A stretch of DNA of 64,000 nucleotides from NCBI GenBank assembly GCA_964391355.1, contig CAYMJY010000001.1, positions 4,340 to 68,339 on the forward strand, read 5' to 3'. Origin of the DNA: an uncultured Dehalococcoidia bacterium (GTDB lineage: Bacteria > Chloroflexota > Dehalococcoidia > Lucifugimonadales > Australimonadaceae). The notes under the pieces were generated by a model. It was given only the letters and a program-made list of their open reading frames with translations. It did not search any database and was not told the origin of the DNA. The position numbers and the translations under genes were made by a program. Numbering within the stretch: position 1 is the stretch's first letter; every line of letters begins with the position of its first letter. Below, piece after piece: positions 1 through 64,000 of this stretch.

Positions 1-7
1 AATACCG

Positions 8-199
8 ATGGCGAAACTGAAAATTAGATGGGATAGGAGCCAGATAGGCTACCCTCAAGATCAGCGCAGAACAATTAGGGCCTTGGGCTTGCGGCGCTTG
101 CATCAGACAGTCGAACGTGAAGATTCTCCAACTATAAGGGGGATGCTGCATAAAGTTCGGCATTTGATCAGCGTAGAAATAGTCGAAGGGAGTAAATAA
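8..199 (+). CDS. rpmD: 50S ribosomal protein L30 (uL30)
   Basis: 63-aa ORF (MAKLKIRWDRSQIGYPQDQRRTIRALGLRRL...) typical of L30. It lies immediately upstream of L15 and SecY, as in the spc operon. Confidence 0.9.
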   Translation: MAKLKIRWDRSQIGYPQDQRRTIRALGLRRLHQTVEREDSPTIRGMLHKVRHLISVEIVEGSK

Positions 200-201
200 T
201 A

Positions 202-645
202 ATGCGCCTTCATGAATTAACACCTAATAATCCTAGAAAAACTAGAACAAGAGTTGGACGTGGCGACGGTTCGGGGAGAGGGACTTATTCTGGTCGGGGC
301 CTAAAAGGACAGAAGTCTCGTTCAGGCGGCGGTGTTCGCCCGGGCTTCGAAGGCGGGCAAAATCCGCAAATGAAAGGTCTGCCGATGTTGCGTGGCTTTA
401 AAAACCCTTTTCGGGTTGTTTATCAAACAGTTAATTTAACAGCGTTGGAGAGGATACCGGAACAGGTAGTCGAAGTATCAGCATCTGTGTTGTTAGAGTA
501 TGGATTAATCAAGAAATCTAATAAACCCGTTAAAATTTTGGGAGCGGGTGAACTAAAACGACCGCTTGAAATAACTGCATCTAAATTCACAGAATCTGCA
601 AGAGCCAAGATTGAAACAGCAGGCGGGAAAGCAGTGATTGCTTAA
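202..645 (+). CDS. rplO: 50S ribosomal protein L15 (uL15)
   Basis: 147-aa ORF with a Gly/Arg-rich N-terminus (GRGDGSGRGTYSGRGLKGQKSRSGGG) characteristic of L15. Position between L30 and SecY. Confidence 0.95.
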   Translation: MRLHELTPNNPRKTRTRVGRGDGSGRGTYSGRGLKGQKSRSGGGVRPGFEGGQNPQMKGLPMLRGFKNPFRVVYQTVNLTALERIPEQVVEVSASVLLEYGLIKKSNKPVKILGAGELKRPLEITASKFTESARAKIETAGGKAVIA

Positions 646-1991
646 TGAGAGCATCGCAAGGATCAGTTAGACAATCACCCGGACGTCCAGCCTTGGTTCA
701 GGCCATGTTGGATGCATTTCGGGCTCGTGATTTACGAGGGAGGTTACTTTTCACCATCGGTGCTCTTGTAATTTTCCGTATGCTAGCTCATGTTCCCGTG
801 CCAGGAGTGGACCGCTCACAACTAGGAGCCCTTTTTGAGGGTAATGATTTAGTGGCCTTCTTTGATTTATTTTCTGGTGGAGGCTTAAGAAACCTTTCCA
901 TTGTTGCTTTGGGCGTGTACCCGTACATTACTTCAAGTATTGTTATGCAAATTCTTACTCCCATAATTCCACGCTTACAAGAAATTGCAAAAGAAGGTGA
1001 TTCAGGGAGGCAGCGAATTAGCCAGATCACACACTGGCTTACCGTTCCAGTTGCGTTTATGTCTGGCTATGGTCAATTACTTCTTTTCTCCAGATCCGGC
1101 GTTATTACTCATTCTGTCGGCTTTGGTGGTAGCGATGCACTTGCAACTTTGACCATAGTGGTTTCATTTGTAGGTGGAACCATGTTTCTGGTCTGGTTAG
1201 GTGAACTAGTAACTGAACGAGGAATCGGTAATGGAATTTCCCTCATAATATTTGGTGGAATTGTAGCGACCCTTCCTGGTTTACTCGCGCAAGGTTTTAT
1301 TGCCAGAGACAATACTGGCGGGTTGCTTGTTTTCATACTTTTCTCTATAGCATTAATTTTCATTATCGTTATCTTCAATGAAGCACAGCGGAGAGTTCCT
1401 GTTCAGTACGGGAGAAGTGTATTCCGTCAAGGAAGAATGTACCGACAGTCAGGGGCAACACACCTCCCGCTGAGAGTTAATTCTGCTGGGATGATTCCGT
1501 TAATATTTGCTTTTAGCATAATGATCCTGCCTGGCACTGTTGCTCAGTACCTCGCGAATCCATCTAGTGACGCATTTCTCTCTAAATTAGGAATGTTTAT
1601 AGCAACCACACTGTCTCCCACATCTTTATGGTACTGGGTTATGGTTTTTATCTTGGTCGTCATTTTCACCTTTTTCTATACTTTGATCACGTTTCAACAA
1701 CAAAATTTAGCTGAGAATTTGCAAAAAAACGGTGGGTTTATTCCAGGAATTCGCCCAGGCCAACCCACTCAGGTATTTTTAAACCGAGTCATTTTACGCA
1801 TCACTTGGGGAGGTGCGATCTTTCTGGGAGCAGTAGCGATTACACCCTTTTTCTTGACTAAATTAACAGGTGTTTCCGCACTTACCTTAAGTAGTACAAG
1901 CCTTCTAATTATGGTCTCAGTTGCTTTGGATACGATGAGACAACTTGAAGCACAGCTCATGATGAGGAACTACGAAGGGTTTTTGAATTAA
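645..1991 (+). CDS. secY: preprotein translocase subunit SecY
   Basis: 448-aa polytopic membrane protein with a SecY-type N-terminus (LRGRLLFTIGALVIFRMLAHVPVPG). Its start overlaps the rplO stop by 1 nt (TAATG). Confidence 0.95.
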   Translation: MRASQGSVRQSPGRPALVQAMLDAFRARDLRGRLLFTIGALVIFRMLAHVPVPGVDRSQLGALFEGNDLVAFFDLFSGGGLRNLSIVALGVYPYITSSIVMQILTPIIPRLQEIAKEGDSGRQRISQITHWLTVPVAFMSGYGQLLLFSRSGVITHSVGFGGSDALATLTIVVSFVGGTMFLVWLGELVTERGIGNGISLIIFGGIVATLPGLLAQGFIARDNTGGLLVFILFSIALIFIIVIFNEAQRRVPVQYGRSVFRQGRMYRQSGATHLPLRVNSAGMIPLIFAFSIMILPGTVAQYLANPSSDAFLSKLGMFIATTLSPTSLWYWVMVFILVVIFTFFYTLITFQQQNLAENLQKNGGFIPGIRPGQPTQVFLNRVILRITWGGAIFLGAVAITPFFLTKLTGVSALTLSSTSLLIMVSVALDTMRQLEAQLMMRNYEGFLN

Positions 1992-2554
1992 TGAGGATCA
2001 TCATGCTTGGACCACCAGGAGCAGGTAAAGGAACACAGGCAACTCGTTTGTCGGAAGTTGCCCACGTACCGCATGTCTCTACTGGGGATATATTTCGAGA
2101 CAATGTAGGTCGTGGCACTGAACTTGGAAGTTTAGCGAAAACGTATATGGATCAAGGCGCTTTGGTTCCTGATGACATCACTATAGGAATGGTAATGGAT
2201 CGAGTGGCTCAAAATGACACTTCGTCCGGGTATATTCTGGATGGGTTCCCTCGTACTAAACCTCAAGCAATCTCCTTGGACCAGGAGTTATCAAAAATAG
2301 GATCAATGATCGACCTAGCTGTTTTAGTGGATTGTCCACAAGATGAATTGTTACGCCGTTTATCTGGCCGTGCACTAGAAGAAGGTAGGGCTGATGACTC
2401 GCCAGAGGTAATTAAGGAGCGTTTGCAAGTTTATGAAATCCAAACGTCCCCACTTGTTGAATATTACGACCAGCAGGGCAAATTGAAACGCTTGAATGGT
2501 AAAAGGGATGTTGATTCTGTAACTAAGGATCTTTGTGATTTAGTAGGTGTATAG
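1991..2554 (+). CDS. adk: adenylate kinase (short-LID type)
   Basis: MRIIMLGPPGAGKGTQA P-loop. At 187 aa there is no room for a long or zinc LID insertion. The start overlaps the secY stop by 1 nt. Confidence 0.95.
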   Translation: MRIIMLGPPGAGKGTQATRLSEVAHVPHVSTGDIFRDNVGRGTELGSLAKTYMDQGALVPDDITIGMVMDRVAQNDTSSGYILDGFPRTKPQAISLDQELSKIGSMIDLAVLVDCPQDELLRRLSGRALEEGRADDSPEVIKERLQVYEIQTSPLVEYYDQQGKLKRLNGKRDVDSVTKDLCDLVGV

Positions 2555-2583
2555 CGCAGTAGCTGTTAAAATGGTGTTTTGTA

Positions 2584-3387
2584 TTGAAAACTAATCTGAA
2601 AACTGGTGACGCGAGAGAGGAAACTCCTCAGGGCGTAACTATAAAAACTGAAAAAGAGCTTACCTATATGTGGGAAGCGGGTCAGGTTGTGGCGAAGACC
2701 CACCAGATTCTAAAAGGCGCAATTCAGCCGGGTATCAGCACCAAAGAGCTTGACACCATTGCTGAAAGAGAAATTAGAGCGCTGGGAGCGATTCCTGCAT
2801 TTAAGGGCTACCGTGGATTTCCCGGGACACTTTGTGTCTCAGTAAACGATGAAATAGTACACGGTATACCGAGCAAAAGGACAGTCAAAGAGGGTGATTT
2901 AGTTAGCTTAGATTTAGGAGCAATCGTCGGAGGTCTTTATGGCGATGCTGCTGTGACTTGGCCGGTCGGGGTAGTCAGTGAGAAGTTGGTTGAATTATTG
3001 AAAGTTGGCGAAGCTAGTCTGTACGCTGGGATTCGAAAATCCTTGCCAGGTAATCGTATTGGAGATGTGTCCAATGCGATTCAGCGAGAAATAGAGGGTT
3101 CGGGTTCTTATGGAATTGTTAGGGAGTATGTTGGGCATGGCATAGGGCGCCAATTGCACGAGCAACCTTCAGTTCCCAATTTTGGAGTCGCCGGTAGAGG
3201 GATGCAGTTGCGGACTAACATGGCTATTGCAATTGAACCAATGGTTAACCTCGGCACGCATGAGACAACTTTGCTCGAGGATGACTGGACTGTAAAGACG
3301 GTTGATGGAAGCTACTCTGTCCATTTCGAGCATACGGTGATTATTGCAGAAGATGGGCCTATAGTTACCACAAGGTTGGAACAATAA
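2584..3387 (+). CDS. map: type I methionine aminopeptidase
   Basis: 267-aa ORF with metal-ligand context ([23 protein letters not shown]). TTG at 2584 is the only canonical start upstream of the conserved N-terminal helix. Confidence 0.9.
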
Positions 3388-3400
3388 CGAAAGCGAGATT

Positions 3401-3619
3401 ATGGCAAAAAAGGAGAGCATCGAAGTAGAGGCAACTGTGACTGAGGCGTTACCAAACGCAAGTTTTAATTTGGAATTAGGCAATGGTCACAAAGTTCTCG
3501 CGCATGTGTCAGGTAAAATGAGGATGAATTTCATAAGAGTTTTGCCAGGCGATCGTGTTTTAGTAGAGCTATCTCCTTATGATTTGACTAGAGGTCGGAT
3601 TACTTATCGTTTTCGATAA
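3401..3619 (+). CDS. infA: translation initiation factor IF-1
   Basis: 72-aa S1-like protein ([41 protein letters not shown]...). Confidence 0.95.
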
Positions 3620-3641
3620 GAAAAGGTATATGAGGATTTAA

Positions 3642-3755
3642 ATGAAGGTTCGAGCGTCGGTAAAACCAAGGTGTGATAAGTGTCGTATTATTCGACGTGG
3701 TAGAACCATCCGTGTGGTTTGTTCAAACCCTCGGCATTCACAAAGACAGGGATAA
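3642..3755 (+). CDS. rpmJ: 50S ribosomal protein L36 (bL36)
   Basis: Not in the ORF track because it is under 60 aa. My own translation from ATG 3642 gives [37 protein letters not shown], then TAA at 3753-3755. It has the C-C-C-H zinc pattern and the canonical position between infA and rpsM. Confidence 0.9.
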
Positions 3756-3763
3756 GGTAAAGT

Positions 3764-4144
3764 ATGGCACGTGTAGCAAATGTAGATATTCCGGACCACA
3801 AACGACTTGAGGTTGCTTTGTTAAGCATTTATGGCATAGGCCCGACTAGAGCCAAGGAGATAGCTAACAGAGCAGGTGCAGATGGTAACCCAAAGGTGGG
3901 TGAATTAAGCGAGGTTCAGCTTTCTCGAATTCGTGAAATAGTTGACCATGACTATTTGGTTGAGGGAGATTTGCGCCGTGAGATAAATGATAATATTAGG
4001 CGTCTTATAGACATTGGTACTTATCGCGGTTTGAGGCATCGGCGAGCATTGCCAGTAAGAGGTCAGCGTACAAAGACAAATTCAAGGACTAAGCGATCTA
4101 ACCGGCGTGCTATTGCTGGTAAGAAACGCGTGTTGAAGAAGTAG
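3764..4144 (+). CDS. rpsM: 30S ribosomal protein S13 (uS13)
   Basis: [30 protein letters not shown]... with a basic C-terminus; alpha-operon order. Confidence 0.95.
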
Positions 4145-4152
4145 GAGATAAG

Positions 4153-4542
4153 ATGGCACGGGCAAGAACAAGAACTCGCCGTAAAGAGCGCAAATTTGTT
4201 CCCCAAGGGAAAGGGTTCGTTAACGCAACGTTCAACAATACGATTGTTTCGCTAACTGATCCAGAAGGCAATGTACTTGCCTGGAGTAGTGGGGGCCAAA
4301 TGGGCTTTAAAGGTTCAAGGAAAAGTACAGCATTTGCTGCTCAACGTGTAGCAGAGGCTGCGGCCCGAAAGGCTTCTGAGAGTGGATTACGTCAAGTGGA
4401 AGTTTATATTAAGGGGCCTGGTGCAGGCAGAGAAGCAGCAATCAGAGCTCTACAAGCTAGCGGTATTACTGTAACGAGTATACAAGACGTTACTCCGATA
4501 CCACATAATGGATGTCGCCCACCTAAGAGGCGGAGAGTTTAG
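4153..4542 (+). CDS. rpsK: 30S ribosomal protein S11 (uS11)
   Basis: 129-aa ORF with [21 protein letters not shown] and a [17 protein letters not shown] ending, typical of S11. Confidence 0.95.
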
Positions 4543-4556
4543 GGAGAAGGAAGAAT

Positions 4557-5183
4557 ATGGCTCGATACACTGGACCGGCCTGTCGGCTTTGTCGACGTGC
4601 AGGTGAAAAACTCTTCCTCAAAGGGGAACGTTGCTACACACCTAGGTGCGCTGTTGAAAAACGTCGCCGCCCGCCCGGAGATACCGGACAACGGCGCAGG
4701 CGTTTGAGTGAGTGGGGCACGCAGCTTAGGGAAAAACAGAAGGCACGCCAATCTTATGGCGTTTTGGAGAGGCAATTTAGAGGTTACTTCAATGCTGCTC
4801 GAAATATGCCTGGCATAACAGGATCAAACCTGCTTCAGTTGTTGGAAAGTAGGTTGGATAATGTTGTCTACAGGCTTGGATTTGCAGGGGCTCGCCAGCA
4901 AGCTCGACAATGGGTTTTGCATGGCCATTTCACAGTAGATGACCGGAAAGTTTCTATACCCTCCTATCGAGTAAAACCCGGTCAAATTGTTGCATGGAAG
5001 GAATCATCAAAAGGAAAAGGCTTGTTTGTGGAGGCTTCTCGCCAGTTGGGCCAAAGGCCTGTTCCAGAATGGCTTAGCCTTGATAAAAACAAGATGGTAG
5101 GTAGTGTTTCGAGGCTTCCTGAATCTAGAGATATTGATACCTTGGTTGATACTCGACTCATTGTAGAGCACTATTCACGATAG
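4557..5183 (+). CDS. rpsD: 30S ribosomal protein S4 (uS4), zinc-ribbon type
   Basis: MARYTGPACRLCRRAGEKLFLKGERCYTPRCA (four Cys) followed by an S4 RNA-binding domain. Confidence 0.95.
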   Translation: MARYTGPACRLCRRAGEKLFLKGERCYTPRCAVEKRRRPPGDTGQRRRRLSEWGTQLREKQKARQSYGVLERQFRGYFNAARNMPGITGSNLLQLLESRLDNVVYRLGFAGARQQARQWVLHGHFTVDDRKVSIPSYRVKPGQIVAWKESSKGKGLFVEASRQLGQRPVPEWLSLDKNKMVGSVSRLPESRDIDTLVDTRLIVEHYSR

Positions 5184-5225
5184 GCTATTGATTATCATCA
5201 CGCCGGAAAGCGAAGAGTATATAAA

Positions 5226-6308
5226 GTGATCGAAAATATGTTGGACTTTGGAATGGACGATTCTCGTGATGCGGTTTTAGAACCGGTGCCAGTGCCTGCT
5301 GCTTCCGTAAAAGTAGTGGAAACGGACGATACGCACGGAGTATTTATTATTGAACCTTTGCCGAGGGGATTTGGTATGACACTAGGCAACCCTCTTCGGC
5401 GTGTTTTGTTGAGCTCAATCCCTGGAACCGCAATTGATTGGGTTCGAATTGAAGGGGTTCAGCATGAGTACACTACTGTACCGGGAGTCAAAGAAGATGT
5501 AGTGGATATAATGCTCAATATAAAGGCAATTGATATTCGATCAGCTTCAGAACGTCCTGGGAAACTGAGACTTGAAGTAGATGGGCCTGGTGAAGTTACG
5601 GCTGGGGATATCATGGTTTCATCTGATTTCGAAATTGTGAACCCGGAATTACACATTGCTACGCTTGATAGCAATAAGGCTCGCCTGACAATTGAAATGA
5701 ACGTAGAACAAGGTAGAGGTTATCAACCAGCTGCGGCTCATGATGGACTTCCAATAGGTGTTTTGCCGGTTGACGCAATTTTCACGCCAGTACGTAAAGT
5801 TAATTACAGCATTGAGCGTACAAGAGTGGGCCAGAACACCGATTTCGAAAGATTGATTTTGGAAGTTTGGACAAGCGGTGCTGTTTCGCCGAGTGAAGCT
5901 ATTCGACAAGGAGCACAAGAGTTAGTTGAACATTTTTTCAGATTCTCTACCGTTACAGATAGCCCCACCGAGGAAAGCGGTAAGCCATCCTGGGCAGCAG
6001 CTATCCCTGCCTCTCAATATAATATGGTAGTTGAAAGCCTAGGTCTTTCGGCCAGAACTCTGAATTGCCTTAAAAGGGCATCAATTCATAAAGTTGGAGA
6101 AGTTCTAGAAAAAAGCCGTTCTGAGTTATTACATATTCGCAACTTTGGCGAGCGTTCTCTTGAAGAGCTAGATGAAAAGCTGGAATTAATAGGTATTAGG
6201 CACCCAGAACTAAAGAGTGATGACCCATCAACCTCAGACAATCAAGATGATGTGGTTCAGGATGCCCCTTCAGACGACGTGACATCTGATGAAAAGAGTG
6301 AGGCGTAG
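5226..6308 (+). CDS. rpoA: DNA-directed RNA polymerase subunit alpha
   Basis: 360-aa ORF with an N-terminal dimerisation domain (GVFIIEPLPRGFGMTLGNPLRRVLLSSIPG) and a C-terminal domain (LSARTLNCLKRASIHKVGEVL). It has an extra acidic tail, and the GTG start is not verified. Confidence 0.93.
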   Translation: MIENMLDFGMDDSRDAVLEPVPVPAASVKVVETDDTHGVFIIEPLPRGFGMTLGNPLRRVLLSSIPGTAIDWVRIEGVQHEYTTVPGVKEDVVDIMLNIKAIDIRSASERPGKLRLEVDGPGEVTAGDIMVSSDFEIVNPELHIATLDSNKARLTIEMNVEQGRGYQPAAAHDGLPIGVLPVDAIFTPVRKVNYSIERTRVGQNTDFERLILEVWTSGAVSPSEAIRQGAQELVEHFFRFSTVTDSPTEESGKPSWAAAIPASQYNMVVESLGLSARTLNCLKRASIHKVGEVLEKSRSELLHIRNFGERSLEELDEKLELIGIRHPELKSDDPSTSDNQDDVVQDAPSDDVTSDEKSEA

Positions 6309-6311
6309 GGT

Positions 6312-6686
6312 ATGCGACACCGAGTTAAGGGTAGAAAACTTGGACGTAGAACAGATCATAGAGAAGCTTTGGTCAATAATTTAGTATCAGAGCTTTTTAA
6401 GCGTGAACGCATTACCACTACAGAAGCTAAAGCTCGAGAGGTAAGAGGCGTAGCTGAAAAAATGATTACAAAAAGCCGTCGAGGTTCATTAAACGACAGG
6501 CGTTTAGTAGCTGCGAAATTGCCGGATGACACTGTGGTAAAAAAATTATTCAATGAAATCGGTCCTCGCTTTGCTAATAGAGAGGGTGGGTACACCAGAC
6601 TCTTAAAGTTAATGCAAAGAAAGGGCGATTCTGCTTCGATGGCACTATTGGAAATTGTAGAAGAGGAGGTGAAGGACGAACCATAA
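6312..6686 (+). CDS. rplQ: 50S ribosomal protein L17 (bL17)
   Basis: MRHRVKGRKLGRRTDHREALVNNLVSELFKRERITTTEAKA... is canonical L17. Confidence 0.95.
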   Translation: MRHRVKGRKLGRRTDHREALVNNLVSELFKRERITTTEAKAREVRGVAEKMITKSRRGSLNDRRLVAAKLPDDTVVKKLFNEIGPRFANREGGYTRLLKLMQRKGDSASMALLEIVEEEVKDEP

Positions 6687-6690
6687 TCCT

Positions 6691-7473
6691 GTTGCGCGTG
6701 TTGGACTGATTCTCGAGTATGAAGGAACCAGCTATGCTGGATTTCAGCGTCAAGCCGAACACACTACTATTCAATCGAAAGTAGAGGAATCGATTAGACT
6801 TCTTACTGGGTCAACTTCTTTAGTTTCAGGGGCAGGAAGAACTGATGCTGGAGTGCACGCTACCGGACAGGTCATTGCTTTTAATTTAAATAAAGCTTTT
6901 TCTTTAGAAAAACTTCAGAGTGGGTTAAATGCATACCTCCCGGCAGATATTGCTGTAAAGGATATTTATGAAGTTCCCTTAGACTTCGATCCTAGACGGC
7001 ATGCGTTATCAAGGGTTTATAGATACACAATCCAAATAGGGAAAATACGTTCTCCATTGAGAAGTCGATTCGTTTATGAAGTCAAGAATCCTTTAGATGT
7101 TGAAAATATGGCTCAAGCCTTGACTTTGATTGAAGGTAATCATGATTTCTCTCCTTTTTCAGGCCGAATGGACCCTGAGAAGAGCAGTATGAGAACAATT
7201 TTGCGAACTGAGGTTTGTCGTGTTGGACCAGAAGTTTATGTGGAGATAGAGGGTAATGCATTCTTGCCACAGCAAATGAGAAGAACTGTTGGTGCTTTGA
7301 TAAAAATTGGAACAGGGTCAAGGCGCTATAATTATCTCAAGGATTTGGTTGATCACGGTAAAAAGGGAGATGCTTCTTGGGTAATTCCCGCAAAAGGATT
7401 ATGCTTGTTAGCAGTTAAGTATCAGAGGTTCCCTCCAGTTAATTATGCAGATTCAAAAAACGACAAAACATAG
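6691..7473 (+). CDS. truA: tRNA pseudouridine(38-40) synthase TruA (start codon unresolved)
   Basis: The ORF track starts at GTG 6853. The same frame is open from 6673 and encodes the conserved TruA N-terminus VARVGLILEYEGTSYAGFQRQ...GAGRTDAGVHATGQV, which includes the catalytic Asp motif. There is no ATG, GTG or TTG between the frame stop (TGA 6670-6672) and 6853, so the 5' coordinate is approximate. Confidence 0.8.
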   Translation, partial: VARVGLILEYEGTSYAGFQRQAEHTTIQSKVEESIRLLTGSTSLVSGAGRTDAGVHATGQVIAFNLNKAFSLEKLQSGLNAYLPADIAVKDIYEVPLDFDPRRHALSRVYRYTIQIGKIRSPLRSRFVYEVKNPLDVENMAQALTLIEGNHDFSPFSGRMDPEKSSMRTILRTEVCRVGPEVYVEIEGNAFLPQQMRRTVGALIKIGTGSRRYNYLKDLVDHGKKGDASWVIPAKGLCLLAVKYQRFPPVNYADSKNDKT

Positions 7474-8194
7474 ATCTCAGGAAGAAGCTTCATCCAAATG
7501 GCATGTTATTGATGCCAAAGGTGAGCGGCTTGGACGTTTGGCCACCAAGGTAGCCCAAGTTCTTCAGGGTAAGCATTCAGCAGGTTATAGTCCTCATTTG
7601 TTAACTGGGGATTTTGTTGTTGTAATTAATGCTTCAAATATAGATGTTTCAGGCAATAAGCTTACCCAGAAAATTTATTACCGGCACACTGGATATGTAG
7701 GGCATCTGCGACAGCGTACTTTAGCTGAGATGCTAGCGAAGTTTCCAGAAAGGGTTATAGAAAAAGCTGTAAAAGGTATGTTGCCCCGCAACAAGCTTGC
7801 AAGACGTATGCTTCGACGCCTTAAAGTTTACGCAGGAGGCTCACATCCACATGATGCGCAACTTCGTGCAGGCACGGGTTCACGCTCTACTGCTCGTGCA
7901 CTAAGCGAACTTGCCTTGAAGAAAGCTCCTGCCACAATAATTGATGATTCTATAGCTACAGTTGAATCGAATATAAAATCAAATCCCTCAGCATCGTTAC
8001 CTGAGGTTAAGGCAGACGCTAATATAGAGAAGCCAAAAGTGAGTACCCGACCCAAAAGCGTGAAGGCGGCACCTAAAAGCTCTAAAGCCAGTGGTACCGG
8101 ATCATCTGTACCAAAATCTAAATCCAACGCAAGTACAGGAAAACCAAAAACAACTGTGCGTCGATCACGAACGTCACCTAAGGTTCAGGAGTAA
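7445..8194 (+). CDS. rplM: 50S ribosomal protein L13 (uL13) with a long K/S/P-rich C-terminal extension
   Basis: The first ~142 aa are canonical L13 (WHVIDAKGERLGRLATKVAQVLQGKH...RLKVYAGGSHPHDAQ). They are followed by ~105 aa of low-complexity basic sequence. Overlaps the truA end by 29 nt. Confidence 0.9.
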   Translation: MQIQKTTKHRSQEEASSKWHVIDAKGERLGRLATKVAQVLQGKHSAGYSPHLLTGDFVVVINASNIDVSGNKLTQKIYYRHTGYVGHLRQRTLAEMLAKFPERVIEKAVKGMLPRNKLARRMLRRLKVYAGGSHPHDAQLRAGTGSRSTARALSELALKKAPATIIDDSIATVESNIKSNPSASLPEVKADANIEKPKVSTRPKSVKAAPKSSKASGTGSSVPKSKSNASTGKPKTTVRRSRTSPKVQE

Positions 8195-8199
8195 GCACT

Positions 8200-8604
8200 A
8201 TGACTACTGGAACAGAATACTTTTATGGTACAGGCAAAAGGAAAAGTGCAATTGCTCGCGTACGTATATACCCTAAAGGGAGTGGGGCAATAGTAGTCAA
8301 TGGAAAGCCATTGGAAGAGGCTCTACCATGGATGGAATGGCAAGAGCGAGCCAGGCAACCTTTTAAAGTCACTCAAGAAACCCAAGGACGGTTTAATGTC
8401 GTCGCTAAAATTGAAGGTGGTGGGATTTCCGCATGGGCTGATGCATTGAGACATGGTATATCCAGAGCTTTGATCCTCGCAGAGCCTTCCACTAAGCGAG
8501 ATTTGCGAAAAGCAGGGCTTTTAACTAGAGATTCTCGTATCAAAGAAAGCAAGAAGTATGGACTCAAGCGAGCTCGGAGAGCGCCCCAGTACACTAAACG
8601 CTAA
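8200..8604 (+). CDS. rpsI: 30S ribosomal protein S9 (uS9)
   Basis: YGTGKRKSAIARVRIYPG-like N-terminus and a ...KYGLKRARRAPQYTKR C-terminus. Confidence 0.95.
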   Translation: MTTGTEYFYGTGKRKSAIARVRIYPKGSGAIVVNGKPLEEALPWMEWQERARQPFKVTQETQGRFNVVAKIEGGGISAWADALRHGISRALILAEPSTKRDLRKAGLLTRDSRIKESKKYGLKRARRAPQYTKR

Positions 8605-10055
8605 GAGCCAGTACCCAAAATTTTTGTAAGTTCAGTAATTATTCTGGCAGTTCTAATTTTTGAATCTGCTTCGCAATATACTCGTATCAATGGTTCAGTA
8701 CCGGAAGGACGTATTAGCGCCCAATAGTTATTTTCGAGCGAAAAGAAAATGCCATCTTGTTCGGAATCGCTAACTTCTTCTACGGTTAAGTCTGCAATTT
8801 TACGAGGTGAATTATGAGTAATTTCGTTTCTTAGGTCGCTTTTAAGACTGCCTTTAATTGGAATATCCGCACGATCATAATGATGCTCACCAACAATGGA
8901 GTATAGCCACTCCAGTAACTCGGAGGGTCTTTTCCCAGTCATCACCAACATTTCTAAGAATAATAACCCACTAAAAATCCCATCACGTTCTGCTATATTG
9001 CCTCGAAATGCATACCCACCACTTTCTTCACCTGCCGCCAAAGCATCTTCCTTTTGCATAATAGGCCCAACAAATTTAAACCCTACTGGAGTTGTAAAAG
9101 CTTCAACTCTGTATGATTTTGCAAGTTGGTCAACCATTCTACTTTGAGTAATTGACCGTACGAGTGCCCCTTTATATTGTTTTACATGAAGCAGGTGTAA
9201 ACATAGGAGACTAAAAGTACTTAGCGTAGTTAGAAAATTACCATTTTCATCCAAAACTCCAAGCCTGTCAGCATCCCCGTCTAAAGCTAACCCAACGTCT
9301 GCTTCACTCGAGATTACTAAGTCTTTCAACGGTTTTAGATTAAGAGCTATGGGTTCAGGCTGCTTCATTCCTGGAAAAAGAGGGTTCGGATTGCTTCTGA
9401 TTTCTACAACTTGGGTTTCATGCCCACTTAGTAGTTTTTCAATATAACCACCACCTGCACCATGCATCGAATCAACCGCAACTTTAAGGCCTGATTGGCG
9501 GATACTAGTTAAATCTAAGTTTTTCTCAATATTAGTAAAATAATCTTCAGATAAATCGATTGATTCTATACTGCCTTGTATTTCTCTTGAGGTACTTGAG
9601 GAAACAGTTGAAAGCAATGAAGATTCATTGATGTAAGACTCAAGCTTTTCAACTAGCTCTACAGATGCGCTTACCCCAAAAGATGTTTTAAATTTAAAAC
9701 CATTCCAGTCTGAGGGATTGTGGCTGGCAGTAATCACGATACCAGCAGCCGCTTGGAGATTTACTACATTGTAACTGACAACAGGTGTAGGTACTGGACT
9801 ATCTGAAATGACTACATCTATACCGGTTTTTGCAAGCGTGTCCGCAACTTTTTTTGCAAATTCCTTTGACTTATAACGGGTGTCATATCCTATTACGATT
9901 GTCTTTTCTGTCAATTCAGAAGAGTGTAGAAGCTTTGAAACCCCAATAGCACACCGCTCAAGGTTATGAATGTTGAATTCACGATCAATTCTGGCGCGCC
10001 ATCCGTCTGTTCCAAATTTAATTTCTGTCGGCTCTTTAGCCATAATTTCTCGCAT
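8601..10055 (-). CDS. alpha-D-phosphohexomutase (phosphomannomutase/phosphoglucomutase family)
   Basis: 484-aa ORF with the catalytic-serine loop ITASHNPSDWNGFKFK and the metal loop LALDGDADRLGV. Sugar specificity cannot be assigned from sequence alone. Confidence 0.8.
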   Translation of the reverse strand: MREIMAKEPTEIKFGTDGWRARIDREFNIHNLERCAIGVSKLLHSSELTEKTIVIGYDTRYKSKEFAKKVADTLAKTGIDVVISDSPVPTPVVSYNVVNLQAAAGIVITASHNPSDWNGFKFKTSFGVSASVELVEKLESYINESSLLSTVSSSTSREIQGSIESIDLSEDYFTNIEKNLDLTSIRQSGLKVAVDSMHGAGGGYIEKLLSGHETQVVEIRSNPNPLFPGMKQPEPIALNLKPLKDLVISSEADVGLALDGDADRLGVLDENGNFLTTLSTFSLLCLHLLHVKQYKGALVRSITQSRMVDQLAKSYRVEAFTTPVGFKFVGPIMQKEDALAAGEESGGYAFRGNIAERDGIFSGLLFLEMLVMTGKRPSELLEWLYSIVGEHHYDRADIPIKGSLKSDLRNEITHNSPRKIADLTVEEVSDSEQDGIFFSLENNYWALIRPSGTEPLIRVYCEADSKIRTARIITELTKILGTGS

Positions 10056-10058
10056 TTA

Positions 10059-11273
10059 CTACATTTCTGATGCTTTGGACCTTAGTAAATCCGCCATGTC
10101 CGTACGTTCCCATGGTAACTGAACATCGGTTCTGCCAAAATGTCCGTATGAGGCAGTGGCACCATAAATGGGCTTTCTGAGGTCTAAATGCTGGATTATA
10201 GCTCCAGGTCTCAAGTCAAAATTCCCGTTGATTAAAGCTTCGATTTTTTCATCTGAAACTTTCCCTGTACCAAACGTCTCAACTGAAACATTGATAGGAG
10301 CAGCAACTCCAATTGCGTATGAAACTTGGACTTCGCACCTTGATGCTAAATCTGCGGCTATGATATTTTTGGCAACATATCTGGCTGCATAAGCAGCCGA
10401 CCTATCTACTTTTGTGGGATCTTTGCCAGAAAAAGCCCCACCGCCATGCCGTGCAACCCCACCGTATGTATCAACTAAAATCTTCCTCCCTGTAAGACCA
10501 GCGTCTCCATGGGGACCTCCAACCACGAAACTACCTGACGGATTTACGATAATCTTTGTATCTTTATCGACTAATTTTGATGGAAGTATAGGGTTTATGA
10601 CATTCTGGATAACATCCTGCTGGATTGAACTTAACGGAACTCCAGCTGAATGTTGTGTGCTGACGATAACTGTATGTATCCTTTTCGGTTTCCCAAACTC
10701 ATATTCAACGGTTACTTGAGACTTCCCATCAGGCTTGAGATAAGGGATTACTCCTTCTTTACGAATAATCGATAATCGCTGTGTTAGGGCGTGCGACAAT
10801 GACAAAGTCAGAGGCATGAATTCTTCAGTCTCGTCACATGCAAAACCGACCATCATACCTTGGTCTCCTGCTCCTAAAGTATCTACCTCATCTCCCTTTA
10901 AACTAGAATCTCTATGTTCTAGAGCAGTAGATACAGCTTGGTTGATATCGGGAGATTGTTGGTGTATTTCTATGAGAACTCGGCAAGACTTGTAGTCAAT
11001 GCCAATTTCAGGATCGTCGTACCCAATTGCACGAACTTTGTCCCTCACAATTGCTTCATAATCTACAACCGCGGAGGTAGTAATTTCACCAAATACCATT
11101 ATTAAATTTGTGGTAGTTGCCGTTTCACAAGCTACTCGGGCGTTTGGATCTTGCGAATAAATTGCGTCAAGAATTGCATCTGAAATTTGATCACAAATCT
11201 TATCTGGGTGCCCCTCAGTTACCGACTCAGAAGTGTATAAATATGATTGTGATTGTTCAAATGTAGTTGCCAT
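10059..11273 (-). CDS. metK: S-adenosylmethionine synthetase
   Basis: 404-aa ORF with [36 protein letters not shown] and [19 protein letters not shown] motifs. Confidence 0.95.
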
Positions 11274-11297
11274 AGGGCCTCCGTCAGAAAGTTCTTT

Positions 11298-12575
<1,278 letters not shown>

Positions 12576-12929
12576 TTAAATGCCATAAGTTGTTGGAAGG
12601 CTTTCTGTAATCCAAACAGGCACGCCTTGCTCTACGTTAAAAAGTTTTTCTTGGTTGAACCCTAGAGCTGCTGCCATTTCAGCAGCAAGACCACTTCTGA
12701 CTCCAGCCGCGCATATAAACAACAAATCTTTGTCTTTCGGTAAATTATCGTCAGCTTCAGACAAAACATTATCTACTTCAAGGTGCAGAGCATCAGTAGG
12801 ATGACCTTCAGACCATTCATCATCGCGACGTACATCGACGATCAAAGCACCGGCCCTTTGCATTTCCAACGCCTCATGTACTGTAATTCTTTTATAAGGC
12901 TCACCAGGATTTTGTTTTCCGTAGCTCAT
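12576..12929 (-). CDS. single-domain rhodanese-like sulfurtransferase
   Basis: 117-aa ORF with the active-site loop CAAGVRS and a typical rhodanese length. Confidence 0.8.
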   Translation of the reverse strand: MSYGKQNPGEPYKRITVHEALEMQRAGALIVDVRRDDEWSEGHPTDALHLEVDNVLSEADDNLPKDKDLLFICAAGVRSGLAAEMAAALGFNQEKLFNVEQGVPVWITESLPTTYGI

Positions 12930-13055
12930 TGATTCTCCTTATTCTCATCTGACCAAAATTAAATATATTTATCCACTAAGAGTTGTGATTTTCGAGTGTC
13001 TGTAGAAAACCTTAAAAGCGAATATCTTTCAAATCAAATATATGGTAAGCCAAGA

Positions 13056-13763
13056 TTATCGGACTTTCATGCAGTCCGCCAATACCTTTAAGTGGTCTGC
13101 TTTAAAAGTATCTCCAAAATTCTGCGTAGACTGCGAGCTTTGCAAGCTTTGCAAATCACTATTTTCAAATAAACAACGCAGGTCATCTAGCGTAGAACCT
13201 TCTGGTAGTGAAGCTTCTTCACCAAAGATTGAAATAAGCGCAATTCTTTGTGCTTCTTTTTGGCTGAGGCATAAAAGTAAAGCAATCGAAGTCTCGAAGG
13301 CGGCTTCTTGTTCAAGTGAGCTTTGCTTATAGATCGACGAAAAATCAAACCCAGCCATGGTTTGAATAATACAACTTGCACTTTGATCCGATAGTTTCCC
13401 AGCTTCTAGTTCTAATTTTGAGATAGTCAAAATTGAAAAAGTCTCATTACTGAAACACTCTACTGCTGCTTTGTTTGGAAACCCACCAAGATTTTCTGGA
13501 ATTTCTTGCCTCAGGAAGCTGGCATAATCATGTCCTAAAAGCTGAAGTCTCATGCATTCAGCATCAAGCTGAGGCATTACACGAACTAACTGGTTAATAG
13601 TAGGAGTTTCAGTAATATCTAACCTTTTAATCTCCAAATGTGTTTCAGTTGGAGTAGGTGAGAGCGGCGGTTTTGTTGAGTCTCTAGAACACGAAAGAGT
13701 GAAAATGAGTAAAAAGAAACAGCAAAATAAAAAAAGAGCATTGAATATTCGCAATTTTCGCAT
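13056..13763 (-). CDS. hypothetical lipoprotein
   Basis: N-terminus MRKLRIFNALFLFCCFFLLIFTLSCSRD has a signal peptide with a lipobox-like L-S-C, followed by a Pro/Thr linker. I recognise no family. Confidence 0.6.
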   Translation of the reverse strand: MRKLRIFNALFLFCCFFLLIFTLSCSRDSTKPPLSPTPTETHLEIKRLDITETPTINQLVRVMPQLDAECMRLQLLGHDYASFLRQEIPENLGGFPNKAAVECFSNETFSILTISKLELEAGKLSDQSASCIIQTMAGFDFSSIYKQSSLEQEAAFETSIALLLCLSQKEAQRIALISIFGEEASLPEGSTLDDLRCLFENSDLQSLQSSQSTQNFGDTFKADHLKVLADCMKVR

Positions 13764-13960
13764 AACGTTTCTTTTGATTAGAGTTTCACCATGAATATAT
13801 CATCCATGTGAAGCAGGAGTTGATTACTTTTGAGCTTGAGAGGATATTAAACTGATGAAATCAGGTTTTGTTTTTGTAGGTACTATTAAAAGTAGGATTT
13901 CATGAAATATATACACGCTGTAACAAACATTCCCCTAGCATCATTTCAAGTTGATTAGAT

Positions 13961-15094
13961 ATGATTTTAACGCATATATCCTTAATTAATTTCCGAAACC
14001 TTATACACCTTGAAGCCGATTTAGCTCCAGGCTTAACAATAATCTCTGGCGATAATGGACAAGGCAAAAGCAGCTTTCTAGAAGGTGTTTACCTTTTATC
14101 AATAGGGAAGTCCTACAAAGCCTTGACTGAAAAGGAACTAGTTAACTGGTCCGCGCTAGAAAAGGAATTGGCAATTATCGGCGGAAAGGTTCTCAAAAAT
14201 GAAGTTATTACGGATATTAAGGTGGGAATTGATACTAGAAAAGGTGTAATGCAAAAGTACGCACGTGTTAACAGTGTCCCCCAAAAACCGTCTGAGATGG
14301 TGGGAATTTTGAACGCAGTGTTATTTTCTGCAGAAGATATTGAATTAGTTTCTGGCTCTCCTAAAGGCAGAAGACGCTATATAGACATACTTATGACCCA
14401 GGTTAACCCCAAGTACTTACGTTCACTGCAGCTTTATCAAAAGATTGTCACTCAGAGGAACCATGTATTAAGGAACATTCGAGACGGGAAATCTAATCTT
14501 CAAGAGCTTAAATCTTGGAACTTACAATTAGCCAAAGAAGGATCGTTGATCATTTTTGCTAGGTTGAAAACGATGGAATTTTTGAAAAACACTATTTCGG
14601 CTGTCTACGAGCAGCTTTCTCCTAATAATCCACAATTAGATGTTAATTATGAATCTACTGTTGAATTAAGCAGAGTTGCTAACCTAGATGAAATTGAAGA
14701 GGCGTTTATTTCTGGCTTGTTGGAAGTTCAGGGCAAGGAATTGGCGACTTCCCAGACTGCCCTAGGTCCTCATAGAGATGATATTCGACTATCTCAAGAA
14801 GGAAGAGATTTCGGGAAATTTTCTTCAAGAGGCCAAGCAAGGATTGCGGCTTTGGCTATGCGCCTAGCAGAGGCTCAGATTCTCAAAAATATGAATAGTC
14901 ACGACCCAATATTACTTTTAGATGACGTTTTATCTGAACTTGATTTCGCTAAAAGGCAGATGGTTATGGATGAAGTCAGCCGCTATGAACAGATACTTTT
15001 AAGCACTGCAGAAATCGATATAGTGCCTCAAAATAAGCACAATGAACTGAAAATCATCAAGTTAAATAGAGGCTCATTTTGCCCTGCTAATTGA
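13961..15094 (+). CDS. recF: DNA replication and repair protein RecF
   Basis: 377-aa ORF: ISLINFRNL, Walker A GDNGQGKSSFLEG, LGPHRDD signature, Walker B LLLDDVLSELD. Confidence 0.9.
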   Translation: MILTHISLINFRNLIHLEADLAPGLTIISGDNGQGKSSFLEGVYLLSIGKSYKALTEKELVNWSALEKELAIIGGKVLKNEVITDIKVGIDTRKGVMQKYARVNSVPQKPSEMVGILNAVLFSAEDIELVSGSPKGRRRYIDILMTQVNPKYLRSLQLYQKIVTQRNHVLRNIRDGKSNLQELKSWNLQLAKEGSLIIFARLKTMEFLKNTISAVYEQLSPNNPQLDVNYESTVELSRVANLDEIEEAFISGLLEVQGKELATSQTALGPHRDDIRLSQEGRDFGKFSSRGQARIAALAMRLAEAQILKNMNSHDPILLLDDVLSELDFAKRQMVMDEVSRYEQILLSTAEIDIVPQNKHNELKIIKLNRGSFCPAN

Positions 15095-16547
15095 AAGGAT
15101 TTGCTTTTCCCCAGCCGCTGACTTGTTCATAAGCGTAAGCTGTTCGAAATAAAGCCTGCTCACCTAAGTGAGGCCCGAGAAATTGTATTCCAATTGGCAG
15201 TTTGTCTACGAACCCACAAGGTACAGAAATCGCTGGAAGCCCCGCTATGTTAACTGGCACATTGCATATATCGTTTGCATGCATTGCGATAGGGTCATGA
15301 ACCTTTGAACCGATTTTGAAAGCAGGACCAGGCGTGCTGGGAGTAGCTATAATATCAACGTGTTTAAATGCTTCTGCAAACTCTTGCCGAATTAATGTCC
15401 TAACCTTCTGAGCTTTTAAATAATAAGCTTCATAATAGCCCGCAGAAAGCGCATATGTTCCGAGCATAATCCTGCGTTTAACTTCAGGACCGAAGCCAGC
15501 TTTTCTTGTGTCTGATAAGGCATCCCACATATTTGTTGATTGCTGGTCAGAAAAACCATATTTGACGCCGTCATAACGTGCCAAATTTGCTGAACACTCA
15601 GAGGGAGCAATTATGTAGTAAACAGCTAATGCATTACGCGAGTTAGGTAGCGAGACCTCAACAATTTCCGCACCTAGGCTTTCCATTTTTTCAATTTCTT
15701 TCATGGCTGAATGAGATGTTGCTTTGTCTATTCCCTCACCAAAATACTCTTTGGCTACACCTATCCTCATGCCTTTAATGCCTTGATCTATATCGGTTGT
15801 ATAGTCCTTCTTGCTGAAAGGAATGCTTGTTGAATCTTTAGGATCATGACCAGATATTACTGAGAGTACAATTGCAGAGTCTTTGACTGAGCGGGTAATG
15901 GGACCGATCTGGTCAAAAGAAGATGCAAAGGCAATAAGACCGTATCTACTGACTAAACCGTACGTAGGTTTCATGCCAACAACTCCACAAAGTGCAGCTG
16001 GTTGACGAATGGATCCTCCAGTGTCCGACCCAAGAGAAAAAACCACTTCCCCTGCTGCCACAGCTGCAGCGGGGCCTCCACTCGATCCACCAGGAACAAA
16101 TTCGATGTCCCAGGGGTTAGCAGTCAATTTGAAAGCAGAGTTTTCAGTGGAAGATCCCATGGCAAACTCATCCATGTTGCCCTTACCCAAAAGGATTGAT
16201 CCTGCTTCTTCCAAAGCGTTTGCCACTGTGGCATTGTATGGGGGTAAGTAGTCACTAAGCATTTTTGAAGCACATGTTGTTCGAATGTCTTGAGTGCTGA
16301 TGTTGTCCTTAATTTGATTGGGGATCCCAGTCAAAGGAGTTGATAAACCTTTTGAAATCAGCGTGTCCGCTTTTTGGGCATTAGCTAGAGCATTATCACC
16401 ACATACAGTTAGAAACGCACCAATTTTCGGGTCAATTGAATCGATTCTTTCTAAGTGGGATTCGGTAATTTCCATTGCCGATACTTGCTTGCTTTTTAAA
16501 GCTTTTGCCATTTCTTCAATTGTCATGTAAAAAATTTCTGAGGTCAT
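15087..16547 (-). CDS. gatA: Glu-tRNA(Gln)/Asp-tRNA(Asn) amidotransferase subunit A
   Basis: 486-aa amidase-signature protein (GGSSGGPAAAVAAGE, GSDTGGSIRQPAA). Directly downstream of gatC. Confidence 0.9.
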   Translation of the reverse strand: MTSEIFYMTIEEMAKALKSKQVSAMEITESHLERIDSIDPKIGAFLTVCGDNALANAQKADTLISKGLSTPLTGIPNQIKDNISTQDIRTTCASKMLSDYLPPYNATVANALEEAGSILLGKGNMDEFAMGSSTENSAFKLTANPWDIEFVPGGSSGGPAAAVAAGEVVFSLGSDTGGSIRQPAALCGVVGMKPTYGLVSRYGLIAFASSFDQIGPITRSVKDSAIVLSVISGHDPKDSTSIPFSKKDYTTDIDQGIKGMRIGVAKEYFGEGIDKATSHSAMKEIEKMESLGAEIVEVSLPNSRNALAVYYIIAPSECSANLARYDGVKYGFSDQQSTNMWDALSDTRKAGFGPEVKRRIMLGTYALSAGYYEAYYLKAQKVRTLIRQEFAEAFKHVDIIATPSTPGPAFKIGSKVHDPIAMHANDICNVPVNIAGLPAISVPCGFVDKLPIGIQFLGPHLGEQALFRTAYAYEQVSGWGKANPFN

Positions 16548-16552
16548 GAGTA

Positions 16553-16867
16553 CTATTCCAAAACTCTTTTAATCTTAAAAAATCCATCCTGCTGATTTGG
16601 TGCGTTGAAGAGAACTTGTTGGTTTGTTAGAGAATCAGCCACTTTGTCATCGCGCAAGACTGTTTCAACAGATTCAAGAACATGAGAAGTGGGATTAATA
16701 TCGTCAGTTTTGACGGCACTAATCACATCAACTTCCTCAAGAAGTGATCTCAAGTCGCTCAACATAGATTGCAACTCCTCTTCAGACATGGCTATCCTGC
16801 AAAGAAGGGCGATATTTTTGACATCATCGATAGTAATCTCTTCTCGTTTATTCACTTTTTTTCCCAT
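16553..16867 (-). CDS. gatC: amidotransferase subunit C
   Basis: 104-aa acidic ORF (ITIDDVKNIALLCRIAMSEEELQSM...). Its size and position upstream of gatA fit GatC. Confidence 0.8.
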   Translation of the reverse strand: MGKKVNKREEITIDDVKNIALLCRIAMSEEELQSMLSDLRSLLEEVDVISAVKTDDINPTSHVLESVETVLRDDKVADSLTNQQVLFNAPNQQDGFFKIKRVLE

Positions 16868-16903
16868 TAAAGGCGAAAAACATTAGCAATATTCCGCCGT
16901 TAT

Positions 16904-17224
16904 TCATACTATTTTTCGACCATCTTCTTCGCAAAGTGCACGTATATGCTTGAAAGGGAATATCCCTGTATCGTGTAAATCGCTGAACAAAATGCCCACG
17001 GCATAGTTTCCTATTTCAAGTACATCCTCAACTTTTATGTTATCAGCTACATCGGCTACCCCGACGTGTCGCACATGAGTCATTTCGTCAACGCAACTCG
17101 CACAATTGCAATTGCCTCTTAAAATTTTATGCTCAAGTAAATATTGCTGACCGTCCTTCCATAAAACATACATACCCTCTTCTTGGACATTGATAGATCT
17201 CGGTTCAAATTTTGACTCGGCCAT
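16904..17224 (-). CDS. DUF971 (gamma-butyrobetaine hydroxylase N-terminal-like) protein
   Basis: 106-aa ORF with LWKDGQQYLLEHKILRGNCNCASCVDEMT, the Cys-cluster pattern I associate with DUF971. Confidence 0.7.
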   Translation of the reverse strand: MAESKFEPRSINVQEEGMYVLWKDGQQYLLEHKILRGNCNCASCVDEMTHVRHVGVADVADNIKVEDVLEIGNYAVGILFSDLHDTGIFPFKHIRALCEEDGRKIV

Positions 17225-17226
17225 AC

Positions 17227-18183
17227 TTAGAGATTCACCTTCTCACCAATCTTGTTTTCTAATGCCATATGATAAACATGCATTGCAGTAATAACATCCT
17301 CAGTCCCTATCCCTTGGGACTCAAAAAGAGTAATCTCTTGATTATCAGATCTACCTAGGGATTTTTGAGATACTACCTCGCTCAAACTCAGAATATCCTC
17401 CCACTTGAAAACACCTTGATTTTGTACTCCGATCAGGTCTCCCGCTTCGATTTTTGCTTGATCAATATCATCTACTACAATTACCGAACTGCGCTGAATT
17501 GTGAAAGCATCTAATTCCCTTCTTGTTGAATTATTTGACCCCGCAGCATTGATATGGCTTCCTAGGTTAATTGATGTACCGTTAAGCACTGGATCAGCTG
17601 AGTTGGTTATGGTGCAAATTATTTCAGCGGAAACCACGGCTTCATCCGAACTTTTTGTAGCACTAACATCTATGTCTAAATAAGAGCTCATGCGGTTTGC
17701 GAAAGCTTCTCTGCTCTTCTGGTTCCTGCTATAAACGAAAGCTTTGTTGATCTTTCGTACTTTGCAGACAGCTTCCATTTGAGTAAAAGCTTGGAAGCCA
17801 CTTCCGATTACAGAAACTGTTTTTGCATCAGATTTTGCCATGTAGTCTGTTGCGAGTCCGCTTACGGCCCCAGTGCGAATCTGGCCTAGAGCATTTGCAG
17901 AGATTATTGCTAAAGGCTCTGCTGACTCAGTTCCGAAAAGTACAACAACCATTTGTGCTGATTTACTACCTGGTATTGATATGTATGTCTTCAAACCAGC
18001 TGCACGATAATAGGGTACGACACCACCCATTACTTGTAGACTACCGGACGGCAAAGGCAATCTTTGCCGAACCATTAATTGAGTTTGGGGGTCCAGCTGA
18101 TCGTTAAAAAGTGTTTTGAGGAGATCAATACAATCTTGCATTTTTAGCAATTCACGTACTTCAGAGTCACTGATAATTAGCAT
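17227..18183 (-). CDS. ornithine cyclodeaminase / mu-crystallin family protein
   Basis: 318-aa ORF with a Rossmann segment (TVSVIGSGFQAFTQMEAV) and the overall family pattern. Substrate unknown. Confidence 0.8.
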   Translation of the reverse strand: MLIISDSEVRELLKMQDCIDLLKTLFNDQLDPQTQLMVRQRLPLPSGSLQVMGGVVPYYRAAGLKTYISIPGSKSAQMVVVLFGTESAEPLAIISANALGQIRTGAVSGLATDYMAKSDAKTVSVIGSGFQAFTQMEAVCKVRKINKAFVYSRNQKSREAFANRMSSYLDIDVSATKSSDEAVVSAEIICTITNSADPVLNGTSINLGSHINAAGSNNSTRRELDAFTIQRSSVIVVDDIDQAKIEAGDLIGVQNQGVFKWEDILSLSEVVSQKSLGRSDNQEITLFESQGIGTEDVITAMHVYHMALENKIGEKVNL

Positions 18184-18195
18184 TGTTTCTTTTCT

Positions 18196-19272
18196 CTAAT
18201 CCAGGATTTCCAATTTCATCTGTCCTTCAGGACTTATAGGCTTGAGATTGCTAGCTCCGATTCCGATTAAGCGTAACGCTTTTGGGCTGATCCAATTTGC
18301 ATCAAACAACCTTTTCGCAAATCCAAATAACACATTCACATCGGATGTGAATTCGTGATTGCTTACAGAACGGGAGATAGTTTCGAAATTTGAGTACCTT
18401 ATTTTCAATGTCACCGTTTTTGCAGAAATTTGTTGATGCACTAATGACTTGGATACACTTTGAGTTAGCTTCCATAATTCTGAATACAGCTCTTGAACCT
18501 CGGAAATATCTTTATCAAAAGTTTCCTCAGAGCTAATAGACTTCGGAGCGTTTTCAACAACTACCGAAGAATCGTCCTGCCCTTGAGCTCTGATCTTAAT
18601 AACTGGTCCTGAAGGCCCCAGAATCGAAATCAAAAAAGAATCCGAAGCAGCTGCAACACTCCCAAGAGTAGTCAAGCCCACGCTTCGAAGTTTACTAGAA
18701 GAGCGAGGACCAATTCCAGGAAGTAGGGCTATCTCAAGAGGCGCTAAAAACTCCGTTTCCTTACCTGGCGGAACGAATATAAAACCTTTTGGTTTCCCGG
18801 TTTCACAGGCCACCTTCGCGATTAATTTGTTAGTGGCTAATCCTATAGAGCAACTTAGCCCCAGCTCAACCATAATTCGACCTTGCATTTGATGGGCTAG
18901 GGCTTTTGCATGTGCCATATCATTAGTGCTTGCCGTAAGATCAACATACCCCTCATCGATGGATACTTGTTGCACTTGTTTTGTCTCTTCAAGTAACAAA
19001 CTAAAAACTTTCTTTGAATAAGCCTTGTACAGAGAATGGCGGGTTGGCAAAACGACTGCATGTGGACAAAGCCTTAACGCATGAGCCATGGGCATCGCTG
19101 ATCGACACCCGTATTGCCTAGCTATATATGAAGCAGCAGCTACTACTCCTCTACTTTCAGGTGAGCCACCGATCAAAACGGGCTTGTCTTTTAGATAAGG
19201 ATTTTCAAGTTCTTCGACTGAGGCATAAAATGCATCTAAGTCGACTAAGGCGATTCTCCTCTTGTTGTTCAC
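18196..19272 (-). CDS. dinB: DNA polymerase IV (Y-family)
   Basis: 358-aa ORF: IALVDLDAFYASVEELENP, SIDEGYVDLT, LPGIGPRSSSKL. Confidence 0.9.
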   Translation of the reverse strand: MNNKRRIALVDLDAFYASVEELENPYLKDKPVLIGGSPESRGVVAAASYIARQYGCRSAMPMAHALRLCPHAVVLPTRHSLYKAYSKKVFSLLLEETKQVQQVSIDEGYVDLTASTNDMAHAKALAHQMQGRIMVELGLSCSIGLATNKLIAKVACETGKPKGFIFVPPGKETEFLAPLEIALLPGIGPRSSSKLRSVGLTTLGSVAAASDSFLISILGPSGPVIKIRAQGQDDSSVVVENAPKSISSEETFDKDISEVQELYSELWKLTQSVSKSLVHQQISAKTVTLKIRYSNFETISRSVSNHEFTSDVNVLFGFAKRLFDANWISPKALRLIGIGASNLKPISPEGQMKLEILD

Positions 19273-19337
19273 TAGATTATCGTAACCTAATCAAGCACCA
19301 GTCGAAATAGAACTTTGACAGAAACGAATACTAGAAA

Positions 19338-19646
19338 TTATTGAGTCTGCTTTTTGCCTCTAACTGCGGCTGACAAATCTGAACCTGCTGTAAAACCAAC
19401 GCGACTATGAGCAGGAACTGTTACTCGCTGGCCAGCTTGGCGTCCTCGGATTGCGCGCACTTGCCGTTCCTTAACCCTTCGAGATTCAAAAGCACCAAAG
19501 CCAGTAATTACAACACGATCCCCTGAAGCAAGTGCCTCTCTCACACAATCTAGAACCGCATTCAATGCTAGATCACCTTGTGATTTGGGGGACCCAAGCT
19601 TTTCAGCTACCTTTGACGCTAAATCTCCTTTGCGAAGCGTGGCCAA
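19338..19646 (-). CDS. HU/IHF-family DNA-binding protein (atypical arm)
   Basis: 102-aa ORF with a TTG start. It has an HU-like helical N-terminus and ITGFGAFESRRV, but the beta-arm reads ERQVRAIRGRQAGQRVTVPA instead of the usual R-N-P-x-T-G. Confidence 0.8.
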   Translation of the reverse strand: MATLRKGDLASKVAEKLGSPKSQGDLALNAVLDCVREALASGDRVVITGFGAFESRRVKERQVRAIRGRQAGQRVTVPAHSRVGFTAGSDLSAAVRGKKQTQ

Positions 19647-19799
19647 ACTGCACCTCCCTTAAATAACAAACTGCACCTAAAGAGCGGCGGCAATATAGCA
19701 CAGCAAAATCAAAAGGTACAAATGCACTTTATTTATTAGTCATTTCCCATGCAGCACAATTAGGCAAAATACATATTTTTACCTAATCTGGCAATCTTG

Positions 19800-20813
19800 C
19801 TATTTTGATGATTTTTGCATTATGAATTCGTTCGTATACAAGCTTTTGAAGTCCCATTCTGATGAGGCCTGACCAGAATCTGGTAACAAGTCATTATTCT
19901 CCATCCACTCAGCGAACCTTTGCCATTTTATGTCAGATTGCCACCCGAATATCATGTTCTCGCTTAACCAGTATGGCGTTAAGAGTTTAATCCCACGGCG
20001 TTCAGTATCTATGTCTGTTTCCGGGACTAGACGAGACAATACGTTAATGGCTTCTTGTGGGTCATTTAGTGAATCTTGATAACCTTTTGACATAGCATTA
20101 ATAAACTTTTGCACCACATCCTTAGATTCTTTGACATTCTTTTGGCTTGTAACCAGCACGATTTCATAAAAATCTGGAACTCCCCAGTCTTCCATTTTTA
20201 TAACATTAACCGGAAAGCCTTGATTTGCCGCTGCAATCGATTCAGCAACCCAATAGGCCCCAATAATTGCGTCGACTTGCTTGCTGATCAGTGCAGGCAC
20301 TAAGTCAAACCCTACGTTGACTAGCTCTACATCATTGAGTTCAATACCATCGGCCTTGAGCATCGTTTCAAGTAGTGGAGCATCAGATGGAACCCCATAT
20401 GCGCCGATAGTTTTCCCTTTAAGTTCTGATGGTCTAGTAATGCCAGATGATTCCAGAGTCATTATTGAATTTAAAGGATGCTGGACCAGAGCAGCTACAG
20501 ATGTAATTGGAACACCAGCCCGACCTGCTATCAAAACTTCACTTTGATAACTTAGCCCAAAGTCATCTTCACCAGAACCAACTGACATCAAGGTAGTTGC
20601 TGGGTCATTTGGCACATAAATCTCTACGTCTAGACCTTGTTCACTGAAATACCCTCGATCAAGGGCCATATACAATCCGCTATGGTTAGACCAAGGAATC
20701 CAGTCCAAGGCTAATCTAACTTTAGTATTTTCCTCTTCTCCAGCTCGACAAGCACTAGCGAATACCGATAGTACAATCATTAATACTAATCCCATTGAAA
20801 AAATTTTATGCAT
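19800..20813 (-). CDS. ABC transporter substrate-binding protein, NMT1/THI5-like (ThiY-like; candidate HMP/thiamine-precursor binding)
   Basis: 337-aa ORF with a signal peptide and the LDWIPWSNHSGLYMALDRGYFSEQGLDVEIY motif of NMT1/THI5-like binding proteins. Last gene of an operon headed by a TPP riboswitch. Confidence 0.8.
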   Translation of the reverse strand: MHKIFSMGLVLMIVLSVFASACRAGEEENTKVRLALDWIPWSNHSGLYMALDRGYFSEQGLDVEIYVPNDPATTLMSVGSGEDDFGLSYQSEVLIAGRAGVPITSVAALVQHPLNSIMTLESSGITRPSELKGKTIGAYGVPSDAPLLETMLKADGIELNDVELVNVGFDLVPALISKQVDAIIGAYWVAESIAAANQGFPVNVIKMEDWGVPDFYEIVLVTSQKNVKESKDVVQKFINAMSKGYQDSLNDPQEAINVLSRLVPETDIDTERRGIKLLTPYWLSENMIFGWQSDIKWQRFAEWMENNDLLPDSGQASSEWDFKSLYTNEFIMQKSSK

Positions 20814-20832
20814 ACTGGCCCTTCCGTTTGTT

Positions 20833-21624
20833 TTAACTTTCTCTATTGAAACCTATTTCTGAGATTTGCTTCCATTTAAGTAATTTGAGTTCGATTAGTG
20901 AAATAAATAAGAAGAAACTTGTACCCATCAAAGCAAGAACCAAAACCGCTGCAAAAGAACGCGCTGTTAGAAATAACGGAACGGATACTCTTGTTAAATA
21001 TCCCAAACCTTCACTTGAGCCGATCCATTCTCCTACGACCGCTCCTATTACGCAGAAAGTAGCAGAAATTTTCATGCCGGAAAAGACGGATGGGAGTGAC
21101 GCGGGTAGTCGGACTTTGATGAAAATCTGAAAAGGATTTGCTCCTGTAGTCAACATTACCCTGATGATGTCTCTGTCCACAGACCGTAATCCATCTACTG
21201 TTGAGACTACAATTGGGAAAAAAGTGAGCAAGACCACTGTTACTACCTTGGGGGTAACCCCGTACCCAATCCAAATTAGCAATAAAGGTGCTATTACAAT
21301 TGTGGGAATTGTCTGAGAAGCTATTATGATGGGGTAAATCGCTCTACGTAGGAGCGGAGATATACTTATAACCAAAGCTAGAGTCGTACCTAGCATTAAC
21401 GCTATTAGAAACCCAACTATCGCTTCAAATGCGGTGACTTTTGTGTGAGTGAGGAATAATGGATAGTTATTTAACAATTCAGACAAGATGGCACTTGGTG
21501 CTGGCAATTTCCACTCAGGGATATCTAGGTAACGAACACAAAGTTCCCAAAAGAAAATGAGTATTGCAAGTAGCATTACCGACAGCCCATAAAATTTAAA
21601 TAATCGATCAATTAGTTTAAGCAT
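20833..21624 (-). CDS. ABC transporter permease (nitrate/sulfonate/bicarbonate-type, ThiX-like)
   Basis: 263-aa protein with about six predicted TM helices. Adjacent to the ATPase with a 0-nt gap. Confidence 0.85.
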   Translation of the reverse strand: MLKLIDRLFKFYGLSVMLLAILIFFWELCVRYLDIPEWKLPAPSAILSELLNNYPLFLTHTKVTAFEAIVGFLIALMLGTTLALVISISPLLRRAIYPIIIASQTIPTIVIAPLLLIWIGYGVTPKVVTVVLLTFFPIVVSTVDGLRSVDRDIIRVMLTTGANPFQIFIKVRLPASLPSVFSGMKISATFCVIGAVVGEWIGSSEGLGYLTRVSVPLFLTARSFAAVLVLALMGTSFFLFISLIELKLLKWKQISEIGFNRES

Positions 21625-22422
21625 CTAGGTTCCCTTATTCTCACCAAGCAAGCTAGATGGTTTTAATTGATCCAATAATTCAGTTTTAAGCTTTATATAG
21701 GCAGGATCCTTAAAAGCATCGTATGTTCTTGGTCGGTCTAAAGTCACATCCAAAGATTTGACAATATGGCCTGGGCGAGGACTCAAGATGTATATTTTGT
21801 CAGATAAAATTATCGCCTCATCTATATCATGAGTTACTAGGACTATGGTCTTTTTATAATCACTCCACAGTCTATTTAGAATTGCTTGCATTTCACCTCG
21901 TGTAAGCGCATCTAATGCACCAAAGGGTTCATCTAAAAGCAATAACTGAGTCTCAGTCATAATAGTCCTTAAAAGCGCAACTCTTTGGCGCATCCCTCCA
22001 GAAAGGCGGGCAGGTAGGAAATGCGCGAATCCAGCTAATCCGAAATCTTCAAGGTGGCTCAGGATAGTTTTGCGAGCATCTCTTCGCTTAACACCTTTGA
22101 TCTCAAGAGGAAGAGCTGCATTGTCCAGAACTGACCTCCAAGGCAATAAAGAATCACTTTGTGGCATGTAGGCGATTTGTCCCAATCGATGGTTATGATT
22201 TCCGGTTGGTATTACTAAATGACCAGAAGTGGGCTCTTCTAGTCCAGCTAATATGTTGAGGAGCGTACTCTTACCACTTGCACTTGGACCAATGATGCTT
22301 ACGAATTCATTAGCTTTTATGTTTAGGTTGATTTGAGATAAAACTGTAGTGACCCGACCTTCATTGGCGTAATCTTTACAAAGGTCAACAACTTCAATTG
22401 CGCTATTGTTTAAGGTACCCAA
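21625..22422 (-). CDS. ABC transporter ATP-binding protein (ThiZ-like)
   Basis: Walker A GPSASGKST, signature LSGGMRQRVAL, Walker B LLLDEPFGALD. TTG start at 22422, preceded by GGTGAGGA. Confidence 0.9.
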   Translation of the reverse strand: MGTLNNSAIEVVDLCKDYANEGRVTTVLSQINLNIKANEFVSIIGPSASGKSTLLNILAGLEEPTSGHLVIPTGNHNHRLGQIAYMPQSDSLLPWRSVLDNAALPLEIKGVKRRDARKTILSHLEDFGLAGFAHFLPARLSGGMRQRVALLRTIMTETQLLLLDEPFGALDALTRGEMQAILNRLWSDYKKTIVLVTHDIDEAIILSDKIYILSPRPGHIVKSLDVTLDRPRTYDAFKDPAYIKLKTELLDQLKPSSLLGENKGT

Positions 22423-22485
22423 ATGTTCCTCACCAGCAACCGAGGATGGATAACGACTGCGCTTACAAGCTAATTTGGCGCTTGC

Positions 22486-22577
22486 GCGATGATCCCTACG
22501 CTGGTTTTAACCAGATCAGGTTCAAAGGGTCGCTTCATTGTTGAAGCCTCTCAGCCGTACCCCTGGCTCCCCATCGC
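22486..22577 (-). promoter_or_regulatory. TPP (THI-element) riboswitch aptamer
   Basis: The minus strand reads GCGATGGGGAGCCAGGGGTACGGCTGAGAGGCTTCAACAATGAAGCGACCCTTTGAACCTGATCTGGTTAAAACCAGCGTAGGGATCATCGC. It contains the conserved CUGAGA box and the ACCCUUUGAACCUGAUCUGG-N-CCAGCGUAGGGA thi-box. A closing P1 helix pairs GCGAUG with CAUCGC. Downstream, UCCUC can pair with the GAGGA Shine-Dalgarno of the ATPase gene. Confidence 0.85.
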
Positions 22578-22600
22578 TACTATTCACTATAATTACAACG

Positions 22601-22629
22601 ATAGTATGTTAGCTATTAATGCCCGTCAA
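22601..22629 (-). promoter_or_regulatory. candidate sigma70-type promoter for the riboswitch/ABC operon
   Basis: The minus strand reads TTGACG (22629-22624), a 17-nt spacer, then TACTAT (22606-22601). It sits about 25 nt upstream of the riboswitch P1. Confidence 0.45.
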
Positions 22630-22750
22630 TTGTCGAAAATAGCTGGAAATGGACATGTTTTTTGGATAATAATCACAGAAAGGTACCCAATCCGCACTAT
22701 GGAGTCTATGGACAACCTAATTCTTGTGCTATTATCTCCATCTGGATCCG

Positions 22751-22780
22751 GCTTTAGCTGGCTTTGGTTTGCTTTAGTTT
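22751..22780. repeat. three tandem 10-bp direct repeats (GCTTTRGNNN)
   Basis: gctttagctg / gctttggttt / gctttagttt are exactly contiguous, about 90 bp upstream of the 22871 gene. Confidence 0.7.
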
Positions 22781-22870
22781 GACCAGATTTTCGGCAGCCT
22801 AATTAGCCGAAGTTATAAACGAGGAACCCCGCCGACTTGTAGGCATACTGGAGAGGGGCAGGAGCGCATT

Positions 22871-23842
22871 TTGATGGTTCGAACCTTTTCTACTGGAATA
22901 ATTCTTTCTTTGGTTGTGGTGCTAACGCTATTCGTTAGTTCTGCTATGGCACAGACAAAACTTGGAGGTTCAGTAACTTTCCGAGATGATGGTGCCAACG
23001 CTGGTGCCAAATTGGTAACGTCTTTGACGGGCTTGCAAACAGGAATTGCATATGAAGGGCAACTTTGGTCAGCAGATGGGCAAAGTTCGGTTAATGTTGG
23101 TGCCCTTACAATAGCGGTCGATGGATCTGCTAGTAACACTTATGTTGACCCTGATGGTGCGAGTTTGCAGGGCAAGTATGATCACTATGTGATAATTGAT
23201 CCAAGCGGAACTATCGTTTACGCGGACTCAATTCCGTCTGTATCTTCATCAAGCATTAATAGCGTAATGACTACAGACGCACTTGGCCTTCGAGATAATG
23301 TATCAGCAGCCTTGGCATTTGCTGAAGCCGCTGATGCTGCTACTACATTAAGCGACCAACAGTCTGCTGCTAATGATGTTTTGGGAGTTATTGCTTCGAT
23401 AGTAGCGCACGCTGATAGTGTTATTGCAGCCGCTGATGAAATTAATCTTTCAGCTGCTGCTGAACTTGATGTAGCTGCTGCAGCAAAGAACGCTAGTTCA
23501 AATGCTGCTGACGCAAAAACTGGTGCATTACAAGCCCAGGCTAACGCGAATACCTTAATTGCTGCCACGGGCGTTTCTGACTATGGTACAAAAATTCAGG
23601 TACAGAATATGAAGGTAGGCTTATCGAACGCTGATGCATCAGCCAAATTAGCTTACACGGATGCACAGAACATGGCTGCATTTATCCCAGTACTTGGGGC
23701 GTCACCTGTCTTTGTGGCTGCTGCGCCAGAGGTTGGTGATGGCATGGTTCCCTTGGTAGCTTGGATGGCAATGGCATTAGGTCTGGTTTTTGTTGCTACC
23801 AGCGGCTTTCTGATTTCTCGCAAGCGTGCATTAGTCAGCTAG
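22871..23842 (+). CDS. alanine-rich secreted protein with a C-terminal membrane anchor (unknown function)
   Basis: Signal peptide MMVRTFSTGIILSLVVVLTLFVSSAMA|QT, then a ~110-aa beta-rich region and a ~150-aa Ala/Ser/Asp-rich region. The C-terminus is AAAPEVGDG, a hydrophobic helix, then SRKRALVS. AGGAGC Shine-Dalgarno upstream. The start is TTG 22871 or ATG 22874. Confidence 0.65.
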   Translation: MMVRTFSTGIILSLVVVLTLFVSSAMAQTKLGGSVTFRDDGANAGAKLVTSLTGLQTGIAYEGQLWSADGQSSVNVGALTIAVDGSASNTYVDPDGASLQGKYDHYVIIDPSGTIVYADSIPSVSSSSINSVMTTDALGLRDNVSAALAFAEAADAATTLSDQQSAANDVLGVIASIVAHADSVIAAADEINLSAAAELDVAAAAKNASSNAADAKTGALQAQANANTLIAATGVSDYGTKIQVQNMKVGLSNADASAKLAYTDAQNMAAFIPVLGASPVFVAAAPEVGDGMVPLVAWMAMALGLVFVATSGFLISRKRALVS

Positions 23843-23851
23843 TAAAACTTC

Positions 23852-23906
23852 TGAATAACAAAAGAATTAGGCCCCGCACTGCGGGGCCTAATTCTTTTGT
23901 TATTCA
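23852..23906. terminator. bidirectional intrinsic terminator (26-bp perfect inverted repeat, 3-nt loop)
   Basis: tgaataacaaaagaattaggccccgc-act-gcggggcctaattcttttgttattca. GC-rich core flanked by an A-tract and a T-tract, 10 nt after the stop codon. Confidence 0.8.
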
Positions 23907-23927
23907 ATTTAAGTAATGAGCTCATAC

Positions 23928-24187
23928 CTATGGCACAAAATTCAGATTCAAAATATACAAATAGGCTTATCGAACGATGAGCCCAGCGAAGTTAGCTTAC
24001 GGTAATGCCAAGACATGGCAGTATTTATTCCAGTACTTGGGGTGCCACTTGTCTTTGTGGCTGCAGCGCCGGAGGTTGAGTACATGGTTCCCTTAATAAC
24101 TTGGATGCAATGGACTTAGGTTTGATTTTCGTCGCTACAAGCGGCTTCTAATTTCTCGCAAGCGAGCACTAGGCGTTATTAAAACTT
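23928..24187 (+). pseudogene. decayed copy of the 3' end of the 22871-23842 gene
   Basis: In the parental frame it translates to ...IPVLGVPLVFVAAAPEVEYMVPLITWMQWT*. A premature stop follows a 1-nt deletion, and there are earlier frame breaks (ttc aga ttc aaa ata tac aaa tag). No start codon and no 5' part. Confidence 0.7.
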
Positions 24188-24242
24188 CTGAATACAAAAG
24201 AATTAGGCCCCGCACTGCGGGGCCTAATTCTTTTGTATTCAG
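24188..24242. terminator. second copy of the 26-bp palindromic terminator
   Basis: ctgaatacaaaagaattaggccccgc-act-gcggggcctaattcttttgtattcag. It lies 15 nt from the stop of the convergent korB-like gene, so it can terminate that minus-strand operon. Confidence 0.8.
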
Positions 24243-24256
24243 TTTACAATGATGAT

Positions 24257-25168
24257 CTACATCAATGCATTTATAATCTTGGATCCTTGATCCTCTGTTA
24301 GTGACCCTGCTCTCCCACTAAGGGGGCCATCGTCACGCAGCACGGGTTCTTGTTGCTCTAAAGTCAAAGCACCTTCCCGCTGATAGAACACTCCCGTGTA
24401 AATTTTATCTCCCCACTGCATTGCGGACTCACAAGCTGCTTTCCAATCACTGGTGTCATGACCTTCTTCCTCGAGCTTGTGCACCCTTTGTTTAAAGAAA
24501 GAATGATCGTTATCGTGGTTGAAAGTCACGCATGGGCTAAGTATATCTATCAAGGAAAAGCCTGTATGGCTAATCGCTTGTTTCATGATATCTGACAGAT
24601 GGCGTGGATCTCCACTGTATCCGCGAGCCACAAAAGTAGCACCGTTCATTATTGCGGAAGTTAACGGATTTAATGGTGTTTCTACACTACCAAACGGAGT
24701 ACTTTTAGTTCTCATACCAACACTACTAGTTGGTGAAATTTGGCCAGTTGTGAGTCCATAAATTTGATTGTTCATGACTAAGTAAGTGATATCTATATTG
24801 CGTCTTGCGGTATGAGTGAAATGGTTTCCTCCAATACCGTAACCATCTCCATCACCACCAGTAACAATAACAGTTAATTCATGGTTTGCTAACTTTGCAC
24901 CTGCAGCAACAGCCAGAGAACGTCCGTGCAATGTGTGCATGCCGTAGGAATTAAAATAACCTGGGAAATTCGATGAGCACCCAATACCACTCACAGTGAG
25001 AATAGAATGAGGACTTATATTCATTTCAGCGCATGACCTTTGCAGGGCATTTAGAACTCCAAAGTCACCGCAGCCAGCGCACCAGTCTGGATCAGCGAGA
25101 CCCTTAAAGTCTTTAGGAGTAAGTTGTATGGGTGACGACCCTCCCGAAAATTCTTTTGTGATTGTCAT
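24257..25168 (-). CDS. korB: 2-oxoacid:ferredoxin (acceptor) oxidoreductase, beta subunit (TPP-binding)
   Basis: 303-aa ORF with WCAGCGDFGVL, VSGIGCSS and the GGDGDGYGIGGNH TPP-binding motif. Substrate (2-oxoglutarate or another 2-oxoacid) not determinable. Confidence 0.85.
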   Translation of the reverse strand: MTITKEFSGGSSPIQLTPKDFKGLADPDWCAGCGDFGVLNALQRSCAEMNISPHSILTVSGIGCSSNFPGYFNSYGMHTLHGRSLAVAAGAKLANHELTVIVTGGDGDGYGIGGNHFTHTARRNIDITYLVMNNQIYGLTTGQISPTSSVGMRTKSTPFGSVETPLNPLTSAIMNGATFVARGYSGDPRHLSDIMKQAISHTGFSLIDILSPCVTFNHDNDHSFFKQRVHKLEEEGHDTSDWKAACESAMQWGDKIYTGVFYQREGALTLEQQEPVLRDDGPLSGRAGSLTEDQGSKIINALM

Positions 25169-25181
25169 TTGAATGACCTCC

Positions 25182-26969
25182 TTAAACCATTATTTCCTGA
25201 TAAGGAATACTTATTGTTGTATTCCCTTCCAACTGTTCCATCACTGCTTCGACAATATGATGAGGCGCAAATGGTTCGCCATCATACTTTCTGATATGCC
25301 CATCTGCAGAAATTCCTGTTTCACTTCTTAAGTATCTTGCAAATTGCCCAGAGTAATTATTCTCAACAATGATTGTTCGTTTGGAAGCAGTAAATACTTC
25401 TTCTATAACTTTTCCGTGTAACGGCACAATCCACTTAATGGGTAAATGATTAACTGTTATTCCATTTTGTTGAAGTATTGGAATTGCATCTTTAATGACG
25501 TTATAAGTAGAGCCCCACCCGACTAAGGTTACTTCAGCATCAGTCTGACCTTCCAAGGACGGAGGAGCCACTTGGCTCTCAACGTTGCTGAGTTTTCTTG
25601 CCCGCTTTTCGACCATTTTCCTTCGTTTATGAGGATCTGTGAATTCATCACTAATTAGCAAGGAATTCTCGTCATGTTCATCAGTTGCGACAACATGTAT
25701 ATGGCCTTGGATTCCGGGTAAGGCTCTTGGTGAAACCCCTGATTCTGTGGACTCGTACCTTTTGTAGTTCTGTTCCGTAGATCCTTCAGTAATTAGTTCA
25801 CCCCTATCAATTGTTGGGTAAACGTCTATTAAATCTGGGTCCACCGTGCTTGTGCCTTCAGAAATGAGTAAGTCGGTTAGAACAATGCCTGGGCATTGCA
25901 ACTTATCAGTCAGATTAAATAATTCAGGCATAGTATTAAACGCATCAAGTGAATTAAAAGGAGCTACAACAATTCTTTCAAAATCGCCTTGGCTTGCACC
26001 AAGTGCTTGCCACAAATCACCCTGTTCAGTTTTAGTAGGTACTCCTGTCGACGGCCCTGCCCGTTGAACGTTGATGAATATTGCGGGAACCTCCATCATT
26101 CCAGCCATACCAATAGCCTCTGTCATCAAGGCGAAACCACCTCCAGAAGTAGCGCACATTGACCTTACACCGGCATGAGCAGCACCTATCACTGTATTTG
26201 CTACGGCTATTTCGTCTTCCATTTGCCTAACCATTATGCCTAATCCGCGAGCGTTTTGAGCCATCCAGTGCAATACGCCCGTAGACGGGCTCATGGGGTA
26301 AGCTGCGTAAAACTTCACACCAGCTGCTGCACCACCCATTGCGAGAGCTTGATTGCCTGTCCAAACAGCCAGGGGCTTTCCACCCTGAGGTGCAGGCATT
26401 GGGAATGGTGTGAAGTTTTCTACTGCATGTTGATATCCAGCACGAGCAACGTTTACGTTCTCTTCAACAACAAGCTCACCTTGGCGTGCAAAACGCTGCC
26501 TGGTGCTTTCTTCAAGTATGCTGAAATCAAGCCCAGCTAGGTGCATAAAAGCTCCTAAAGCTACAGTGTTTTGAACTAGTCGATTTCTTGAATTATCTGT
26601 CAATTCAGCAATAGGTAAACCGCAAAGCTCCACGCCTGACTCGGGCGTCCCAGGTGTAATGGCATCAGAGTTATACAGCACCCTTGATCCTGAGCCCATC
26701 AGGCTCAAGTGCCGGTCCATAGTATCTTGATTTAAACATAAAAGCAGATCTAATTTGTCTCCATGGCTATTTGAAAAATCATCCCTAGCACGAATGGTGA
26801 GAAAAATATGTCCGCCTCTAACAATAGATTGGAATGCATTGTAGGCATTGATGTGTAAGCCTTGGCGTGCCAACATTTGAACAACAATGTTGCCTGGTGT
26901 TGCTATTCCCTGACCGGCGGCACCACCGATTGCTATTGAAAAATCATACCTTTCTGAACTCATACTCAT
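25182..26969 (-). CDS. korA: 2-oxoacid:ferredoxin (acceptor) oxidoreductase, fused gamma/alpha subunit
   Basis: 595-aa ORF. The N-terminus (IGGAAGQGIATPGNIVVQMLARQGL) is the gamma-type domain. It is followed by the alpha pyrimidine-binding domain (GNQALAMGGAAAGVKFYAAYPMSPST). Confidence 0.85.
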   Translation of the reverse strand: MSMSSERYDFSIAIGGAAGQGIATPGNIVVQMLARQGLHINAYNAFQSIVRGGHIFLTIRARDDFSNSHGDKLDLLLCLNQDTMDRHLSLMGSGSRVLYNSDAITPGTPESGVELCGLPIAELTDNSRNRLVQNTVALGAFMHLAGLDFSILEESTRQRFARQGELVVEENVNVARAGYQHAVENFTPFPMPAPQGGKPLAVWTGNQALAMGGAAAGVKFYAAYPMSPSTGVLHWMAQNARGLGIMVRQMEDEIAVANTVIGAAHAGVRSMCATSGGGFALMTEAIGMAGMMEVPAIFINVQRAGPSTGVPTKTEQGDLWQALGASQGDFERIVVAPFNSLDAFNTMPELFNLTDKLQCPGIVLTDLLISEGTSTVDPDLIDVYPTIDRGELITEGSTEQNYKRYESTESGVSPRALPGIQGHIHVVATDEHDENSLLISDEFTDPHKRRKMVEKRARKLSNVESQVAPPSLEGQTDAEVTLVGWGSTYNVIKDAIPILQQNGITVNHLPIKWIVPLHGKVIEEVFTASKRTIIVENNYSGQFARYLRSETGISADGHIRKYDGEPFAPHHIVEAVMEQLEGNTTISIPYQEIMV

Positions 26970-27005
26970 CTCCTAATTCCTGTATCAAACGGCTTGATTA
27001 GCATT

Positions 27006-28379
27006 TCATGCATGGATTGCGTTCCCATCTACAGCCAAAGCTGCTTCTTTGACTGTTTCAGAAATTGAAGGGTGTGCATTTACTACGTTACCAATTTCCA
27101 GATTGGTACCATCAAGTATTTTTGCAATGCTCAATTCCCCTAGTAATTCAGTGACATCATTACCTAAGAGATGTGACCCAAGGATTTCACCATTGTTGGA
27201 ATCAACAACGATTTTTGCAAAACCTTCCTCGGCACCTTCGGTTAAAGCTTTGCCGTTAGCAGCCATGGGGAAACGACCAATTTTGACATCTAAGCCTTGG
27301 CTTATAGCGTCTTGTTCTGTCATACCAATACTAGCGACTTGAGGGTGGCAATATACAGCCCTCGGTATTGCATCATAATTTATTGGGGTGGGTTGAAGCC
27401 CCGCCAACTGTTCGATCACATAAACACCCTGAGCTTGAGCGACATGGGCTAGAGGAGCATAGCCGATCAAATCGCCGATAGCGTAAATATTTGAATTATT
27501 AACCCTCAAAGACTTATCTACTCGAATGAAACCCTCAGATACTTCTGCTTCGATATTTTCAAGTCCAATACCTGTTGAATTCCCATGGATGCCAGCTGCT
27601 ACAATCACCCTTTGGTTTTTAAAACTTCTAATACCCTTGGGAGTATTGATTGAAAGATCACAGATGTTTTCTTTCTTTGTTAGATCAACAATTCGTGAAC
27701 TGGTAAGGATTTCTATCCCCTGTTTTTCCAAGTACCTAGTAAGGTAACGAGATACATCTCTGTCTTCACGGGGTAATATTCGCGGTTCAGTTTCTACAAT
27801 AGTCACCTTGGAGCCGTAAGCGGAGAAAATCCAAGCAGATTCTAAGCCAATGGCACCACCGCCAATTACTAACGCATTGTCTGGTGGGGACTGTTCAAGG
27901 AGGCCGCTTCTGTAATTTACAATAGCCTGGCCATCGACCTCGATTCCTGGGATTTCATTGGGGCTTGCCCCAGTAGCCAGAATGATGGTTTGAGCACTAA
28001 TATGTTGGTTATTAACCAAAATCGTATGATTGTCGAGTAGAGAAGCATTCCCTAGTAGTAGCTCCACACCATTCTTTTTGAACAAACTGTGAATCCCATT
28101 TGTAAGTTGTTTGACCACTTTCCAAACTCTCTCCATACCGGCTTGGTAGTTGACATTGAAGTCCGTGACAGAGACACCATAAATGTGAGCAGTTTTAACT
28201 GTCTGAAGCACTTCGGCATTTTTAATCATAGCCTTAGTAGGAATGCAACCCCAGTTTAAGCAGACACCACCGACTGCTTCTTTTTCTATGACCAAAGTCT
28301 TATACCCAAGTTGAGCAGCTCTAATCGCAGCGACATAGCCACCTGGACCTGCTCCTAATACTGCGACATCATATTCCAT
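27006..28379 (-). CDS. lpd: dihydrolipoyl dehydrogenase
   Basis: MEYDVAVLGAGPGGYVAAIRAAQLG, redox-active GGVCLNWGCIPTK, and a C-terminal HAHPSISE dimer-interface motif. I place the start at ATG 28379, not at the track's TTG 28460. Confidence 0.9.
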   Translation of the reverse strand: MEYDVAVLGAGPGGYVAAIRAAQLGYKTLVIEKEAVGGVCLNWGCIPTKAMIKNAEVLQTVKTAHIYGVSVTDFNVNYQAGMERVWKVVKQLTNGIHSLFKKNGVELLLGNASLLDNHTILVNNQHISAQTIILATGASPNEIPGIEVDGQAIVNYRSGLLEQSPPDNALVIGGGAIGLESAWIFSAYGSKVTIVETEPRILPREDRDVSRYLTRYLEKQGIEILTSSRIVDLTKKENICDLSINTPKGIRSFKNQRVIVAAGIHGNSTGIGLENIEAEVSEGFIRVDKSLRVNNSNIYAIGDLIGYAPLAHVAQAQGVYVIEQLAGLQPTPINYDAIPRAVYCHPQVASIGMTEQDAISQGLDVKIGRFPMAANGKALTEGAEEGFAKIVVDSNNGEILGSHLLGNDVTELLGELSIAKILDGTNLEIGNVVNAHPSISETVKEAALAVDGNAIHA

Positions 28380-28504
28380 AGAAAAAACCTTTAGGTAGAA
28401 CCGAAGCCAAAACACCACAGATACAATGATCATTGCTATAAGTGTGCTTAACAAAGACAACTACAGTATAAAACGATCTTGGCGAAACGTGCACACTTGA
28501 CGAA

Positions 28505-28551
28505 AGTCGCATTGGACCCATAGGAATTTTCTATGGGTCCAATGCGACTTG
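28505..28551. repeat. 20-bp perfect inverted repeat with a 7-nt spacer
   Basis: aagtcgcattggacccatag-gaatttt-ctatgggtccaatgcgactt, in the divergent region between lpd and the 28706 gene. A TTGACG hexamer lies just 5' of it on the plus strand (28498-28503). Confidence 0.9.
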
Positions 28552-28705
28552 AAGCCTGTTGCTCATGGTAAAAACCTAAAATGGAATCAACGCACCATGA
28601 AATGTATCTAGGTTATTATCCATAGAGTAGAAATTAAACGTGAGATATACTTTCCACATTGAATTTCGTGTAATTTGTTCTTGAATCCCGGTATAAATAA
28701 AAGAG

Positions 28706-29422
28706 ATGACGATGCAGGATCAACCACTGGAAGAGCTTCTGGCCCATGCCATTGAAAGCACATATGTAATTAGGCCTCCAAAGCAGTATTTAGCTACATT
28801 TGGTGTTACATCAATCAAATACTACCTAGTTACAGAAGCTGCTTACAATAGTTTAAATATAGGTGAAAAAAGTGAAGACGTGGTAATTCGTGAAGGAATG
28901 GTCCGCGCAGAGCAACCTCAAGTTGTAACACCTCATTATTTGCTGAACCATGAAGGCTTTGGGGATTATGCCTCAGAATATTTGAGGCAACTCAGACAGC
29001 AAGGAGCAGGAGATACGCCAGGGTTACTTTATGCATACAAAAATGAAGGTATGCGCACAAATATTGCCTCTGGTGATGTGAAGCAGGTTGCCTATCGTTT
29101 AAAAGGATGGCTAGACAGGGAAGAAAGAGGCATGGAGGCGGTAATACAAGGCATTGATGAGCTTTGGGATGTGTCTTTAATGAAATTTATTTATGATTTA
29201 ACCTCCGCATCTTTACGCTCAAACCTAATGGAGATACAAAATCAGGGTCTTTTGGATGTAGAACGAGGCGTACCTCGTGCGGCGAGGGAACGTATTGAGC
29301 AATTATTGAATGATGCAAGACAAGGTAATGTTGATCCCGCAGTGGTGCACCAAGAGATTGAACGCTGGGGCGCTTTTGATGAATACCAAGATAAATTCCT
29401 CGCTATTTTTAAAAGAAAATAA
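28706..29422 (+). CDS. hypothetical protein
   Basis: 238-aa soluble ORF with good coding appearance. I recognise no family. It lies 3 nt upstream of the HPP gene. Confidence 0.6.
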   Translation: MTMQDQPLEELLAHAIESTYVIRPPKQYLATFGVTSIKYYLVTEAAYNSLNIGEKSEDVVIREGMVRAEQPQVVTPHYLLNHEGFGDYASEYLRQLRQQGAGDTPGLLYAYKNEGMRTNIASGDVKQVAYRLKGWLDREERGMEAVIQGIDELWDVSLMKFIYDLTSASLRSNLMEIQNQGLLDVERGVPRAARERIEQLLNDARQGNVDPAVVHQEIERWGAFDEYQDKFLAIFKRK

Positions 29423-29425
29423 CTC

Positions 29426-29950
29426 GTGAAGCTTAGAATTTTTGACACTAAACTTAAACATGAGCGAAAACGCTATTTCGTTCAGGTTAGTTTGGCTTCG
29501 ATATCTTTATTCCTTGTTCTTGTCGCATCAAGCTTTCTTAGTTCGGCTTTAGAGTCCAAAGCGGTGATAGTAGCAGCAATTGCATCTACTGCTTTTGTTT
29601 TATTCATTATGCCGCACAGTGATACAGCACATCCACGGCATGTATCCGGAGGCCATTTAGTGGCTTTGGTTATAGGTGTCGCATTTGTTTGGGTTGCGGA
29701 TTCTTTAGTGACGCTTCAGGCCATTGAAGATTCTAAATTCTTCTTCCCAGTCTTTGCCGCAACCGGTGTTGGTTTTTCAATGCTAGTAATGGCTGCGACA
29801 GATACGGAGCATCCGCCGGCTGCTGGTACAGCACTGGGTATATTAAGCAGCCCAGTTTCATTGGAATTGGTTTTATTTATTTTGATGAGCGTTTCGCTAT
29901 TACTGACTATTCAATTGAGCTTCAGGAAACGCTTACACAACCTTTATTAG
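29426..29950 (+). CDS. HPP-family membrane protein
   Basis: 174-aa ORF with four TM helices. It carries the paired motifs MPHSDTAHPRHVSGGH and ATDTEHPPAAGTALG that I associate with the HPP family. GTG start. Confidence 0.8.
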   Translation: MKLRIFDTKLKHERKRYFVQVSLASISLFLVLVASSFLSSALESKAVIVAAIASTAFVLFIMPHSDTAHPRHVSGGHLVALVIGVAFVWVADSLVTLQAIEDSKFFFPVFAATGVGFSMLVMAATDTEHPPAAGTALGILSSPVSLELVLFILMSVSLLLTIQLSFRKRLHNLY

Positions 29951-29964
29951 TAAAAATACCATCC

Positions 29965-30774
29965 TTAAGAAATATGGGCAGCTCCGTTTACTTCCAAGAG
30001 AGCTCCTGAGATGTAGTTCGCATAGGGGGATAATAGGAAAAGCATGGGACCTACAGCTTCCGAAACTGTCCCTGGCCTGCCCAGAGGGAGCGTAGCAAAA
30101 TACTTGGCGCGTGCCTCCTCAGGAATTCCTTGTACCGAATCACCCACCCATTCATTTTGCGTTTCGCGCGGACGAGTCAACCTAGTATCAATTGGTCCAA
30201 AAGCTATCGAGTTGCTTAGTATGTTGAACCGTGCACCTTCAATTGCTATAGTGCGTGAGAGACCTACTATTCCTGCTTTTGCTGCTGAATAGTTTCCTTG
30301 GCCTAAATTCCCGAAAGCTGACATTGAAGATACGGTTAATATTCTGCGTGGTTTAAGTTCAATTTCGGATTCTTTTTCTATTGCTGCTTCTTTACGCATA
30401 GCTGAGTACGCAGGCTGTATGACAGAATATGTTCCATTCAAGTGAACATTAATAATATCGTCCCATTGTTCCCTATTCATACGATGGAACATTACGTCCC
30501 ACGTATAACCAGCGAGCGTGGCAACCAAATCAATGGTTCCAAATTTTTCGATAGCGGTTTTGGTAAGCAACAAGCCAATTTCTGGGTTAGAAACAGAACC
30601 AGATACGCCTATAGCCTCACCCTTTGCTGAATCCACGGTTTCTGATAAGGGTTCTGGATCTAAATCGTTAAGAATTAATTTCGCACCACTCTCAGAAAGT
30701 GATAGAGCTAATGCTTTACCGATTCCTCTACCGGCGCCTGTAATGATCGCTACTTTTCCTGCAAAACCTTCCAT
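29965..30774 (-). CDS. short-chain dehydrogenase/reductase (SDR)
   Basis: GKVAIITGAGRGIGKALA cofactor motif and the YSAAK catalytic motif. Confidence 0.85.
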   Translation of the reverse strand: MEGFAGKVAIITGAGRGIGKALALSLSESGAKLILNDLDPEPLSETVDSAKGEAIGVSGSVSNPEIGLLLTKTAIEKFGTIDLVATLAGYTWDVMFHRMNREQWDDIINVHLNGTYSVIQPAYSAMRKEAAIEKESEIELKPRRILTVSSMSAFGNLGQGNYSAAKAGIVGLSRTIAIEGARFNILSNSIAFGPIDTRLTRPRETQNEWVGDSVQGIPEEARAKYFATLPLGRPGTVSEAVGPMLFLLSPYANYISGALLEVNGAAHIS

Positions 30775-30893
30775 AATGTACCTTCTTTCAGGATATAGTC
30801 ACAATTGTACAATTTTACTCCAATAATGATTGATGCTTGGAATGCTAAAATCTAATAGGATACATTCAATTTAGTGGCATAAGGAGAAAACGC

Positions 30894-31535
30894 GTGGCGC
30901 ATTCATTTGAAGGGATAGATAGCGGTATGTTTGCGGATGCTTTGGACATCCTGAATCATGATGGTGCGATGGTGGGTTTGCAGCCTGTAGCTCATGGACA
31001 AAGATTTCATGGTAACGCGCTGACTGTAAGAATGTTGGTTGGTACGCCTGGCACCTTCGCACCGGAAGAAATTGCTTTAGGCAAAATTCTTGAAGGTGCT
31101 TCCAAGGATGATGTGATCATCATAGACGTGGGTGGTGAGTACATTACAGTTTGGGGAGAACTAGCAGCTATTGCTGCGCAAAATATCGGAGTAGCGGGAT
31201 TGATAGTTGATGGTGCAGTGCGTGATGCTGATATTATGCAAGAACTTGGTTTCCCCGTCATAACTAGGCATATCTGCCCGACTGCGGGAAAAACTCGCTT
31301 GCGGTTAGGTTCAGTAAATCAAGAACCAGTTAAAGTAGGCGGCGTAAGTGTCAGCCCTGGGGATTTCGTATTTGCAGATGAGACAGGGGCAGTTGTTGTT
31401 CCAAAAGACATGTATGATTCTACTTTGGAAGAACTCGACAAGATCAAGAAGAAAGAAAATGCCTTCAAAGAGGGCTTAGCTAAAGGATTACCATACCTCG
31501 AAGCAGCAAAAGGTATGGGATTAGTCCAAATTTAA
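30894..31535 (+). CDS. RraA-family protein (candidate 4-hydroxy-4-methyl-2-oxoglutarate/oxaloacetate-type class II aldolase)
   Basis: 213-aa ORF with the RraA-fold pattern (GNALTVRM..., DDVIIIDVGGEYITVWGELAAIAAQNIGVAGLIVDGAVRD). GTG start 7 nt after AAGGAG. The aldolase role is inferred from its neighbours. Confidence 0.75.
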   Translation: MAHSFEGIDSGMFADALDILNHDGAMVGLQPVAHGQRFHGNALTVRMLVGTPGTFAPEEIALGKILEGASKDDVIIIDVGGEYITVWGELAAIAAQNIGVAGLIVDGAVRDADIMQELGFPVITRHICPTAGKTRLRLGSVNQEPVKVGGVSVSPGDFVFADETGAVVVPKDMYDSTLEELDKIKKKENAFKEGLAKGLPYLEAAKGMGLVQI

Positions 31536-31579
31536 TTATATAAAAATTTTTTGTAATTCAGGTTAAGGAGATTAGGCTA

Positions 31580-32368
31580 ATGAGCCTTACAAACGAACAA
31601 GTCAAAGAACTAGCAGATTCACTATGGAGCGCTGAGGAAACGCATAATTTCATCCCACCGTTGACTGATTCATTTCCTGATTTATCTCCCGATGATGCAT
31701 ATCGAGTACAAGAACAAGTACTCCAGTATCGATTAAGTAGCGGTAGAAAAGTCGTTGGCAAGAAAGTTGGGCTTACCAGCGCGGCGATGCAAAAAATGTT
31801 GGGTATTGATACACCAGATTACGGTATGATTTTTGACAATATGGTTCTTGCAGACGGTGCTGAAGTACCTTTTGATTCATTGCAACAACCGCGTGTGGAG
31901 CCAGAGATCACTTTCTTCCTGAAAAAGACCATTAAAGGCCCCAATGTTTCAATTGACGATGTCTTGGAGGCCACGGACTATGTGGTTGCATCTCTTGAGG
32001 TTGTAGGTAGTCGTGTAGCTGACTGGAAAATCAAACTTGCGGATACCATAGCTGATAACGCTTCACATATGGCCGCTGTGATCGGATCAGCCAAAATAGA
32101 CGTCGCTCAAGTGGATCTGGTCAACGAAGGATTGGTCTTTGAAAAAAATGGCGTAGAGCTAAGCAGAGGCACTGGCGCTGCAGTATTGGATAATCCTGCT
32201 AAAGCAGTAGCTTGGTGTGCCAATAAGCTTGGTGAGTATGGTGTTCCGTTAAATGCTGGTGAGTTTGTTATGCCTGGTGCGCTAGTTGGCATGACACCTG
32301 TTGAAAAAGGAGACATAGTAGTTGCAAAATTTGACACTCTTGGCTCTGTTAGTGTGAAGTTTATTTAG
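31580..32368 (+). CDS. mhpD: 2-oxopent-4-enoate (2-keto-4-pentenoate) hydratase family protein
   Basis: 262-aa ORF with AYRVQEQVLQYRLSSGRKVVGKKVGLTSAAMQ, typical of the MhpD/XylJ/HpcG family. Upstream of the aldehyde dehydrogenase and aldolase pair. Confidence 0.85.
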   Translation: MSLTNEQVKELADSLWSAEETHNFIPPLTDSFPDLSPDDAYRVQEQVLQYRLSSGRKVVGKKVGLTSAAMQKMLGIDTPDYGMIFDNMVLADGAEVPFDSLQQPRVEPEITFFLKKTIKGPNVSIDDVLEATDYVVASLEVVGSRVADWKIKLADTIADNASHMAAVIGSAKIDVAQVDLVNEGLVFEKNGVELSRGTGAAVLDNPAKAVAWCANKLGEYGVPLNAGEFVMPGALVGMTPVEKGDIVVAKFDTLGSVSVKFI

Positions 32369-32409
32369 ATTGTGTTGATTTGCACCTTGGTGTACTTAAG
32401 GAGACTTAG

Positions 32410-33318
32410 ATGGATCATGAAAAGATAGGAGTAGCCATTGTTGGCTCCGGAAACATAGGCACAGACCTGATGCTAAAGCTTGCCGATCACCCTAGGCTTG
32501 AAATGAGATTAATGGTTGGCATTGATCCAAATTCTGAAGGCTTAGCAATGGCCAAGCAAATGGGATATCAAGTAACTGCTAATGGTATTGAGGGATTTAA
32601 AGAGCATCATGATTTGGTAAAAATTGTATACGAATCAACCAGTGCGAAAGCCCACATAGCAAACGCACCTGTCTATAAAGAGTTGGAAAAGATAGCTATC
32701 GATCTAACGCCTGCATCTGTGGGTCCGTATGTTGTGCCGTATGTGAATATTGGAGATGTGCTTGATGAACCAAACGTCAATTTAATTACGTGCGGTGGAC
32801 AGGCGACAATCCCCATGGTTAATGCGGTGTCAAAAGTAACAAGGGTTCCATACGCCGAGATTGTTGCAACTATTGCCTCTAAAAGTGCGGGCCCAGGTAC
32901 AAGAGCTAACATAGATGAATTCACTGAAACCACAGCTACAGGCATCGTGAGAATTGGTGGTGCTGAAAAGGGTAAGGCTATTATTATTCTCAATCCCGCA
33001 GACCCGCCTATCATAATGAGGGACACTGTTTATTGCCAAGTAGAGGAAATGGACAAAGAGGCTATACTTGGCTCCATTCATGACACGGTTAAGAGGATTC
33101 AAACGTACGTACCTGGTTATCGGCTACGCGTAGATCCGATTTTCTATGACGATAGAGTTGTAATAACAATAGAGGTCGAGGGCGCAGGAATGTATTTGCC
33201 CAAGTATTCAGGTAATTTGGATATTATGACAGCGGCCGCTGTAGAAGTGGGCGATCAATTTGCTAGAAGCCTATTGGGCTTGCCAACTCAAACAGCACCA
33301 ACTGCAGGAGGGGCATAA
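32410..33318 (+). CDS. mhpF: acetaldehyde dehydrogenase (acetylating)
   Basis: 302-aa ORF with [19 protein letters not shown] and the catalytic-Cys context [14 protein letters not shown]. Paired with the aldolase. Confidence 0.9.
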
Positions 33319-33319
33319 A

Positions 33320-34354
33320 ATGTCCATTAAGCGAAAAATCAGACTCGTCGATTCCACCATGCGTGACGGAAGCCATCCGATGGCTCATCAATTCACCGCA
33401 GAACAAGTCACCCAGATTGCACAAGCTCTTGATGGAGCTGGTATTCCTTTAGTTGAAATTTCTCATGGTGACGGCCTAGGTGGTTCGTCTCTGAATTATG
33501 GATTCTCAAAAGAAGATGAACAAGATTTAATAGCAGCAGTCAATTCAGCGATGTCTAATTCCCGTATCACCGTTTTGCTTTTACCAGGCATAGGGATTCA
33601 AGAAGATTTAAAAGAATCCTATGACCGCGGGGCAAGAGCAGTTCGCGTGGCAACTCACTGTACTGAAGCAGACATTGCAATTCAGCATATTGGCCTGGCA
33701 CGTGATTTGGGTATGGAAACGCTGGGGTTTTTAATGATGGCCCATATGATTGAACCTGCTGACCTCGTAGAACAAGCAAAAATCCATGAATCTTCAGGTG
33801 CAGAAGCAGTGTACGTTACTGATTCTGCAGGAGCGTTACGCCCGGATGGTGTACGAGCGAGGGTATCTGCGTTACGTGAAGCCTTGGACCCAAAAACCAA
33901 AATTGGCATTCATTGCCACAACAATTTAGGCCTTGGTATAGGTAACTCCCTAGCTGCAGTGGAAGAAGGAGCCGAGTACGTGGATGGTTGTTTGGGAGGT
34001 TTAGGCGCTGGTGCTGGTAACGCTCAGACTGAAGTTTTGGCATCTGTTTTAGAGTTAGAAGGCTATGAAACCGGTGTAGACATATACAAAATCATGGATG
34101 CAGCTGAGGATGTAGTAAAGCCAATGATGCAAAGACCGCAAATTATTGATAGAGCCAGCTTGGTTCTCGGTTATGCAGGTGTTTACTCAAGTTTTTTGTT
34201 GCACACATATAGGGCCGCTGCAAAGTTCAATATTGAACCACGTGATATTTTAATGGAATTAGGAAAGCGCAAAATTGTTGGGGGACAGGAAGATTCAATT
34301 CTTGACCTTGCAGCAGAGTTAGCGTCAGAGCAAGAAAAAACAACTGCTAGCTAA
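33320..34354 (+). CDS. mhpE: 4-hydroxy-2-oxovalerate aldolase
   Basis: MSIKRKIRLVDSTMRDGSHPMAHQF... The start is set at ATG 33320, preceded by GGAGGGG and 1 nt after the mhpF stop, rather than the track's TTG 33260. Confidence 0.9.
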   Translation: MSIKRKIRLVDSTMRDGSHPMAHQFTAEQVTQIAQALDGAGIPLVEISHGDGLGGSSLNYGFSKEDEQDLIAAVNSAMSNSRITVLLLPGIGIQEDLKESYDRGARAVRVATHCTEADIAIQHIGLARDLGMETLGFLMMAHMIEPADLVEQAKIHESSGAEAVYVTDSAGALRPDGVRARVSALREALDPKTKIGIHCHNNLGLGIGNSLAAVEEGAEYVDGCLGGLGAGAGNAQTEVLASVLELEGYETGVDIYKIMDAAEDVVKPMMQRPQIIDRASLVLGYAGVYSSFLLHTYRAAAKFNIEPRDILMELGKRKIVGGQEDSILDLAAELASEQEKTTAS

Positions 34355-34359
34355 AACTT

Positions 34360-34397
34360 AAAACCCGAACATGAATCATGATTTATGTTCGGGTTTT
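34360..34397. terminator. bidirectional intrinsic terminator between convergent genes
   Basis: aaaacccgaacat-(12 nt, itself near-palindromic)-atgttcgggtttt: a 13-bp perfect stem with A- and T-tracts. The right arm overlaps the last codons of the minus-strand gene. Confidence 0.6.
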
Positions 34398-34997
34398 AAT
34401 CGTTCCGTCCCATTCTTCTAAAGGCGTGCAATGCCACCACCATCTTTCGTCAACTGACTCCCTACCTGAAATATCTGCTCTCCCTGTTGCCCAAAGTAAA
34501 TCTAGCCAAGGATCCGAGCTGAGAATAACCCAAGGGAATAGGCGGGTTAGTATTTTAATGACTAAATCGCTATCAGGAGTGAAAGAAACTCCTAAGCCTT
34601 GAGAAATATCATAGCTGTGCAAGACTATTTCAGCGCAAGTCATAGCAACATAACCTGTGGAGTCGGCCATTCCAGCGGGATGAAATACCCTATCGTCCTT
34701 ACCCATTTGTTTTGCCAGAGCAATCACAATTTGTGTTGTCGATTTAAATATTTCGAGTGAATCCCACACTGGAATTTTCGAATTAATGTCTCGGAAAACT
34801 GGGATTGCGTTCTGCGATCGTGTTGCTAAGCGAATAGAATAATTCAACGTTACATTTATTAAATGGTTAAGAGTTTCGAGACAACTCCATTCTAGCCTTC
34901 CTGCTCCATTGCCCCATTCAGACTCCTCGCTTTTAGATAAAGCTAAAAGGCTAAAATCCAAAGCGGTAGCGATGCTATTTCCATTTAGACTAGACAT
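34383..34997 (-). CDS. hypothetical protein, possibly DinB/maleylpyruvate-isomerase-N-terminal-like
   Basis: 204-aa ORF. The spacing of conserved His, Glu and Trp residues (LETLNHLINV, FHPAG, AEIVLHSYD, LLWATGR) reminds me of the mycothiol-dependent MDMPI/DinB-like superfamily. This is a weak call. Confidence 0.45.
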   Translation of the reverse strand: MSSLNGNSIATALDFSLLALSKSEESEWGNGAGRLEWSCLETLNHLINVTLNYSIRLATRSQNAIPVFRDINSKIPVWDSLEIFKSTTQIVIALAKQMGKDDRVFHPAGMADSTGYVAMTCAEIVLHSYDISQGLGVSFTPDSDLVIKILTRLFPWVILSSDPWLDLLWATGRADISGRESVDERWWWHCTPLEEWDGTIKTRT

Positions 34998-35078
34998 GGG
35001 GGTATATTGGAACAGATCACCAATTTTCTATCAACCTACTCCGATTGACTGATATGATGTTTTGCTTAAGGAGCCTTA

Positions 35079-36965
35079 GTGGAAATTCGAAATATTGAAG
35101 TTACTTTAAAAGAGGTCGATAGTACTGGTACTCCAGTGGTCGAGATTGATGACCAAAAACTACCAATCTTTGGCGCAATTAAGGGGGAACGAGTACACAT
35201 CACTGCTCAAATATCCTCAAATAAAGCAAGTGAAATTCAATTGTCGCAAGTGATAGAAAAATCCATACACCGTGTGGATGCCCCTTGCATACATTTTGGT
35301 GAGTGTACCGGGTGTCAGTGGCAACATATCAGTTACCAACACCAACTATCAATGAAATACCAAATTGTTATAAATGCTTTTAAAGGGGTGAGGGATTTTG
35401 ATGTTAAGGACATTATGCCAACTCTTCCTAGCCCTAAACAATATGGATACCGTAACCATGCAAGGTTCACTGTTAGTAAAAGAGAAGGTCTCTTGGGTTT
35501 TATTAATAAAGAAAGCAGGTCACATATAGCAATATCAGAATGCAAAATCATGGACTGGCGAATTAACGAGATACTCGCCTCTATTCAAGGGAAAGTTAAT
35601 GAGACAGCGCAACTTGCTGTACGTGTAGGACAGCATACTGATTCGCGTATGGTCCAACCCCGCTTATTAACTTCAGATGTGCCAATAAACACAGGACAGG
35701 AATATTATCAAGAAAGGATTAAAGAGCGAACTTTCAGGATAGCGTCGCCTTCCTTTTTTCAAGTTAATACTGAACAGGCCGAGCATGTTGTTGACTTGGT
35801 TATCCAAGCTTTGCATTTAAAAGGCGATGAAGTAGTAATTGATGCTTACGCTGGTGTTGGTATATTCGCTGTAATGCTCGCACCTCATGTGAAAAAAGTA
35901 ATAGGGATTGAATATTCAGAGAAAGCTGTTTCCGATGCTGCATTTAATGCTCAAGGACTTCCTCAAGTGGAGTTCAAACTTGGTAAATCAGAAGTAGTTC
36001 TCAGGCAATTAACATCGCAACTAGATGATGTGGATGCAGTTATTTTGGATCCCCCTAGAAGTGGTTGTGAAAAGGAAGCACTTAAATCTTTGATTGACCT
36101 TGCACCTAGGCGAATTGTTTACGTCTCTTGTGAACCTGTTTCATTAGCGAGAGATATCGATATTCTTTTATCAGGTCCTTTCAAAATTGATAAAATTCAG
36201 CCTGTTGATATGTTTCCTCAAACACGTCACGTAGAGTGCATCGTTACATTAAATCGAGATCAGGAGAAAGTAGATATTCGATCAAATAGAGGGAATTTAG
36301 TTCTTGCATCGAAATCTCCTAGAAGGCAGGATATTTTAAGCCGACTAGGAATAAAATTTATTACTAACCATCCATCAGTTGTTGAGAAGCCAGAAGAAAA
36401 TGCCAAAGCTGATGACCTTGCAATTTCACGAGCCTTAGAGAAGGCTAGAACCGTGGCCAGAGGATTCACTAATGGGGTTGTGATTGGTGCCGACACAGTC
36501 GTCCAGTTAGGTGATTTGGTTCTAGGAAAACCTGCTGACCGTGCAGAAGCATTTAAGATGCTTAACTTGCTCCGCGATAGGGAGCATAACGTAATCACGG
36601 CGATAGCTCTAGTGGATGCTAATACAGATGAATATATAGTTGATCATCTAATATCCAGAGTACGCATGCGTAATTATTCGGAAAAAGAAATGACCGACTT
36701 CATTGAGACAGGACATTCTTTTGACAAAGCAGGAGCTTATGCGGTCCAAGATGAATTTTTCTACCCAGCAGCAGAAGTTTCAGGTTGTTATTTAAATGTG
36801 GTTGGCCTGCCGGTATGTAAGTTGGTAGAACTTTTTGAACAATTTGGAGTTCCTCCAATGATCAACGTTCAACAGGGATGGAAAGAGCTTGTTAGATGTC
36901 CTGCTTGTTCGAGAAAGATTACTAATATGAACATGGTTCAGAATAAAAAAGAGTCAGGTATTTAG
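35079..36965 (+). CDS. fusion protein: RumA/TrmA-family RNA (uracil-C5)-methyltransferase + Maf-like nucleoside-triphosphate pyrophosphatase
   Basis: 628-aa single ORF with a GTG start 7 nt after AAGGAG. Residues ~1-405 carry CIHFGECTGC plus a later Cys (Fe-S cluster pattern), DAYAGVGIFA, ILDPPRSGC, VYVSCEP and DMFPQTRHVE. Residues ~415-600 carry LVLASKSPRRQDIL, GADTVV, GKP, DKAGAYAVQD and NVVGLP (Maf). A short CPACS tail follows. Confidence 0.85.
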   Translation: MEIRNIEVTLKEVDSTGTPVVEIDDQKLPIFGAIKGERVHITAQISSNKASEIQLSQVIEKSIHRVDAPCIHFGECTGCQWQHISYQHQLSMKYQIVINAFKGVRDFDVKDIMPTLPSPKQYGYRNHARFTVSKREGLLGFINKESRSHIAISECKIMDWRINEILASIQGKVNETAQLAVRVGQHTDSRMVQPRLLTSDVPINTGQEYYQERIKERTFRIASPSFFQVNTEQAEHVVDLVIQALHLKGDEVVIDAYAGVGIFAVMLAPHVKKVIGIEYSEKAVSDAAFNAQGLPQVEFKLGKSEVVLRQLTSQLDDVDAVILDPPRSGCEKEALKSLIDLAPRRIVYVSCEPVSLARDIDILLSGPFKIDKIQPVDMFPQTRHVECIVTLNRDQEKVDIRSNRGNLVLASKSPRRQDILSRLGIKFITNHPSVVEKPEENAKADDLAISRALEKARTVARGFTNGVVIGADTVVQLGDLVLGKPADRAEAFKMLNLLRDREHNVITAIALVDANTDEYIVDHLISRVRMRNYSEKEMTDFIETGHSFDKAGAYAVQDEFFYPAAEVSGCYLNVVGLPVCKLVELFEQFGVPPMINVQQGWKELVRCPACSRKITNMNMVQNKKESGI

Positions 36966-36966
36966 A

Positions 36967-37263
36967 ATGGACATCTTAGGAATAGGAATCACGGAGATTG
37001 CTGTAATAATGGTTGTTGGGGTGATTTTCCTCGGTCCAGCTAAAATCGTAGAAATTGCAAGTAAGATGGGGTTTTATTGGCGAACGGCGCAAGGATTTCT
37101 GCGAGAGGCAGCCGATGCTGCAACTATTAAATTAGATCTTCCAGAATCCAACCCCGTACAACCCGAGTATAAAAATTTGGAAGAGCCTTCAGACTCAATT
37201 AAAAGGGCCGAGAAAGAACCTGACGAACCAGATTCAAAGAATTCCCTAGAAGAGAATAGATAA
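36967..37263 (+). CDS. Tat translocase TatA/B-family protein (TatB-like)
   Basis: 98-aa ORF with an N-terminal TM helix, an amphipathic helix (GITEIAVIMVVGVIFLGPAKIVEIASKMG) and an acidic tail. Directly upstream of tatC. Confidence 0.75.
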   Translation: MDILGIGITEIAVIMVVGVIFLGPAKIVEIASKMGFYWRTAQGFLREAADAATIKLDLPESNPVQPEYKNLEEPSDSIKRAEKEPDEPDSKNSLEENR

Positions 37264-37265
37264 TT

Positions 37266-37991
37266 ATGACGGCCGAAATGAGTTTGAGGGAACACCTAGA
37301 TGAGCTTAGGAGACGTTTGATTTGGGTCGTACTCTTTGTCATCCTTTCAATGGTTATTGCCTTTGTTTTTAGGGATCAGATTTTAGGTTTCTTATTAGAG
37401 CCAGGTTTTTCAAAATTAGATGAAAGACCAATAGCTACTGAGGTGCTTGAAGTAGTAGGTGTTACATTTAAAGTCACATTTATGGTTGGTCTGGTGGTTT
37501 CTTTGCCCGTTGTTATTTACCAGATAGTTCGTTTTGTATCACCTGGTTTGACTAAGAGAGAAAAGGTGTACCTTCTTTTTTTCATACCAGTAATTCTGAT
37601 AGCTTTTATAGCAGGGGCTGCATTTGCATACTACGTTTTATTCCCACCAGCTTTTGAATTTTTGTTCAATTTCGGCACTGACAATGTAGATCCTGAAATA
37701 CGTGTATCTAGCTATATCAACGTAGTGATTTCCCTTATGTTTTGGATGGGAACAGTATTTCAAATACCCTTGGTAATGTTCATTCTAGCAAGGGTTGGAG
37801 TCGTCACACCCAAGTGGTTAGGTAGGTTCAGAAAGTACGCAGTAGTACTAGCATTTATTGCAGCTGCAATAATTACACCGACTTTCGACCCTATAAACCA
37901 AACGCTAGTTGCAGTGCCAATAATTGTTCTTTACGAGATAGGTATTTTGATGGCGCGAATAGGCAGGCGTTTAAAACAAAGAAAATCTTAG
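37266..37991 (+). CDS. tatC: Tat translocase subunit TatC
   Basis: 241-aa ORF with six TM helices and the LREHLDELRRRLI N-terminus typical of TatC. Confidence 0.9.
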   Translation: MTAEMSLREHLDELRRRLIWVVLFVILSMVIAFVFRDQILGFLLEPGFSKLDERPIATEVLEVVGVTFKVTFMVGLVVSLPVVIYQIVRFVSPGLTKREKVYLLFFIPVILIAFIAGAAFAYYVLFPPAFEFLFNFGTDNVDPEIRVSSYINVVISLMFWMGTVFQIPLVMFILARVGVVTPKWLGRFRKYAVVLAFIAAAIITPTFDPINQTLVAVPIIVLYEIGILMARIGRRLKQRKS

Positions 37992-38188
37992 TTCTTTTTT
38001 TTCTTTGAAGTAACTTCAGGAACAGTTTTTTCTTCGACACTTGATTCATCAGAGGTCACTGATTTTCTGAACTCCCTAATCCCACGGCCAATAGCACCGC
38101 CGACTTCAGGAACCCGGCTTGCACCAAAAATCACTAAAACGATCACTAAGATAATTGTCAATTCTGGCCATCCAATACCGAAAGGCAT
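37988..38188 (-). CDS. tatA: Tat translocase subunit TatA
   Basis: 66-aa ORF MPFGIGWPELTIILVIVLVIFGASRVPEVGGAIGRGIREFRKS. Its 3' end overlaps the tatC end by 4 nt in convergent orientation. Confidence 0.85.
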   Translation of the reverse strand: MPFGIGWPELTIILVIVLVIFGASRVPEVGGAIGRGIREFRKSVTSDESSVEEKTVPEVTSKKKKN

Positions 38189-38227
38189 ATTTTTCTCCTG
38201 CTCTGAATTAATTTCAGTAATGATACG

Positions 38228-38791
38228 CTAGCGCACACCTCTTACCAAAACAACCCCTGTTAACAATGCAAAGATACCTAATGCGCGTAACAAGTCAAAT
38301 CTATGGATCGCACCACCAAAAGTTCCAAAATGGTCATGAACAACGGCCCCGGCCATTTGCCCTGCCAATACGATTACGAGATAAAGGCCTACTCCAATTT
38401 TAGGTCCAATAAAACCAGCACCAATTAGGAAAGGTAAAGCAAATAATCCAGTTATAGCAAAATAGATATTTAAACCTCGCATCACTACTAATAGCACAAC
38501 CATAGATAGTGACCCTAATACGACATAAAAAGTCAAACGGTCTAAAGGCTGGGGCAATGATATATTCCCTTGCCTGATTGCAAGAATACTTAGGATGATC
38601 GCAACGCCCAAGATAGTTGATACTAGGGAAGTAAAGGCACCTTCAACAGAACCTCGTGACTTCGAAATTGCAGAAATCATTACGAGTTGAGTGGCGTTTC
38701 CAAATCCTATTGTGAAAGCTAGTACTAAGTAAAAAATTTCTAACAATGAATCTCCTAGGCTCTTATTATATTTTACCGACTGTACTGGCAC
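38228..38791 (-). CDS. DMT-superfamily membrane protein (DUF606/YdcZ-like)
   Basis: Hydrophobic 187-aa ORF with LAGQMAGAVVHDHFGTFGG, resembling the DUF606 signature. The exact start is uncertain because the ORF overlaps the holA end. Confidence 0.6.
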   Translation of the reverse strand: MPVQSVKYNKSLGDSLLEIFYLVLAFTIGFGNATQLVMISAISKSRGSVEGAFTSLVSTILGVAIILSILAIRQGNISLPQPLDRLTFYVVLGSLSMVVLLVVMRGLNIYFAITGLFALPFLIGAGFIGPKIGVGLYLVIVLAGQMAGAVVHDHFGTFGGAIHRFDLLRALGIFALLTGVVLVRGVR

Positions 38792-39821
38792 GCGCTATTA
38801 AATCAAATAAAATTGCAGATTCTGAGTTCTGGCTGGATTTTATTCCGAGGTCAGCTTCTATTAGCAAACTATAAAGACGCTTTACATCATGAATAGTTAA
38901 TGCCTTCGACTGTTGAACTGTTTTCCTTACTACAAAGTCAGAATTCGTTCCCAATGATGATTTCCAATCTTTACTCGGGACACCTGAACTTGAAAGGTCA
39001 TGAACCAAAGCAATTAATCTCACCTGACGTGCAAGCATTGTTATTAAATAAGACGACGAATACGTAGAAGAAACACCGGTGCCCATTATTGTGCCGAGTA
39101 ACCTTATTGATTTTTCGGTCTTCCCTTCAACCATTGAGTCAACTAACTCAAATATATTTGTATCGCGAGCGCCTGAGGTTATTTGTTCAATATCTTCGGT
39201 TTCTATGTTTTGGTTGTATTTATAGATAGAGAGTTTTTCAAGTTCATTTTCCATGCTCCATAGGTCATCTCCAACTAGTTCAGCCAATAAATTCACAGCT
39301 GGCTGTGAAATACTAGCTCCTTTATCTCGAACTCGGCTGGTGATCCATTCAAACAGAGCTTGCCCCTGTAATCTTCTAAATTCCTTAATCACTATTTTTT
39401 CGTTGCCATTAGCTGTTTTAGGAAGGAGTTTTTTGAACATTTCCCACATGGGATTAGAATCGGAAGTTTTGCTTTCTAGAAAAACAACATCAGTTGTGAG
39501 GGGCATTTCAACCAAAAGTAAATAGAGATCGTTGGTTATAGAATCTGCCTTCGTAGTTTCTTTATTGTTCGATCTCTTTCTTCTATTTTGACTTTGGTTT
39601 TTTTCGAACTTCATGAAAAGGTCTCGAACAATGACTAACCTTTTTCCAGATATAAATGGGGCTACCATCGCAGCAGAACCAAAAGTATCAATTGTGAAAT
39701 CTCTACCATCGATTGAAGTTACGTTAGCGTCTTGAATATCTTTTGTACCAACGAGTTCAATGAGTTCGTGCAAGGCTTCATTTGCAGAAAAGTTGTTATC
39801 GCCGTGAAAAACGTAAATCAA
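38766..39821 (-). CDS. holA: DNA polymerase III subunit delta
   Basis: 351-aa ORF starting MIYVFHGDNNFSANEALHELIEL... with the overall HolA pattern (FISGKRLVIVRD). Confidence 0.8.
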   Translation of the reverse strand: MIYVFHGDNNFSANEALHELIELVGTKDIQDANVTSIDGRDFTIDTFGSAAMVAPFISGKRLVIVRDLFMKFEKNQSQNRRKRSNNKETTKADSITNDLYLLLVEMPLTTDVVFLESKTSDSNPMWEMFKKLLPKTANGNEKIVIKEFRRLQGQALFEWITSRVRDKGASISQPAVNLLAELVGDDLWSMENELEKLSIYKYNQNIETEDIEQITSGARDTNIFELVDSMVEGKTEKSIRLLGTIMGTGVSSTYSSSYLITMLARQVRLIALVHDLSSSGVPSKDWKSSLGTNSDFVVRKTVQQSKALTIHDVKRLYSLLIEADLGIKSSQNSESAILFDLIARASTVGKI

Positions 39822-39898
39822 AAGAATCCCTCATCATTTTTGGAGTAATTAAAGAATCATTTATACTTATAACCAAACCACCTCAGTTGAGTATTTTT

Positions 39899-40207
39899 AT
39901 GAAAATTATAGCAAGTTTGTTAAGAATGATTTATTTAATGATTCACCCCAGGGTGCCTTTGAAGGTGAAGCTTATTCCTATCATTGGTATTCTCTACCTT
40001 TTCTGGCCTCGTGACATACTAATGGACTTTACATTTGCGATTGGGTTTTTTGACGATCTGATTGTTTTAATGCTTTTAACTAGTATTTTTGTAAAAATGG
40101 CATCGAGGAAATTAAACCAAAGGCAAGATCCTGAAAATGGAACGAAAGTCGTTGACGTTAAATATCAGGTAATTAGCAAAGATGATAAGGAAAACACACA
40201 AAAGTGA
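39899..40207 (+). CDS. DUF1232 (YkvA-like) membrane protein
   Basis: MKIIASLLRMIYLMIHPRVPLKVKLIPIIGILYLFWPRDILMDFTFAIGFFDDLIV. The start is moved to ATG 39899, because the track's 39782 start overlaps holA. Confidence 0.65.
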   Translation: MKIIASLLRMIYLMIHPRVPLKVKLIPIIGILYLFWPRDILMDFTFAIGFFDDLIVLMLLTSIFVKMASRKLNQRQDPENGTKVVDVKYQVISKDDKENTQK

Positions 40208-40288
40208 AATTTAAGTTATCGTTGTTGTAAATTTTCTAAGGCTACTATTTGTTTCGCCCTAGAATAACTCAAGTTTCGGAGGTAACGC

Positions 40289-41983
40289 ATGAATCCCCTC
40301 AAACCCAGAAGTTCAGAAATGACAGATGGGCCTTCACGGGCAGGAGCCCGTTCGATGCTGAAGTCGATTGGATATACAGATTCTGATCTAGCAAAACCTA
40401 TCATTGGCGTAGCAAATATGTGGATCGAAACGATGCCTTGCAATTTTAACCATCGTGAAATGTCACAATATGTGAAAGAAGGAATTAGAGCTGCAGGTGG
40501 CACACCAATGGAAATCAACACGATTTCTGTTTCCGATGGTGTTTCAATGGGCACTGAAGGTATGAAGGGATCTCTAATCAGTCGCGAAGTTATTGTAGAT
40601 TCTATTGAAATTGCATCGAGAGGACATTCATTCGATGGACTCGTTATTTTAGTTGCATGTGATAAGACAATTCCGGCAGGGGCTATGGCTCTCGCAAGGC
40701 TGAATATACCAGGTTTGACGTTTTATACCGGTTCGATTTTGCCTGGAATACACAACGGAAAAAAAGTCACTGTCCAAGATGTATATGAAGCAGTAGGGGC
40801 ACATGCTGCAGGGAAGATAACAGATGCTGCATTAAAATCTTTGGAGGACGTCGCATGTCCTGGAGCTGGTGCGTGCGGAGGACAATTCACAGCTAATACT
40901 ATGGCGATGGCTTTGGAATTCTTAGGGATCAGCCCTGCTGGATTAAGCGCTTCCCCTGCTGTAGGTGAAGAGAAGAAGAATGATGCTCGTAGAGCAGGAG
41001 AATTGGCAGTCAAACTGTTAGAAGATGGAATTTTACCAAGAGATGTAATGACTCGCGATGCTTTTGAGAATGCAATTGCATGTGTCGCGGCTACTGGAGG
41101 TTCAACAAATGCAGCTCTGCATCTAATCGCAATAGCTCGCGAGGTTGGAATACCTCTCTCTATCGACGAATTTGATGCAGTTATGGCTAGGACACCTATC
41201 ATAGCAAGTCTGAAACCGGGTGGTGAATTTGTAGCACAGGATCTACATGAAGCCGGTGGGTATGGCGTGATAGCCAAAGAGTTGTTGGCAGCAGAATTGG
41301 CACATCCTTCAGTTTTGAACGTGGATGGAAGATCTTTAACCCAGGTAGCTGAATCAACAAAAGAAACCCCTGGTCAAAAAGTTGTAGTGTCCGCCTCTAA
41401 AGCTTTTAAAAATTGGGGAGGATTGGCCATTTTACGAGGTAACCTGTCACCCGAAGGTTCAGTTGTTAAATTGGCAGGACATGACAGGCTAACCCATAAA
41501 GGACCTGCGAAGGTTTTTGATAGTGAAAAACAAGCATTTGCTGCAGTGCAAAATGGACTAATTGTTAATGGTGATGTGGTGGTAATTAGGTATGAAGGCC
41601 CAGCAGGTGGACCAGGAATGCAAGAGATGTTAGGTGTTACTGCTGCGCTCGTGGGTAGAGGTATTGATGAAGAAGTTGCGCTCATCACAGATGGTCGATT
41701 TTCGGGAGCTACCCATGGTTTCACAGTTGGTCATATAGCACCAGAAGCATTTCGTGGAGGGCCCATTGCGCTAATTAGGGACGGCGATATTATAGTAATC
41801 GATGTAGAAAACAGGCGCTTGGATGTTGAATTACCAGAAGAGGAATTAGCTAAAAGGCATAGCGAATGGAAGCAACCTGAACCTAGATATAAGACTGGGG
41901 TAATGGCAAAATACGCTAAGACTGTTTCCTCTCCAAGCGATGGTGCAATAACTAGCCCTGGTTTACAGGGCAGTATCTGGTAA
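40289..41983 (+). CDS. ilvD: dihydroxy-acid dehydratase
   Basis: 564-aa ORF with [43 protein letters not shown] and [11 protein letters not shown]. Confidence 0.93.
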
Positions 41984-41999
41984 ACCTAATTACAGGGGC

Positions 42000-42782
42000 T
42001 TATCTAAACTCTGCTTCGACTATGCCCAGGTGACCAAAGTCTGTAATAACCCTATCACCTTGCTGTATTTTGACTTGCCGGGTCATAGACCCAGTCATTA
42101 TTAATTCGTCTTTACGTAAGCTTCGGTCAAATTGAAAAAGGGTATTTGCAAGCCAAATTAATGAAAGGACTGGATCGCCCATTACGTTCTCACTGATACC
42201 TTCTTCAACTAACTGTTCGTTTATATAAACTTTCGCTTTAAGGCCCAGTAATTCTGTCTGTTTGTACGGATAAGGTTTGCCTAAAACTATTGCTTTTTGC
42301 TGACTGTTATCTGCAACTGCTAAAGCGAGTTGTTTAGTAAAATCTCCACGAGTCTCCGGTATTTCAATAGCAGGAATTACTTCTGCAATTGCCGATACTG
42401 CATCTAAGTATTTTATATCTGGACCTATCAGATCTTTATTGAGCCGAAAACAAATTTCGTTTTCAATTGATGGTTCTATCAGGTTCGGGAAATCAAAAAT
42501 CTGTGGAGACGAAAAAAACCCATCGTTCTCCCCATCTATCACTACATTGCCAAAAACCGGTTCTGAGACCTTGAATTGATCTCGCATGAGCTGACTTGTA
42601 AGACCAACCTTCCAACCGGTTAACTCCGCTCCATTTTGGATTCTACGATCAAGGATACCGAGCTGAATGCCGTATGCTTGGTTTATATTTATATGGTCTG
42701 CCCAATCTTGAGGAAAATGGATTCCTTGGTTTCTTTTACGCCAAAAATCAGAAACTAAGCTTGCCAGGATTTTGCTGCTCAT
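42000..42782 (-). CDS. 2-keto-4-pentenoate hydratase / hydratase-decarboxylase family protein (paralog of 31580)
   Basis: 260-aa ORF with AYGIQLGILDRRIQNGAELTGWKVGLTSQLMR. Substrate unknown. Confidence 0.75.
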   Translation of the reverse strand: MSSKILASLVSDFWRKRNQGIHFPQDWADHININQAYGIQLGILDRRIQNGAELTGWKVGLTSQLMRDQFKVSEPVFGNVVIDGENDGFFSSPQIFDFPNLIEPSIENEICFRLNKDLIGPDIKYLDAVSAIAEVIPAIEIPETRGDFTKQLALAVADNSQQKAIVLGKPYPYKQTELLGLKAKVYINEQLVEEGISENVMGDPVLSLIWLANTLFQFDRSLRKDELIMTGSMTRQVKIQQGDRVITDFGHLGIVEAEFR

Positions 42783-42783
42783 C

Positions 42784-43578
42784 CTACGACACTCCTTTGA
42801 ATTGGCCTCCGTCGATAAGAATATTTTGGCCAGTTATAAACCCAGCTTTATCAGAAGCTAAAAAGCAAATAAGATCAGCAGCTTCTTCAGCTTTCCCAAA
42901 TCTATATGCAGGGATTTGTGTTTTCCTTAATTCCATTGCATCCTGAATCGGAGCTCCTCTTTTTTTAGCTTGCATTTCAGCAACTACTTTTAGACGTTCT
43001 GTTTCAATGGAACCGGGCAGAATTGTGTTGACTGTAATGTTGCTTGATGCTAACTCAGTAGATAGAACCTTCGAATATGACGATGCGGCTGTACGTGAAA
43101 CTGTAGAAAGGGCGAGATTCTCTTCAGGCTGTTTAATTGAAAGCGAAAGTACGCTTAAAATTCTTCCAAAATGATTTTTTTTCATAACTGGAATAACTAA
43201 TTGACTCATCCTCACAACGCTCAAGAAGTTTAACTCGATAGCTTGGTACCAAAGTTCGTCTGTCAAACCTGTGGGATCCCCAGGTGGAGGACCTCCTAAA
43301 TTGTTAATTACAATATCAATCCGACCCCAATGTGAGGAAGTTCGGTTGACAACATTTTCGATCTCATCTTTTTTAGAGAGATCAGCAGGTATGGTGAGCA
43401 CTTTTGACGATCCATGTGCATTGGCGATTTTTTCTGCTGCTGCTTCAAGCTGTTCAGAGCCGCGAGCTACCATCGCAACAAAAACACCTTCACGCGCTAA
43501 TGCTTCAGCAGTAGCAAAGCCAATACCTTTACTCGCACCACCAATGATTGCAACTCTGCCTTCGATGCCAAGATCCAT
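42784..43578 (-). CDS. short-chain dehydrogenase/reductase (SDR)
   Basis: GRVAIIGGASKGIGFATA and the classical SDR layout. It starts 1 nt upstream of the hydratase gene. Confidence 0.85.
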   Translation of the reverse strand: MDLGIEGRVAIIGGASKGIGFATAEALAREGVFVAMVARGSEQLEAAAEKIANAHGSSKVLTIPADLSKKDEIENVVNRTSSHWGRIDIVINNLGGPPPGDPTGLTDELWYQAIELNFLSVVRMSQLVIPVMKKNHFGRILSVLSLSIKQPEENLALSTVSRTAASSYSKVLSTELASSNITVNTILPGSIETERLKVVAEMQAKKRGAPIQDAMELRKTQIPAYRFGKAEEAADLICFLASDKAGFITGQNILIDGGQFKGVS

Positions 43579-43679
43579 AATATGCTCCTTCCATCAGGAT
43601 GATAGCTTAATATCGTATTTTTGATATTCTAATTAAACTGATAATTATAAATAGTATTCAAAACATTTGACCAAGGAGT

Positions 43680-44903
43680 ATGAAAATGATCGGACCATTA
43701 CAGGGGTTACGAATTTTAGATTTAACCCGTGTGCTTTCTGGGCCATTTTGCACAATGTTACTTGCGGATTTAGGTGCCGAGGTTATCAAAATTGAAGAAC
43801 CTGTGGTGGGGGACCCAGCAAGAGGTAACGGTCCATTTTTATCTAGTAAAGACGCTGGTGAAACTACATACAGCACCTATTTTATGAGTATTAACCGAGG
43901 CAAATCTTCTGTTTCAATTGATTTGTCAAAAGATAAAGGACGTAATCTTTTTTTTGATTTGGTTAAATCTTCAGACGTAGTAATAGAAAACTTTCGCCCA
44001 GGCACCGCTAAAAAGCTGGGTGTTGATTATGAGAAAATACAATCAATCAATCCTCAATCTATTGTGGCTTCTATTTCAGGATTTGGCCAAACCGGCCCAT
44101 ACTCTTCGAGACCTGCACTTGATGTGATTGTTCAGGGTATGGGGGGACTAATGAGTATTACAGGTGAATTAGGAGGTGGCCCGATTAGGGCTGGGACGAG
44201 TATTGGGGATATAACAGCTGCATTATTTACAACTGTTGCTATATTGGCCGCACTGAGAGAACGCGAACTATCTGGCAAAGGACAGTATATCGACATTAGC
44301 ATGATGGATTGTCAGGTTGCTATATTGGAAAATGCTTTCTCCCGCTATTTTTCCCAAGGCGAAATACCTACAAGGATCGGTACTAGACATCCATCTGCAA
44401 CACCTTTTCAAGCATTCAAGACAGCAGACGGTTACGTAGTTGTTGCAATTATGGGAGGTTCCACTGAACAATGGCCACTGTTTTGCGCCGCTATAGATCA
44501 CCCTGAATTAATGGATGACCCTCGGTACGGAACGGGGTGGGATCGCACACAGCGTTACGACGAGCTTATCCCAGTAATTGAAAAAGCAATGTTAATGAAG
44601 ACGACACAGGAGTGGGTTGAAATACTTGGAGACTTAGGGATTCCTGTGGGACCCGTTCAGGATATTGCCCAAGTTGCAAACGACCCTCAAATTTTGGAAA
44701 GAAATATGATCGTAGATTTTGAACATCCTTCCCTTGGCGTTATGAAGAGTACTGGGAATCCAATCAAATTTTCTCGGACCAGCGTAACTCCTAACATGAT
44801 TGCTCCTTCACTAGGTGAGCAAACAAATCAAATTTTATCTAATTTGCTGAATTTATCTCTGGATGAACTAGAGCAACTTAGAAAAGAAGAGGTAATTCAA
44901 TAG
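43680..44903 (+). CDS. family III CoA-transferase (CaiB/BaiF family)
   Basis: GPLQGLRILDLTRVLSGPFCTMLLADLGAEVIKIE and a 407-aa length. Preceded by AAGGAG. Confidence 0.88.
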   Translation: MKMIGPLQGLRILDLTRVLSGPFCTMLLADLGAEVIKIEEPVVGDPARGNGPFLSSKDAGETTYSTYFMSINRGKSSVSIDLSKDKGRNLFFDLVKSSDVVIENFRPGTAKKLGVDYEKIQSINPQSIVASISGFGQTGPYSSRPALDVIVQGMGGLMSITGELGGGPIRAGTSIGDITAALFTTVAILAALRERELSGKGQYIDISMMDCQVAILENAFSRYFSQGEIPTRIGTRHPSATPFQAFKTADGYVVVAIMGGSTEQWPLFCAAIDHPELMDDPRYGTGWDRTQRYDELIPVIEKAMLMKTTQEWVEILGDLGIPVGPVQDIAQVANDPQILERNMIVDFEHPSLGVMKSTGNPIKFSRTSVTPNMIAPSLGEQTNQILSNLLNLSLDELEQLRKEEVIQ

Positions 44904-44908
44904 TTTGT

Positions 44909-45523
44909 TCAGCAGGACGCTTTATACAAACTGTGCGCATTTCGGTATTCTGAAATTGTATTCAAATTTGTCAAAGCTAGCCTGTCTTTAGTCGGTACTA
45001 GTATTCTATTATTTTGGTGTCTTGAAACTATTGCTCTGATACCCTGCGTTTCTTCGTTAATACTCAATAACTCTTCAGTTAGAGAAGAATTAAATAGGAT
45101 TGGGTGTCCTACTTTGCCTTCGAGGATTGGAGATGAAACCATTACTTCTTTTGAAGTATTTTCCATGGATTCCCTAAGATCCTGAAGTAATTCTGTAGAC
45201 CGTGGCTGATCCACTGAAGCTATCAGAATCGAACTTGGGGTTAATCGCATGGAACTTAGAGCTTCGATCCCGATTTTTATTGAGCTAGACTTTCCATCTG
45301 CATACGAATTATTTACTACTGTTGTGAAACCTCGAGGAATGCGAGCTTCCAGAAGTGCATATTGATACCCCAATACAATCACCAAAGGTGCAAACCCTGC
45401 TGCAATGATTGTTTTGATTGAATAACCAAGTAAATCAGTATCACCCCAGGGTAAAAGAGCTTTCATCTCTTTCATTCTTGAGGATTCACCAGCAGCTAAA
45501 AGTATTGCAGCTGCAGATCCCAT
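44909..45523 (-). CDS. MobA-like NTP transferase (molybdenum cofactor cytidylyl/guanylyltransferase-like)
   Basis: 204-aa ORF with AAILLAAGESSRMKEMKALLPWGDTDLL. Immediately downstream of the xdhC-like gene. Confidence 0.7.
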   Translation of the reverse strand: MGSAAAILLAAGESSRMKEMKALLPWGDTDLLGYSIKTIIAAGFAPLVIVLGYQYALLEARIPRGFTTVVNNSYADGKSSSIKIGIEALSSMRLTPSSILIASVDQPRSTELLQDLRESMENTSKEVMVSSPILEGKVGHPILFNSSLTEELLSINEETQGIRAIVSRHQNNRILVPTKDRLALTNLNTISEYRNAHSLYKASC

Positions 45524-45524
45524 A

Positions 45525-46649
45525 TTACTGGATTTCGTCGGATACTGAGTTTTTGCTTACAAGGCTATCAATCAAGCTCTCTTCGATTTTGAGAGTCCCT
45601 GCAGCTTTTCCGTGACGCCACGCTAGGATTTCGGAAACGATACTGATAGCTATTTCTGATGGATCGCGGCCGCCCAAATCTAAACCGATTGGAGCATGTA
45701 TAGATTTTATCTTCTCTACTGAAACCCCATTCTTAAGCATCGATTGGTATATAAGTAACGTTTTGCGTTTAGATCCGATAAGACCTACATAGCCAGCATT
45801 AGTCCTAGCAGCACTTTCTAAAGCAACATCATCAAATTGATGCCCACGACTTGCTACTACAATTGCAGTATTGGGTGTGATATCAAATTGATTAATCGCA
45901 TCTACGTAAGAACCTACGTGTACCTTTTCAGCCATCGGAAAACGATCTTTGTTAGCAAACTCTTGTCGGTCATCAGCTACAAAAACTCTAAAACCGAGAG
46001 ACTCGGCAACCCGCGCAGTAGCTACATTTACATGGCCACCACCAATAAGCAGTAAAGATGGAGGTGTTGTGTAGGCAATTACGAAAACTTCATCTCCAGA
46101 TGATGTTTCAAACCTTTGAGTTCTACCCATTGGCATGCAGCTCAAAGCAACCTTCATCGCTTCATCGTCCAACGATTTATTCCCTAGTGTACCTTGAGTT
46201 TTGCCATCGGGGTAAAAACTAATTTTATTACCAATGGTTCCATGAGTACTTCTAACTAAAGTTGCTACAGCTAGTGACCCAGCACCATCGTAAGCATTAG
46301 CTATTGCTTTGGTTAAATCAGCGTGTGAAGTTGGGTCCAGAATTGGTTCAATATAAAAATACATCGAACCACCACATACCAGACCATCCTGAGCAGCAAT
46401 TTCTTCGTTCAGAAAATAGTCTTTATAGATAGGCTTAGATTCATCCCTAAGTGCTTCTTTTGCAGCAAACCAGATATCACCTTCTACGCACCCACCGCCT
46501 AATGTTCCTACGGTTGATCCATCAGACCTAACGAGTAGGCAAGCTCCTGGCTTCTGAGGAGTTGATCCCGATGTATTAACCACAGTAGCTAGAACAAATT
46601 TCTCATCTCGTTCCGCCAAAGCTGCAGCTTCTAGATAAACATTTTTCAT
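45525..46649 (-). CDS. XdhC/CoxI-family molybdoenzyme maturation protein
   Basis: 374-aa ORF with an N-terminal XdhC_CoxI-like segment (FVLATVVNTSGSTPQKPGA) and a C-terminal Rossmann-like segment (LLLIGGGHVNVATARVAESLGF). Confidence 0.8.
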   Translation of the reverse strand: MKNVYLEAAALAERDEKFVLATVVNTSGSTPQKPGACLLVRSDGSTVGTLGGGCVEGDIWFAAKEALRDESKPIYKDYFLNEEIAAQDGLVCGGSMYFYIEPILDPTSHADLTKAIANAYDGAGSLAVATLVRSTHGTIGNKISFYPDGKTQGTLGNKSLDDEAMKVALSCMPMGRTQRFETSSGDEVFVIAYTTPPSLLLIGGGHVNVATARVAESLGFRVFVADDRQEFANKDRFPMAEKVHVGSYVDAINQFDITPNTAIVVASRGHQFDDVALESAARTNAGYVGLIGSKRKTLLIYQSMLKNGVSVEKIKSIHAPIGLDLGGRDPSEIAISIVSEILAWRHGKAAGTLKIEESLIDSLVSKNSVSDEIQ

Positions 46650-46729
46650 GGTCCCTCTATCTATTCAATATGATAAAGCTTCATAGACCATGTTGCCAAA
46701 CATGCGTAATGAAAACTTAAAAGTATGAA

Positions 46730-48283
46730 CTAGTCAATATTTGATTTTCTGAGGACAATACTTTTAACCCAACTAGGCGAAGGCTTAGGATAATCAGATC
46801 GATAATGAGCACCCCTGCTTTCTTTACGGATAATAGAAGCTGTGGTCATTAACCACCCAACTAATGTCATATTTGCGAGTTCGTTGGTTGCACGGTCATT
46901 TAAATTGGACTTTTCAATAAAGCCGGACGAGAGAAGTCTGAGAGTATTTTCTAACCCGTCTCCATTTTTTATTATTCCAACATTGTCCATCATTATTTGT
47001 TGCAATAAATCTTTCGTTAAACCAGCTTTATTAACCTGACCAACAGGAGGAGTTAAGCAAAAGCCGCCCTTTGATATGTGCGGAATCCCGCTTTGTCTCA
47101 AGGCACCCGCGATTGTTCTCTCTATGACTCTTCGGGCGAAAACCACAGTTTCTAATAATGAATTGCTTGCTAATCGATTAGCACCGTGAACGCCTGTTGA
47201 TGAAACTTCACCACAGGCATAAAGGTTAGGAATTGTTGTTTGGCCCCACAAGTTTGTTCTTATTCCGCCCATCATGTAATGTGCGGCTGGGGCAACAGGA
47301 ACTAAGTCCTTGGTTATATCTATGCCATAACCCTTGCATACTTGATAAATTGTGGGAAAACGACTAATCCGAGTGCTTTCATTGATAGGGCTGAGGTCGA
47401 GCATTACGTGATCGGTATTTTCTTTTGCCATTTCGTCAATAATTGCCCTTGACACCACATCACGGGGGGCAAGATCGTGGTTTTTATGGTATCGATTCAT
47501 AAAGAATTCGCCCTTTTTGTTAACCAGCTTTGCGCCTTCACCACGCACTGCCTCTGAAATTAAGAAAGGGCTGACTCCGGGTATAGATAATGCAGTCGGA
47601 TGAAATTGATAAAATTCCATTCCTGTGAGCTCTGCACCCGCATTGAAACCTAGCGCTACTCCATCACCAGTGGCAACAGCAGGGTTAGTAGTGGCCTTGA
47701 ACAGTTGGCCTGCTCCACCCGTTGCCAAAATTATGTTGTCCGCGTTGAACGATGTCTTGAGTTGTGCTTTTGAGTCTACAACTTCAACTCCTACGGCTCG
47801 CCGCTCCTCAACTTTAATTGATGTGACTAGCGCATACTCTAATACTTCGATGCTTGAAGATTGAGCCAGCCGAGCTAGGGTCAATTCCATATGAGCACCC
47901 GTTGCGTCTCCTCCAGCGTGAAGTACTCGTGGCATAGCATGAGCACCTTCAATCGCAAGAGCTATTTGACCATCAATTTCGTCAAACGAAATCCCTAATT
48001 TGATTAGATCATTAATTCGAGACGGACCTTCAGCGGTTAGTACTTCGACAGCACTAGGATCAGATAAACCTGCCCCAGCCTTAATGGTGTCTTGCATATG
48101 GATTTCGGGCGAATCATCACGACCTATGGCAGCTGCAATACCTCCTTGAGCGAGCAGCGTATTCGTATCCTGAATGGATCCTTTAGTCAAAACTATTACT
48201 GAGCCATGCTTAGACGCTTCCAAAGCTGCAAAAAGTCCAGCAATGCCACTTCCTACTATTATGTAATTGAAATGTTTTAGCAT
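46730..48283 (-). CDS. nadB: L-aspartate oxidase
   Basis: 517-aa flavoprotein with IIVGSGIAGLFAALEA, the HYMMGGIRT motif and RLASNSLLE. Confidence 0.9.
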   Translation of the reverse strand: MLKHFNYIIVGSGIAGLFAALEASKHGSVIVLTKGSIQDTNTLLAQGGIAAAIGRDDSPEIHMQDTIKAGAGLSDPSAVEVLTAEGPSRINDLIKLGISFDEIDGQIALAIEGAHAMPRVLHAGGDATGAHMELTLARLAQSSSIEVLEYALVTSIKVEERRAVGVEVVDSKAQLKTSFNADNIILATGGAGQLFKATTNPAVATGDGVALGFNAGAELTGMEFYQFHPTALSIPGVSPFLISEAVRGEGAKLVNKKGEFFMNRYHKNHDLAPRDVVSRAIIDEMAKENTDHVMLDLSPINESTRISRFPTIYQVCKGYGIDITKDLVPVAPAAHYMMGGIRTNLWGQTTIPNLYACGEVSSTGVHGANRLASNSLLETVVFARRVIERTIAGALRQSGIPHISKGGFCLTPPVGQVNKAGLTKDLLQQIMMDNVGIIKNGDGLENTLRLLSSGFIEKSNLNDRATNELANMTLVGWLMTTASIIRKESRGAHYRSDYPKPSPSWVKSIVLRKSNID

Positions 48284-48460
48284 CGGCTTATTATCATTGC
48301 TCGGATCTGCTCGACAATCTCCCTAAGGGTTAATATGCTGCATTTTAATTGTTCAGTGTTTATTAATTCATTATTTTTTTGATGGTGTGAGTTATGAATT
48401 AGTATTTATTTCAAGTTTATAAAAGCAACATTAGGTTGCCTTTTTCGATAAGAGGATTTT

Positions 48461-50215
48461 ATGCCTGTCAAACATAGCACTCCTGAAGAAGAGGTCATAG
48501 ATGATAGACGGTTCAGGATCAGGCATTCAGCTGCTCATTTGTTGGCTGATGCCGTTTTGGAGATATTCCCTGAAGCAAAATATGCAATAGGCCCTCCTGT
48601 GGAAACTGGTTTTTATTATGATTTCGAACTAAGCAGGCCATTTACCCCCGAGGACTTAGTAAAAATTGAAGCGGTAATGAACAAACGTGTTAGCGAGGCA
48701 CACATTTTCGAAATGTCTGAAGTGACAAAAGAGGAAGCTAAGTATCTTTTTAAAGACCAACCTTATAAACAAGAAATAATTGATGGATTAAATATCGATG
48801 AAACGATAACAACTTGCAGGCACGGCAAATTTCTCGATCTTTGTAGGGGAAGACATGTTGAAACCACCTCTGATATTCCAGCTTTTAAATTACTGAATGT
48901 TGCTGGAGCTTATTGGAGAGGTGATGAAAGAAACCCAATGCTTCAACGTATTTACGGGACTGCTTGGGAATCAAAGGAAGCAATGGGCCTTCATCTGACT
49001 CAGATTGAGGAAGCTGCAAAAAGAGATCATAGGGTTTTGGGTAGAGAACTTGATCTATATTCTCACCACGATCAAGTGGGATCAGGTTTAATTCTATGGC
49101 ATCCTAAAGGTGCAAGAGTACGATCAATTATGGAAAACCATTGGCGGGATCAACATATTGCACGTGGGTACGAACTGGTCTATTCACCGCATATTGGGAA
49201 ATCATCTCTTTGGGAAACAAGTGGGCATCTAGATTTTTATCGTGAAAGCATGTACGAGGCTATTAACGTAGAAGGGCAGGAGTACTTCGCCAAACCGATG
49301 AATTGCCCCTTCCATGTGCATATTTATGATTCATCTAAGCGTTCTTACCGAGAATTGCCCATTCGGTATACAGAGTTAGGCACAGTGTATCGGTATGAGC
49401 GATCAGGGGTTTTGCACGGAATGCTTAGAGTTCGTGGCTTTACACAGGACGATGCTCATATATTTTGCATGCCAGAACAAATTGAAGACGAAATAGTTGG
49501 TGTTTTAGATTTTGCTTTCGACCTTTTAGGTGCCTATGGATTTAATGATTATGAAATTTTCTTGAGTACCCGCCCTGAAAAATCAGTAGGTGAAATTGCT
49601 GATTGGGATCTAGCAACAGATTCTCTGAAAAGAGCCCTCGATCGCAAAAACGTAATTTATTCTATGGATGAAGGGGGAGGTGCGTTCTATGGCCCCAAAC
49701 TCGACATAAAAGTAAAGGATGCGATAGGACGTTCTTGGCAATGTACTACTGTTCAGTTTGATTTCAACTTACCAGAGCGCTTTGATCTGAAATATGTGGG
49801 CGCAGACGGTGTTGAGCATCGACCATTTATGGTGCATAGAGCTCTTTTCGGCTCCCTCGAGCGATTTTTCGGTGTATTAATAGAACATTACGGCGGTGCA
49901 TTTCCTATATGGCTCGCTCCACTTCAGGCAACTATCATTCCTATAGCTGATCGCCATACTGAATACGCATATGAAGTCAATGAAAGATTATTAGAAGCGA
50001 ATCTGAGGGCCGAAGTTGATATTAGGAACGAAAGAATGAACCAAAAGATAAGGCTTGCTCAAATTCAGAAAATTCCATACATGTTAATAGTTGGGGACAA
50101 GGAAAAAGAGGCTGGTGGAGTAGCTGTCCGTCTTAGGTCTGGATTAGATTTGGGAATAATAAAGGTCTCTGATTTGGTGTTGCGAATTAAACAAGAAATT
50201 GAGAATCGCGAATAA
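48461..50215 (+). CDS. thrS: threonyl-tRNA synthetase (no N-terminal TGS domain)
   Basis: 584-aa ORF that begins directly at the editing-domain HSAAHLLADAV. It has class II motifs (FRGFTQDDAHIF-like RVRGFTQDDAHIF) and an anticodon-binding domain. Confidence 0.93.
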   Translation: MPVKHSTPEEEVIDDRRFRIRHSAAHLLADAVLEIFPEAKYAIGPPVETGFYYDFELSRPFTPEDLVKIEAVMNKRVSEAHIFEMSEVTKEEAKYLFKDQPYKQEIIDGLNIDETITTCRHGKFLDLCRGRHVETTSDIPAFKLLNVAGAYWRGDERNPMLQRIYGTAWESKEAMGLHLTQIEEAAKRDHRVLGRELDLYSHHDQVGSGLILWHPKGARVRSIMENHWRDQHIARGYELVYSPHIGKSSLWETSGHLDFYRESMYEAINVEGQEYFAKPMNCPFHVHIYDSSKRSYRELPIRYTELGTVYRYERSGVLHGMLRVRGFTQDDAHIFCMPEQIEDEIVGVLDFAFDLLGAYGFNDYEIFLSTRPEKSVGEIADWDLATDSLKRALDRKNVIYSMDEGGGAFYGPKLDIKVKDAIGRSWQCTTVQFDFNLPERFDLKYVGADGVEHRPFMVHRALFGSLERFFGVLIEHYGGAFPIWLAPLQATIIPIADRHTEYAYEVNERLLEANLRAEVDIRNERMNQKIRLAQIQKIPYMLIVGDKEKEAGGVAVRLRSGLDLGIIKVSDLVLRIKQEIENRE

Positions 50216-50223
50216 TAGAATTG

Positions 50224-51237
50224 ATGAATCTAGAGTTAAATAATACTCGGCCTGTAGCTGTAGTCGGAACTACTGTCTGGGGCACTACACTTACTATAAT
50301 GCTAGCCAGAGAGGGCGTGGAAGTGCGATTACTGGCTCGTACTAAAGCTGAGGCAGAAATACTTAACTCAAATAGAGAAAACACTAAAAAATTACCAGGT
50401 TTTAAATTTCCAGAACGAGTAATGATAACTGATGATCCCTCAGTTGCTTTTCGTGATGTGGAAATGGTTTTCATGGTCGTACCTTCATCAAGCATGAGGA
50501 TCAACGCTGAGTGGATAAAAGATTTTATGACATTTGATTCAATTGTTGTTTCTGCTGCGAAAGGACTGGAAGCAAAAACTCAAATGAGAATGACTGAAGT
50601 TTTAGCCGATGAAATCCCCAATGCTAAGTTCGCATCCCTATCTGGTCCAAATTTAGCTCGTGAAATAGTCAATGAAATGCCAGCATCCACCGTAATCTCC
50701 TCTCAGCATTTAGACGTTTCAAAGAAAGTCCAATCCGTTTTGAACTCTCAGACTTTTAGGGTCTATACGAATGCTGATGTTATTGGTTCTGAGTTAGCAG
50801 GGGCATTTAAAAATATTATTGCAATTGGGGCTGGTGTAGTGGACGGCATGGAACTTGGGGACAACGCGAAAGCAGGTTTGGTCACACGAGGCCTCAGCGA
50901 GATGACTAGGCTAGGAATAGCAGCTGGGGGTGATGCAGCAACTTTTGCTGGTCTCTCTGGCTTGGGGGATTTATTAGTCACGTGTTACAGCGGGCTTAGC
51001 CGTAATTATAAAGTGGGTATTAGTTTGTCCAAAGGTTTTTCAGCAAACCAAGCTGTTTTGGATCTCCATGGCGAGGTTGCTGAAGGAATCTCCAGCACCC
51101 CAGTAGCACTCAGCCTTGGTAAAAAATTAGGTGTCGACTTGCCCTTAGCCGAAGTGATTCAAGAGCTTTTGTCTGGACAAATAAAAACCGATGAAGCAAT
51201 AGTCAGAATAATGTCCCGAGCCCCTCGAAATGAATAA
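50224..51237 (+). CDS. gpsA: NAD(P)H-dependent glycerol-3-phosphate dehydrogenase
   Basis: VAVVGTTVWGTTLTIMLA, GPNLAREI, and NIIAIGAGVVDG...KAGLVTRGL. ATG 50224 is preferred to TTG 50221. Confidence 0.9.
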   Translation: MNLELNNTRPVAVVGTTVWGTTLTIMLAREGVEVRLLARTKAEAEILNSNRENTKKLPGFKFPERVMITDDPSVAFRDVEMVFMVVPSSSMRINAEWIKDFMTFDSIVVSAAKGLEAKTQMRMTEVLADEIPNAKFASLSGPNLAREIVNEMPASTVISSQHLDVSKKVQSVLNSQTFRVYTNADVIGSELAGAFKNIIAIGAGVVDGMELGDNAKAGLVTRGLSEMTRLGIAAGGDAATFAGLSGLGDLLVTCYSGLSRNYKVGISLSKGFSANQAVLDLHGEVAEGISSTPVALSLGKKLGVDLPLAEVIQELLSGQIKTDEAIVRIMSRAPRNE

Positions 51238-51717
51238 TCATTCCAACAATAATTTTTCATGAAAGCTAGTATCTTTTTTTGAACTTAGCAAGGCGCCTTT
51301 CATTACAGAAGAAAAAGATTCGTTGGATATACGGAAAAACCAATAACTATCGAATCTAATATTGGAAAATTTATCAAGATCCACGCCTGTAATCTGAAAA
51401 CGCAAAAATTCTAAGGGTAGGGGCACATTAAATGGGAAATAATCGTAACTGAAATTTTTAAACTCTTGCGCGACTTCAGAAACTATTCCAAAGCCTGGTA
51501 CTGATCGAGGGTATTTTTTATAAGTACCCGTACAATAAAGCAATAGCATGTCACCCGGCATTAGATCCGAAGGTAGATTTTTATGCCCGTATGCACCACC
51601 TTCAACGTGGACATGGCCCGCAGCATAGGGGTCACCAAATACGGCAATATAGCAGTGGGGTTTCGGTTCAGAATTGGATTTCATGTTAATAGTTGTGCAA
51701 TCATTGTTTTGAAACAA
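51238..51717 (-). CDS. hypothetical protein (faint PUA/EVE-like resemblance)
   Basis: 159-aa ORF. MPGDMLLLYCTG...GFGIVSEV and the C-terminal ...FRISNESFSSVMKG loosely recall EVE/ASCH-type domains. Not a confident assignment, and the start is uncertain. Confidence 0.45.
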   Translation of the reverse strand: MFQNNDCTTINMKSNSEPKPHCYIAVFGDPYAAGHVHVEGGAYGHKNLPSDLMPGDMLLLYCTGTYKKYPRSVPGFGIVSEVAQEFKNFSYDYFPFNVPLPLEFLRFQITGVDLDKFSNIRFDSYWFFRISNESFSSVMKGALLSSKKDTSFHEKLLLE

Positions 51718-51797
51718 CCTACCTAATGGTTATACCATAATCAATCGTGGACAATTTGGTATGGAACTAAGAGTATCATCGTGCAACAAGGAAGTTT

Positions 51798-54002
51798 ATG
51801 CTTGTTGAGTTAAATCCCACCCAGAAACTAGCAGTAGAACATACTGAAGGACCACTCTTGGTTATTGCTGGCCCAGGGTCAGGAAAAACTAGAGTGATAA
51901 CGCATCGCGTAGCTCACCTTGTAAAAAATGTTGGAATCCATCCTGACCGGATCGCTGCAGTTACATTTACTAATCGAGCGGCACGCGAAATGCGAATGCG
52001 GATGACTAACCTTCTAGGAGCGGGTGAAAAGTTTCTAACCGCTTCCACTTTTCACAGCCTATGTGCAAGGATTTTACGGATTGATGGTGAGAGGATTGGT
52101 GTTTACTCTGATTATGTAATCATGGACGACTCTGATCAAATTGAGTTAGTAAAACGTGCAATGCAAGACACACAAATTGACCCAAAGCGATACCCTCCTC
52201 GAAATGTTCTTGCCGCTATTTCACGGTCTAAAGCAAAGCTTGTAGACGCGGAAAAATTGAAGGAAGCTTCTGAGAGTTATTACGAGGAAATAGTTGCTCA
52301 AATATATAACCGTTACCAATCATTAGTGAATTCAAGCCATGGTCTTGATTTTGACGATCTTTTAGTAAAGACAATTGATTTATTTCGAACAGTTCCTGAA
52401 GTCCTAACTAAATACCAAAACCGGTTTAGATATTTACTTGTTGATGAATTTCAAGACACAAACTTGGCACAGTATCAACTTTCAAAAATGCTAACATTAG
52501 GAAGCCGGAACCTATGCGTAGTGGGCGATCCAGACCAATCAATCTATGCTTGGAGAAATGCAGATATTGGTAATATTTTGTCATTTCAGCAAGACTTCCC
52601 AGATTCAAAAGTGGTTTCCCTTGATCAGAATTACCGATCGACTCAAAACATTTTAGAAGCTGCGCGAAATTTGATTTCTGTAAATACGCAAAGACTGAAA
52701 GGCGACTTGTTCACAGAAAACATCAAGGGCAAACCGATTGTTGTAGCAGAGGCGTATACAGAGGAGGAAGAAGCTCAGGGCGTTGTTAATGAAATCGCAA
52801 GACTTAACAAAGAGGAACTGATCAACCTTCGAGATTGTGTAGTGACATACAGAGTCAATGCTCAATCTCGTGCAATAGAAGAGGCGTGCTTACGTAACGG
52901 CATCCCTTACAAATTGATTGGAGGAATTCGTTTTTATCAAAGAAAAGAAATAAAAGATGTTCTTGCCTATATGAGACTTCTACTAGATCCCTACGATGAA
53001 GTTAGTTTAATTAGGGTCATCAACCTACCATCTCGTGGCATTGGTAAAAAAACAATAGAAGATTTAAGGTTTTTAGCCAAAATTCACAACCTGTCTGTCT
53101 ATGAAGTAATAAAGTTAATTACTAATCAACAACATTTATCAGAACAAATTACATTTGAAAAAACATTCTCCAAAAAACTGCTAACGCAACTGGACCTATT
53201 TACCAAGATTATTGAAAGCTTACGCTCGAAACTAGCACTCACTGATTTATCGTCGGTAATAAGTTTAATTCTTGAAGATACAGGATATCGCCGTATGTTA
53301 TTAGATTTAGGTGATTTTGAATCGGATGAGCGATTAGAGAATTTAAAAGAATTACAAGGAGTAGCAACTGAGCTGAGTGGTGCCCTTGCTTCGGAAAGTT
53401 TACCTGATTTTCTAGAAAACATGACACTGGTTTCAGATCAAGACGCGATAGATGAAGATGAGCAACAATACCTAACTTTAATTACTTTGCATCAGGTAAA
53501 AGGCTTGGAATTCTCCGTTGTTTTTATGGTTGGAATGGAAGAGGGATTATTACCACATTCCCGATCTTTTGATGATGAAGACCAAATAGAAGAAGAAAGA
53601 CGGCTTGCTTATGTAGGAATGACACGTGCAAAAGAAAGGTTGTACCTTTTCAGAGCATTTAGGCGCAGGATGTTTGGTGTGTTTCAAGGCAATGGACCGT
53701 CAAGATTTTTAAATAACATCCCTCCAATGATTGTGGAACCCCTAGGGCGGCAAGGCATAAAAGGGACTTTTGCTGCTTATGATAGATGGACGAATTCAAG
53801 TTCCGTGATAAAAGTACCTATTGATGCACCCTTTAAAGCTGGCGATAAAGTCAATCATGAGTCATTTGGTCCAGGTATTGTGGTGAGCTGTAAACAAAAA
53901 GGTATAGATTTTGAAATCACAGTTGTTTTTTCAAACAAATCAGGGATCAAAACTTTGCTTCATAGCTTTGCGAACTTGAAACGCTTGGAGTATCCGTCGT
54001 GA
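51798..54002 (+). CDS. pcrA: ATP-dependent DNA helicase PcrA/UvrD
   Basis: 734-aa ORF: LNPTQKLAVEHTEGPLLVIAGPGSGKT, DEFQDTN, QNYRST, VGMTRAKERL. It has a small C-terminal Tudor-like segment. Confidence 0.9.
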   Translation: MLVELNPTQKLAVEHTEGPLLVIAGPGSGKTRVITHRVAHLVKNVGIHPDRIAAVTFTNRAAREMRMRMTNLLGAGEKFLTASTFHSLCARILRIDGERIGVYSDYVIMDDSDQIELVKRAMQDTQIDPKRYPPRNVLAAISRSKAKLVDAEKLKEASESYYEEIVAQIYNRYQSLVNSSHGLDFDDLLVKTIDLFRTVPEVLTKYQNRFRYLLVDEFQDTNLAQYQLSKMLTLGSRNLCVVGDPDQSIYAWRNADIGNILSFQQDFPDSKVVSLDQNYRSTQNILEAARNLISVNTQRLKGDLFTENIKGKPIVVAEAYTEEEEAQGVVNEIARLNKEELINLRDCVVTYRVNAQSRAIEEACLRNGIPYKLIGGIRFYQRKEIKDVLAYMRLLLDPYDEVSLIRVINLPSRGIGKKTIEDLRFLAKIHNLSVYEVIKLITNQQHLSEQITFEKTFSKKLLTQLDLFTKIIESLRSKLALTDLSSVISLILEDTGYRRMLLDLGDFESDERLENLKELQGVATELSGALASESLPDFLENMTLVSDQDAIDEDEQQYLTLITLHQVKGLEFSVVFMVGMEEGLLPHSRSFDDEDQIEEERRLAYVGMTRAKERLYLFRAFRRRMFGVFQGNGPSRFLNNIPPMIVEPLGRQGIKGTFAAYDRWTNSSSVIKVPIDAPFKAGDKVNHESFGPGIVVSCKQKGIDFEITVVFSNKSGIKTLLHSFANLKRLEYPS

Positions 54003-54748
54003 CCACTAAGAGAGAATTACAATTTTCAATTGTTATTCCTGCTTACAATGAAGAAAGCAGAATAGGGCCTACATTGGATGGATACATCAACTATTTTTCC
54101 GATAATAAATTCGGATCACACGAGATTATTGTTGTACTGAACGGGTGTGTTGATGGAACCAGGAATGTTGTCCTTAATACAGCAAATGAGAATCCGCACA
54201 TCAAAATGATCGAATTCAATGACCCACTGGGTAAAGGTGGCGCAATCGCTGAGGGCTTTGCGGCTGCACGGGGTGAATACCTGATATTTGTTGACGCAGA
54301 TAATATGGTTGAAGCAGATGAAGCAGGGAAAATACTTCTCGCACTAGAATCAAAAGAAATTGCTATCGGCGATCGCTTCCGTGGTGAACAAATAGGAGGT
54401 TCGAGGTCGCTTGTTCGTTGGTCTATAAGTTTTTTAAATCGAATTTGGGCCTTAGTTTTTTTAAATATTCCCTATAAAGATACACAGTGCGGTGCGAAAG
54501 GTTTTCGCGCATCAGCTTGGGCTAAAATTTCAACTCATATCAAGGAGCGCCAGTGGGCTTTTGATTTAGATGTAATTGCTCAGGCTAGAGCACATAATCT
54601 CTCTATTCAGGAAGTGCCAGTCAGATGGAATCACGCAAAAGAAGGATCCAAAGTCAGGCCGTTCATTGACGTTCCTAAAACATTCATTGCGACCTTTGGT
54701 ATACGCAAAAGAGCATCAAAGACTAGGTCTTCTAGTGCCTCTAACTAA
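53999..54748 (+). CDS. family 2 glycosyltransferase (polyprenyl/dolichyl-phosphate beta-glucosyltransferase-like)
   Basis: FSIVIPAYNEESRIGPTL, VDADN. The GTG start overlaps the pcrA TGA stop (GTGA). Confidence 0.85.
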   Translation: MTTKRELQFSIVIPAYNEESRIGPTLDGYINYFSDNKFGSHEIIVVLNGCVDGTRNVVLNTANENPHIKMIEFNDPLGKGGAIAEGFAAARGEYLIFVDADNMVEADEAGKILLALESKEIAIGDRFRGEQIGGSRSLVRWSISFLNRIWALVFLNIPYKDTQCGAKGFRASAWAKISTHIKERQWAFDLDVIAQARAHNLSIQEVPVRWNHAKEGSKVRPFIDVPKTFIATFGIRKRASKTRSSSASN

Positions 54749-55462
54749 ATTGTGAAGAAATAGCCGTATACATAGCTTTGAAAGTTCAAATACTTCGAAC
54801 AAGGACGCTTTTGACTTCCCATCGAATCGTTTTTGAAAAACTATAGGCCATTCGCAAACTGACAAATTTTTCTGTGTAGCGAGTATTTCCAGTAAAAACT
54901 TAAATCCATTCGTTGAAAAACGTGTTGGCATTTCAGTTATTGCAGATCGTTGGCATAGCACGAATCCGGTCAAAACGTCCTTGGGTTTGATGTTAAATAA
55001 CCGACGGCATATTTCGTTAATAACCACACTGATAATTTTACGTAAAAAGGGCTGAGAACCTAAAGAACCACCTTGGACGAATCGGGAGCCTATAACTAAA
55101 TCAAACCCATTTTGGAGTAAAGTGAACATTTCCGGAATCTCTTTTGGGTCATGCGAAGTGTCCGCATCTATAACGCACACATTGTCTGCAGAAGCAATAT
55201 TCGTGCCCCAAAATACAGCCCCAGCTAAGCCCATTTTCTTGTCTCTTATACTCACCTTAATTTGAGGGAATCGAGAAGCATGCTCACGAACAATTCGAGC
55301 AGTTCCATCAGGAGAAGAATCGTCTACAACAATAATTTCAGTTTCTAACGGGGAAGTGGTCTCAATAATTGAATTGATAAGGGGTATGATGTTGCCCCCT
55401 TCATTATAGGTAGGAATGATGACTGAGAGATCAGGATTAGAAGGGACAGTACTATTATTCAT
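54716..55462 (-). CDS. family 2 glycosyltransferase (polyprenol-phosphate mannosyltransferase, Dpm1-like)
   Basis: LSVIIPTYNEGGNIIPLI, VVDDSSPDGT, IDADTSHDP. Its 3' end overlaps the convergent GT2 gene by 33 nt. Confidence 0.85.
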   Translation of the reverse strand: MNNSTVPSNPDLSVIIPTYNEGGNIIPLINSIIETTSPLETEIIVVDDSSPDGTARIVREHASRFPQIKVSIRDKKMGLAGAVFWGTNIASADNVCVIDADTSHDPKEIPEMFTLLQNGFDLVIGSRFVQGGSLGSQPFLRKIISVVINEICRRLFNIKPKDVLTGFVLCQRSAITEMPTRFSTNGFKFLLEILATQKNLSVCEWPIVFQKRFDGKSKASLFEVFELSKLCIRLFLHNLVRGTRRPSL

Positions 55463-55470
55463 TCGATTTC

Positions 55471-56628
55471 CTACCGCGCGATTTGTCGCGATAAAAGGTT
55501 AATAAACTTGATTAAAGGACCAGAGTGCCAGTCAAAAGGCATGGAGCCTGACGTCAGGATATTTTTCACACCTGGAACCCGTAGTAACTTATGCATTTGT
55601 TCTAGCATATTATCTGGCAATTGCTCAGTAAATTTCCTGAGGTGGTAGCCGCTTGTAATTTCAGCAGCCATAATAGATTTCCATTTTGTTTCGTATGGTT
55701 TAAGGGCATTAGCTGTAAGATCGTCTACTTCGAGTGCGTTAGATAATGTTTCAGCAGCAGCATCAGCTCCTAACAAACCATAATAAATCCCTCCTCCCGT
55801 CGTTGGCTTTACTTGGTTAACCACATCTCCTACTCCAATTACACGATTTAAAACACTACAATCGCTAATACCCAATGGGATAGGTCTACACCGATAGACA
55901 CTCTTAACAGCCCCAATTCGTGATTCTTTCTGTAATTGATGGATGTGGCTTTCCATCAATTTATATGAATGTTTTCTAGTCAGTACGCCCGAAAGGGCAT
56001 GTCCTTTCGTATGAGGTACCAACCAGCCAAAACCACCATGCCCAAAATTCCCACCCGTAAAGATTTCAACATTTTGAATATTTGAGGTTTCAACCAGTGC
56101 TTGGCATCCACTAATAATCTCCATTTTTCTGTTGAGCCCTAGTCGACGTGCTAGTGGTGCACCATAGCCAGTGGCTACAATTGCAGATCTTGATTTAATT
56201 TCCTTAACCACTCCCTTCGTATTTAAACTAAGAGTCACATAGAGGTCATCCCATTTAAGATCTGTCACTTCACTTGAGGTAAAAAGTTCTGCACCTGCTT
56301 CTACAGCAAGATTTACTAAATGAAGATCGAGCTTTAATCGATCAAGAACATAGGCTTGAACATTGTCTCTATTGACTAGAGCTCCTTTACCTTTGGGTGA
56401 CCGAAGTATGAAAGATTGGATTTCATGTAGGATTAAATCTTCCGGGAATGCATACATATCAAAACATTCTTTGCTAACTATGCCTGTGCAGTGCAACGGA
56501 ATTCCAGGTTGAGTATCGCGTTCAAATAAGCGGACCCTGTGCCCGGCGGCTGCAAGTACAGCGGCAGCCCTTGCCCCAGATGGACCAGCACCTATCACTG
56601 CTACATCAATATCTAAGTCGTTGACCAT
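55471..56628 (-). CDS. geranylgeranyl reductase-family FAD-dependent oxidoreductase
   Basis: DVAVIGAGPSGARAAAVLAAAGHRVRLFER dinucleotide-binding motif, GVGDVVNQVKPTTGGGIYYG motif, 385 aa. Confidence 0.8.
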   Translation of the reverse strand: MVNDLDIDVAVIGAGPSGARAAAVLAAAGHRVRLFERDTQPGIPLHCTGIVSKECFDMYAFPEDLILHEIQSFILRSPKGKGALVNRDNVQAYVLDRLKLDLHLVNLAVEAGAELFTSSEVTDLKWDDLYVTLSLNTKGVVKEIKSRSAIVATGYGAPLARRLGLNRKMEIISGCQALVETSNIQNVEIFTGGNFGHGGFGWLVPHTKGHALSGVLTRKHSYKLMESHIHQLQKESRIGAVKSVYRCRPIPLGISDCSVLNRVIGVGDVVNQVKPTTGGGIYYGLLGADAAAETLSNALEVDDLTANALKPYETKWKSIMAAEITSGYHLRKFTEQLPDNMLEQMHKLLRVPGVKNILTSGSMPFDWHSGPLIKFINLLSRQIAR

Positions 56629-56714
56629 TGCTATAGTTTATCTAACCTAGATTTTGCTTCAACTCCTACCGCTCATAATTTGTTATTAATATGTAATACG
56701 TCTAGACTTTAGTA

Positions 56715-57422
56715 ATGGTCAGAAAAGATTTTCCAAGGACTGCTCTTGTACTTGCCGGTGGCAAGGGCGAACGATTACGTCCATTAACAAACGACCGACC
56801 AAAACCAATGGTCGAAGTAAATGGGAAGCCGATTTTGTACCATCATTTAACTTGGTTGTCTCATCAGGGGATATCAAGAACGATTTTATGCACAGGGTAC
56901 CTAGGTGATGTAATCGATGAATATTTTAAAGCCGAACCTATCCAAGGAATGTCCATTGAATGTCTTCAAGAAATAAATCCTTTGGGTAGAGGAGGTGCTC
57001 TGCGCCATGCGTTTGAAAACTCTTCTATAGAGGATGAATTTGTGGTTGCTACTAACGGTGACATCCTTACCGGACAAAGTATCCCCGAAATGTTCGAGTT
57101 CCATCAAAAATTAAAAGTCCGTGCAACTATCTTGCTTAAAGATTTAGTAAGCCCTTATGGGATTGTAGATTTAGACAAGTCTAGTTTGGTTAGAGGTTTT
57201 CGTGAAAAACCCACGCTGCCTTTCAGTTTCAACGCAGGAGTGTATATTTTCTCTTCCGAGCTTTTTTCCAGATTCCCAGTTAAAGGTGATCATGAGACAA
57301 TGCTTTTCCCTGAACTAGCAGCTGAATCTCTTATCGGAGGATTTCAGTGTAGTTCATACTGGCAGTCTGTAGAATCACAAAAAGACATCTTTGAAGCTGA
57401 GAGACTTTTAAAATTGGGCTAG
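56715..57422 (+). CDS. sugar-1-phosphate nucleotidyltransferase
   Basis: [32 protein letters not shown] signature. At 235 aa it has no C-terminal left-handed beta-helix domain. Confidence 0.85.
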
Positions 57423-57478
57423 ATTGATGCAAATGCATTGAGCGTAAAGCTTGGCTATAATCGTAAACAGGATTAATT

Positions 57479-57555
57479 CGGGGAGTGGCGCAGCTTGGTA
57501 GCGCGCTACGTTCGGGGCGTAGAGGTCGTGGGTTCGAATCCCGCCTCCCCGACCA
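57479..57555 (+). tRNA. tRNA-Pro (anticodon CGG), CCA encoded
   Basis: Folded by hand. Acceptor stem CGGGGAG/CUCCCCG; D stem GCGC/GCGC. Anticodon stem CUACG/CGUAG with loop UU-CGG-GG (G37). T arm GUGGG-UUCGAAU-CCCGC; 3' ACCA. A perfect TATAAT hexamer lies at 57456-57461. Confidence 0.93.
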
Positions 57556-57586
57556 CTAAAATATAAGGTATTCGAAACGAGTAGTC

Positions 57587-58450
57587 TTGGAAAATTTGAC
57601 TGATGACCAGATTGTATATGCAGTGGAAGCCTTCGATAGGTCAGCTGAGCTAATCGGAAATAATTGGAAAGCCAGATGCGACCTTAGTGAGCTATCTATC
57701 AATATGCAGGCTAGATTCGGATTAGTTTGTGCAATTCCGGATCTTTTAGATCTTTCTGGTATGTGGGAGAAGAGAGTTGAAACTGCAGGTCGTGCTGATT
57801 CGTTGGTTCACTGGTTGAGCCCTGGGATTTTAAAGGATGAAGGAATTGAGATGCAGCTCTATGGCTCATTACGTGAGGTTGAGCGTCAATTAAGAATCTC
57901 GTTTCCTCCGGAGCTGTTTGCAGGAGTTACAATTAGAAGACTGCGCTGGTGGCAAATGATGCTTCTAACCCGTGACTTCCCATCAAATTGGATAGATATT
58001 GTCTACTTTGCTGAACGTTTCCTTGCTAGGCAGTTATCTTCACAGTACACAGGTACTAGGCTTAATTATGATGATTTGAGAGCACATTTGAGTTATGCAC
58101 CTTGGCGTGGAGGTGCTAATGAGGAAGCTTATTTTAAAGCTATCGATTCTGGCTTCGTAGAGCCACTAAACCTTCACAAATCTGTTTTCAGCGCAAAGTC
58201 AGCTAGTTGGAAAACAATGCTTATTAACCCTGCTTCTATTTTTACAGAATTTGGTAAGGAATGGCTGGGTGATACTCCTTGGCAGTTGCTTTCGACTGCA
58301 TTTCAAAATATCTCCCTAAGTGAATACGAATATGCCGACTGGCAATTCACTTCTTCAAACAACTCCAATAATAAAATCGCTATTAAATGGAAGTTACCAC
58401 TGAATATGACGAACGTTTTAGCTCCGGAACATTCCCAAATACAACTTTAG
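57587..58450 (+). CDS. hypothetical protein
   Basis: 287-aa Trp-rich ORF with a TTG start and no obvious Shine-Dalgarno. I recognise no family. Coding status is moderately supported by length alone. Confidence 0.5.
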   Translation: MENLTDDQIVYAVEAFDRSAELIGNNWKARCDLSELSINMQARFGLVCAIPDLLDLSGMWEKRVETAGRADSLVHWLSPGILKDEGIEMQLYGSLREVERQLRISFPPELFAGVTIRRLRWWQMMLLTRDFPSNWIDIVYFAERFLARQLSSQYTGTRLNYDDLRAHLSYAPWRGGANEEAYFKAIDSGFVEPLNLHKSVFSAKSASWKTMLINPASIFTEFGKEWLGDTPWQLLSTAFQNISLSEYEYADWQFTSSNNSNNKIAIKWKLPLNMTNVLAPEHSQIQL

Positions 58451-58490
58451 GATTGTTATTTCTTAAGACTTGTAATGACAAGAGGGTTAG

Positions 58491-60134
58491 ATGGATAAAA
58501 TCAAAGGATCACACGCTCTATTCAGAAGTTTAAAACAATACGATGTTGATACTATATTTGGGCTAATCGGTGCTCATACAATGGAACTTTTCGATGCACT
58601 TTATGATTTTCAGGATTCCATCAGACTGATTACAACAAGAGATGAAAGATCAGCAGCATTAATGGCTGATGGGTATGGAAGAGTATCTCATAAACCAGGG
58701 GTTTGCTTAACCAGTACAGGGCCCGGAGCCGCAAATGCAATGAGCGGGCTCGGGGAGGCTTATTTTTCTTTTTCTCCAGTGATCCATGTTACTAGCACAG
58801 CAGAAGAGAATTTATATGGAAGAGCATTAGGGGCAAATCACGAAACCAGAGACCAATTGGGTATGTTGAGTTCAGTTAGTAGGGATGCTTTCCATATTTC
58901 AACATCTAGGGACATACCGAGCGTAGTAAGAGAATCTTTTTATAACCTTGCTGTAAAGCGACCTCAACCAATTTCTATTGAAATTCCTGTAGACGTGCAG
59001 AGTGAAACGGTACACTTTGAAAACTCTAAAGCTACAGCCTTTGATAAACTGGAGCTGGATCATTCAGCTATTGAATTAGCTGCAAAACTACTTCTTGAGG
59101 GCAGGCGGGTTGGAATTTGGGCAGGTACTGGAGTTGATAGAGCAGATGCTTCACAAGAGCTACTGCATCTTGCATCACTAATGAACGTTCCTGTTTTTAC
59201 CACTCCCGGAGGCAAAGCAGGTTTCCCTTCAGACCATCCTCTTAATGTTGGAGTTCTAGGAGGCCCTGGTGGTTTGACAAATGGACCATACCCTTTAAGG
59301 GAATTTGTAGCTTCATTAGATACAGTACTAGTTGTGGGTTCAAGCTTAAGATATACGTCAACTGTATCTCAGAAGATCCGGTTACCCGAAAATTTAATCC
59401 ATATCGATATTTCACCCGAACCTATGGGCAAAAACTATGAGCCTAAAATTAGAGTTGTAGGTGACGCAAAAGATGCTCTCCAGCAAATCATTTTGGAAGT
59501 AGATGGTAAAAACACTTCATTAATTGAAGCTTATGACAAAGAAATAAAATTGACCAAGTCAAATGTGGCAAAGTACCTCTGGGCTCACTACCCCAACCCT
59601 ATGAAGGTTATGAGATCTATAAGAGAAGTGGTAGGCCGCAGTGCAATTTTCACTGGAGATGCTTCGATTTCTGCCACTAGAGGTGCTAATGCCTGTTTAG
59701 AAGTTTTTGAACCACGAACTTATTTACCACCTGTATGGGGCGGCCTGGGTTTTGCGTTCCCCGCCTCAATTGGTGCAAAAGTTGCTATGCCAGATAGCAC
59801 AGTAATTTGTATTACCGGAGACGGTGGATTCCAGTTCAACCTTCAAGAACTTGGTACGTGCTACCAATACGGTATTAGTCCGATTGTTTTGGTATTCAAT
59901 GATAATGCTTGGGGTTCCACAAGATTAAGACAGCAAGACAATTTCGGAGGTAGATATATCGGCACAGGTCTTGAAAACCCCGATTTTGTAAAAGTAGCCA
60001 AGGCTTTTAACGTTAATGGGTTATCTGCTAAGTCTTTGCCCGAATTATGCAACGCATTGGAAGAGTCGATGAAATCAACGAGCGCCTGTGTTATAGAAAT
60101 ATCTACACCTAAAGGTTTCGATCTATTTAACTAA
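58491..60134 (+). CDS. thiamine-diphosphate-dependent enzyme (acetolactate synthase large subunit / benzoylformate decarboxylase superfamily)
   Basis: 547-aa ORF with an N-terminal Pyr domain (GYGRVSHKPGVCLTSTGPGAANAMSGLGEAY) and the C-terminal TPP motif ITGDGGFQFNLQELGT...NDNAWG. Reaction not assignable. Confidence 0.85.
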   Translation: MDKIKGSHALFRSLKQYDVDTIFGLIGAHTMELFDALYDFQDSIRLITTRDERSAALMADGYGRVSHKPGVCLTSTGPGAANAMSGLGEAYFSFSPVIHVTSTAEENLYGRALGANHETRDQLGMLSSVSRDAFHISTSRDIPSVVRESFYNLAVKRPQPISIEIPVDVQSETVHFENSKATAFDKLELDHSAIELAAKLLLEGRRVGIWAGTGVDRADASQELLHLASLMNVPVFTTPGGKAGFPSDHPLNVGVLGGPGGLTNGPYPLREFVASLDTVLVVGSSLRYTSTVSQKIRLPENLIHIDISPEPMGKNYEPKIRVVGDAKDALQQIILEVDGKNTSLIEAYDKEIKLTKSNVAKYLWAHYPNPMKVMRSIREVVGRSAIFTGDASISATRGANACLEVFEPRTYLPPVWGGLGFAFPASIGAKVAMPDSTVICITGDGGFQFNLQELGTCYQYGISPIVLVFNDNAWGSTRLRQQDNFGGRYIGTGLENPDFVKVAKAFNVNGLSAKSLPELCNALEESMKSTSACVIEISTPKGFDLFN

Positions 60135-61008
60135 AGTTAACTTGGTCAAGTGCAATTTTATAATCCTGTATAGCTTTAATATGAGCTTCAGGAGTGAGCA
60201 AGTTAGAATTCATAGTGTTTAAATTGACTTGAGTTGCTCCAATTCTTTCCCATTCTTTAGTTAGCCTCACTGCGTTGCTAATGCCATTTACCAAGCTAAC
60301 TCGACCATCAAATCCAAATTTAGATGAATCTCGTCCAATTTCAGACAAGTAAGACTTCATATTAGCTATCGCAATTTCACCACCCTTGTCGGCTTGTTGA
60401 TTCATAATCCAGCCGTCAGCGATCCTGGCGATTCTCTTTAGCACATTTTGGTTATCTGTCATTCCCCCGCCAAACCAGATGGGGATTGGTTGCTGAATCG
60501 GAAGGGGGTTAATTCCAGCTTCATTAATGCTGTGCCATTGCCCTCTAAAGCTAACTGAGTTTTCGGTCCATAGAGACCTAAGGACGGATACTTGTTCTTC
60601 AATACGAACACCACGATTATTGAAATTCTCGCCTAATGCTTCAAATTCGACATCGTTCCAACCTATCGCCACACCTAAATGCAACCGACCCTGGCTTAAC
60701 ACGTCTAAAATTGAAGCCTGCTTAGCAACCAGTACAGTTTGCCTTTGTGGCAAGATGATGATGCCTGTGGTCAGATTGATTTTAGTAGTGAGCGCTGCAA
60801 AGTATGAAAAAAGTGTGAATGGTTCATAAAATGAATCCTTAATACTGTACTTATTCCAGCCTGGTCTGTTTTTTGTATCTGCCCCAATAACATGGTCATA
60901 GGCAAGAATGTTTTGGTACTCCAGATTCTCGGCAGTTTGTACGAATGAACGTATTACCCCTATATCCGACCCTATCTCTGTTTGAGGAAAAACAACGCCA
61001 ATTTTCAT
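60127..61008 (-). CDS. luciferase-like monooxygenase family oxidoreductase (LLM class, possibly F420-dependent)
   Basis: 293-aa ORF starting MKIGVVFPQTEIG..., with GRLHLGVAIGWNDVEFEALG, typical of LLM-class proteins. Cofactor not determinable. Confidence 0.8.
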   Translation of the reverse strand: MKIGVVFPQTEIGSDIGVIRSFVQTAENLEYQNILAYDHVIGADTKNRPGWNKYSIKDSFYEPFTLFSYFAALTTKINLTTGIIILPQRQTVLVAKQASILDVLSQGRLHLGVAIGWNDVEFEALGENFNNRGVRIEEQVSVLRSLWTENSVSFRGQWHSINEAGINPLPIQQPIPIWFGGGMTDNQNVLKRIARIADGWIMNQQADKGGEIAIANMKSYLSEIGRDSSKFGFDGRVSLVNGISNAVRLTKEWERIGATQVNLNTMNSNLLTPEAHIKAIQDYKIALDQVNFS

Positions 61009-61031
61009 AGAGCCTCATTAAATATTAAGGT

Positions 61032-61748
61032 TTAAACACCAAGGTTACTTTTTAAAAATCCAGCCATAATCTTCACAGAACGATCCTCAATAGCATGGCC
61101 GAGTCCACCGATTAGGTGAAATTCAGCAGGAATTTTAGCTTCGTCGTATGTCAGCATAGCTTCATGCATTACTTGCCATGGTTGAGCGGCATCTTCAATT
61201 CCATGAATCCCGCACGTGGGTGTAGCATTACGTAATTCTGTGAAAAATTGACTTCTTTGATTTTTTCTTTGGACTAAAGAATCTGGGGAAAATAAATACC
61301 CACTATGAGCAACCATTGCACCTAGCTGGTAATTTAATCGAGGAACCACGTTTAGTGCTGTGATACAACCTTGTGAAAATCCAATAATTCCGCACTTATC
61401 GAAACTTAATGCATTTTCATTAACACAACTTCTAATGTATTCATCTATAGGCTTTGCTATTTCCACTAACCCTTTTTGCCGTGTTTTTTCTGAATATCGA
61501 CTGTACCATTGATAATGACCTGGTTCATTAAAATCAGGTGACCTTTCATTTTTAGGATCATTTATGGCATCGTATGGATACGGTGCATTGGGGGCATAGA
61601 AAATTGTTCCTGGCAAAAATGGAGATAAATCATCCGCCAACGAAACCATTTTATCTCCTGAAGAGCTAAGTCCATGAAGCATGATGATTACGCTGTCTGG
61701 TTTACCTTCATTAAGAGGGAGTCGTTTTGGTCCACTTATTGTAGTCAT
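61032..61748 (-). CDS. alpha/beta hydrolase (phospholipase/carboxylesterase-type)
   Basis: VIIMLHGLSSSGD, nucleophile elbow GFSQG, C-terminal GLGHAI. The start is placed at ATG 61748 (MTTISGPK...) rather than TTG 61778. Confidence 0.75.
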   Translation of the reverse strand: MTTISGPKRLPLNEGKPDSVIIMLHGLSSSGDKMVSLADDLSPFLPGTIFYAPNAPYPYDAINDPKNERSPDFNEPGHYQWYSRYSEKTRQKGLVEIAKPIDEYIRSCVNENALSFDKCGIIGFSQGCITALNVVPRLNYQLGAMVAHSGYLFSPDSLVQRKNQRSQFFTELRNATPTCGIHGIEDAAQPWQVMHEAMLTYDEAKIPAEFHLIGGLGHAIEDRSVKIMAGFLKSNLGV

Positions 61749-61817
61749 GGGATGATGATATACGATCTTGTGAAGCAATGTAAAAATTTCTATTGAGGCA
61801 AATCAGGAGCAAAAAAC

Positions 61818-63098
61818 GTGCTGACGATTCCTAAAGTATTTTATGGATGGATTATCGTCTTCTCAGTATTTGTTGCCGGCTCGTTTGCGGGAGGAGTAGG
61901 TTTTTGGGGTATTGGAATTTTTGTCATTCCAATGGAATCTGATTTGGGTTGGTCTAGAACAACAATATTTGGTGCTCTAAGTATCCGTGCGCTAGTTGGG
62001 GGATTCTTTGCGCCTGTGATTGGTCCTTATTTAGACTCATCAAGGGGTCCCAGAATTTTGGCAATTGCAGGTTCTATCGTGTTGGGGATTTCACTAATCG
62101 GTATCAAATACGTAGATTCAGTTTGGCAATTCTATATCCTTTATGGGGTACTGGGATCGTTATCAATGCTGACTATGGGCCAGAATATGGCGCAAGTGAT
62201 AATACCGAAGTGGTTTATTAAAAAAAGAGGAAGGGCTTTAGGGTTTGCGACAATGGGGACTCCTCTTTCAGGGATTATCTTTCCGATTCCGCTTGCAGCA
62301 CTAATCTCCGTAGTGGGATGGAGGGATACATGGTTCTTCCTTGGTATCGTTGCGCTTTTAGTTTTGGTGCCTGTAGCCTTTTTGATACGAACAAAGCCAG
62401 AAGATATGGGGTTGGCACCTGATGGTGAAAGTTTACAGATTAAATCGAAGGTTTTAGGAACCAACACTCAAAATTCAGATTTTGAAAAAAGTTACACTAG
62501 GTCAGAAGCCCTGAGATCCAGAAGTTTTTGGTTGATCTTGCTTGCGGTGGGAATTGTAGGTATGGGAGTTCAAGGTTTTCAGCCAAACTGGCTTCCGTAT
62601 TTCCAAGAAGTTGGTTTCACTGCTACTACTGGAGCTACTGCTATTGCTATATACGGTTTAGCAGCAGCCGCTGCTCGCCTAATTTGGGGATCACTTGGAG
62701 AAAAATTCCCAACAAAAAATTTGATGGTTACCCAAACCTTACTCACCGCAATAATGATTGGGTCACTTTTCTTCGTGAGATCGCCGATCATGTTGTTTAC
62801 TTATGCATTTTTTCAGGGTCTTACACTAGGAGGACAATTTATACTTCAGCCTTTAATGATTGCAAACTATTTTGGCAGACAACATTTAGGGGCGGTTAGG
62901 GGTGTCATGCGCCCCTTCATAACATTTTCTGGGGCTATAGGACCTGTTTTTGTAGCGGGATTATTTGATGCGACAGGGACATATAAAGTAGCATTCTTGT
63001 TTGTGTTGTCTACATGGATCATAGCTAGTCTTATCTATCTATTAGCTGTACCTAAAAGTTCAACACAAAGCAATTATGAAAGCCCCAGTGCTTCATAA
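61818..63098 (+). CDS. MFS transporter
   Basis: 426-aa ORF with about 12 TM helices and a central hydrophilic loop. GTG start. Substrate unknown. Confidence 0.85.
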   Translation: MLTIPKVFYGWIIVFSVFVAGSFAGGVGFWGIGIFVIPMESDLGWSRTTIFGALSIRALVGGFFAPVIGPYLDSSRGPRILAIAGSIVLGISLIGIKYVDSVWQFYILYGVLGSLSMLTMGQNMAQVIIPKWFIKKRGRALGFATMGTPLSGIIFPIPLAALISVVGWRDTWFFLGIVALLVLVPVAFLIRTKPEDMGLAPDGESLQIKSKVLGTNTQNSDFEKSYTRSEALRSRSFWLILLAVGIVGMGVQGFQPNWLPYFQEVGFTATTGATAIAIYGLAAAAARLIWGSLGEKFPTKNLMVTQTLLTAIMIGSLFFVRSPIMLFTYAFFQGLTLGGQFILQPLMIANYFGRQHLGAVRGVMRPFITFSGAIGPVFVAGLFDATGTYKVAFLFVLSTWIIASLIYLLAVPKSSTQSNYESPSAS

Positions 63099-63132
63099 TG
63101 AGAGCAGGAAACAATTCAAAATCCGAGGCATT

Positions 63133-64000
63133 ATGCGGTTAAATGAAGATGGTCAAATTAATGTGGATGGAGCAATGAGCAGATGGGTTAGGCTCGCGGA
63201 TGGTGCAAAGGCGCATTATATGACTTCTGGTGAGTCTGGCCCATCAGTGATCCTCTGCCATGGTGGGCTACCAGGCTCGTCTGCAATTGCTGGTTGGCGG
63301 TATCAGTTTAAAAACTTAGCTGAAAGTGGCTTCCGTGTTTATGCACCCGATTTCCCTGGTTTTGGATTAGCAGACACTGACCCACGGTATTGGCCACGTT
63401 TGGGATCTCAAAGCCATGTTGAATTTCTATACAAATTCATGGAGTCACTATGTATTGAAACAGCACATTTTGCGGGGAATTCAATGGGTTGCGGTAACGC
63501 TGCTCGTTTCGCGATTAGTTATCCCGAGAAGGTGCTAAGTTTAGTGTTAATAGCTGGAAATTTACCTGGACTAGTAGATCCAGATAAAGTGTATCGCACA
63601 ATAAATGTGACAACACTTAATCGTGAAACTTTTGACGGGACCCCTGAATCTATGTTGAAAATGATGGAACCGATTATTTTCGATCGATCTGCTATTACTG
63701 AAGAACTTTTGCAAATGAGAACTCTCTCGGCTGTGAAACAGAAGGAATCATTGGCCGCTTACCATCATGGAAATGATCGTTTGCAAAACGATAAAAACTT
63801 CAACCGTCGTTTTCAAATCCAAGGTAGGTTAGATCAAATAAAAGTTCCTCAAATCTTACTTTGGGGACGTGACGATATTTTGAACCCAGTAACCAACGCA
63901 TTCCTTCAGGAAGATGTGACGCCGTGGATACAGTACTTTTATCCCTTTGACTGCGGGCATCAAGGCCAAACTGATAAACCAGATTTGTTTAACAAAATAT
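63133..64000 (+). CDS. alpha/beta hydrolase, meta-cleavage-product (C-C bond) hydrolase-like; 3' end cut by the window
   Basis: Not in the ORF track because no stop falls in the window. My own translation from ATG 63133 is open to 64000: MRLNEDGQINVDGAMSRWVRLADGAKAHYMTSGESGPSVILCHGG...GNSMGCGNAARFA...LLWGRDDIL...FDCGHQGQ. It has a G-x-S-x-G elbow and catalytic Asp/His contexts. Confidence 0.8.
   Translation, partial: MRLNEDGQINVDGAMSRWVRLADGAKAHYMTSGESGPSVILCHGGLPGSSAIAGWRYQFKNLAESGFRVYAPDFPGFGLADTDPRYWPRLGSQSHVEFLYKFMESLCIETAHFAGNSMGCGNAARFAISYPEKVLSLVLIAGNLPGLVDPDKVYRTINVTTLNRETFDGTPESMLKMMEPIIFDRSAITEELLQMRTLSAVKQKESLAAYHHGNDRLQNDKNFNRRFQIQGRLDQIKVPQILLWGRDDILNPVTNAFLQEDVTPWIQYFYPFDCGHQGQTDKPDLFNKI

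Follow-up and report, generated by a model that had tools for sequence, protein, structure and literature searches.

Closest described systems

The ThiXYZ transporter of Bacillus halodurans is built from an NMT1-type substrate-binding lipoprotein, a permease, and an ATPase, and a riboswitch of the THI-element class lies upstream of its genes. Its binding protein ThiY binds FAMP (PDB-ID: 3IX1); the FAMP contacts were reportedly described by Bale et al. in 2010. The TPP riboswitch of Escherichia coli thiM is a translational OFF switch, in which ligand-stabilised helices release an anti-Shine-Dalgarno (anti-SD) segment that covers the SD sequence. In SAR202-like marine Chloroflexota, loci L007-L081 follow the order TPP riboswitch-thiZ-thiX-thiY-GYD-tenA-thiD. 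The fold of the binding protein also occurs in a Clostridium difficile protein that was crystallised with thiamin, not FAMP (PDB-ID: 4NMY), and in the HMP-P synthase THI5/NMT1 of yeast, a cytosolic suicide enzyme that contains the Pfam NMT1 domain.

The locus described here is located on the minus strand of the window (the whole stretch of DNA that was analysed, 64,000 nucleotides). It carries the same riboswitch class upstream of the same three kinds of transporter genes. The arrangement is well known from textbooks, and the locus is an ordinary case of it. Taken as a whole, it is probably a TPP riboswitch that switches off translation of a ThiXYZ-type importer by SD sequestration, with the importer taking up the pyrimidine moiety of thiamine.

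Several differences from the described systems are apparent. Compared to B. halodurans ThiXYZ, the binding proteins are only 32% identical, the gene order is ATPase-permease-binding protein, neither tenA nor ylmB is adjacent, and control is probably exerted on translation and not by a terminator. The proposed logic is that of E. coli thiM, whereas the platform sequence is unrelated and the predicted competitor of the SD sequence is the invariant aptamer P2 strand GGGGA(G). Loci L007-L081 share the aptamer family and the three transporter genes, and their binding proteins are 50-61% identical to that of the window. Most of them, however, have an intrinsic terminator and the GYD, tenA, and thiD extension, and the window clade has neither.

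The TPP riboswitch aptamer and its candidate promoter

The leader upstream of the operon contains the following elements, together with an open reading frame (ORF) on the opposite strand.

22601-22629, minus strand: candidate sigma-70-type promoter, TTGACG (22629-22624)-N17-TACTAT (22606-22601), from consensus match and conservation
22474-22582, minus strand: TPP riboswitch aptamer RF00059, from the cmscan match and covariation in related aptamers
22577-22486, minus strand: aptamer core from P1 to P1, direct reading of the sequence
22577-22572 / 22491-22486, minus strand: P1 helix GCGAUG / CAUCGC, a perfect 6 bp in the window
22554-22549, minus strand: CUGAGA motif (pyrimidine sensor), intact by direct reading
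22530-22493, minus strand: thi-box ACCCUUUGAACCUGAUCUGGUUAAAACCAGCGUAGGGA, direct reading
22489-22782, plus strand: antisense ORF of 97 aa, judged a non-gene, overlapping the aptamer and the promoter

A cmscan search of the whole window returned a single RF00059 match at 22582..22474 on the minus strand. It spans the full model (1-105) with 62.9 bits and E 5.7e-10, and the gathering score of 54.3 bits served as the threshold for acceptance. The pyrophosphate-sensor motif ACCUGAUCUGG...CCAGCGUAGGGA is complete within 22530-22493 (minus strand). In the Rfam alignment P1, P2, P3a, P4, and P5 are canonically paired, while P3 has two non-canonical positions. Among 29 related aptamers, compensatory double-sided changes occur at seven pairs, located in P2, P3, and P3a; P1 is absent from their consensus because the flanks align poorly. 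The sequence-only reading, an earlier interpretation of the same DNA, had placed a TPP riboswitch at 22577-22486 and had cited its motifs and closing helix. The search result, the motifs, all present where it had put them, and the ability of the conserved helices to form bear this out. Judged by its sequence, the aptamer qualifies as a genuine RF00059 member, and it would be expected to respond to TPP. Ligand binding would protect the CUGAGA and GCGUAGGGA regions of the aptamer. From the end of P1 (22486) to the start codon (22422) 63-64 nt remain, which places the riboswitch in the 5′ leader, on the same strand as the operon.

The same reading had assigned the promoter, and here the outcome is divided. 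The hexamers are present, the −10 hexamer lies 23 nt before P1, and transcription is predicted to start near 22594 (minus strand). With 9/12 positions, however, the consensus match is no better than chance (seven such sites in the region versus 9.3 expected) and not significant by itself. What supports the candidate is conservation, as both hexamers and their spacing are invariant in L001, L003, L082, and L090-L096, where the downstream leader has diverged. Upstream of the promoter lies a highly conserved block that is left unexplained. Rfam yields no match to it at any E-value up to 10, its fold z-scores are −1.1 and −0.3, and the covariation data are limited to two lineages.

The antisense ORF had been called spurious, and the comparison supports this. 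It shows no family above threshold (a sub-threshold Pfam match only, and no NCBIfam match). The ORF is not preserved in the sister lineage, where the longest reading frame at the corresponding site has 44 aa and none is predicted by gene callers.

The importer operon and related loci

The downstream operon extends from 22422 to 19800 on the minus strand and has the expected order of ATPase, permease, and binding protein.

21625-22422, minus strand: ABC transporter ATP-binding subunit (ThiZ-like), 265 aa, TTG start; ABC_tran PF00005, E 1e-28
20833-21624, minus strand: ABC transporter permease (ThiX-like), 263 aa; BPD_transp_1 PF00528, E 2.7e-31
19800-20813, minus strand: NMT1/THI5-like substrate-binding lipoprotein (ThiY-like), 337 aa; NMT1 PF09084, E 2.6e-72

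The start codon of the permease abuts the stop codon of the ATPase, and a gap of 19 nt separates the permease from the binding-protein gene on the same strand. The ATPase start was examined by N-terminal alignment; its TTG GGT start is common to the sister lineage and is also picked by an independent gene caller.

In 38 related loci a thi-box precedes the binding-protein match on the same strand; the distance is about 1.8-2.4 kb in 36 of them and about 3.3 kb in one. Among the 85 related loci that were fetched, tenA is found just downstream of the binding-protein gene in 49 and thiD in 38; neither gene is present in the window operon or anywhere within the 64-kb window. A GYD-domain gene is conserved inside the related operons. 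This uncharacterised gene probably belongs to the salvage operon, and a text search of the literature returned no paper using GYD together with tenA or riboswitch.

The expression platforms of the family also vary. An RNAfold-based test detects an intrinsic terminator after the aptamer in 33 of 39 distinct related leaders, a number that a strict scan for perfect stems under-counts (24/39). The same RNAfold-based test finds no intrinsic terminator in the leaders of the window, L001/L003/L082, L070, and L075.

Expression platform and proposed mechanism

Between the aptamer and the first gene, the leader of the window can form two local hairpins.

22460-22488, minus strand: hairpin just past P1 (CGC GCAAGC ... 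GCUUGU AA GCG), local fold −9.8 kcal/mol
22427-22446, minus strand: SD-sequestering hairpin, anti-SD UCCUCG (22446-22441) with UGAGGA (22432-22427), −7.9 kcal/mol
22446-22442, 22431-22427, and 22422, minus strand: UCCUC, SD sequence GAGGA, and TTG start, direct reading

The post-P1 hairpin shares its first three bases with the 3′ strand of P1, where they are the final three, and a role for this hairpin is presumed only. The second hairpin contains the pairing of UCCUC with the GAGGA SD sequence that had been proposed from the sequence.

Fold modelling was carried out with and without the aptamer enforced. With the aptamer, the SD sequence has an unpaired probability of 0.02 or less, and 9.5 kcal/mol are needed to open the ribosome-binding site, versus 5.7 kcal/mol in the unconstrained case. 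In the unconstrained minimum-energy fold, the 5′ half of the aptamer pairs with the platform in four helices (22 bp in total, including GGGGA::UCCUC), and the alternative partner of UCCUC is the invariant aptamer strand GGGGA (22572-22568). The cost difference goes in the proposed direction, but it is borderline against shuffled sequences, and in the unconstrained ensemble the SD sequence remains predominantly base-paired, in a weak helix with the coding region. Of 200 shuffles, 11 reach the difference between bound and free state (3.8 kcal/mol; p about 0.05) and 38 reach the bound-state opening cost alone, while the duplex of aptamer 5′ half and platform (−26.8 kcal/mol) is equalled in 81 of 1000. 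These modelled folding statistics are weak to borderline and only suggestive of an SD switch.

In the proposed mechanism, the aptamer would fold when TPP is high, and the 5′ strand GCGAU-GGGGA would be locked in P1 and P2. UCCUC would then be free to pair with the GAGGA SD sequence, and initiation at the TTG codon of the first gene would be blocked. When TPP is low, the purine-rich 5′ half of the aptamer would act as an SD mimic and pair with UCCUC and its flanks. With UCCUC held in this way, the ribosome-binding site would be easier to open. We infer this direction of regulation, and translational rather than other control. The best reading of the modelled leader is translational control by SD sequestration, as had been suggested before, because the leader has an anti-SD hairpin but no terminator, and a compensatory version of the hairpin exists in a third lineage. 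In this lineage (L089, a relative with 63% identity) the SD sequence GAAGGG is matched by the anti-SD CCCCUUU, which follows the same logic with different sequences, and a CUCCCC segment that overlaps the anti-SD is fully complementary to GGGGAG, the invariant strand of the aptamer.

Other explanations of the leader have to be weighed against SD sequestration. It is extremely improbable that the aptamer match is a chance hit or a decayed element with no regulatory role. The two non-canonical positions in P3 and a score that exceeds the threshold by only 8.6 bits could be taken this way, but the E-value and the intact ligand-sensing motifs speak against it, as does the same element ahead of the homologous operon in the 38 related loci. 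The aptamer is moreover near-identical across lineages, although the surrounding DNA is only 72-78% identical. Intrinsic transcription termination is suggested by the majority of homologous operons, in which a strong terminator hairpin and U-run come right after the aptamer. It was rejected for the window and is considered very unlikely, since no hairpin plus U-run occurs between P1 and the start codon, and CAGUCG, not a run of U's, comes after the post-P1 hairpin. The riboswitch could also work mainly at the transcript level, by Rho-dependent termination or mRNA decay, with SD occlusion being secondary or absent. Some riboswitches that act on translation also set off Rho termination, the thermodynamic support for the SD switch is borderline, and the sister lineage L001 has another device, in which a helix of 10 bp covers the start codon; there the start codon is paired in both modelled states, and no switch appears in the modelling. 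An anti-SD/SD hairpin in two independent lineages with compensating sequences would, however, be unexpected if ribosome access were irrelevant, and control at the transcript level is regarded as unlikely.

The binding protein and its substrate

The classification of the third gene product as NMT1/THI5-like, made in the sequence-only reading, agrees with its PF09084 match and with its closest relatives in sequence and predicted fold. Its translation starts with an N-terminal signal peptide that ends in ...FASAC, and Cys22 is invariant in the family. The best PDB sequence match is the FAMP-binding ThiY 3IX1 (E 6.5e-53), which is also the top Foldseek match of the predicted fold (pLDDT 87, TM 0.83/0.93). 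Motifs shared in the PDB sequence alignment are LDWxP..H, SYQ, and PLN, together with the Glu of GxY..E. Homologues carry the JGI product name [quoted passage not shown].

A THI5-like enzymatic role was rejected. The Pfam domain and fold are shared with yeast THI5, but the window protein has a signal peptide and lacks the catalytic Lys and His. In the PDB sequence alignment, Ser and Glu stand opposite the K and H of GLKAMIH in THI5, which we take to be the catalytic residues Lys62 and His66; the PDB title “Thi5 H66G mutant” fits His66 in this role.

Judged from these similarities, the substrate is most likely a thiamine pyrimidine-moiety compound. The importer would take up HMP, or the degradation-derived AmMP or FAMP, from outside. 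The occurrence of tenA and thiD in the homologous operons ties the transporter family to pyrimidine-moiety salvage and, along with the similarity to ThiY, backs the earlier proposal that a thiamine precursor is salvaged from the environment.

Alternatively, the transporter could import intact thiamine or another TPP-related compound, as the second-best structural relative is the thiamin-bound 4NMY (TM 0.81/0.91, sequence E 3.4e-44). In addition, tenA and thiD, which come after the binding-protein gene in relatives, have been lost from the window clade, and an earlier specificity shift in NMT1-type binding proteins is known from RibXY in Chloroflexi (PMC3766115). Against this, ThiY matches more closely than 4NMY, and the protein retains all columns that show no variation among 33 family members, TenA/ThiD-linked ones included. 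With a TenA-linked homologue it shares 61% identity. Import of thiamine itself is rather unlikely, though of the alternatives weighed it is given the most credence. A broader proposal is that the small clade of the window dropped tenA, thiD, and GYD and swapped the ancestral terminator for a translational platform, and that its binding protein may have changed substrate in the same course; intact thiamine, as bound by 4NMY, or a pyrimidine not requiring TenA would be examples. This combination is doubtful; if true, the window would represent a distinct functional ThiXYZ subtype and not a plain orthologue. Uptake of a pyrimidine-moiety compound is the preferred reading.

Implications

For annotation, the riboswitch is to replace the spurious antisense ORF, and the three ABC genes, which carry generic names, can be re-annotated as encoding a thiamine-precursor importer. 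The element in the window leaves the knowledge of riboswitches and thiamine salvage unchanged, and the GYD-domain gene is a more interesting lead than the riboswitch and importer. Within the family, one aptamer-operon arrangement occurs with either of two expression platforms: most lineages use a terminator, and the window clade, on the preferred reading, uses occlusion of the ribosome site. For ecology, the locus represents a further lineage of uncultured marine Chloroflexota with a probable dependence on external vitamin-B1 pyrimidine compounds. Such a dependence fits the reports that thiC is commonly missing from marine Chloroflexota, SAR202 included (PMC12236431), and that thiamin-auxotrophic Chloroflexi have several TPP-regulated transporters (PMC3766115).

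Riboswitch and downstream operon

The promoter, leader elements and genes under study are all on the minus strand.

22629-22601, minus: candidate promoter TTGACG-N17-TACTAT, 9/12 consensus positions
22577-22572 with 22491-22486, minus: helix P1, GCGAUG with CAUCGC (direct reading)
22554-22549, minus: CUGAGA (direct reading)
22530-22493, minus: thi-box ACCCUUUGAACCUGAUCUGGUUAAAACCAGCGUAGGGA (direct reading)
22446-22442, minus: UCCUC (direct reading)
22431-22427, minus: GAGGA, the Shine-Dalgarno (SD) sequence (direct reading)
22422, minus: TTG start codon of the ATPase gene (direct reading)
22422-21625, minus: ATPase, ABC_tran (Pfam, E 1e-28)
21624-20833, minus: permease, BPD_transp_1 (Pfam, E 2.7e-31), its start codon abutting the ATPase stop codon
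20813-19800, minus: binding protein, NMT1 (PF09084, E 2.6e-72)

A scan of the entire 64-kb window with the Rfam 15 covariance models returns two matches over the gathering score, one tRNA and one TPP riboswitch (RF00059, 22582..22474, minus strand). The riboswitch match reaches 62.9 bits (threshold 54.3, E 5.7e-10), spans model positions 1-105 and was obtained again in a second run, which confirms the aptamer with the sequences and coordinates that the sequence-only reading had given. P1 pairs, and P2, P3, P3a, P4 and P5 are recovered by RNAalifold on 29 distinct related aptamers, with compensatory double changes in seven pairs. The tRNA, the sole one in the window, is a tRNA-Pro with anticodon CGG (57479-57555, plus strand).

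ABC_tran, BPD_transp_1 and PF09084 follow one another on the minus strand, in agreement with the proposed operon of ATPase, permease and NMT1/THI5-like binding protein. The TTG GGU start of the ATPase gene is common to the sister lineage (related loci L001, L003 and L082) and was picked by an independent gene caller, and ATPase alignments start just downstream of it. In the window and its sister lineage, residues 45-52 of the ATPase (21625-22422, minus strand) form a GPSASGKS Walker A motif; seven aligned homologues of greater distance have GPSGCGKS there.

The binding protein starts with a hydrophobic signal sequence that ends in FASAC, and its Cys22 is invariant in 33 homologues, which fits a predicted lipoprotein. 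Compared with all PDB sequences, its best match is 3IX1 (E 6.5e-53), the structure of ThiY, which binds FAMP in Bacillus halodurans; 4NMY (E 3.4e-44) and then THI5 enzymes follow. The AlphaFold model from the 33-sequence alignment (mean pLDDT 87) gives the same order in a Foldseek search of the PDB, with 3IX1 first (TM 0.83/0.93), 4NMY second and THI5 third. In the alignment with THI5, the window protein has Ser and Glu where the GLKAMIH of THI5 has its Lys and His; these residues and the signal peptide therefore rule out a THI5-type enzyme.

Promoter, antisense ORF and upstream region

The proposed promoter stands in sequence and position, but its consensus match is unremarkable and scores no better than chance (the region has 7 sites that match as well, and shuffles predict 9.3). 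Its hexamers and 17-nt spacing are unchanged in L001, L003, L082 and L090-L096, whereas the leader 3′ of P1 has almost completely diverged in these loci, and the promoter thus gains comparative support that is absent from the score.

The ORF at 22489-22782 (plus strand) overlaps aptamer and promoter. Pfam gives a single, sub-threshold match (19.9 bits, cutoff 25) and NCBIfam none. On contigs from the window's own lineage, gene callers do predict it; in the same region of the sister lineage the longest ORF has 44 aa and nothing is called. Judged by these comparisons, it is best treated as spurious, as had been suggested.

Upstream of the riboswitch promoter, the intergenic DNA has two blocks (22655-22748 and 22788-22874) with ~97% identity between the window and sister lineages, while the DNA around them is 72-78% identical. 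Neither block has a significant RNA fold by z-score or an Rfam match. In the first, the two arms of an inverted repeat, GGATAATAATCACAGAA and TTCTTGTGCTATTATCC, both bear an extended -10-like TGnTATTAT, one on either strand; the second contains a hairpin, TTCGGC...GCCGAA. The divergent gene at 22874-23842 (plus strand), whose ATG at 22874 follows GGAG, probably has its promoter and leader in these blocks. Its 321-aa product has a signal peptide, an Ala/Ser-rich composition and a C-terminal transmembrane anchor, matches no Pfam or NCBIfam family and looks like a cell-surface protein. The ORF is kept in the sister lineage, where a gene caller also gives 321 aa.

Relatives and expression platform

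The nearest genome record, PBEP01000008 of a Chloroflexota MAG, encodes a binding protein with 80% identity and has an RF00059 match of its own at 56.2 bits; its synteny matches the window as far as the genes for an HU-like protein, dinB and an ornithine-cyclodeaminase-family protein. A metagenome scan added 80 further loci. The thi-box pattern lies upstream of the binding-protein match, on the gene strand, in 38 of them, one of which, L002, duplicates the window; the distance is ~1.8-2.4 kb in 36/38 and ~3.3 kb in L081.

A strong hairpin with a U-run, the classical terminator platform, is found within 130 nt of the aptamer in 33 of 39 distinct related leaders. The leaders that lack it are those of the window and identical contigs, the sister lineage, L070 and L075; in the window, the stretch from P1 to the start codon holds no terminator. 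The pairing proposed for UCCUC and the SD holds up, as UCCUCG (22446-22441) and UGAGGA (22432-22427) form a hairpin of -7.9 kcal/mol. With the Rfam aptamer structure enforced, the unpaired probability of the window's SD is at most 0.02. In the unconstrained minimum-energy fold, the 5′ half of the aptamer pairs with the platform in four helices (UAGCGAU::GUUGCUG; GGGGA::UCCUC; GGG::UCC; ACGGCUG::CAGUCGU). UCCUC can thus pair with either the SD or the aptamer strand GGGGA, and this invariant strand would serve as an SD mimic that competes for UCCUC.

To open the ribosome-binding site (22432-22410) takes 9.5 kcal/mol when the aptamer is formed, compared with 5.7 in the free ensemble. Shuffle support is weak: the 3.8 kcal/mol difference is equalled by 11/200 platform shuffles, the bound-state cost alone by 38/200, and the energy of the aptamer-platform duplex by 81/1000 dinucleotide shuffles. 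These controls are sobering; the sequence comparison helps more. In L089, a third lineage (ATPase 63% identical), the SD is GAAGGG and pairs with CCCCUUU (-6.7 kcal/mol), and the overlapping CUCCCC exactly complements the aptamer's GGGGAG (-12.6 kcal/mol). L001 has a 10-bp helix, UCACCCAGAG::CUUUGGGUGA, over the UUG start codon, for which modelling finds no alternative fold that frees the start codon. Rho-dependent termination or decay effects may be at work; translational occlusion is the moderately favoured mode in the window's clade.

In both non-terminator lineages, the P3 loop resembles the start-codon region and changes together with it. Loop (22557-22564) and start region (22414-22423) both hold GGGUAC in the window; the corresponding sequences of L001 (3189-3196 and 3335-3344) are CUGAGUGG and UUGGGUGA, and its loop could pair at 7/8 positions with the strand sequestering the start codon. 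By its sequence, the P3 loop may be a second competitor element. In L088, from the window's own lineage, a G to A change (~320, equivalent to 22431) turns GAGGA into AAGGA with no compensating change, and the hairpin over the SD falls from -7.9 to -2.5 kcal/mol; natural variation or an error in sequencing could account for this.

Substrate and salvage

TenA converts aminopyrimidine to HMP, which ThiD phosphorylates. The operon runs on into TenA in relatives with 61% identity, and in SAR202-like loci it extends with a GYD-domain ORF, TenA and ThiD or straight to ThiD. A search of all ORFs in the 85 related loci, with HMMs made from these examples, finds TenA in 49, ThiD in 38 and GYD in 49, all downstream and on the operon strand. 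Since TenA and ThiD act on aminopyrimidine and HMP, this gene context ties the transporter family to a predicted role in salvage of the pyrimidine half of thiamine. JGI names the homologues 'putative hydroxymethylpyrimidine transport system substrate-binding protein'. Import of intact thiamine is a live, if rather unlikely, alternative because 4NMY, the second-ranked match of the binding protein, is described as thiamin-bound in the Foldseek listing.

The window's 64 kb holds no TenA, ThiD or GYD homologue by HMM search, and the Pfam scan finds no thiamine biosynthesis family among the ORFs at 8.6-63 kb; the first 8.6 kb are presumably a ribosomal-protein cluster, from reading the translations by eye. 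TPP-dependent enzymes encoded in the window are the beta and alpha subunits of a 2-oxoacid:ferredoxin oxidoreductase just past the divergent gene (24257-26969, minus strand) and an acetolactate-synthase-like enzyme (58491-60134, plus strand). Thiamin-auxotrophic Chloroflexi have several TPP-regulated transporters (PMC3766115), and thiC is absent from many marine Chloroflexota including SAR202 (PMC12236431).

The GYD-domain ORF (PF08734, ~119 aa) lies between the binding-protein gene and tenA/thiD in the TPP-riboswitch operons of 49 of the 85 related loci, for example L007:6081-6440, L024:4219-4581 and L030:4898-5245. It has no PDB sequence relative, and our literature search found no paper joining GYD with tenA or riboswitches. 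Because marine bacteria are reported without the FAMP deformylase YlmB (PMC10470507), the GYD gene is a candidate for a missing step, and its product is hypothesised to be an unrecognised component of pyrimidine salvage. In L012 (5948-6850) and L018 (4062-4955), an alpha/beta-hydrolase gene (PF00561) takes the place of GYD/tenA after the binding-protein gene and could encode an alternative amidohydrolase for the formylated pyrimidine.

Elsewhere in the window, a 628-aa ORF (35079-36965, plus strand) is an apparent gene fusion, with a tRNA/rRNA uracil-5-methyltransferase domain at residues 215-393 and a Maf nucleotide pyrophosphatase domain at 406-588. The gene cluster at 30894-34354 (plus strand) looks like the lower part of a meta-cleavage pathway and encodes an RraA-like aldolase, an FAA-hydrolase-family hydratase, acetaldehyde dehydrogenase and 4-hydroxy-2-oxovalerate aldolase (HMGL-like and DmpG_comm).

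Comparative genomics established long ago that THI elements control ThiXYZ-type transporters, and the structure of ThiY has already been solved. Chloroflexi have already been described as rich in TPP-regulated transporters (PMC3766115). By the tests run on its sequence, motifs, fold and gene order, the locus belongs to RF00059 and the ThiY family, with linkage to tenA and thiD seen in the relatives and ligand binding predicted, and its lineage-specific platform switch is typical of riboswitch evolution.

Follow-up and report, generated by a model that had tools for sequence, protein, structure and literature searches.

A single gene joins an RNA m5U methyltransferase to a Maf pyrophosphatase in uncultured Dehalococcoidia

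Results

The region 35079..36965 (+) of the 64-kb window, the whole stretch of DNA analysed here, was confirmed to be one real gene encoding a single polypeptide in which an RNA m5U methyltransferase is followed by a Maf domain. According to sequence comparisons, the fusion is conserved in uncultured Dehalococcoidia/SAR202 bacteria. It is marginally probable that the product is a bifunctional polypeptide, an m5U writer and an m5UTP house-cleaner, born of the fusion of operon neighbours. All coordinates below refer to the + strand.

The gene and its junction

The whole gene was defined by its reading frame, by profile searches and by an AlphaFold2 model of the fused protein (mean pLDDT 90.1, pTM 0.85). 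Reading of the ORF in the window gave 628 codons followed by TAG with no internal stop, as the preliminary description had reported, and the motifs quoted there were all present: DAYAGVG (255-261), DPPRSG (324-329) and SCEP (350-353), and the Maf motifs ASKSPRR (410-416), GADTVV (470-475) and DKAGAYAVQ (549-557). A Shine-Dalgarno-like AAGGAG, read from the sequence at 35068..35073, is separated by a 5-nt spacer from the GTG start, and the homologues P0001 and P0002 align with the fused protein from residue 1. A scan of 34300-38300 for promoters and terminators returned no more sites than shuffled sequences did, and no second copy of rumA or maf was found in the 64-kb window. An internal start for a separate Maf was also considered; an AGGAG is present at 36262-36266, but no in-frame ATG, GTG or TTG was seen in the approximately 45 nt that separate this motif from the start of the Maf residues.

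A missed stop or a frameshift in this assembly could in principle have merged two separate genes, and two separate genes are what about a dozen related genomes contain. This is literally the observation that had been proposed to refute the fusion; however, the separate genes in the relatives bear on how the fusion arose, not on whether this gene is split. An independent Logan assembly (L086) differs at 17 of 1887 nt (99.1% DNA identity) and is identical at the junction, there are at least 120 distinct fused clusters, several of them on multi-megabase contigs, the length of the linker is conserved among the fusions, and conservation at codon level runs on uninterrupted across the rumA-maf junction. 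The comparison with L086 and the many fused homologues effectively refute an assembly artefact, which is hardly credible.

The homologues with the same architecture (at least 120 distinct proteins of 608-700 aa) are 41-59% identical to the fused protein, and both Pfam domains lie on one chain in all of the 120 best homologues, some from contigs of up to 3.7 Mb. All organism-labelled matches belonged to Chloroflexota, Dehalococcoidia or SAR202. In public records some of these proteins are called "RlmD" and others "septum formation protein Maf", names that cover one half each, so that the annotation of Dehalococcoidia/SAR202 genomes with the fusion misses half of the function. This architecture was not found described in the literature on Maf together with RumA, RlmD, methyltransferase, m5U or fusion, in agreement with the earlier statement that it was not known to have been characterised, although the general idea that Maf proteins and methyltransferases are linked dates from 2013 (PMC3899018).

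The methyltransferase half

Residues 1-393 constitute a complete Fe-S RumA/RlmD-type RNA m5U methyltransferase. The proposed joining of a RumA/TrmA-family methyltransferase to Maf was borne out by profiles above their curated cut-offs for both halves; for this one they were Pfam tRNA_U5-meth_tr (PF05958; residues 215-393, 78.6 bits vs a cut-off of 23) and NCBIfam TIGR00479 rumA (291.8 bits vs 183.55). The stricter RlmD model NF009639 scored 236.8, under its cut-off of 458; therefore, orthology to E. coli RlmD in particular is not established. Among proteins of solved structure, the best relatives were S. pneumoniae RlmCD, E. coli RumA and the tRNA m5U54 methyltransferase of P. abyssi, so that both rRNA and tRNA enzymes are among the closest.

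The model predicts a fold of three domains, the first of them a TRAM barrel, and Foldseek aligned it with RumA (2BH2/1UWV) and RlmCD (5XJ2) at TM(target) 0.77-0.80 over approximately 430-450 columns. The TRAM-like beta-barrel (aa 1-62, 35079..35264) has five strands in the model, where the barrel occupies residues 1-60, and is further indicated by Foldseek. Pfam TRAM (PF01938) was scored by many homologues; the fused protein itself fell below the TRAM threshold, so that of the domains expected at the outset rumA, tRNA_U5-meth_tr and Maf were recovered by profile and TRAM was not.

The central domain (aa 63-200, 35265..35678) carries four conserved cysteines, C70 (35286-35288), C76 (35304-35306), C79 (35313-35315) and C155 (35541-35543), which are invariant in 74 aligned fusions. 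The pattern is C70-x5-C76-x2-C79 plus C155; the x2 spacing and the distal cysteine were as first described, while the first spacing is x5 and not x6. The spacing matches that of Cys81/87/90/162, the [4Fe-4S] ligands of E. coli RumA. The four cysteines are putative ligands of a RumA/RlmD-type [4Fe-4S] cluster.

In the SAM-dependent uracil-C5 methyltransferase catalytic domain (aa 201-393, 35679..36257; PF05958), the SAM motif DAYAGVG lies at 35841-35861, the predicted nucleophile C351 of SCEP at 36129-36131 and the predicted general base E386 at 36234-36236. D255, A256, A258, G259, E278, D324, P325, S350, C351 and E386 are invariant across 121 sequences, and the catalytic Cys, the Glu base and the SAM motif expected of a RumA/RlmD-type enzyme are all in place.

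The Maf half

The Maf domain (aa 406-588, 36294..36842) was recognised by Pfam Maf (PF02545; 1.8e-48, residues 406-588, 165.1 bits vs a cut-off of 27) and by NCBIfam TIGR00172 maf (136.8 bits vs 117.15). Foldseek gave TM(target) 0.82-0.91 to YhdE, B. subtilis Maf and ASMTL-Maf, with YhdE at 0.89-0.91. The Maf family signature S-R-E-K-D-K, which in YhdE is Ser10, Arg13, Glu33, Lys52, Asp70 and Lys82 (PMC3899018), corresponds to S413-R416-E436-K455-D472-K484 in the fusion, where the first five are invariant and K484 is present in 120/121. The YhdE subfamily is marked by R-T-Q (Arg12, Thr71, Gln153), in contrast to W-Q-E in YceF (PMC3899018). The equivalent residues here are R415 (121/121), T473 (112/121, with Ser in the other 9) and Q557 (121/121), and this signature places the Maf half in the YhdE subfamily. 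A Maf of the YceF (m7GTP) type was ruled out because the motif is R-T-Q rather than W-Q-E. These landmarks lie at 36315-36326 (S413-P-R415-R416), 36384-36386 (E436), 36441-36443 (K455), 36492-36497 (D472-T473), 36528-36530 (K484) and 36747-36749 (Q557).

Characterised enzymes of the YhdE subfamily act on m5UTP, pseudo-UTP, m5CTP, dTTP and UTP, and for E. coli YhdE m5UTP was the best substrate, with the lowest KM and the highest kcat/KM (PMC3899018). Together with the R-T-Q signature, this upholds the biochemical premise of the preliminary description, namely activity of YhdE/Maf-type proteins on m5UTP, pseudo-UTP, dTTP and UTP. However, the activity of YhdE-type enzymes towards dTTP, UTP, pseudo-UTP and m5CTP is almost as high (PMC3899018), and a specificity for m5UTP is therefore not established; in the founding Maf study the levels of modified NTPs in vivo were below detection (PMC3899018).

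Past the canonical Maf fold there is a C-terminal tail of 40 residues (aa 589-628, 36843..36962) with a CPAC motif and a predicted helix at 608-622. A set of four invariant cysteines (Cys4; 36786..36908) is spread over the last part of the Maf core and this tail, C570 (36786-36788), C580 (36816-36818), C607 (36897-36899) and C610 (36906-36908), of which the first three are Cys in 121/121 and C610 in 120/121. B. subtilis Maf and E. coli YhdE have no Cys at the corresponding positions. The pattern was found in 108/150 of the nearest Maf representatives, including stand-alone ones, and some tails have C-x4-C or C-x5-C in place of C-x2-C. The four cysteines form a likely metal site; this Cys4 site in the Maf half was noticed here and is previously unreported.

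The linker

The halves are connected by 12 residues (aa 394-405, 36258..36293) that are predicted to be helical (helix 395-404 in the AlphaFold2 model, block pLDDT 92-94). The distance from E386 to S413 is exactly 26 residues in 109/121 fusions. The identity of the linker is only 0.39, the two halves being about equally conserved at a mean pairwise identity of 0.62-0.68, and no equivalent segment occurs in the unfused relatives. The fixed length, the predicted helix and the pTM of the model suggest a defined, non-floppy arrangement of the domains, although the pTM of 0.85 speaks for their packing only indirectly.

Gene neighbourhood and unfused relatives

A tatA-like gene (36967-37263; Pfam TatA_B_E) starts 1 nt after the stop codon of the fusion and is followed by tatC (37266-37991; Pfam TatC). 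This context block (36967..37991) completes a conserved rumA-maf-tatA-tatC string; 15 related loci have tatC located downstream of rumA-maf, and a Tat gene lies directly downstream in L081, L086 and L087 also. The proposed survey of relatives for fused and adjacent rumA/maf genes found both forms. Unfused, adjacent rumA then maf was seen in 12 genome loci, with further cases in L081, L082, L088, L094 and L097, and the junctions include an ATGA overlap (L045), an in-frame TAA (L008) and a 20-nt gap (L020). RumA relatives outside the fusion/pair group had no maf within 6 kb.

Maf is also found without this partner. L089 and L090 have maf-tatA-tatC without rumA, and Cys4-type Mafs without an adjoining rumA exist. 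Among the matches listed from a Maf-seeded metagenome scan, most were generic Mafs of other lineages; the relevant loci included at least 3 fused, at least 2 split and at least 2 of the Cys4 type without detectable rumA, for one of which the upstream DNA was too short to judge. Tail-less Mafs in other bacteria are in a maf-radC-mreBCD context, and one protein (P0269) is a Maf-RadC fusion, radC being the usual neighbour of Firmicutes-type Maf. Maf therefore does at times join whatever lies next door.

The overlaps between rumA and maf in Dehalococcoidia indicate that the two genes are probably translationally coupled there. As the genes are adjacent and often overlapping in sister genomes, it is well supported that the fusion arose through stop-codon loss between operon neighbours, the rumA stop codon being lost and the genes joined through a helical linker of fixed length. 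In a rough NJ tree built from RumA domains, which carries no support values, the fused forms are interspersed with the split ones, and this hints that fusion or fission occurred more than once.

Discussion

The N-terminal half would place a methyl group on C5 of one particular uridine, either in 23S rRNA (the equivalents of U1939 and/or U747) or possibly in tRNA (U54), and the C-terminal half would hydrolyse pyrimidine NTPs to NMP and PPi, with the substrates of its characterised relatives. m5UMP released by RNA turnover could be re-phosphorylated to m5UTP, and removal of m5UTP would keep ribothymidine from random positions in new RNA; in the fusion, the m5U writer and the m5UTP-removing enzyme would of necessity be made 1:1. 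At least one organism does face the problem of free m5U re-entering its RNA, according to one report (PMC10415118). Each domain would act on its own substrate, with no channelling implied. A pool-sanitising role would need no stoichiometric fusion.

It is plausible that the two halves work together, which fits all the observations. The idea of a Rosetta-stone module, put forward in the preliminary description, gains from the fusion itself and from the rumA-maf adjacency, whereas the tatA-tatC linkage, the Mafs without rumA and the Maf-RadC fusion weaken the case for coupling. Alternatively, rumA and maf could have shared a long-lived rumA-maf-tatA-tatC unit in which a stop codon was lost with no functional interplay, the Maf half being a general pyrophosphatase for dTTP, UTP and modified pyrimidine NTPs that is unrelated to the m5U made by the N-terminal half. 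The Maf lineage is equally syntenic with tatA-tatC, functionally unrelated genes with no known link to nucleotides that are conserved in the string to an equal degree. Retention of maf-tatA-tatC without rumA in L089/L090, and the absence of rumA next to some other Mafs of the clade, are what such a history would leave. The interleaving on the rough tree suggests easy toggling between the two forms, only an in-frame stop parts the genes in L008, and Maf has joined its other common neighbour, RadC, in P0269. However, writers of m5U, pseudouridine and m5C make up about 1% of genes (a rough estimate), so a chance neighbour of this kind is unlikely, adjacency or fusion is kept among sequences that are only 39-59% identical, and the fixed-length, predicted-helical linker together with the pTM of 0.85 suggests a defined arrangement. 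We consider such a neutral fusion possible, though not probable.

It is also conceivable, but improbable, that the Maf half acts mainly on canonical dTTP and UTP, in the classical "multicopy-associated filamentation" role, and that the fusion ties control of the pyrimidine pool or of the cell cycle to ribosome maturation instead of cleaning up modified nucleotides. dTTP and UTP are the only substrates confirmed in vivo, where overexpression of YhdE raised dTMP and UMP (PMC3899018), and growth is affected by YhdE (PMC4319933). Against this, there is no cell-division-related gene at the locus, the canonical mreBCD/radC context is absent, and it is not evident how an rRNA/tRNA methyltransferase could sense the pool or regulate it.

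The purpose of Maf proteins has been ambiguous, ever since their activity became known, between division arrest through depletion of dTTP/UTP and house-cleaning of modified NTPs. A conserved fusion and operon of a YhdE-type Maf with an m5U writer provides independent genomic evidence for the house-cleaning view and points to one specific substrate of Maf. One recombinant protein would allow both activities and their interdependence to be assayed. A bolder form of the coupling, a structurally integrated "write-and-sanitise" enzyme that would be the first RNA-modification writer tied to the pyrophosphatase for its matching NTP, is doubtful. If true, the physiological job of YhdE-type Maf would be the clearance of m5UTP rather than dTTP depletion and division arrest, and the lineage-specific Cys4 site would add a further structural or regulatory layer.

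Comparison with known systems

Among the closest systems are the unfused rumA-maf pairs of Dehalococcoidia (for example L008-L015 and L081), in which the orthologous proteins are encoded in the same order and on the same strand with tatA-tatC downstream, and most of which share the Cys-rich Maf tail. In these pairs, unlike in the fusion, a stop codon intervenes, maf has a start of its own and the helical linker is absent.

E. coli RlmD (RumA), S. pneumoniae RlmCD and P. abyssi PAB0719 share the TRAM barrel, the central domain and the SAM-dependent catalytic domain with the fusion, and RumA-type enzymes have in common with it the Cys nucleophile in S-C-x-P and the Glu base. The fusion differs from them in the C-terminal Maf added via the helical linker and is approximately 24% identical to the solved members; it also has cysteines at the aligned cluster positions, where S. 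pneumoniae RlmCD has none. E. coli YhdE and B. subtilis Maf (BSU28050) share S-R-E-K-D-K and R-T-Q with the Maf half (33-36% identity, TM(target) approximately 0.9). In contrast to these proteins, the Maf of the fusion is not stand-alone and has the extra 40-residue tail and the invariant Cys4 set, and its rumA/tatAC context differs from the maf-radC-mreBCD context of tail-less stand-alone Mafs.

In 2013, Tchigvintsev et al. noted the connection between Maf and methyltransferases in eukaryotic ASMTL and among archaeal gene neighbours, and such fusions and neighbours have already been read as a functional link (PMC3899018). Human ASMTL-Maf ranks with the best matches to the Maf half in both sequence and structure. 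The order in ASMTL is reversed, with Maf at the N-terminus and an ASMT-like O-methyltransferase domain after it, an arrangement that the RumA-Maf gene does not have, since here the methyltransferase (PF05958) precedes Maf. The partner in ASMTL is a predicted methyltransferase, named for its similarity to acetylserotonin O-methyltransferase, and not an RNA m5U writer. The RumA-Maf fusion is therefore analogous to the ASMTL-type fusion and independent of it and, unlike in ASMTL, the base produced by its methyltransferase partner matches the best substrate of E. coli YhdE.

Reality and domain structure of the fusion

The RumA-Maf gene is one open frame of 628 codons followed by TAG (window 35079-36965, + strand), as the preliminary description had stated, and a Shine-Dalgarno-like AAGGAG lies at 35068-35073 (+), 5 nt ahead of its GTG start. 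All of the motifs quoted in that description were found at the expected positions in the protein. For the Fe-S pattern, the four cysteines are present, but the spacing is C70-x5-C76-x2-C79 plus C155, not C-x6-C. The expectation that RumA and Maf domains would be found in one chain was confirmed by profile searches above curated thresholds for each half: Pfam tRNA_U5-meth_tr matched residues 215-393 and Pfam Maf matched residues 406-588 (nearly the whole model), and NCBIfam TIGR00479 (rumA) and TIGR00172 (maf) scored 291.8 bits (cut-off 183.55) and 136.8 bits (cut-off 117.15), respectively.

An AlphaFold2 model was built from 74 fused homologues (mean pLDDT 90.1, pTM 0.85). In Foldseek searches, TM on target was 0.77-0.80 for its first ~400 residues against RlmCD, RumA and the P. 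abyssi tRNA m5U54 enzyme, and 0.82-0.91 for its last part against YhdE, B. subtilis Maf and the Maf domain of ASMTL; none of the solved chains matched in these searches covered both parts.

The fusion is a genuine single gene. An assembly error joining two genes is exceedingly improbable, because an independent contig, the homologues and a fixed linker length all point the same way. The independent assembly (L086, Logan ERR13064784) is 99.1% identical to the window gene at the DNA level (17 substitutions) and reads through the rumA/maf junction with 0 substitutions in the linker, so that the junction carries no stop or frameshift. The best 120 database homologues (41-59% identical, 608-700 aa) all carry both Pfam domains, and several of them are on contigs of 1-3.7 Mb. 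The spacing from the methyltransferase base E386 to the Maf Ser413 is exactly 26 residues in 109 of 121 fusions, with linker sequence conservation of only 39%; segment 395-404 is a helix in the model. Both the RumA-type methyltransferase and the YhdE-type Maf are complete, and they share one chain, in which a short linker of constant length joins them. Within the linker codons (D-Q-E-K) there is an AGGAG at window 36262-36266, which may be a relic ribosome-binding site of a once-separate maf; no in-frame ATG, GTG or TTG was seen from there up to the Maf domain.

Catalytic residues and Maf subfamily

Residue conservation was scored in an alignment of 121 sequences. In the methyltransferase half, little or no variation was seen at the four Fe-S cysteines, in the DAYAGVG SAM motif, at E278, D324 and P325, or at the catalytic residues C351 (nucleophile) and E386 (base). 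The same is true of S413, R416, E436, K455, D472 and K484, which make up the S-R-E-K-D-K signature given for Maf by Tchigvintsev et al. (PMC3899018). Mean pairwise identity is 0.62 in Maf and 0.62-0.68 in the other three domains (TRAM, central, methyltransferase); with identity alike in all of them, neither half is decaying.

The Maf subfamilies are distinguished by the motifs R-T-Q (YhdE, pyrimidine/m5UTP type) and W-Q-E (YceF, m7GTP type) (PMC3899018), and the fusion carries R415-T473-Q557, the YhdE type. Characterised YhdE-type enzymes act on dTTP, UTP, CTP, m5UTP, m5CTP and pseudo-UTP, and E. coli YhdE has its lowest KM and highest kcat/KM with m5UTP (PMC3899018). The premise of an m5UTP-hydrolysing Maf therefore holds, by homology only, through the motif and these relatives.

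Four further cysteines, C570, C580, C607 and C610 (C-x9-C-x26-C-x2-C, window 36786-36908), reach from the end of the Maf core into the C-terminal tail of 40 residues; E. coli YhdE and B. subtilis Maf do not have them. The first three are kept in 121/121 fusions and C610 in 120/121; C607 and C610 are at the start of the C-terminal helix in the model. Among the 150 nearest Maf representatives, 108 have the set, some of them stand-alone proteins, and it was also noted in loci L010, L011, L013, L014, L091, L092, L094, L097 and L099. Variants occur, such as C-x-C for the second cysteine and C-x4-C or C-x5-C within the tail. It looks like a putative structural Zn or second Fe-S site, and like the mark of a previously undescribed Maf subgroup.

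Origin and gene neighbourhood

A scan with one genome per species gave 21 loci encoding both domains, the closest all labelled Dehalococcoidia, SAR202 or Chloroflexota and one from an Anaerolineaceae-labelled MAG. An HMM scan of these loci, in line with the survey of fused versus adjacent genes proposed in the preliminary description, yielded eight loci with a single fused frame (L001-L007, L012) and 12 with a separate maf right after rumA on the same strand. The separate genes meet in an ATGA stop/start overlap (L045), lie a few nucleotides apart (L015) or have a gap of 20 nt (L020), and are probably translationally coupled; the split proteins have no counterpart of the helical linker. In one Dehalococcoidia MAG (L008), a lone in-frame TAA (7180-7182) lies between rumA and maf; one substitution would be enough to restore the fusion, and the TAA could also be a sequencing error.

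The stand-alone Mafs nearest to the fusion's Maf domain are also from Chloroflexi/SAR202, and of those with enough flanking DNA, 3/5 are directly downstream of rumA (L081, L082, L088). No maf was found within 6 kb of RumA relatives in Anaerolineae, Thermobaculum, Chloroflexia, Bacillota and others, and the tail-less Mafs of other bacteria are in a maf-radC-mreBCD arrangement. The fusion therefore arose from adjacent genes when the intervening stop codon was lost. Fused and split forms are interleaved on a rough NJ tree without support values, which hints at more than one fusion event.

A tatA-like gene and then tatC directly follow the fusion (window 36967-37991, +). A second tatA (37988-38188, -; 66 aa, Pfam 1.5e-18) outscores the first and is convergent with tatC, whose stop codon it overlaps; this inverted tatA recurs in ~6 related loci. 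Just upstream of the fusion is a divergent 204-aa ORF (34383-34997, -) with no Pfam match; elsewhere it was found beside the fusion in L086 alone, the contig of 99% identity. Further upstream (32410-34354, +) are acetaldehyde dehydrogenase (acylating)- and 4-hydroxy-2-oxovalerate aldolase-like genes. Such DmpF/DmpG-like genes belong to the aromatic meta-cleavage pathway; next to the fusion they are conserved in no related locus. The sole tRNA gene of the 64-kb window is a tRNA-Pro (CGG) at 57479-57555 (+).

Possible functional link between the two halves

On balance, we lean towards a module in which an m5U writer is joined to an m5UTP cleaner. The N-terminal half would place m5U in rRNA or tRNA, and m5UMP freed by RNA turnover could be raised to m5UTP by kinases. 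The Maf half would return m5UTP to the monophosphate, sparing RNA polymerase from scattering ribothymidine through new RNA. As RNA decay and phosphorylation steps lie between the substrates of the two halves, there is no reason for channelling; the fusion would instead ensure that writer and cleaner are co-inherited and co-expressed 1:1. A study on Arabidopsis (PMC10415118) shows a build-up of m5U in RNA once its breakdown is prevented, which makes this a genuine concern in at least one organism. This module is favoured most because the fused partner writes the base matching the Maf preference; by a rough estimate, ~1 gene in 100 writes such a base, and one of these was fused here.

A neutral fusion of neighbouring genes is possible, though we rate it as less probable. 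Several results count against a functional link. The conserved unit is rumA-maf-tatA-tatC, an order kept across Dehalococcoidia (L001-L014, L017, L045, L081, L086, L087, L089, L090): 15 related loci have tatC downstream, and in the window tatA starts 1 nt past the fusion's stop codon. The Maf-Tat link has no obvious functional reason and, as Tat export has no evident nucleotide connection, membership of this unit alone implies no shared function. L089/L090, from one lineage, retain maf-tatA-tatC but not rumA, and other Cys-tail Mafs have neither neighbour. Maf can evidently fuse with any neighbour, since a 416-aa protein from the representative library (P0269) combines Maf, UPF0758_N and a RadC-like JAB domain, which parallels the neighbouring maf and radC genes in Firmicutes-type loci and the maf-radC-mreBCD order of tail-less Mafs (loci L083-L085). 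YhdE-type enzymes are also only modestly selective between pyrimidine NTPs (PMC3899018), and a role of the Maf half in the dTTP/UTP pool or in growth is an unlikely further explanation. Our weighting of all these readings, the assembly artefact included, takes into account the Tat linkage, the rumA-less Mafs, the Maf-RadC protein and this weak selectivity.

Comparison with known systems

Taken singly, the two halves are typical of their well-studied families. Fused sequences are already in public databases, from Dehalococcoidia, SAR202 or "Chloroflexi/Chloroflexota" MAGs where the source names an organism, and are labelled for one half only: some as "RlmD", others as "(septum formation protein) Maf", and none as both. 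The architecture was not known to have been characterised and, consistent with this, full-text literature searches found no paper on a RumA/RlmD-Maf protein.

A comparable pairing is already known. In eukaryotes, Maf domains such as that of human ASMTL occur joined to a predicted methyltransferase, and some archaeal maf genes adjoin a methyltransferase gene, which Tchigvintsev et al. (2013) read as a hint of a functional relationship (PMC3899018). Unlike the ASMTL-type fusions, the window fusion has the methyltransferase first, and its partner is an RNA uracil-C5 methyltransferase, whereas that of ASMTL is a predicted methyltransferase whose substrate is not known. ASMTL is named after N-acetylserotonin O-methyltransferase. 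The lineage also differs, being bacterial, from the eukaryotic ASMTL and the archaeal neighbours. The fusion offers a helpful Rosetta-stone clue and a correction to annotation rather than a new kind of system.
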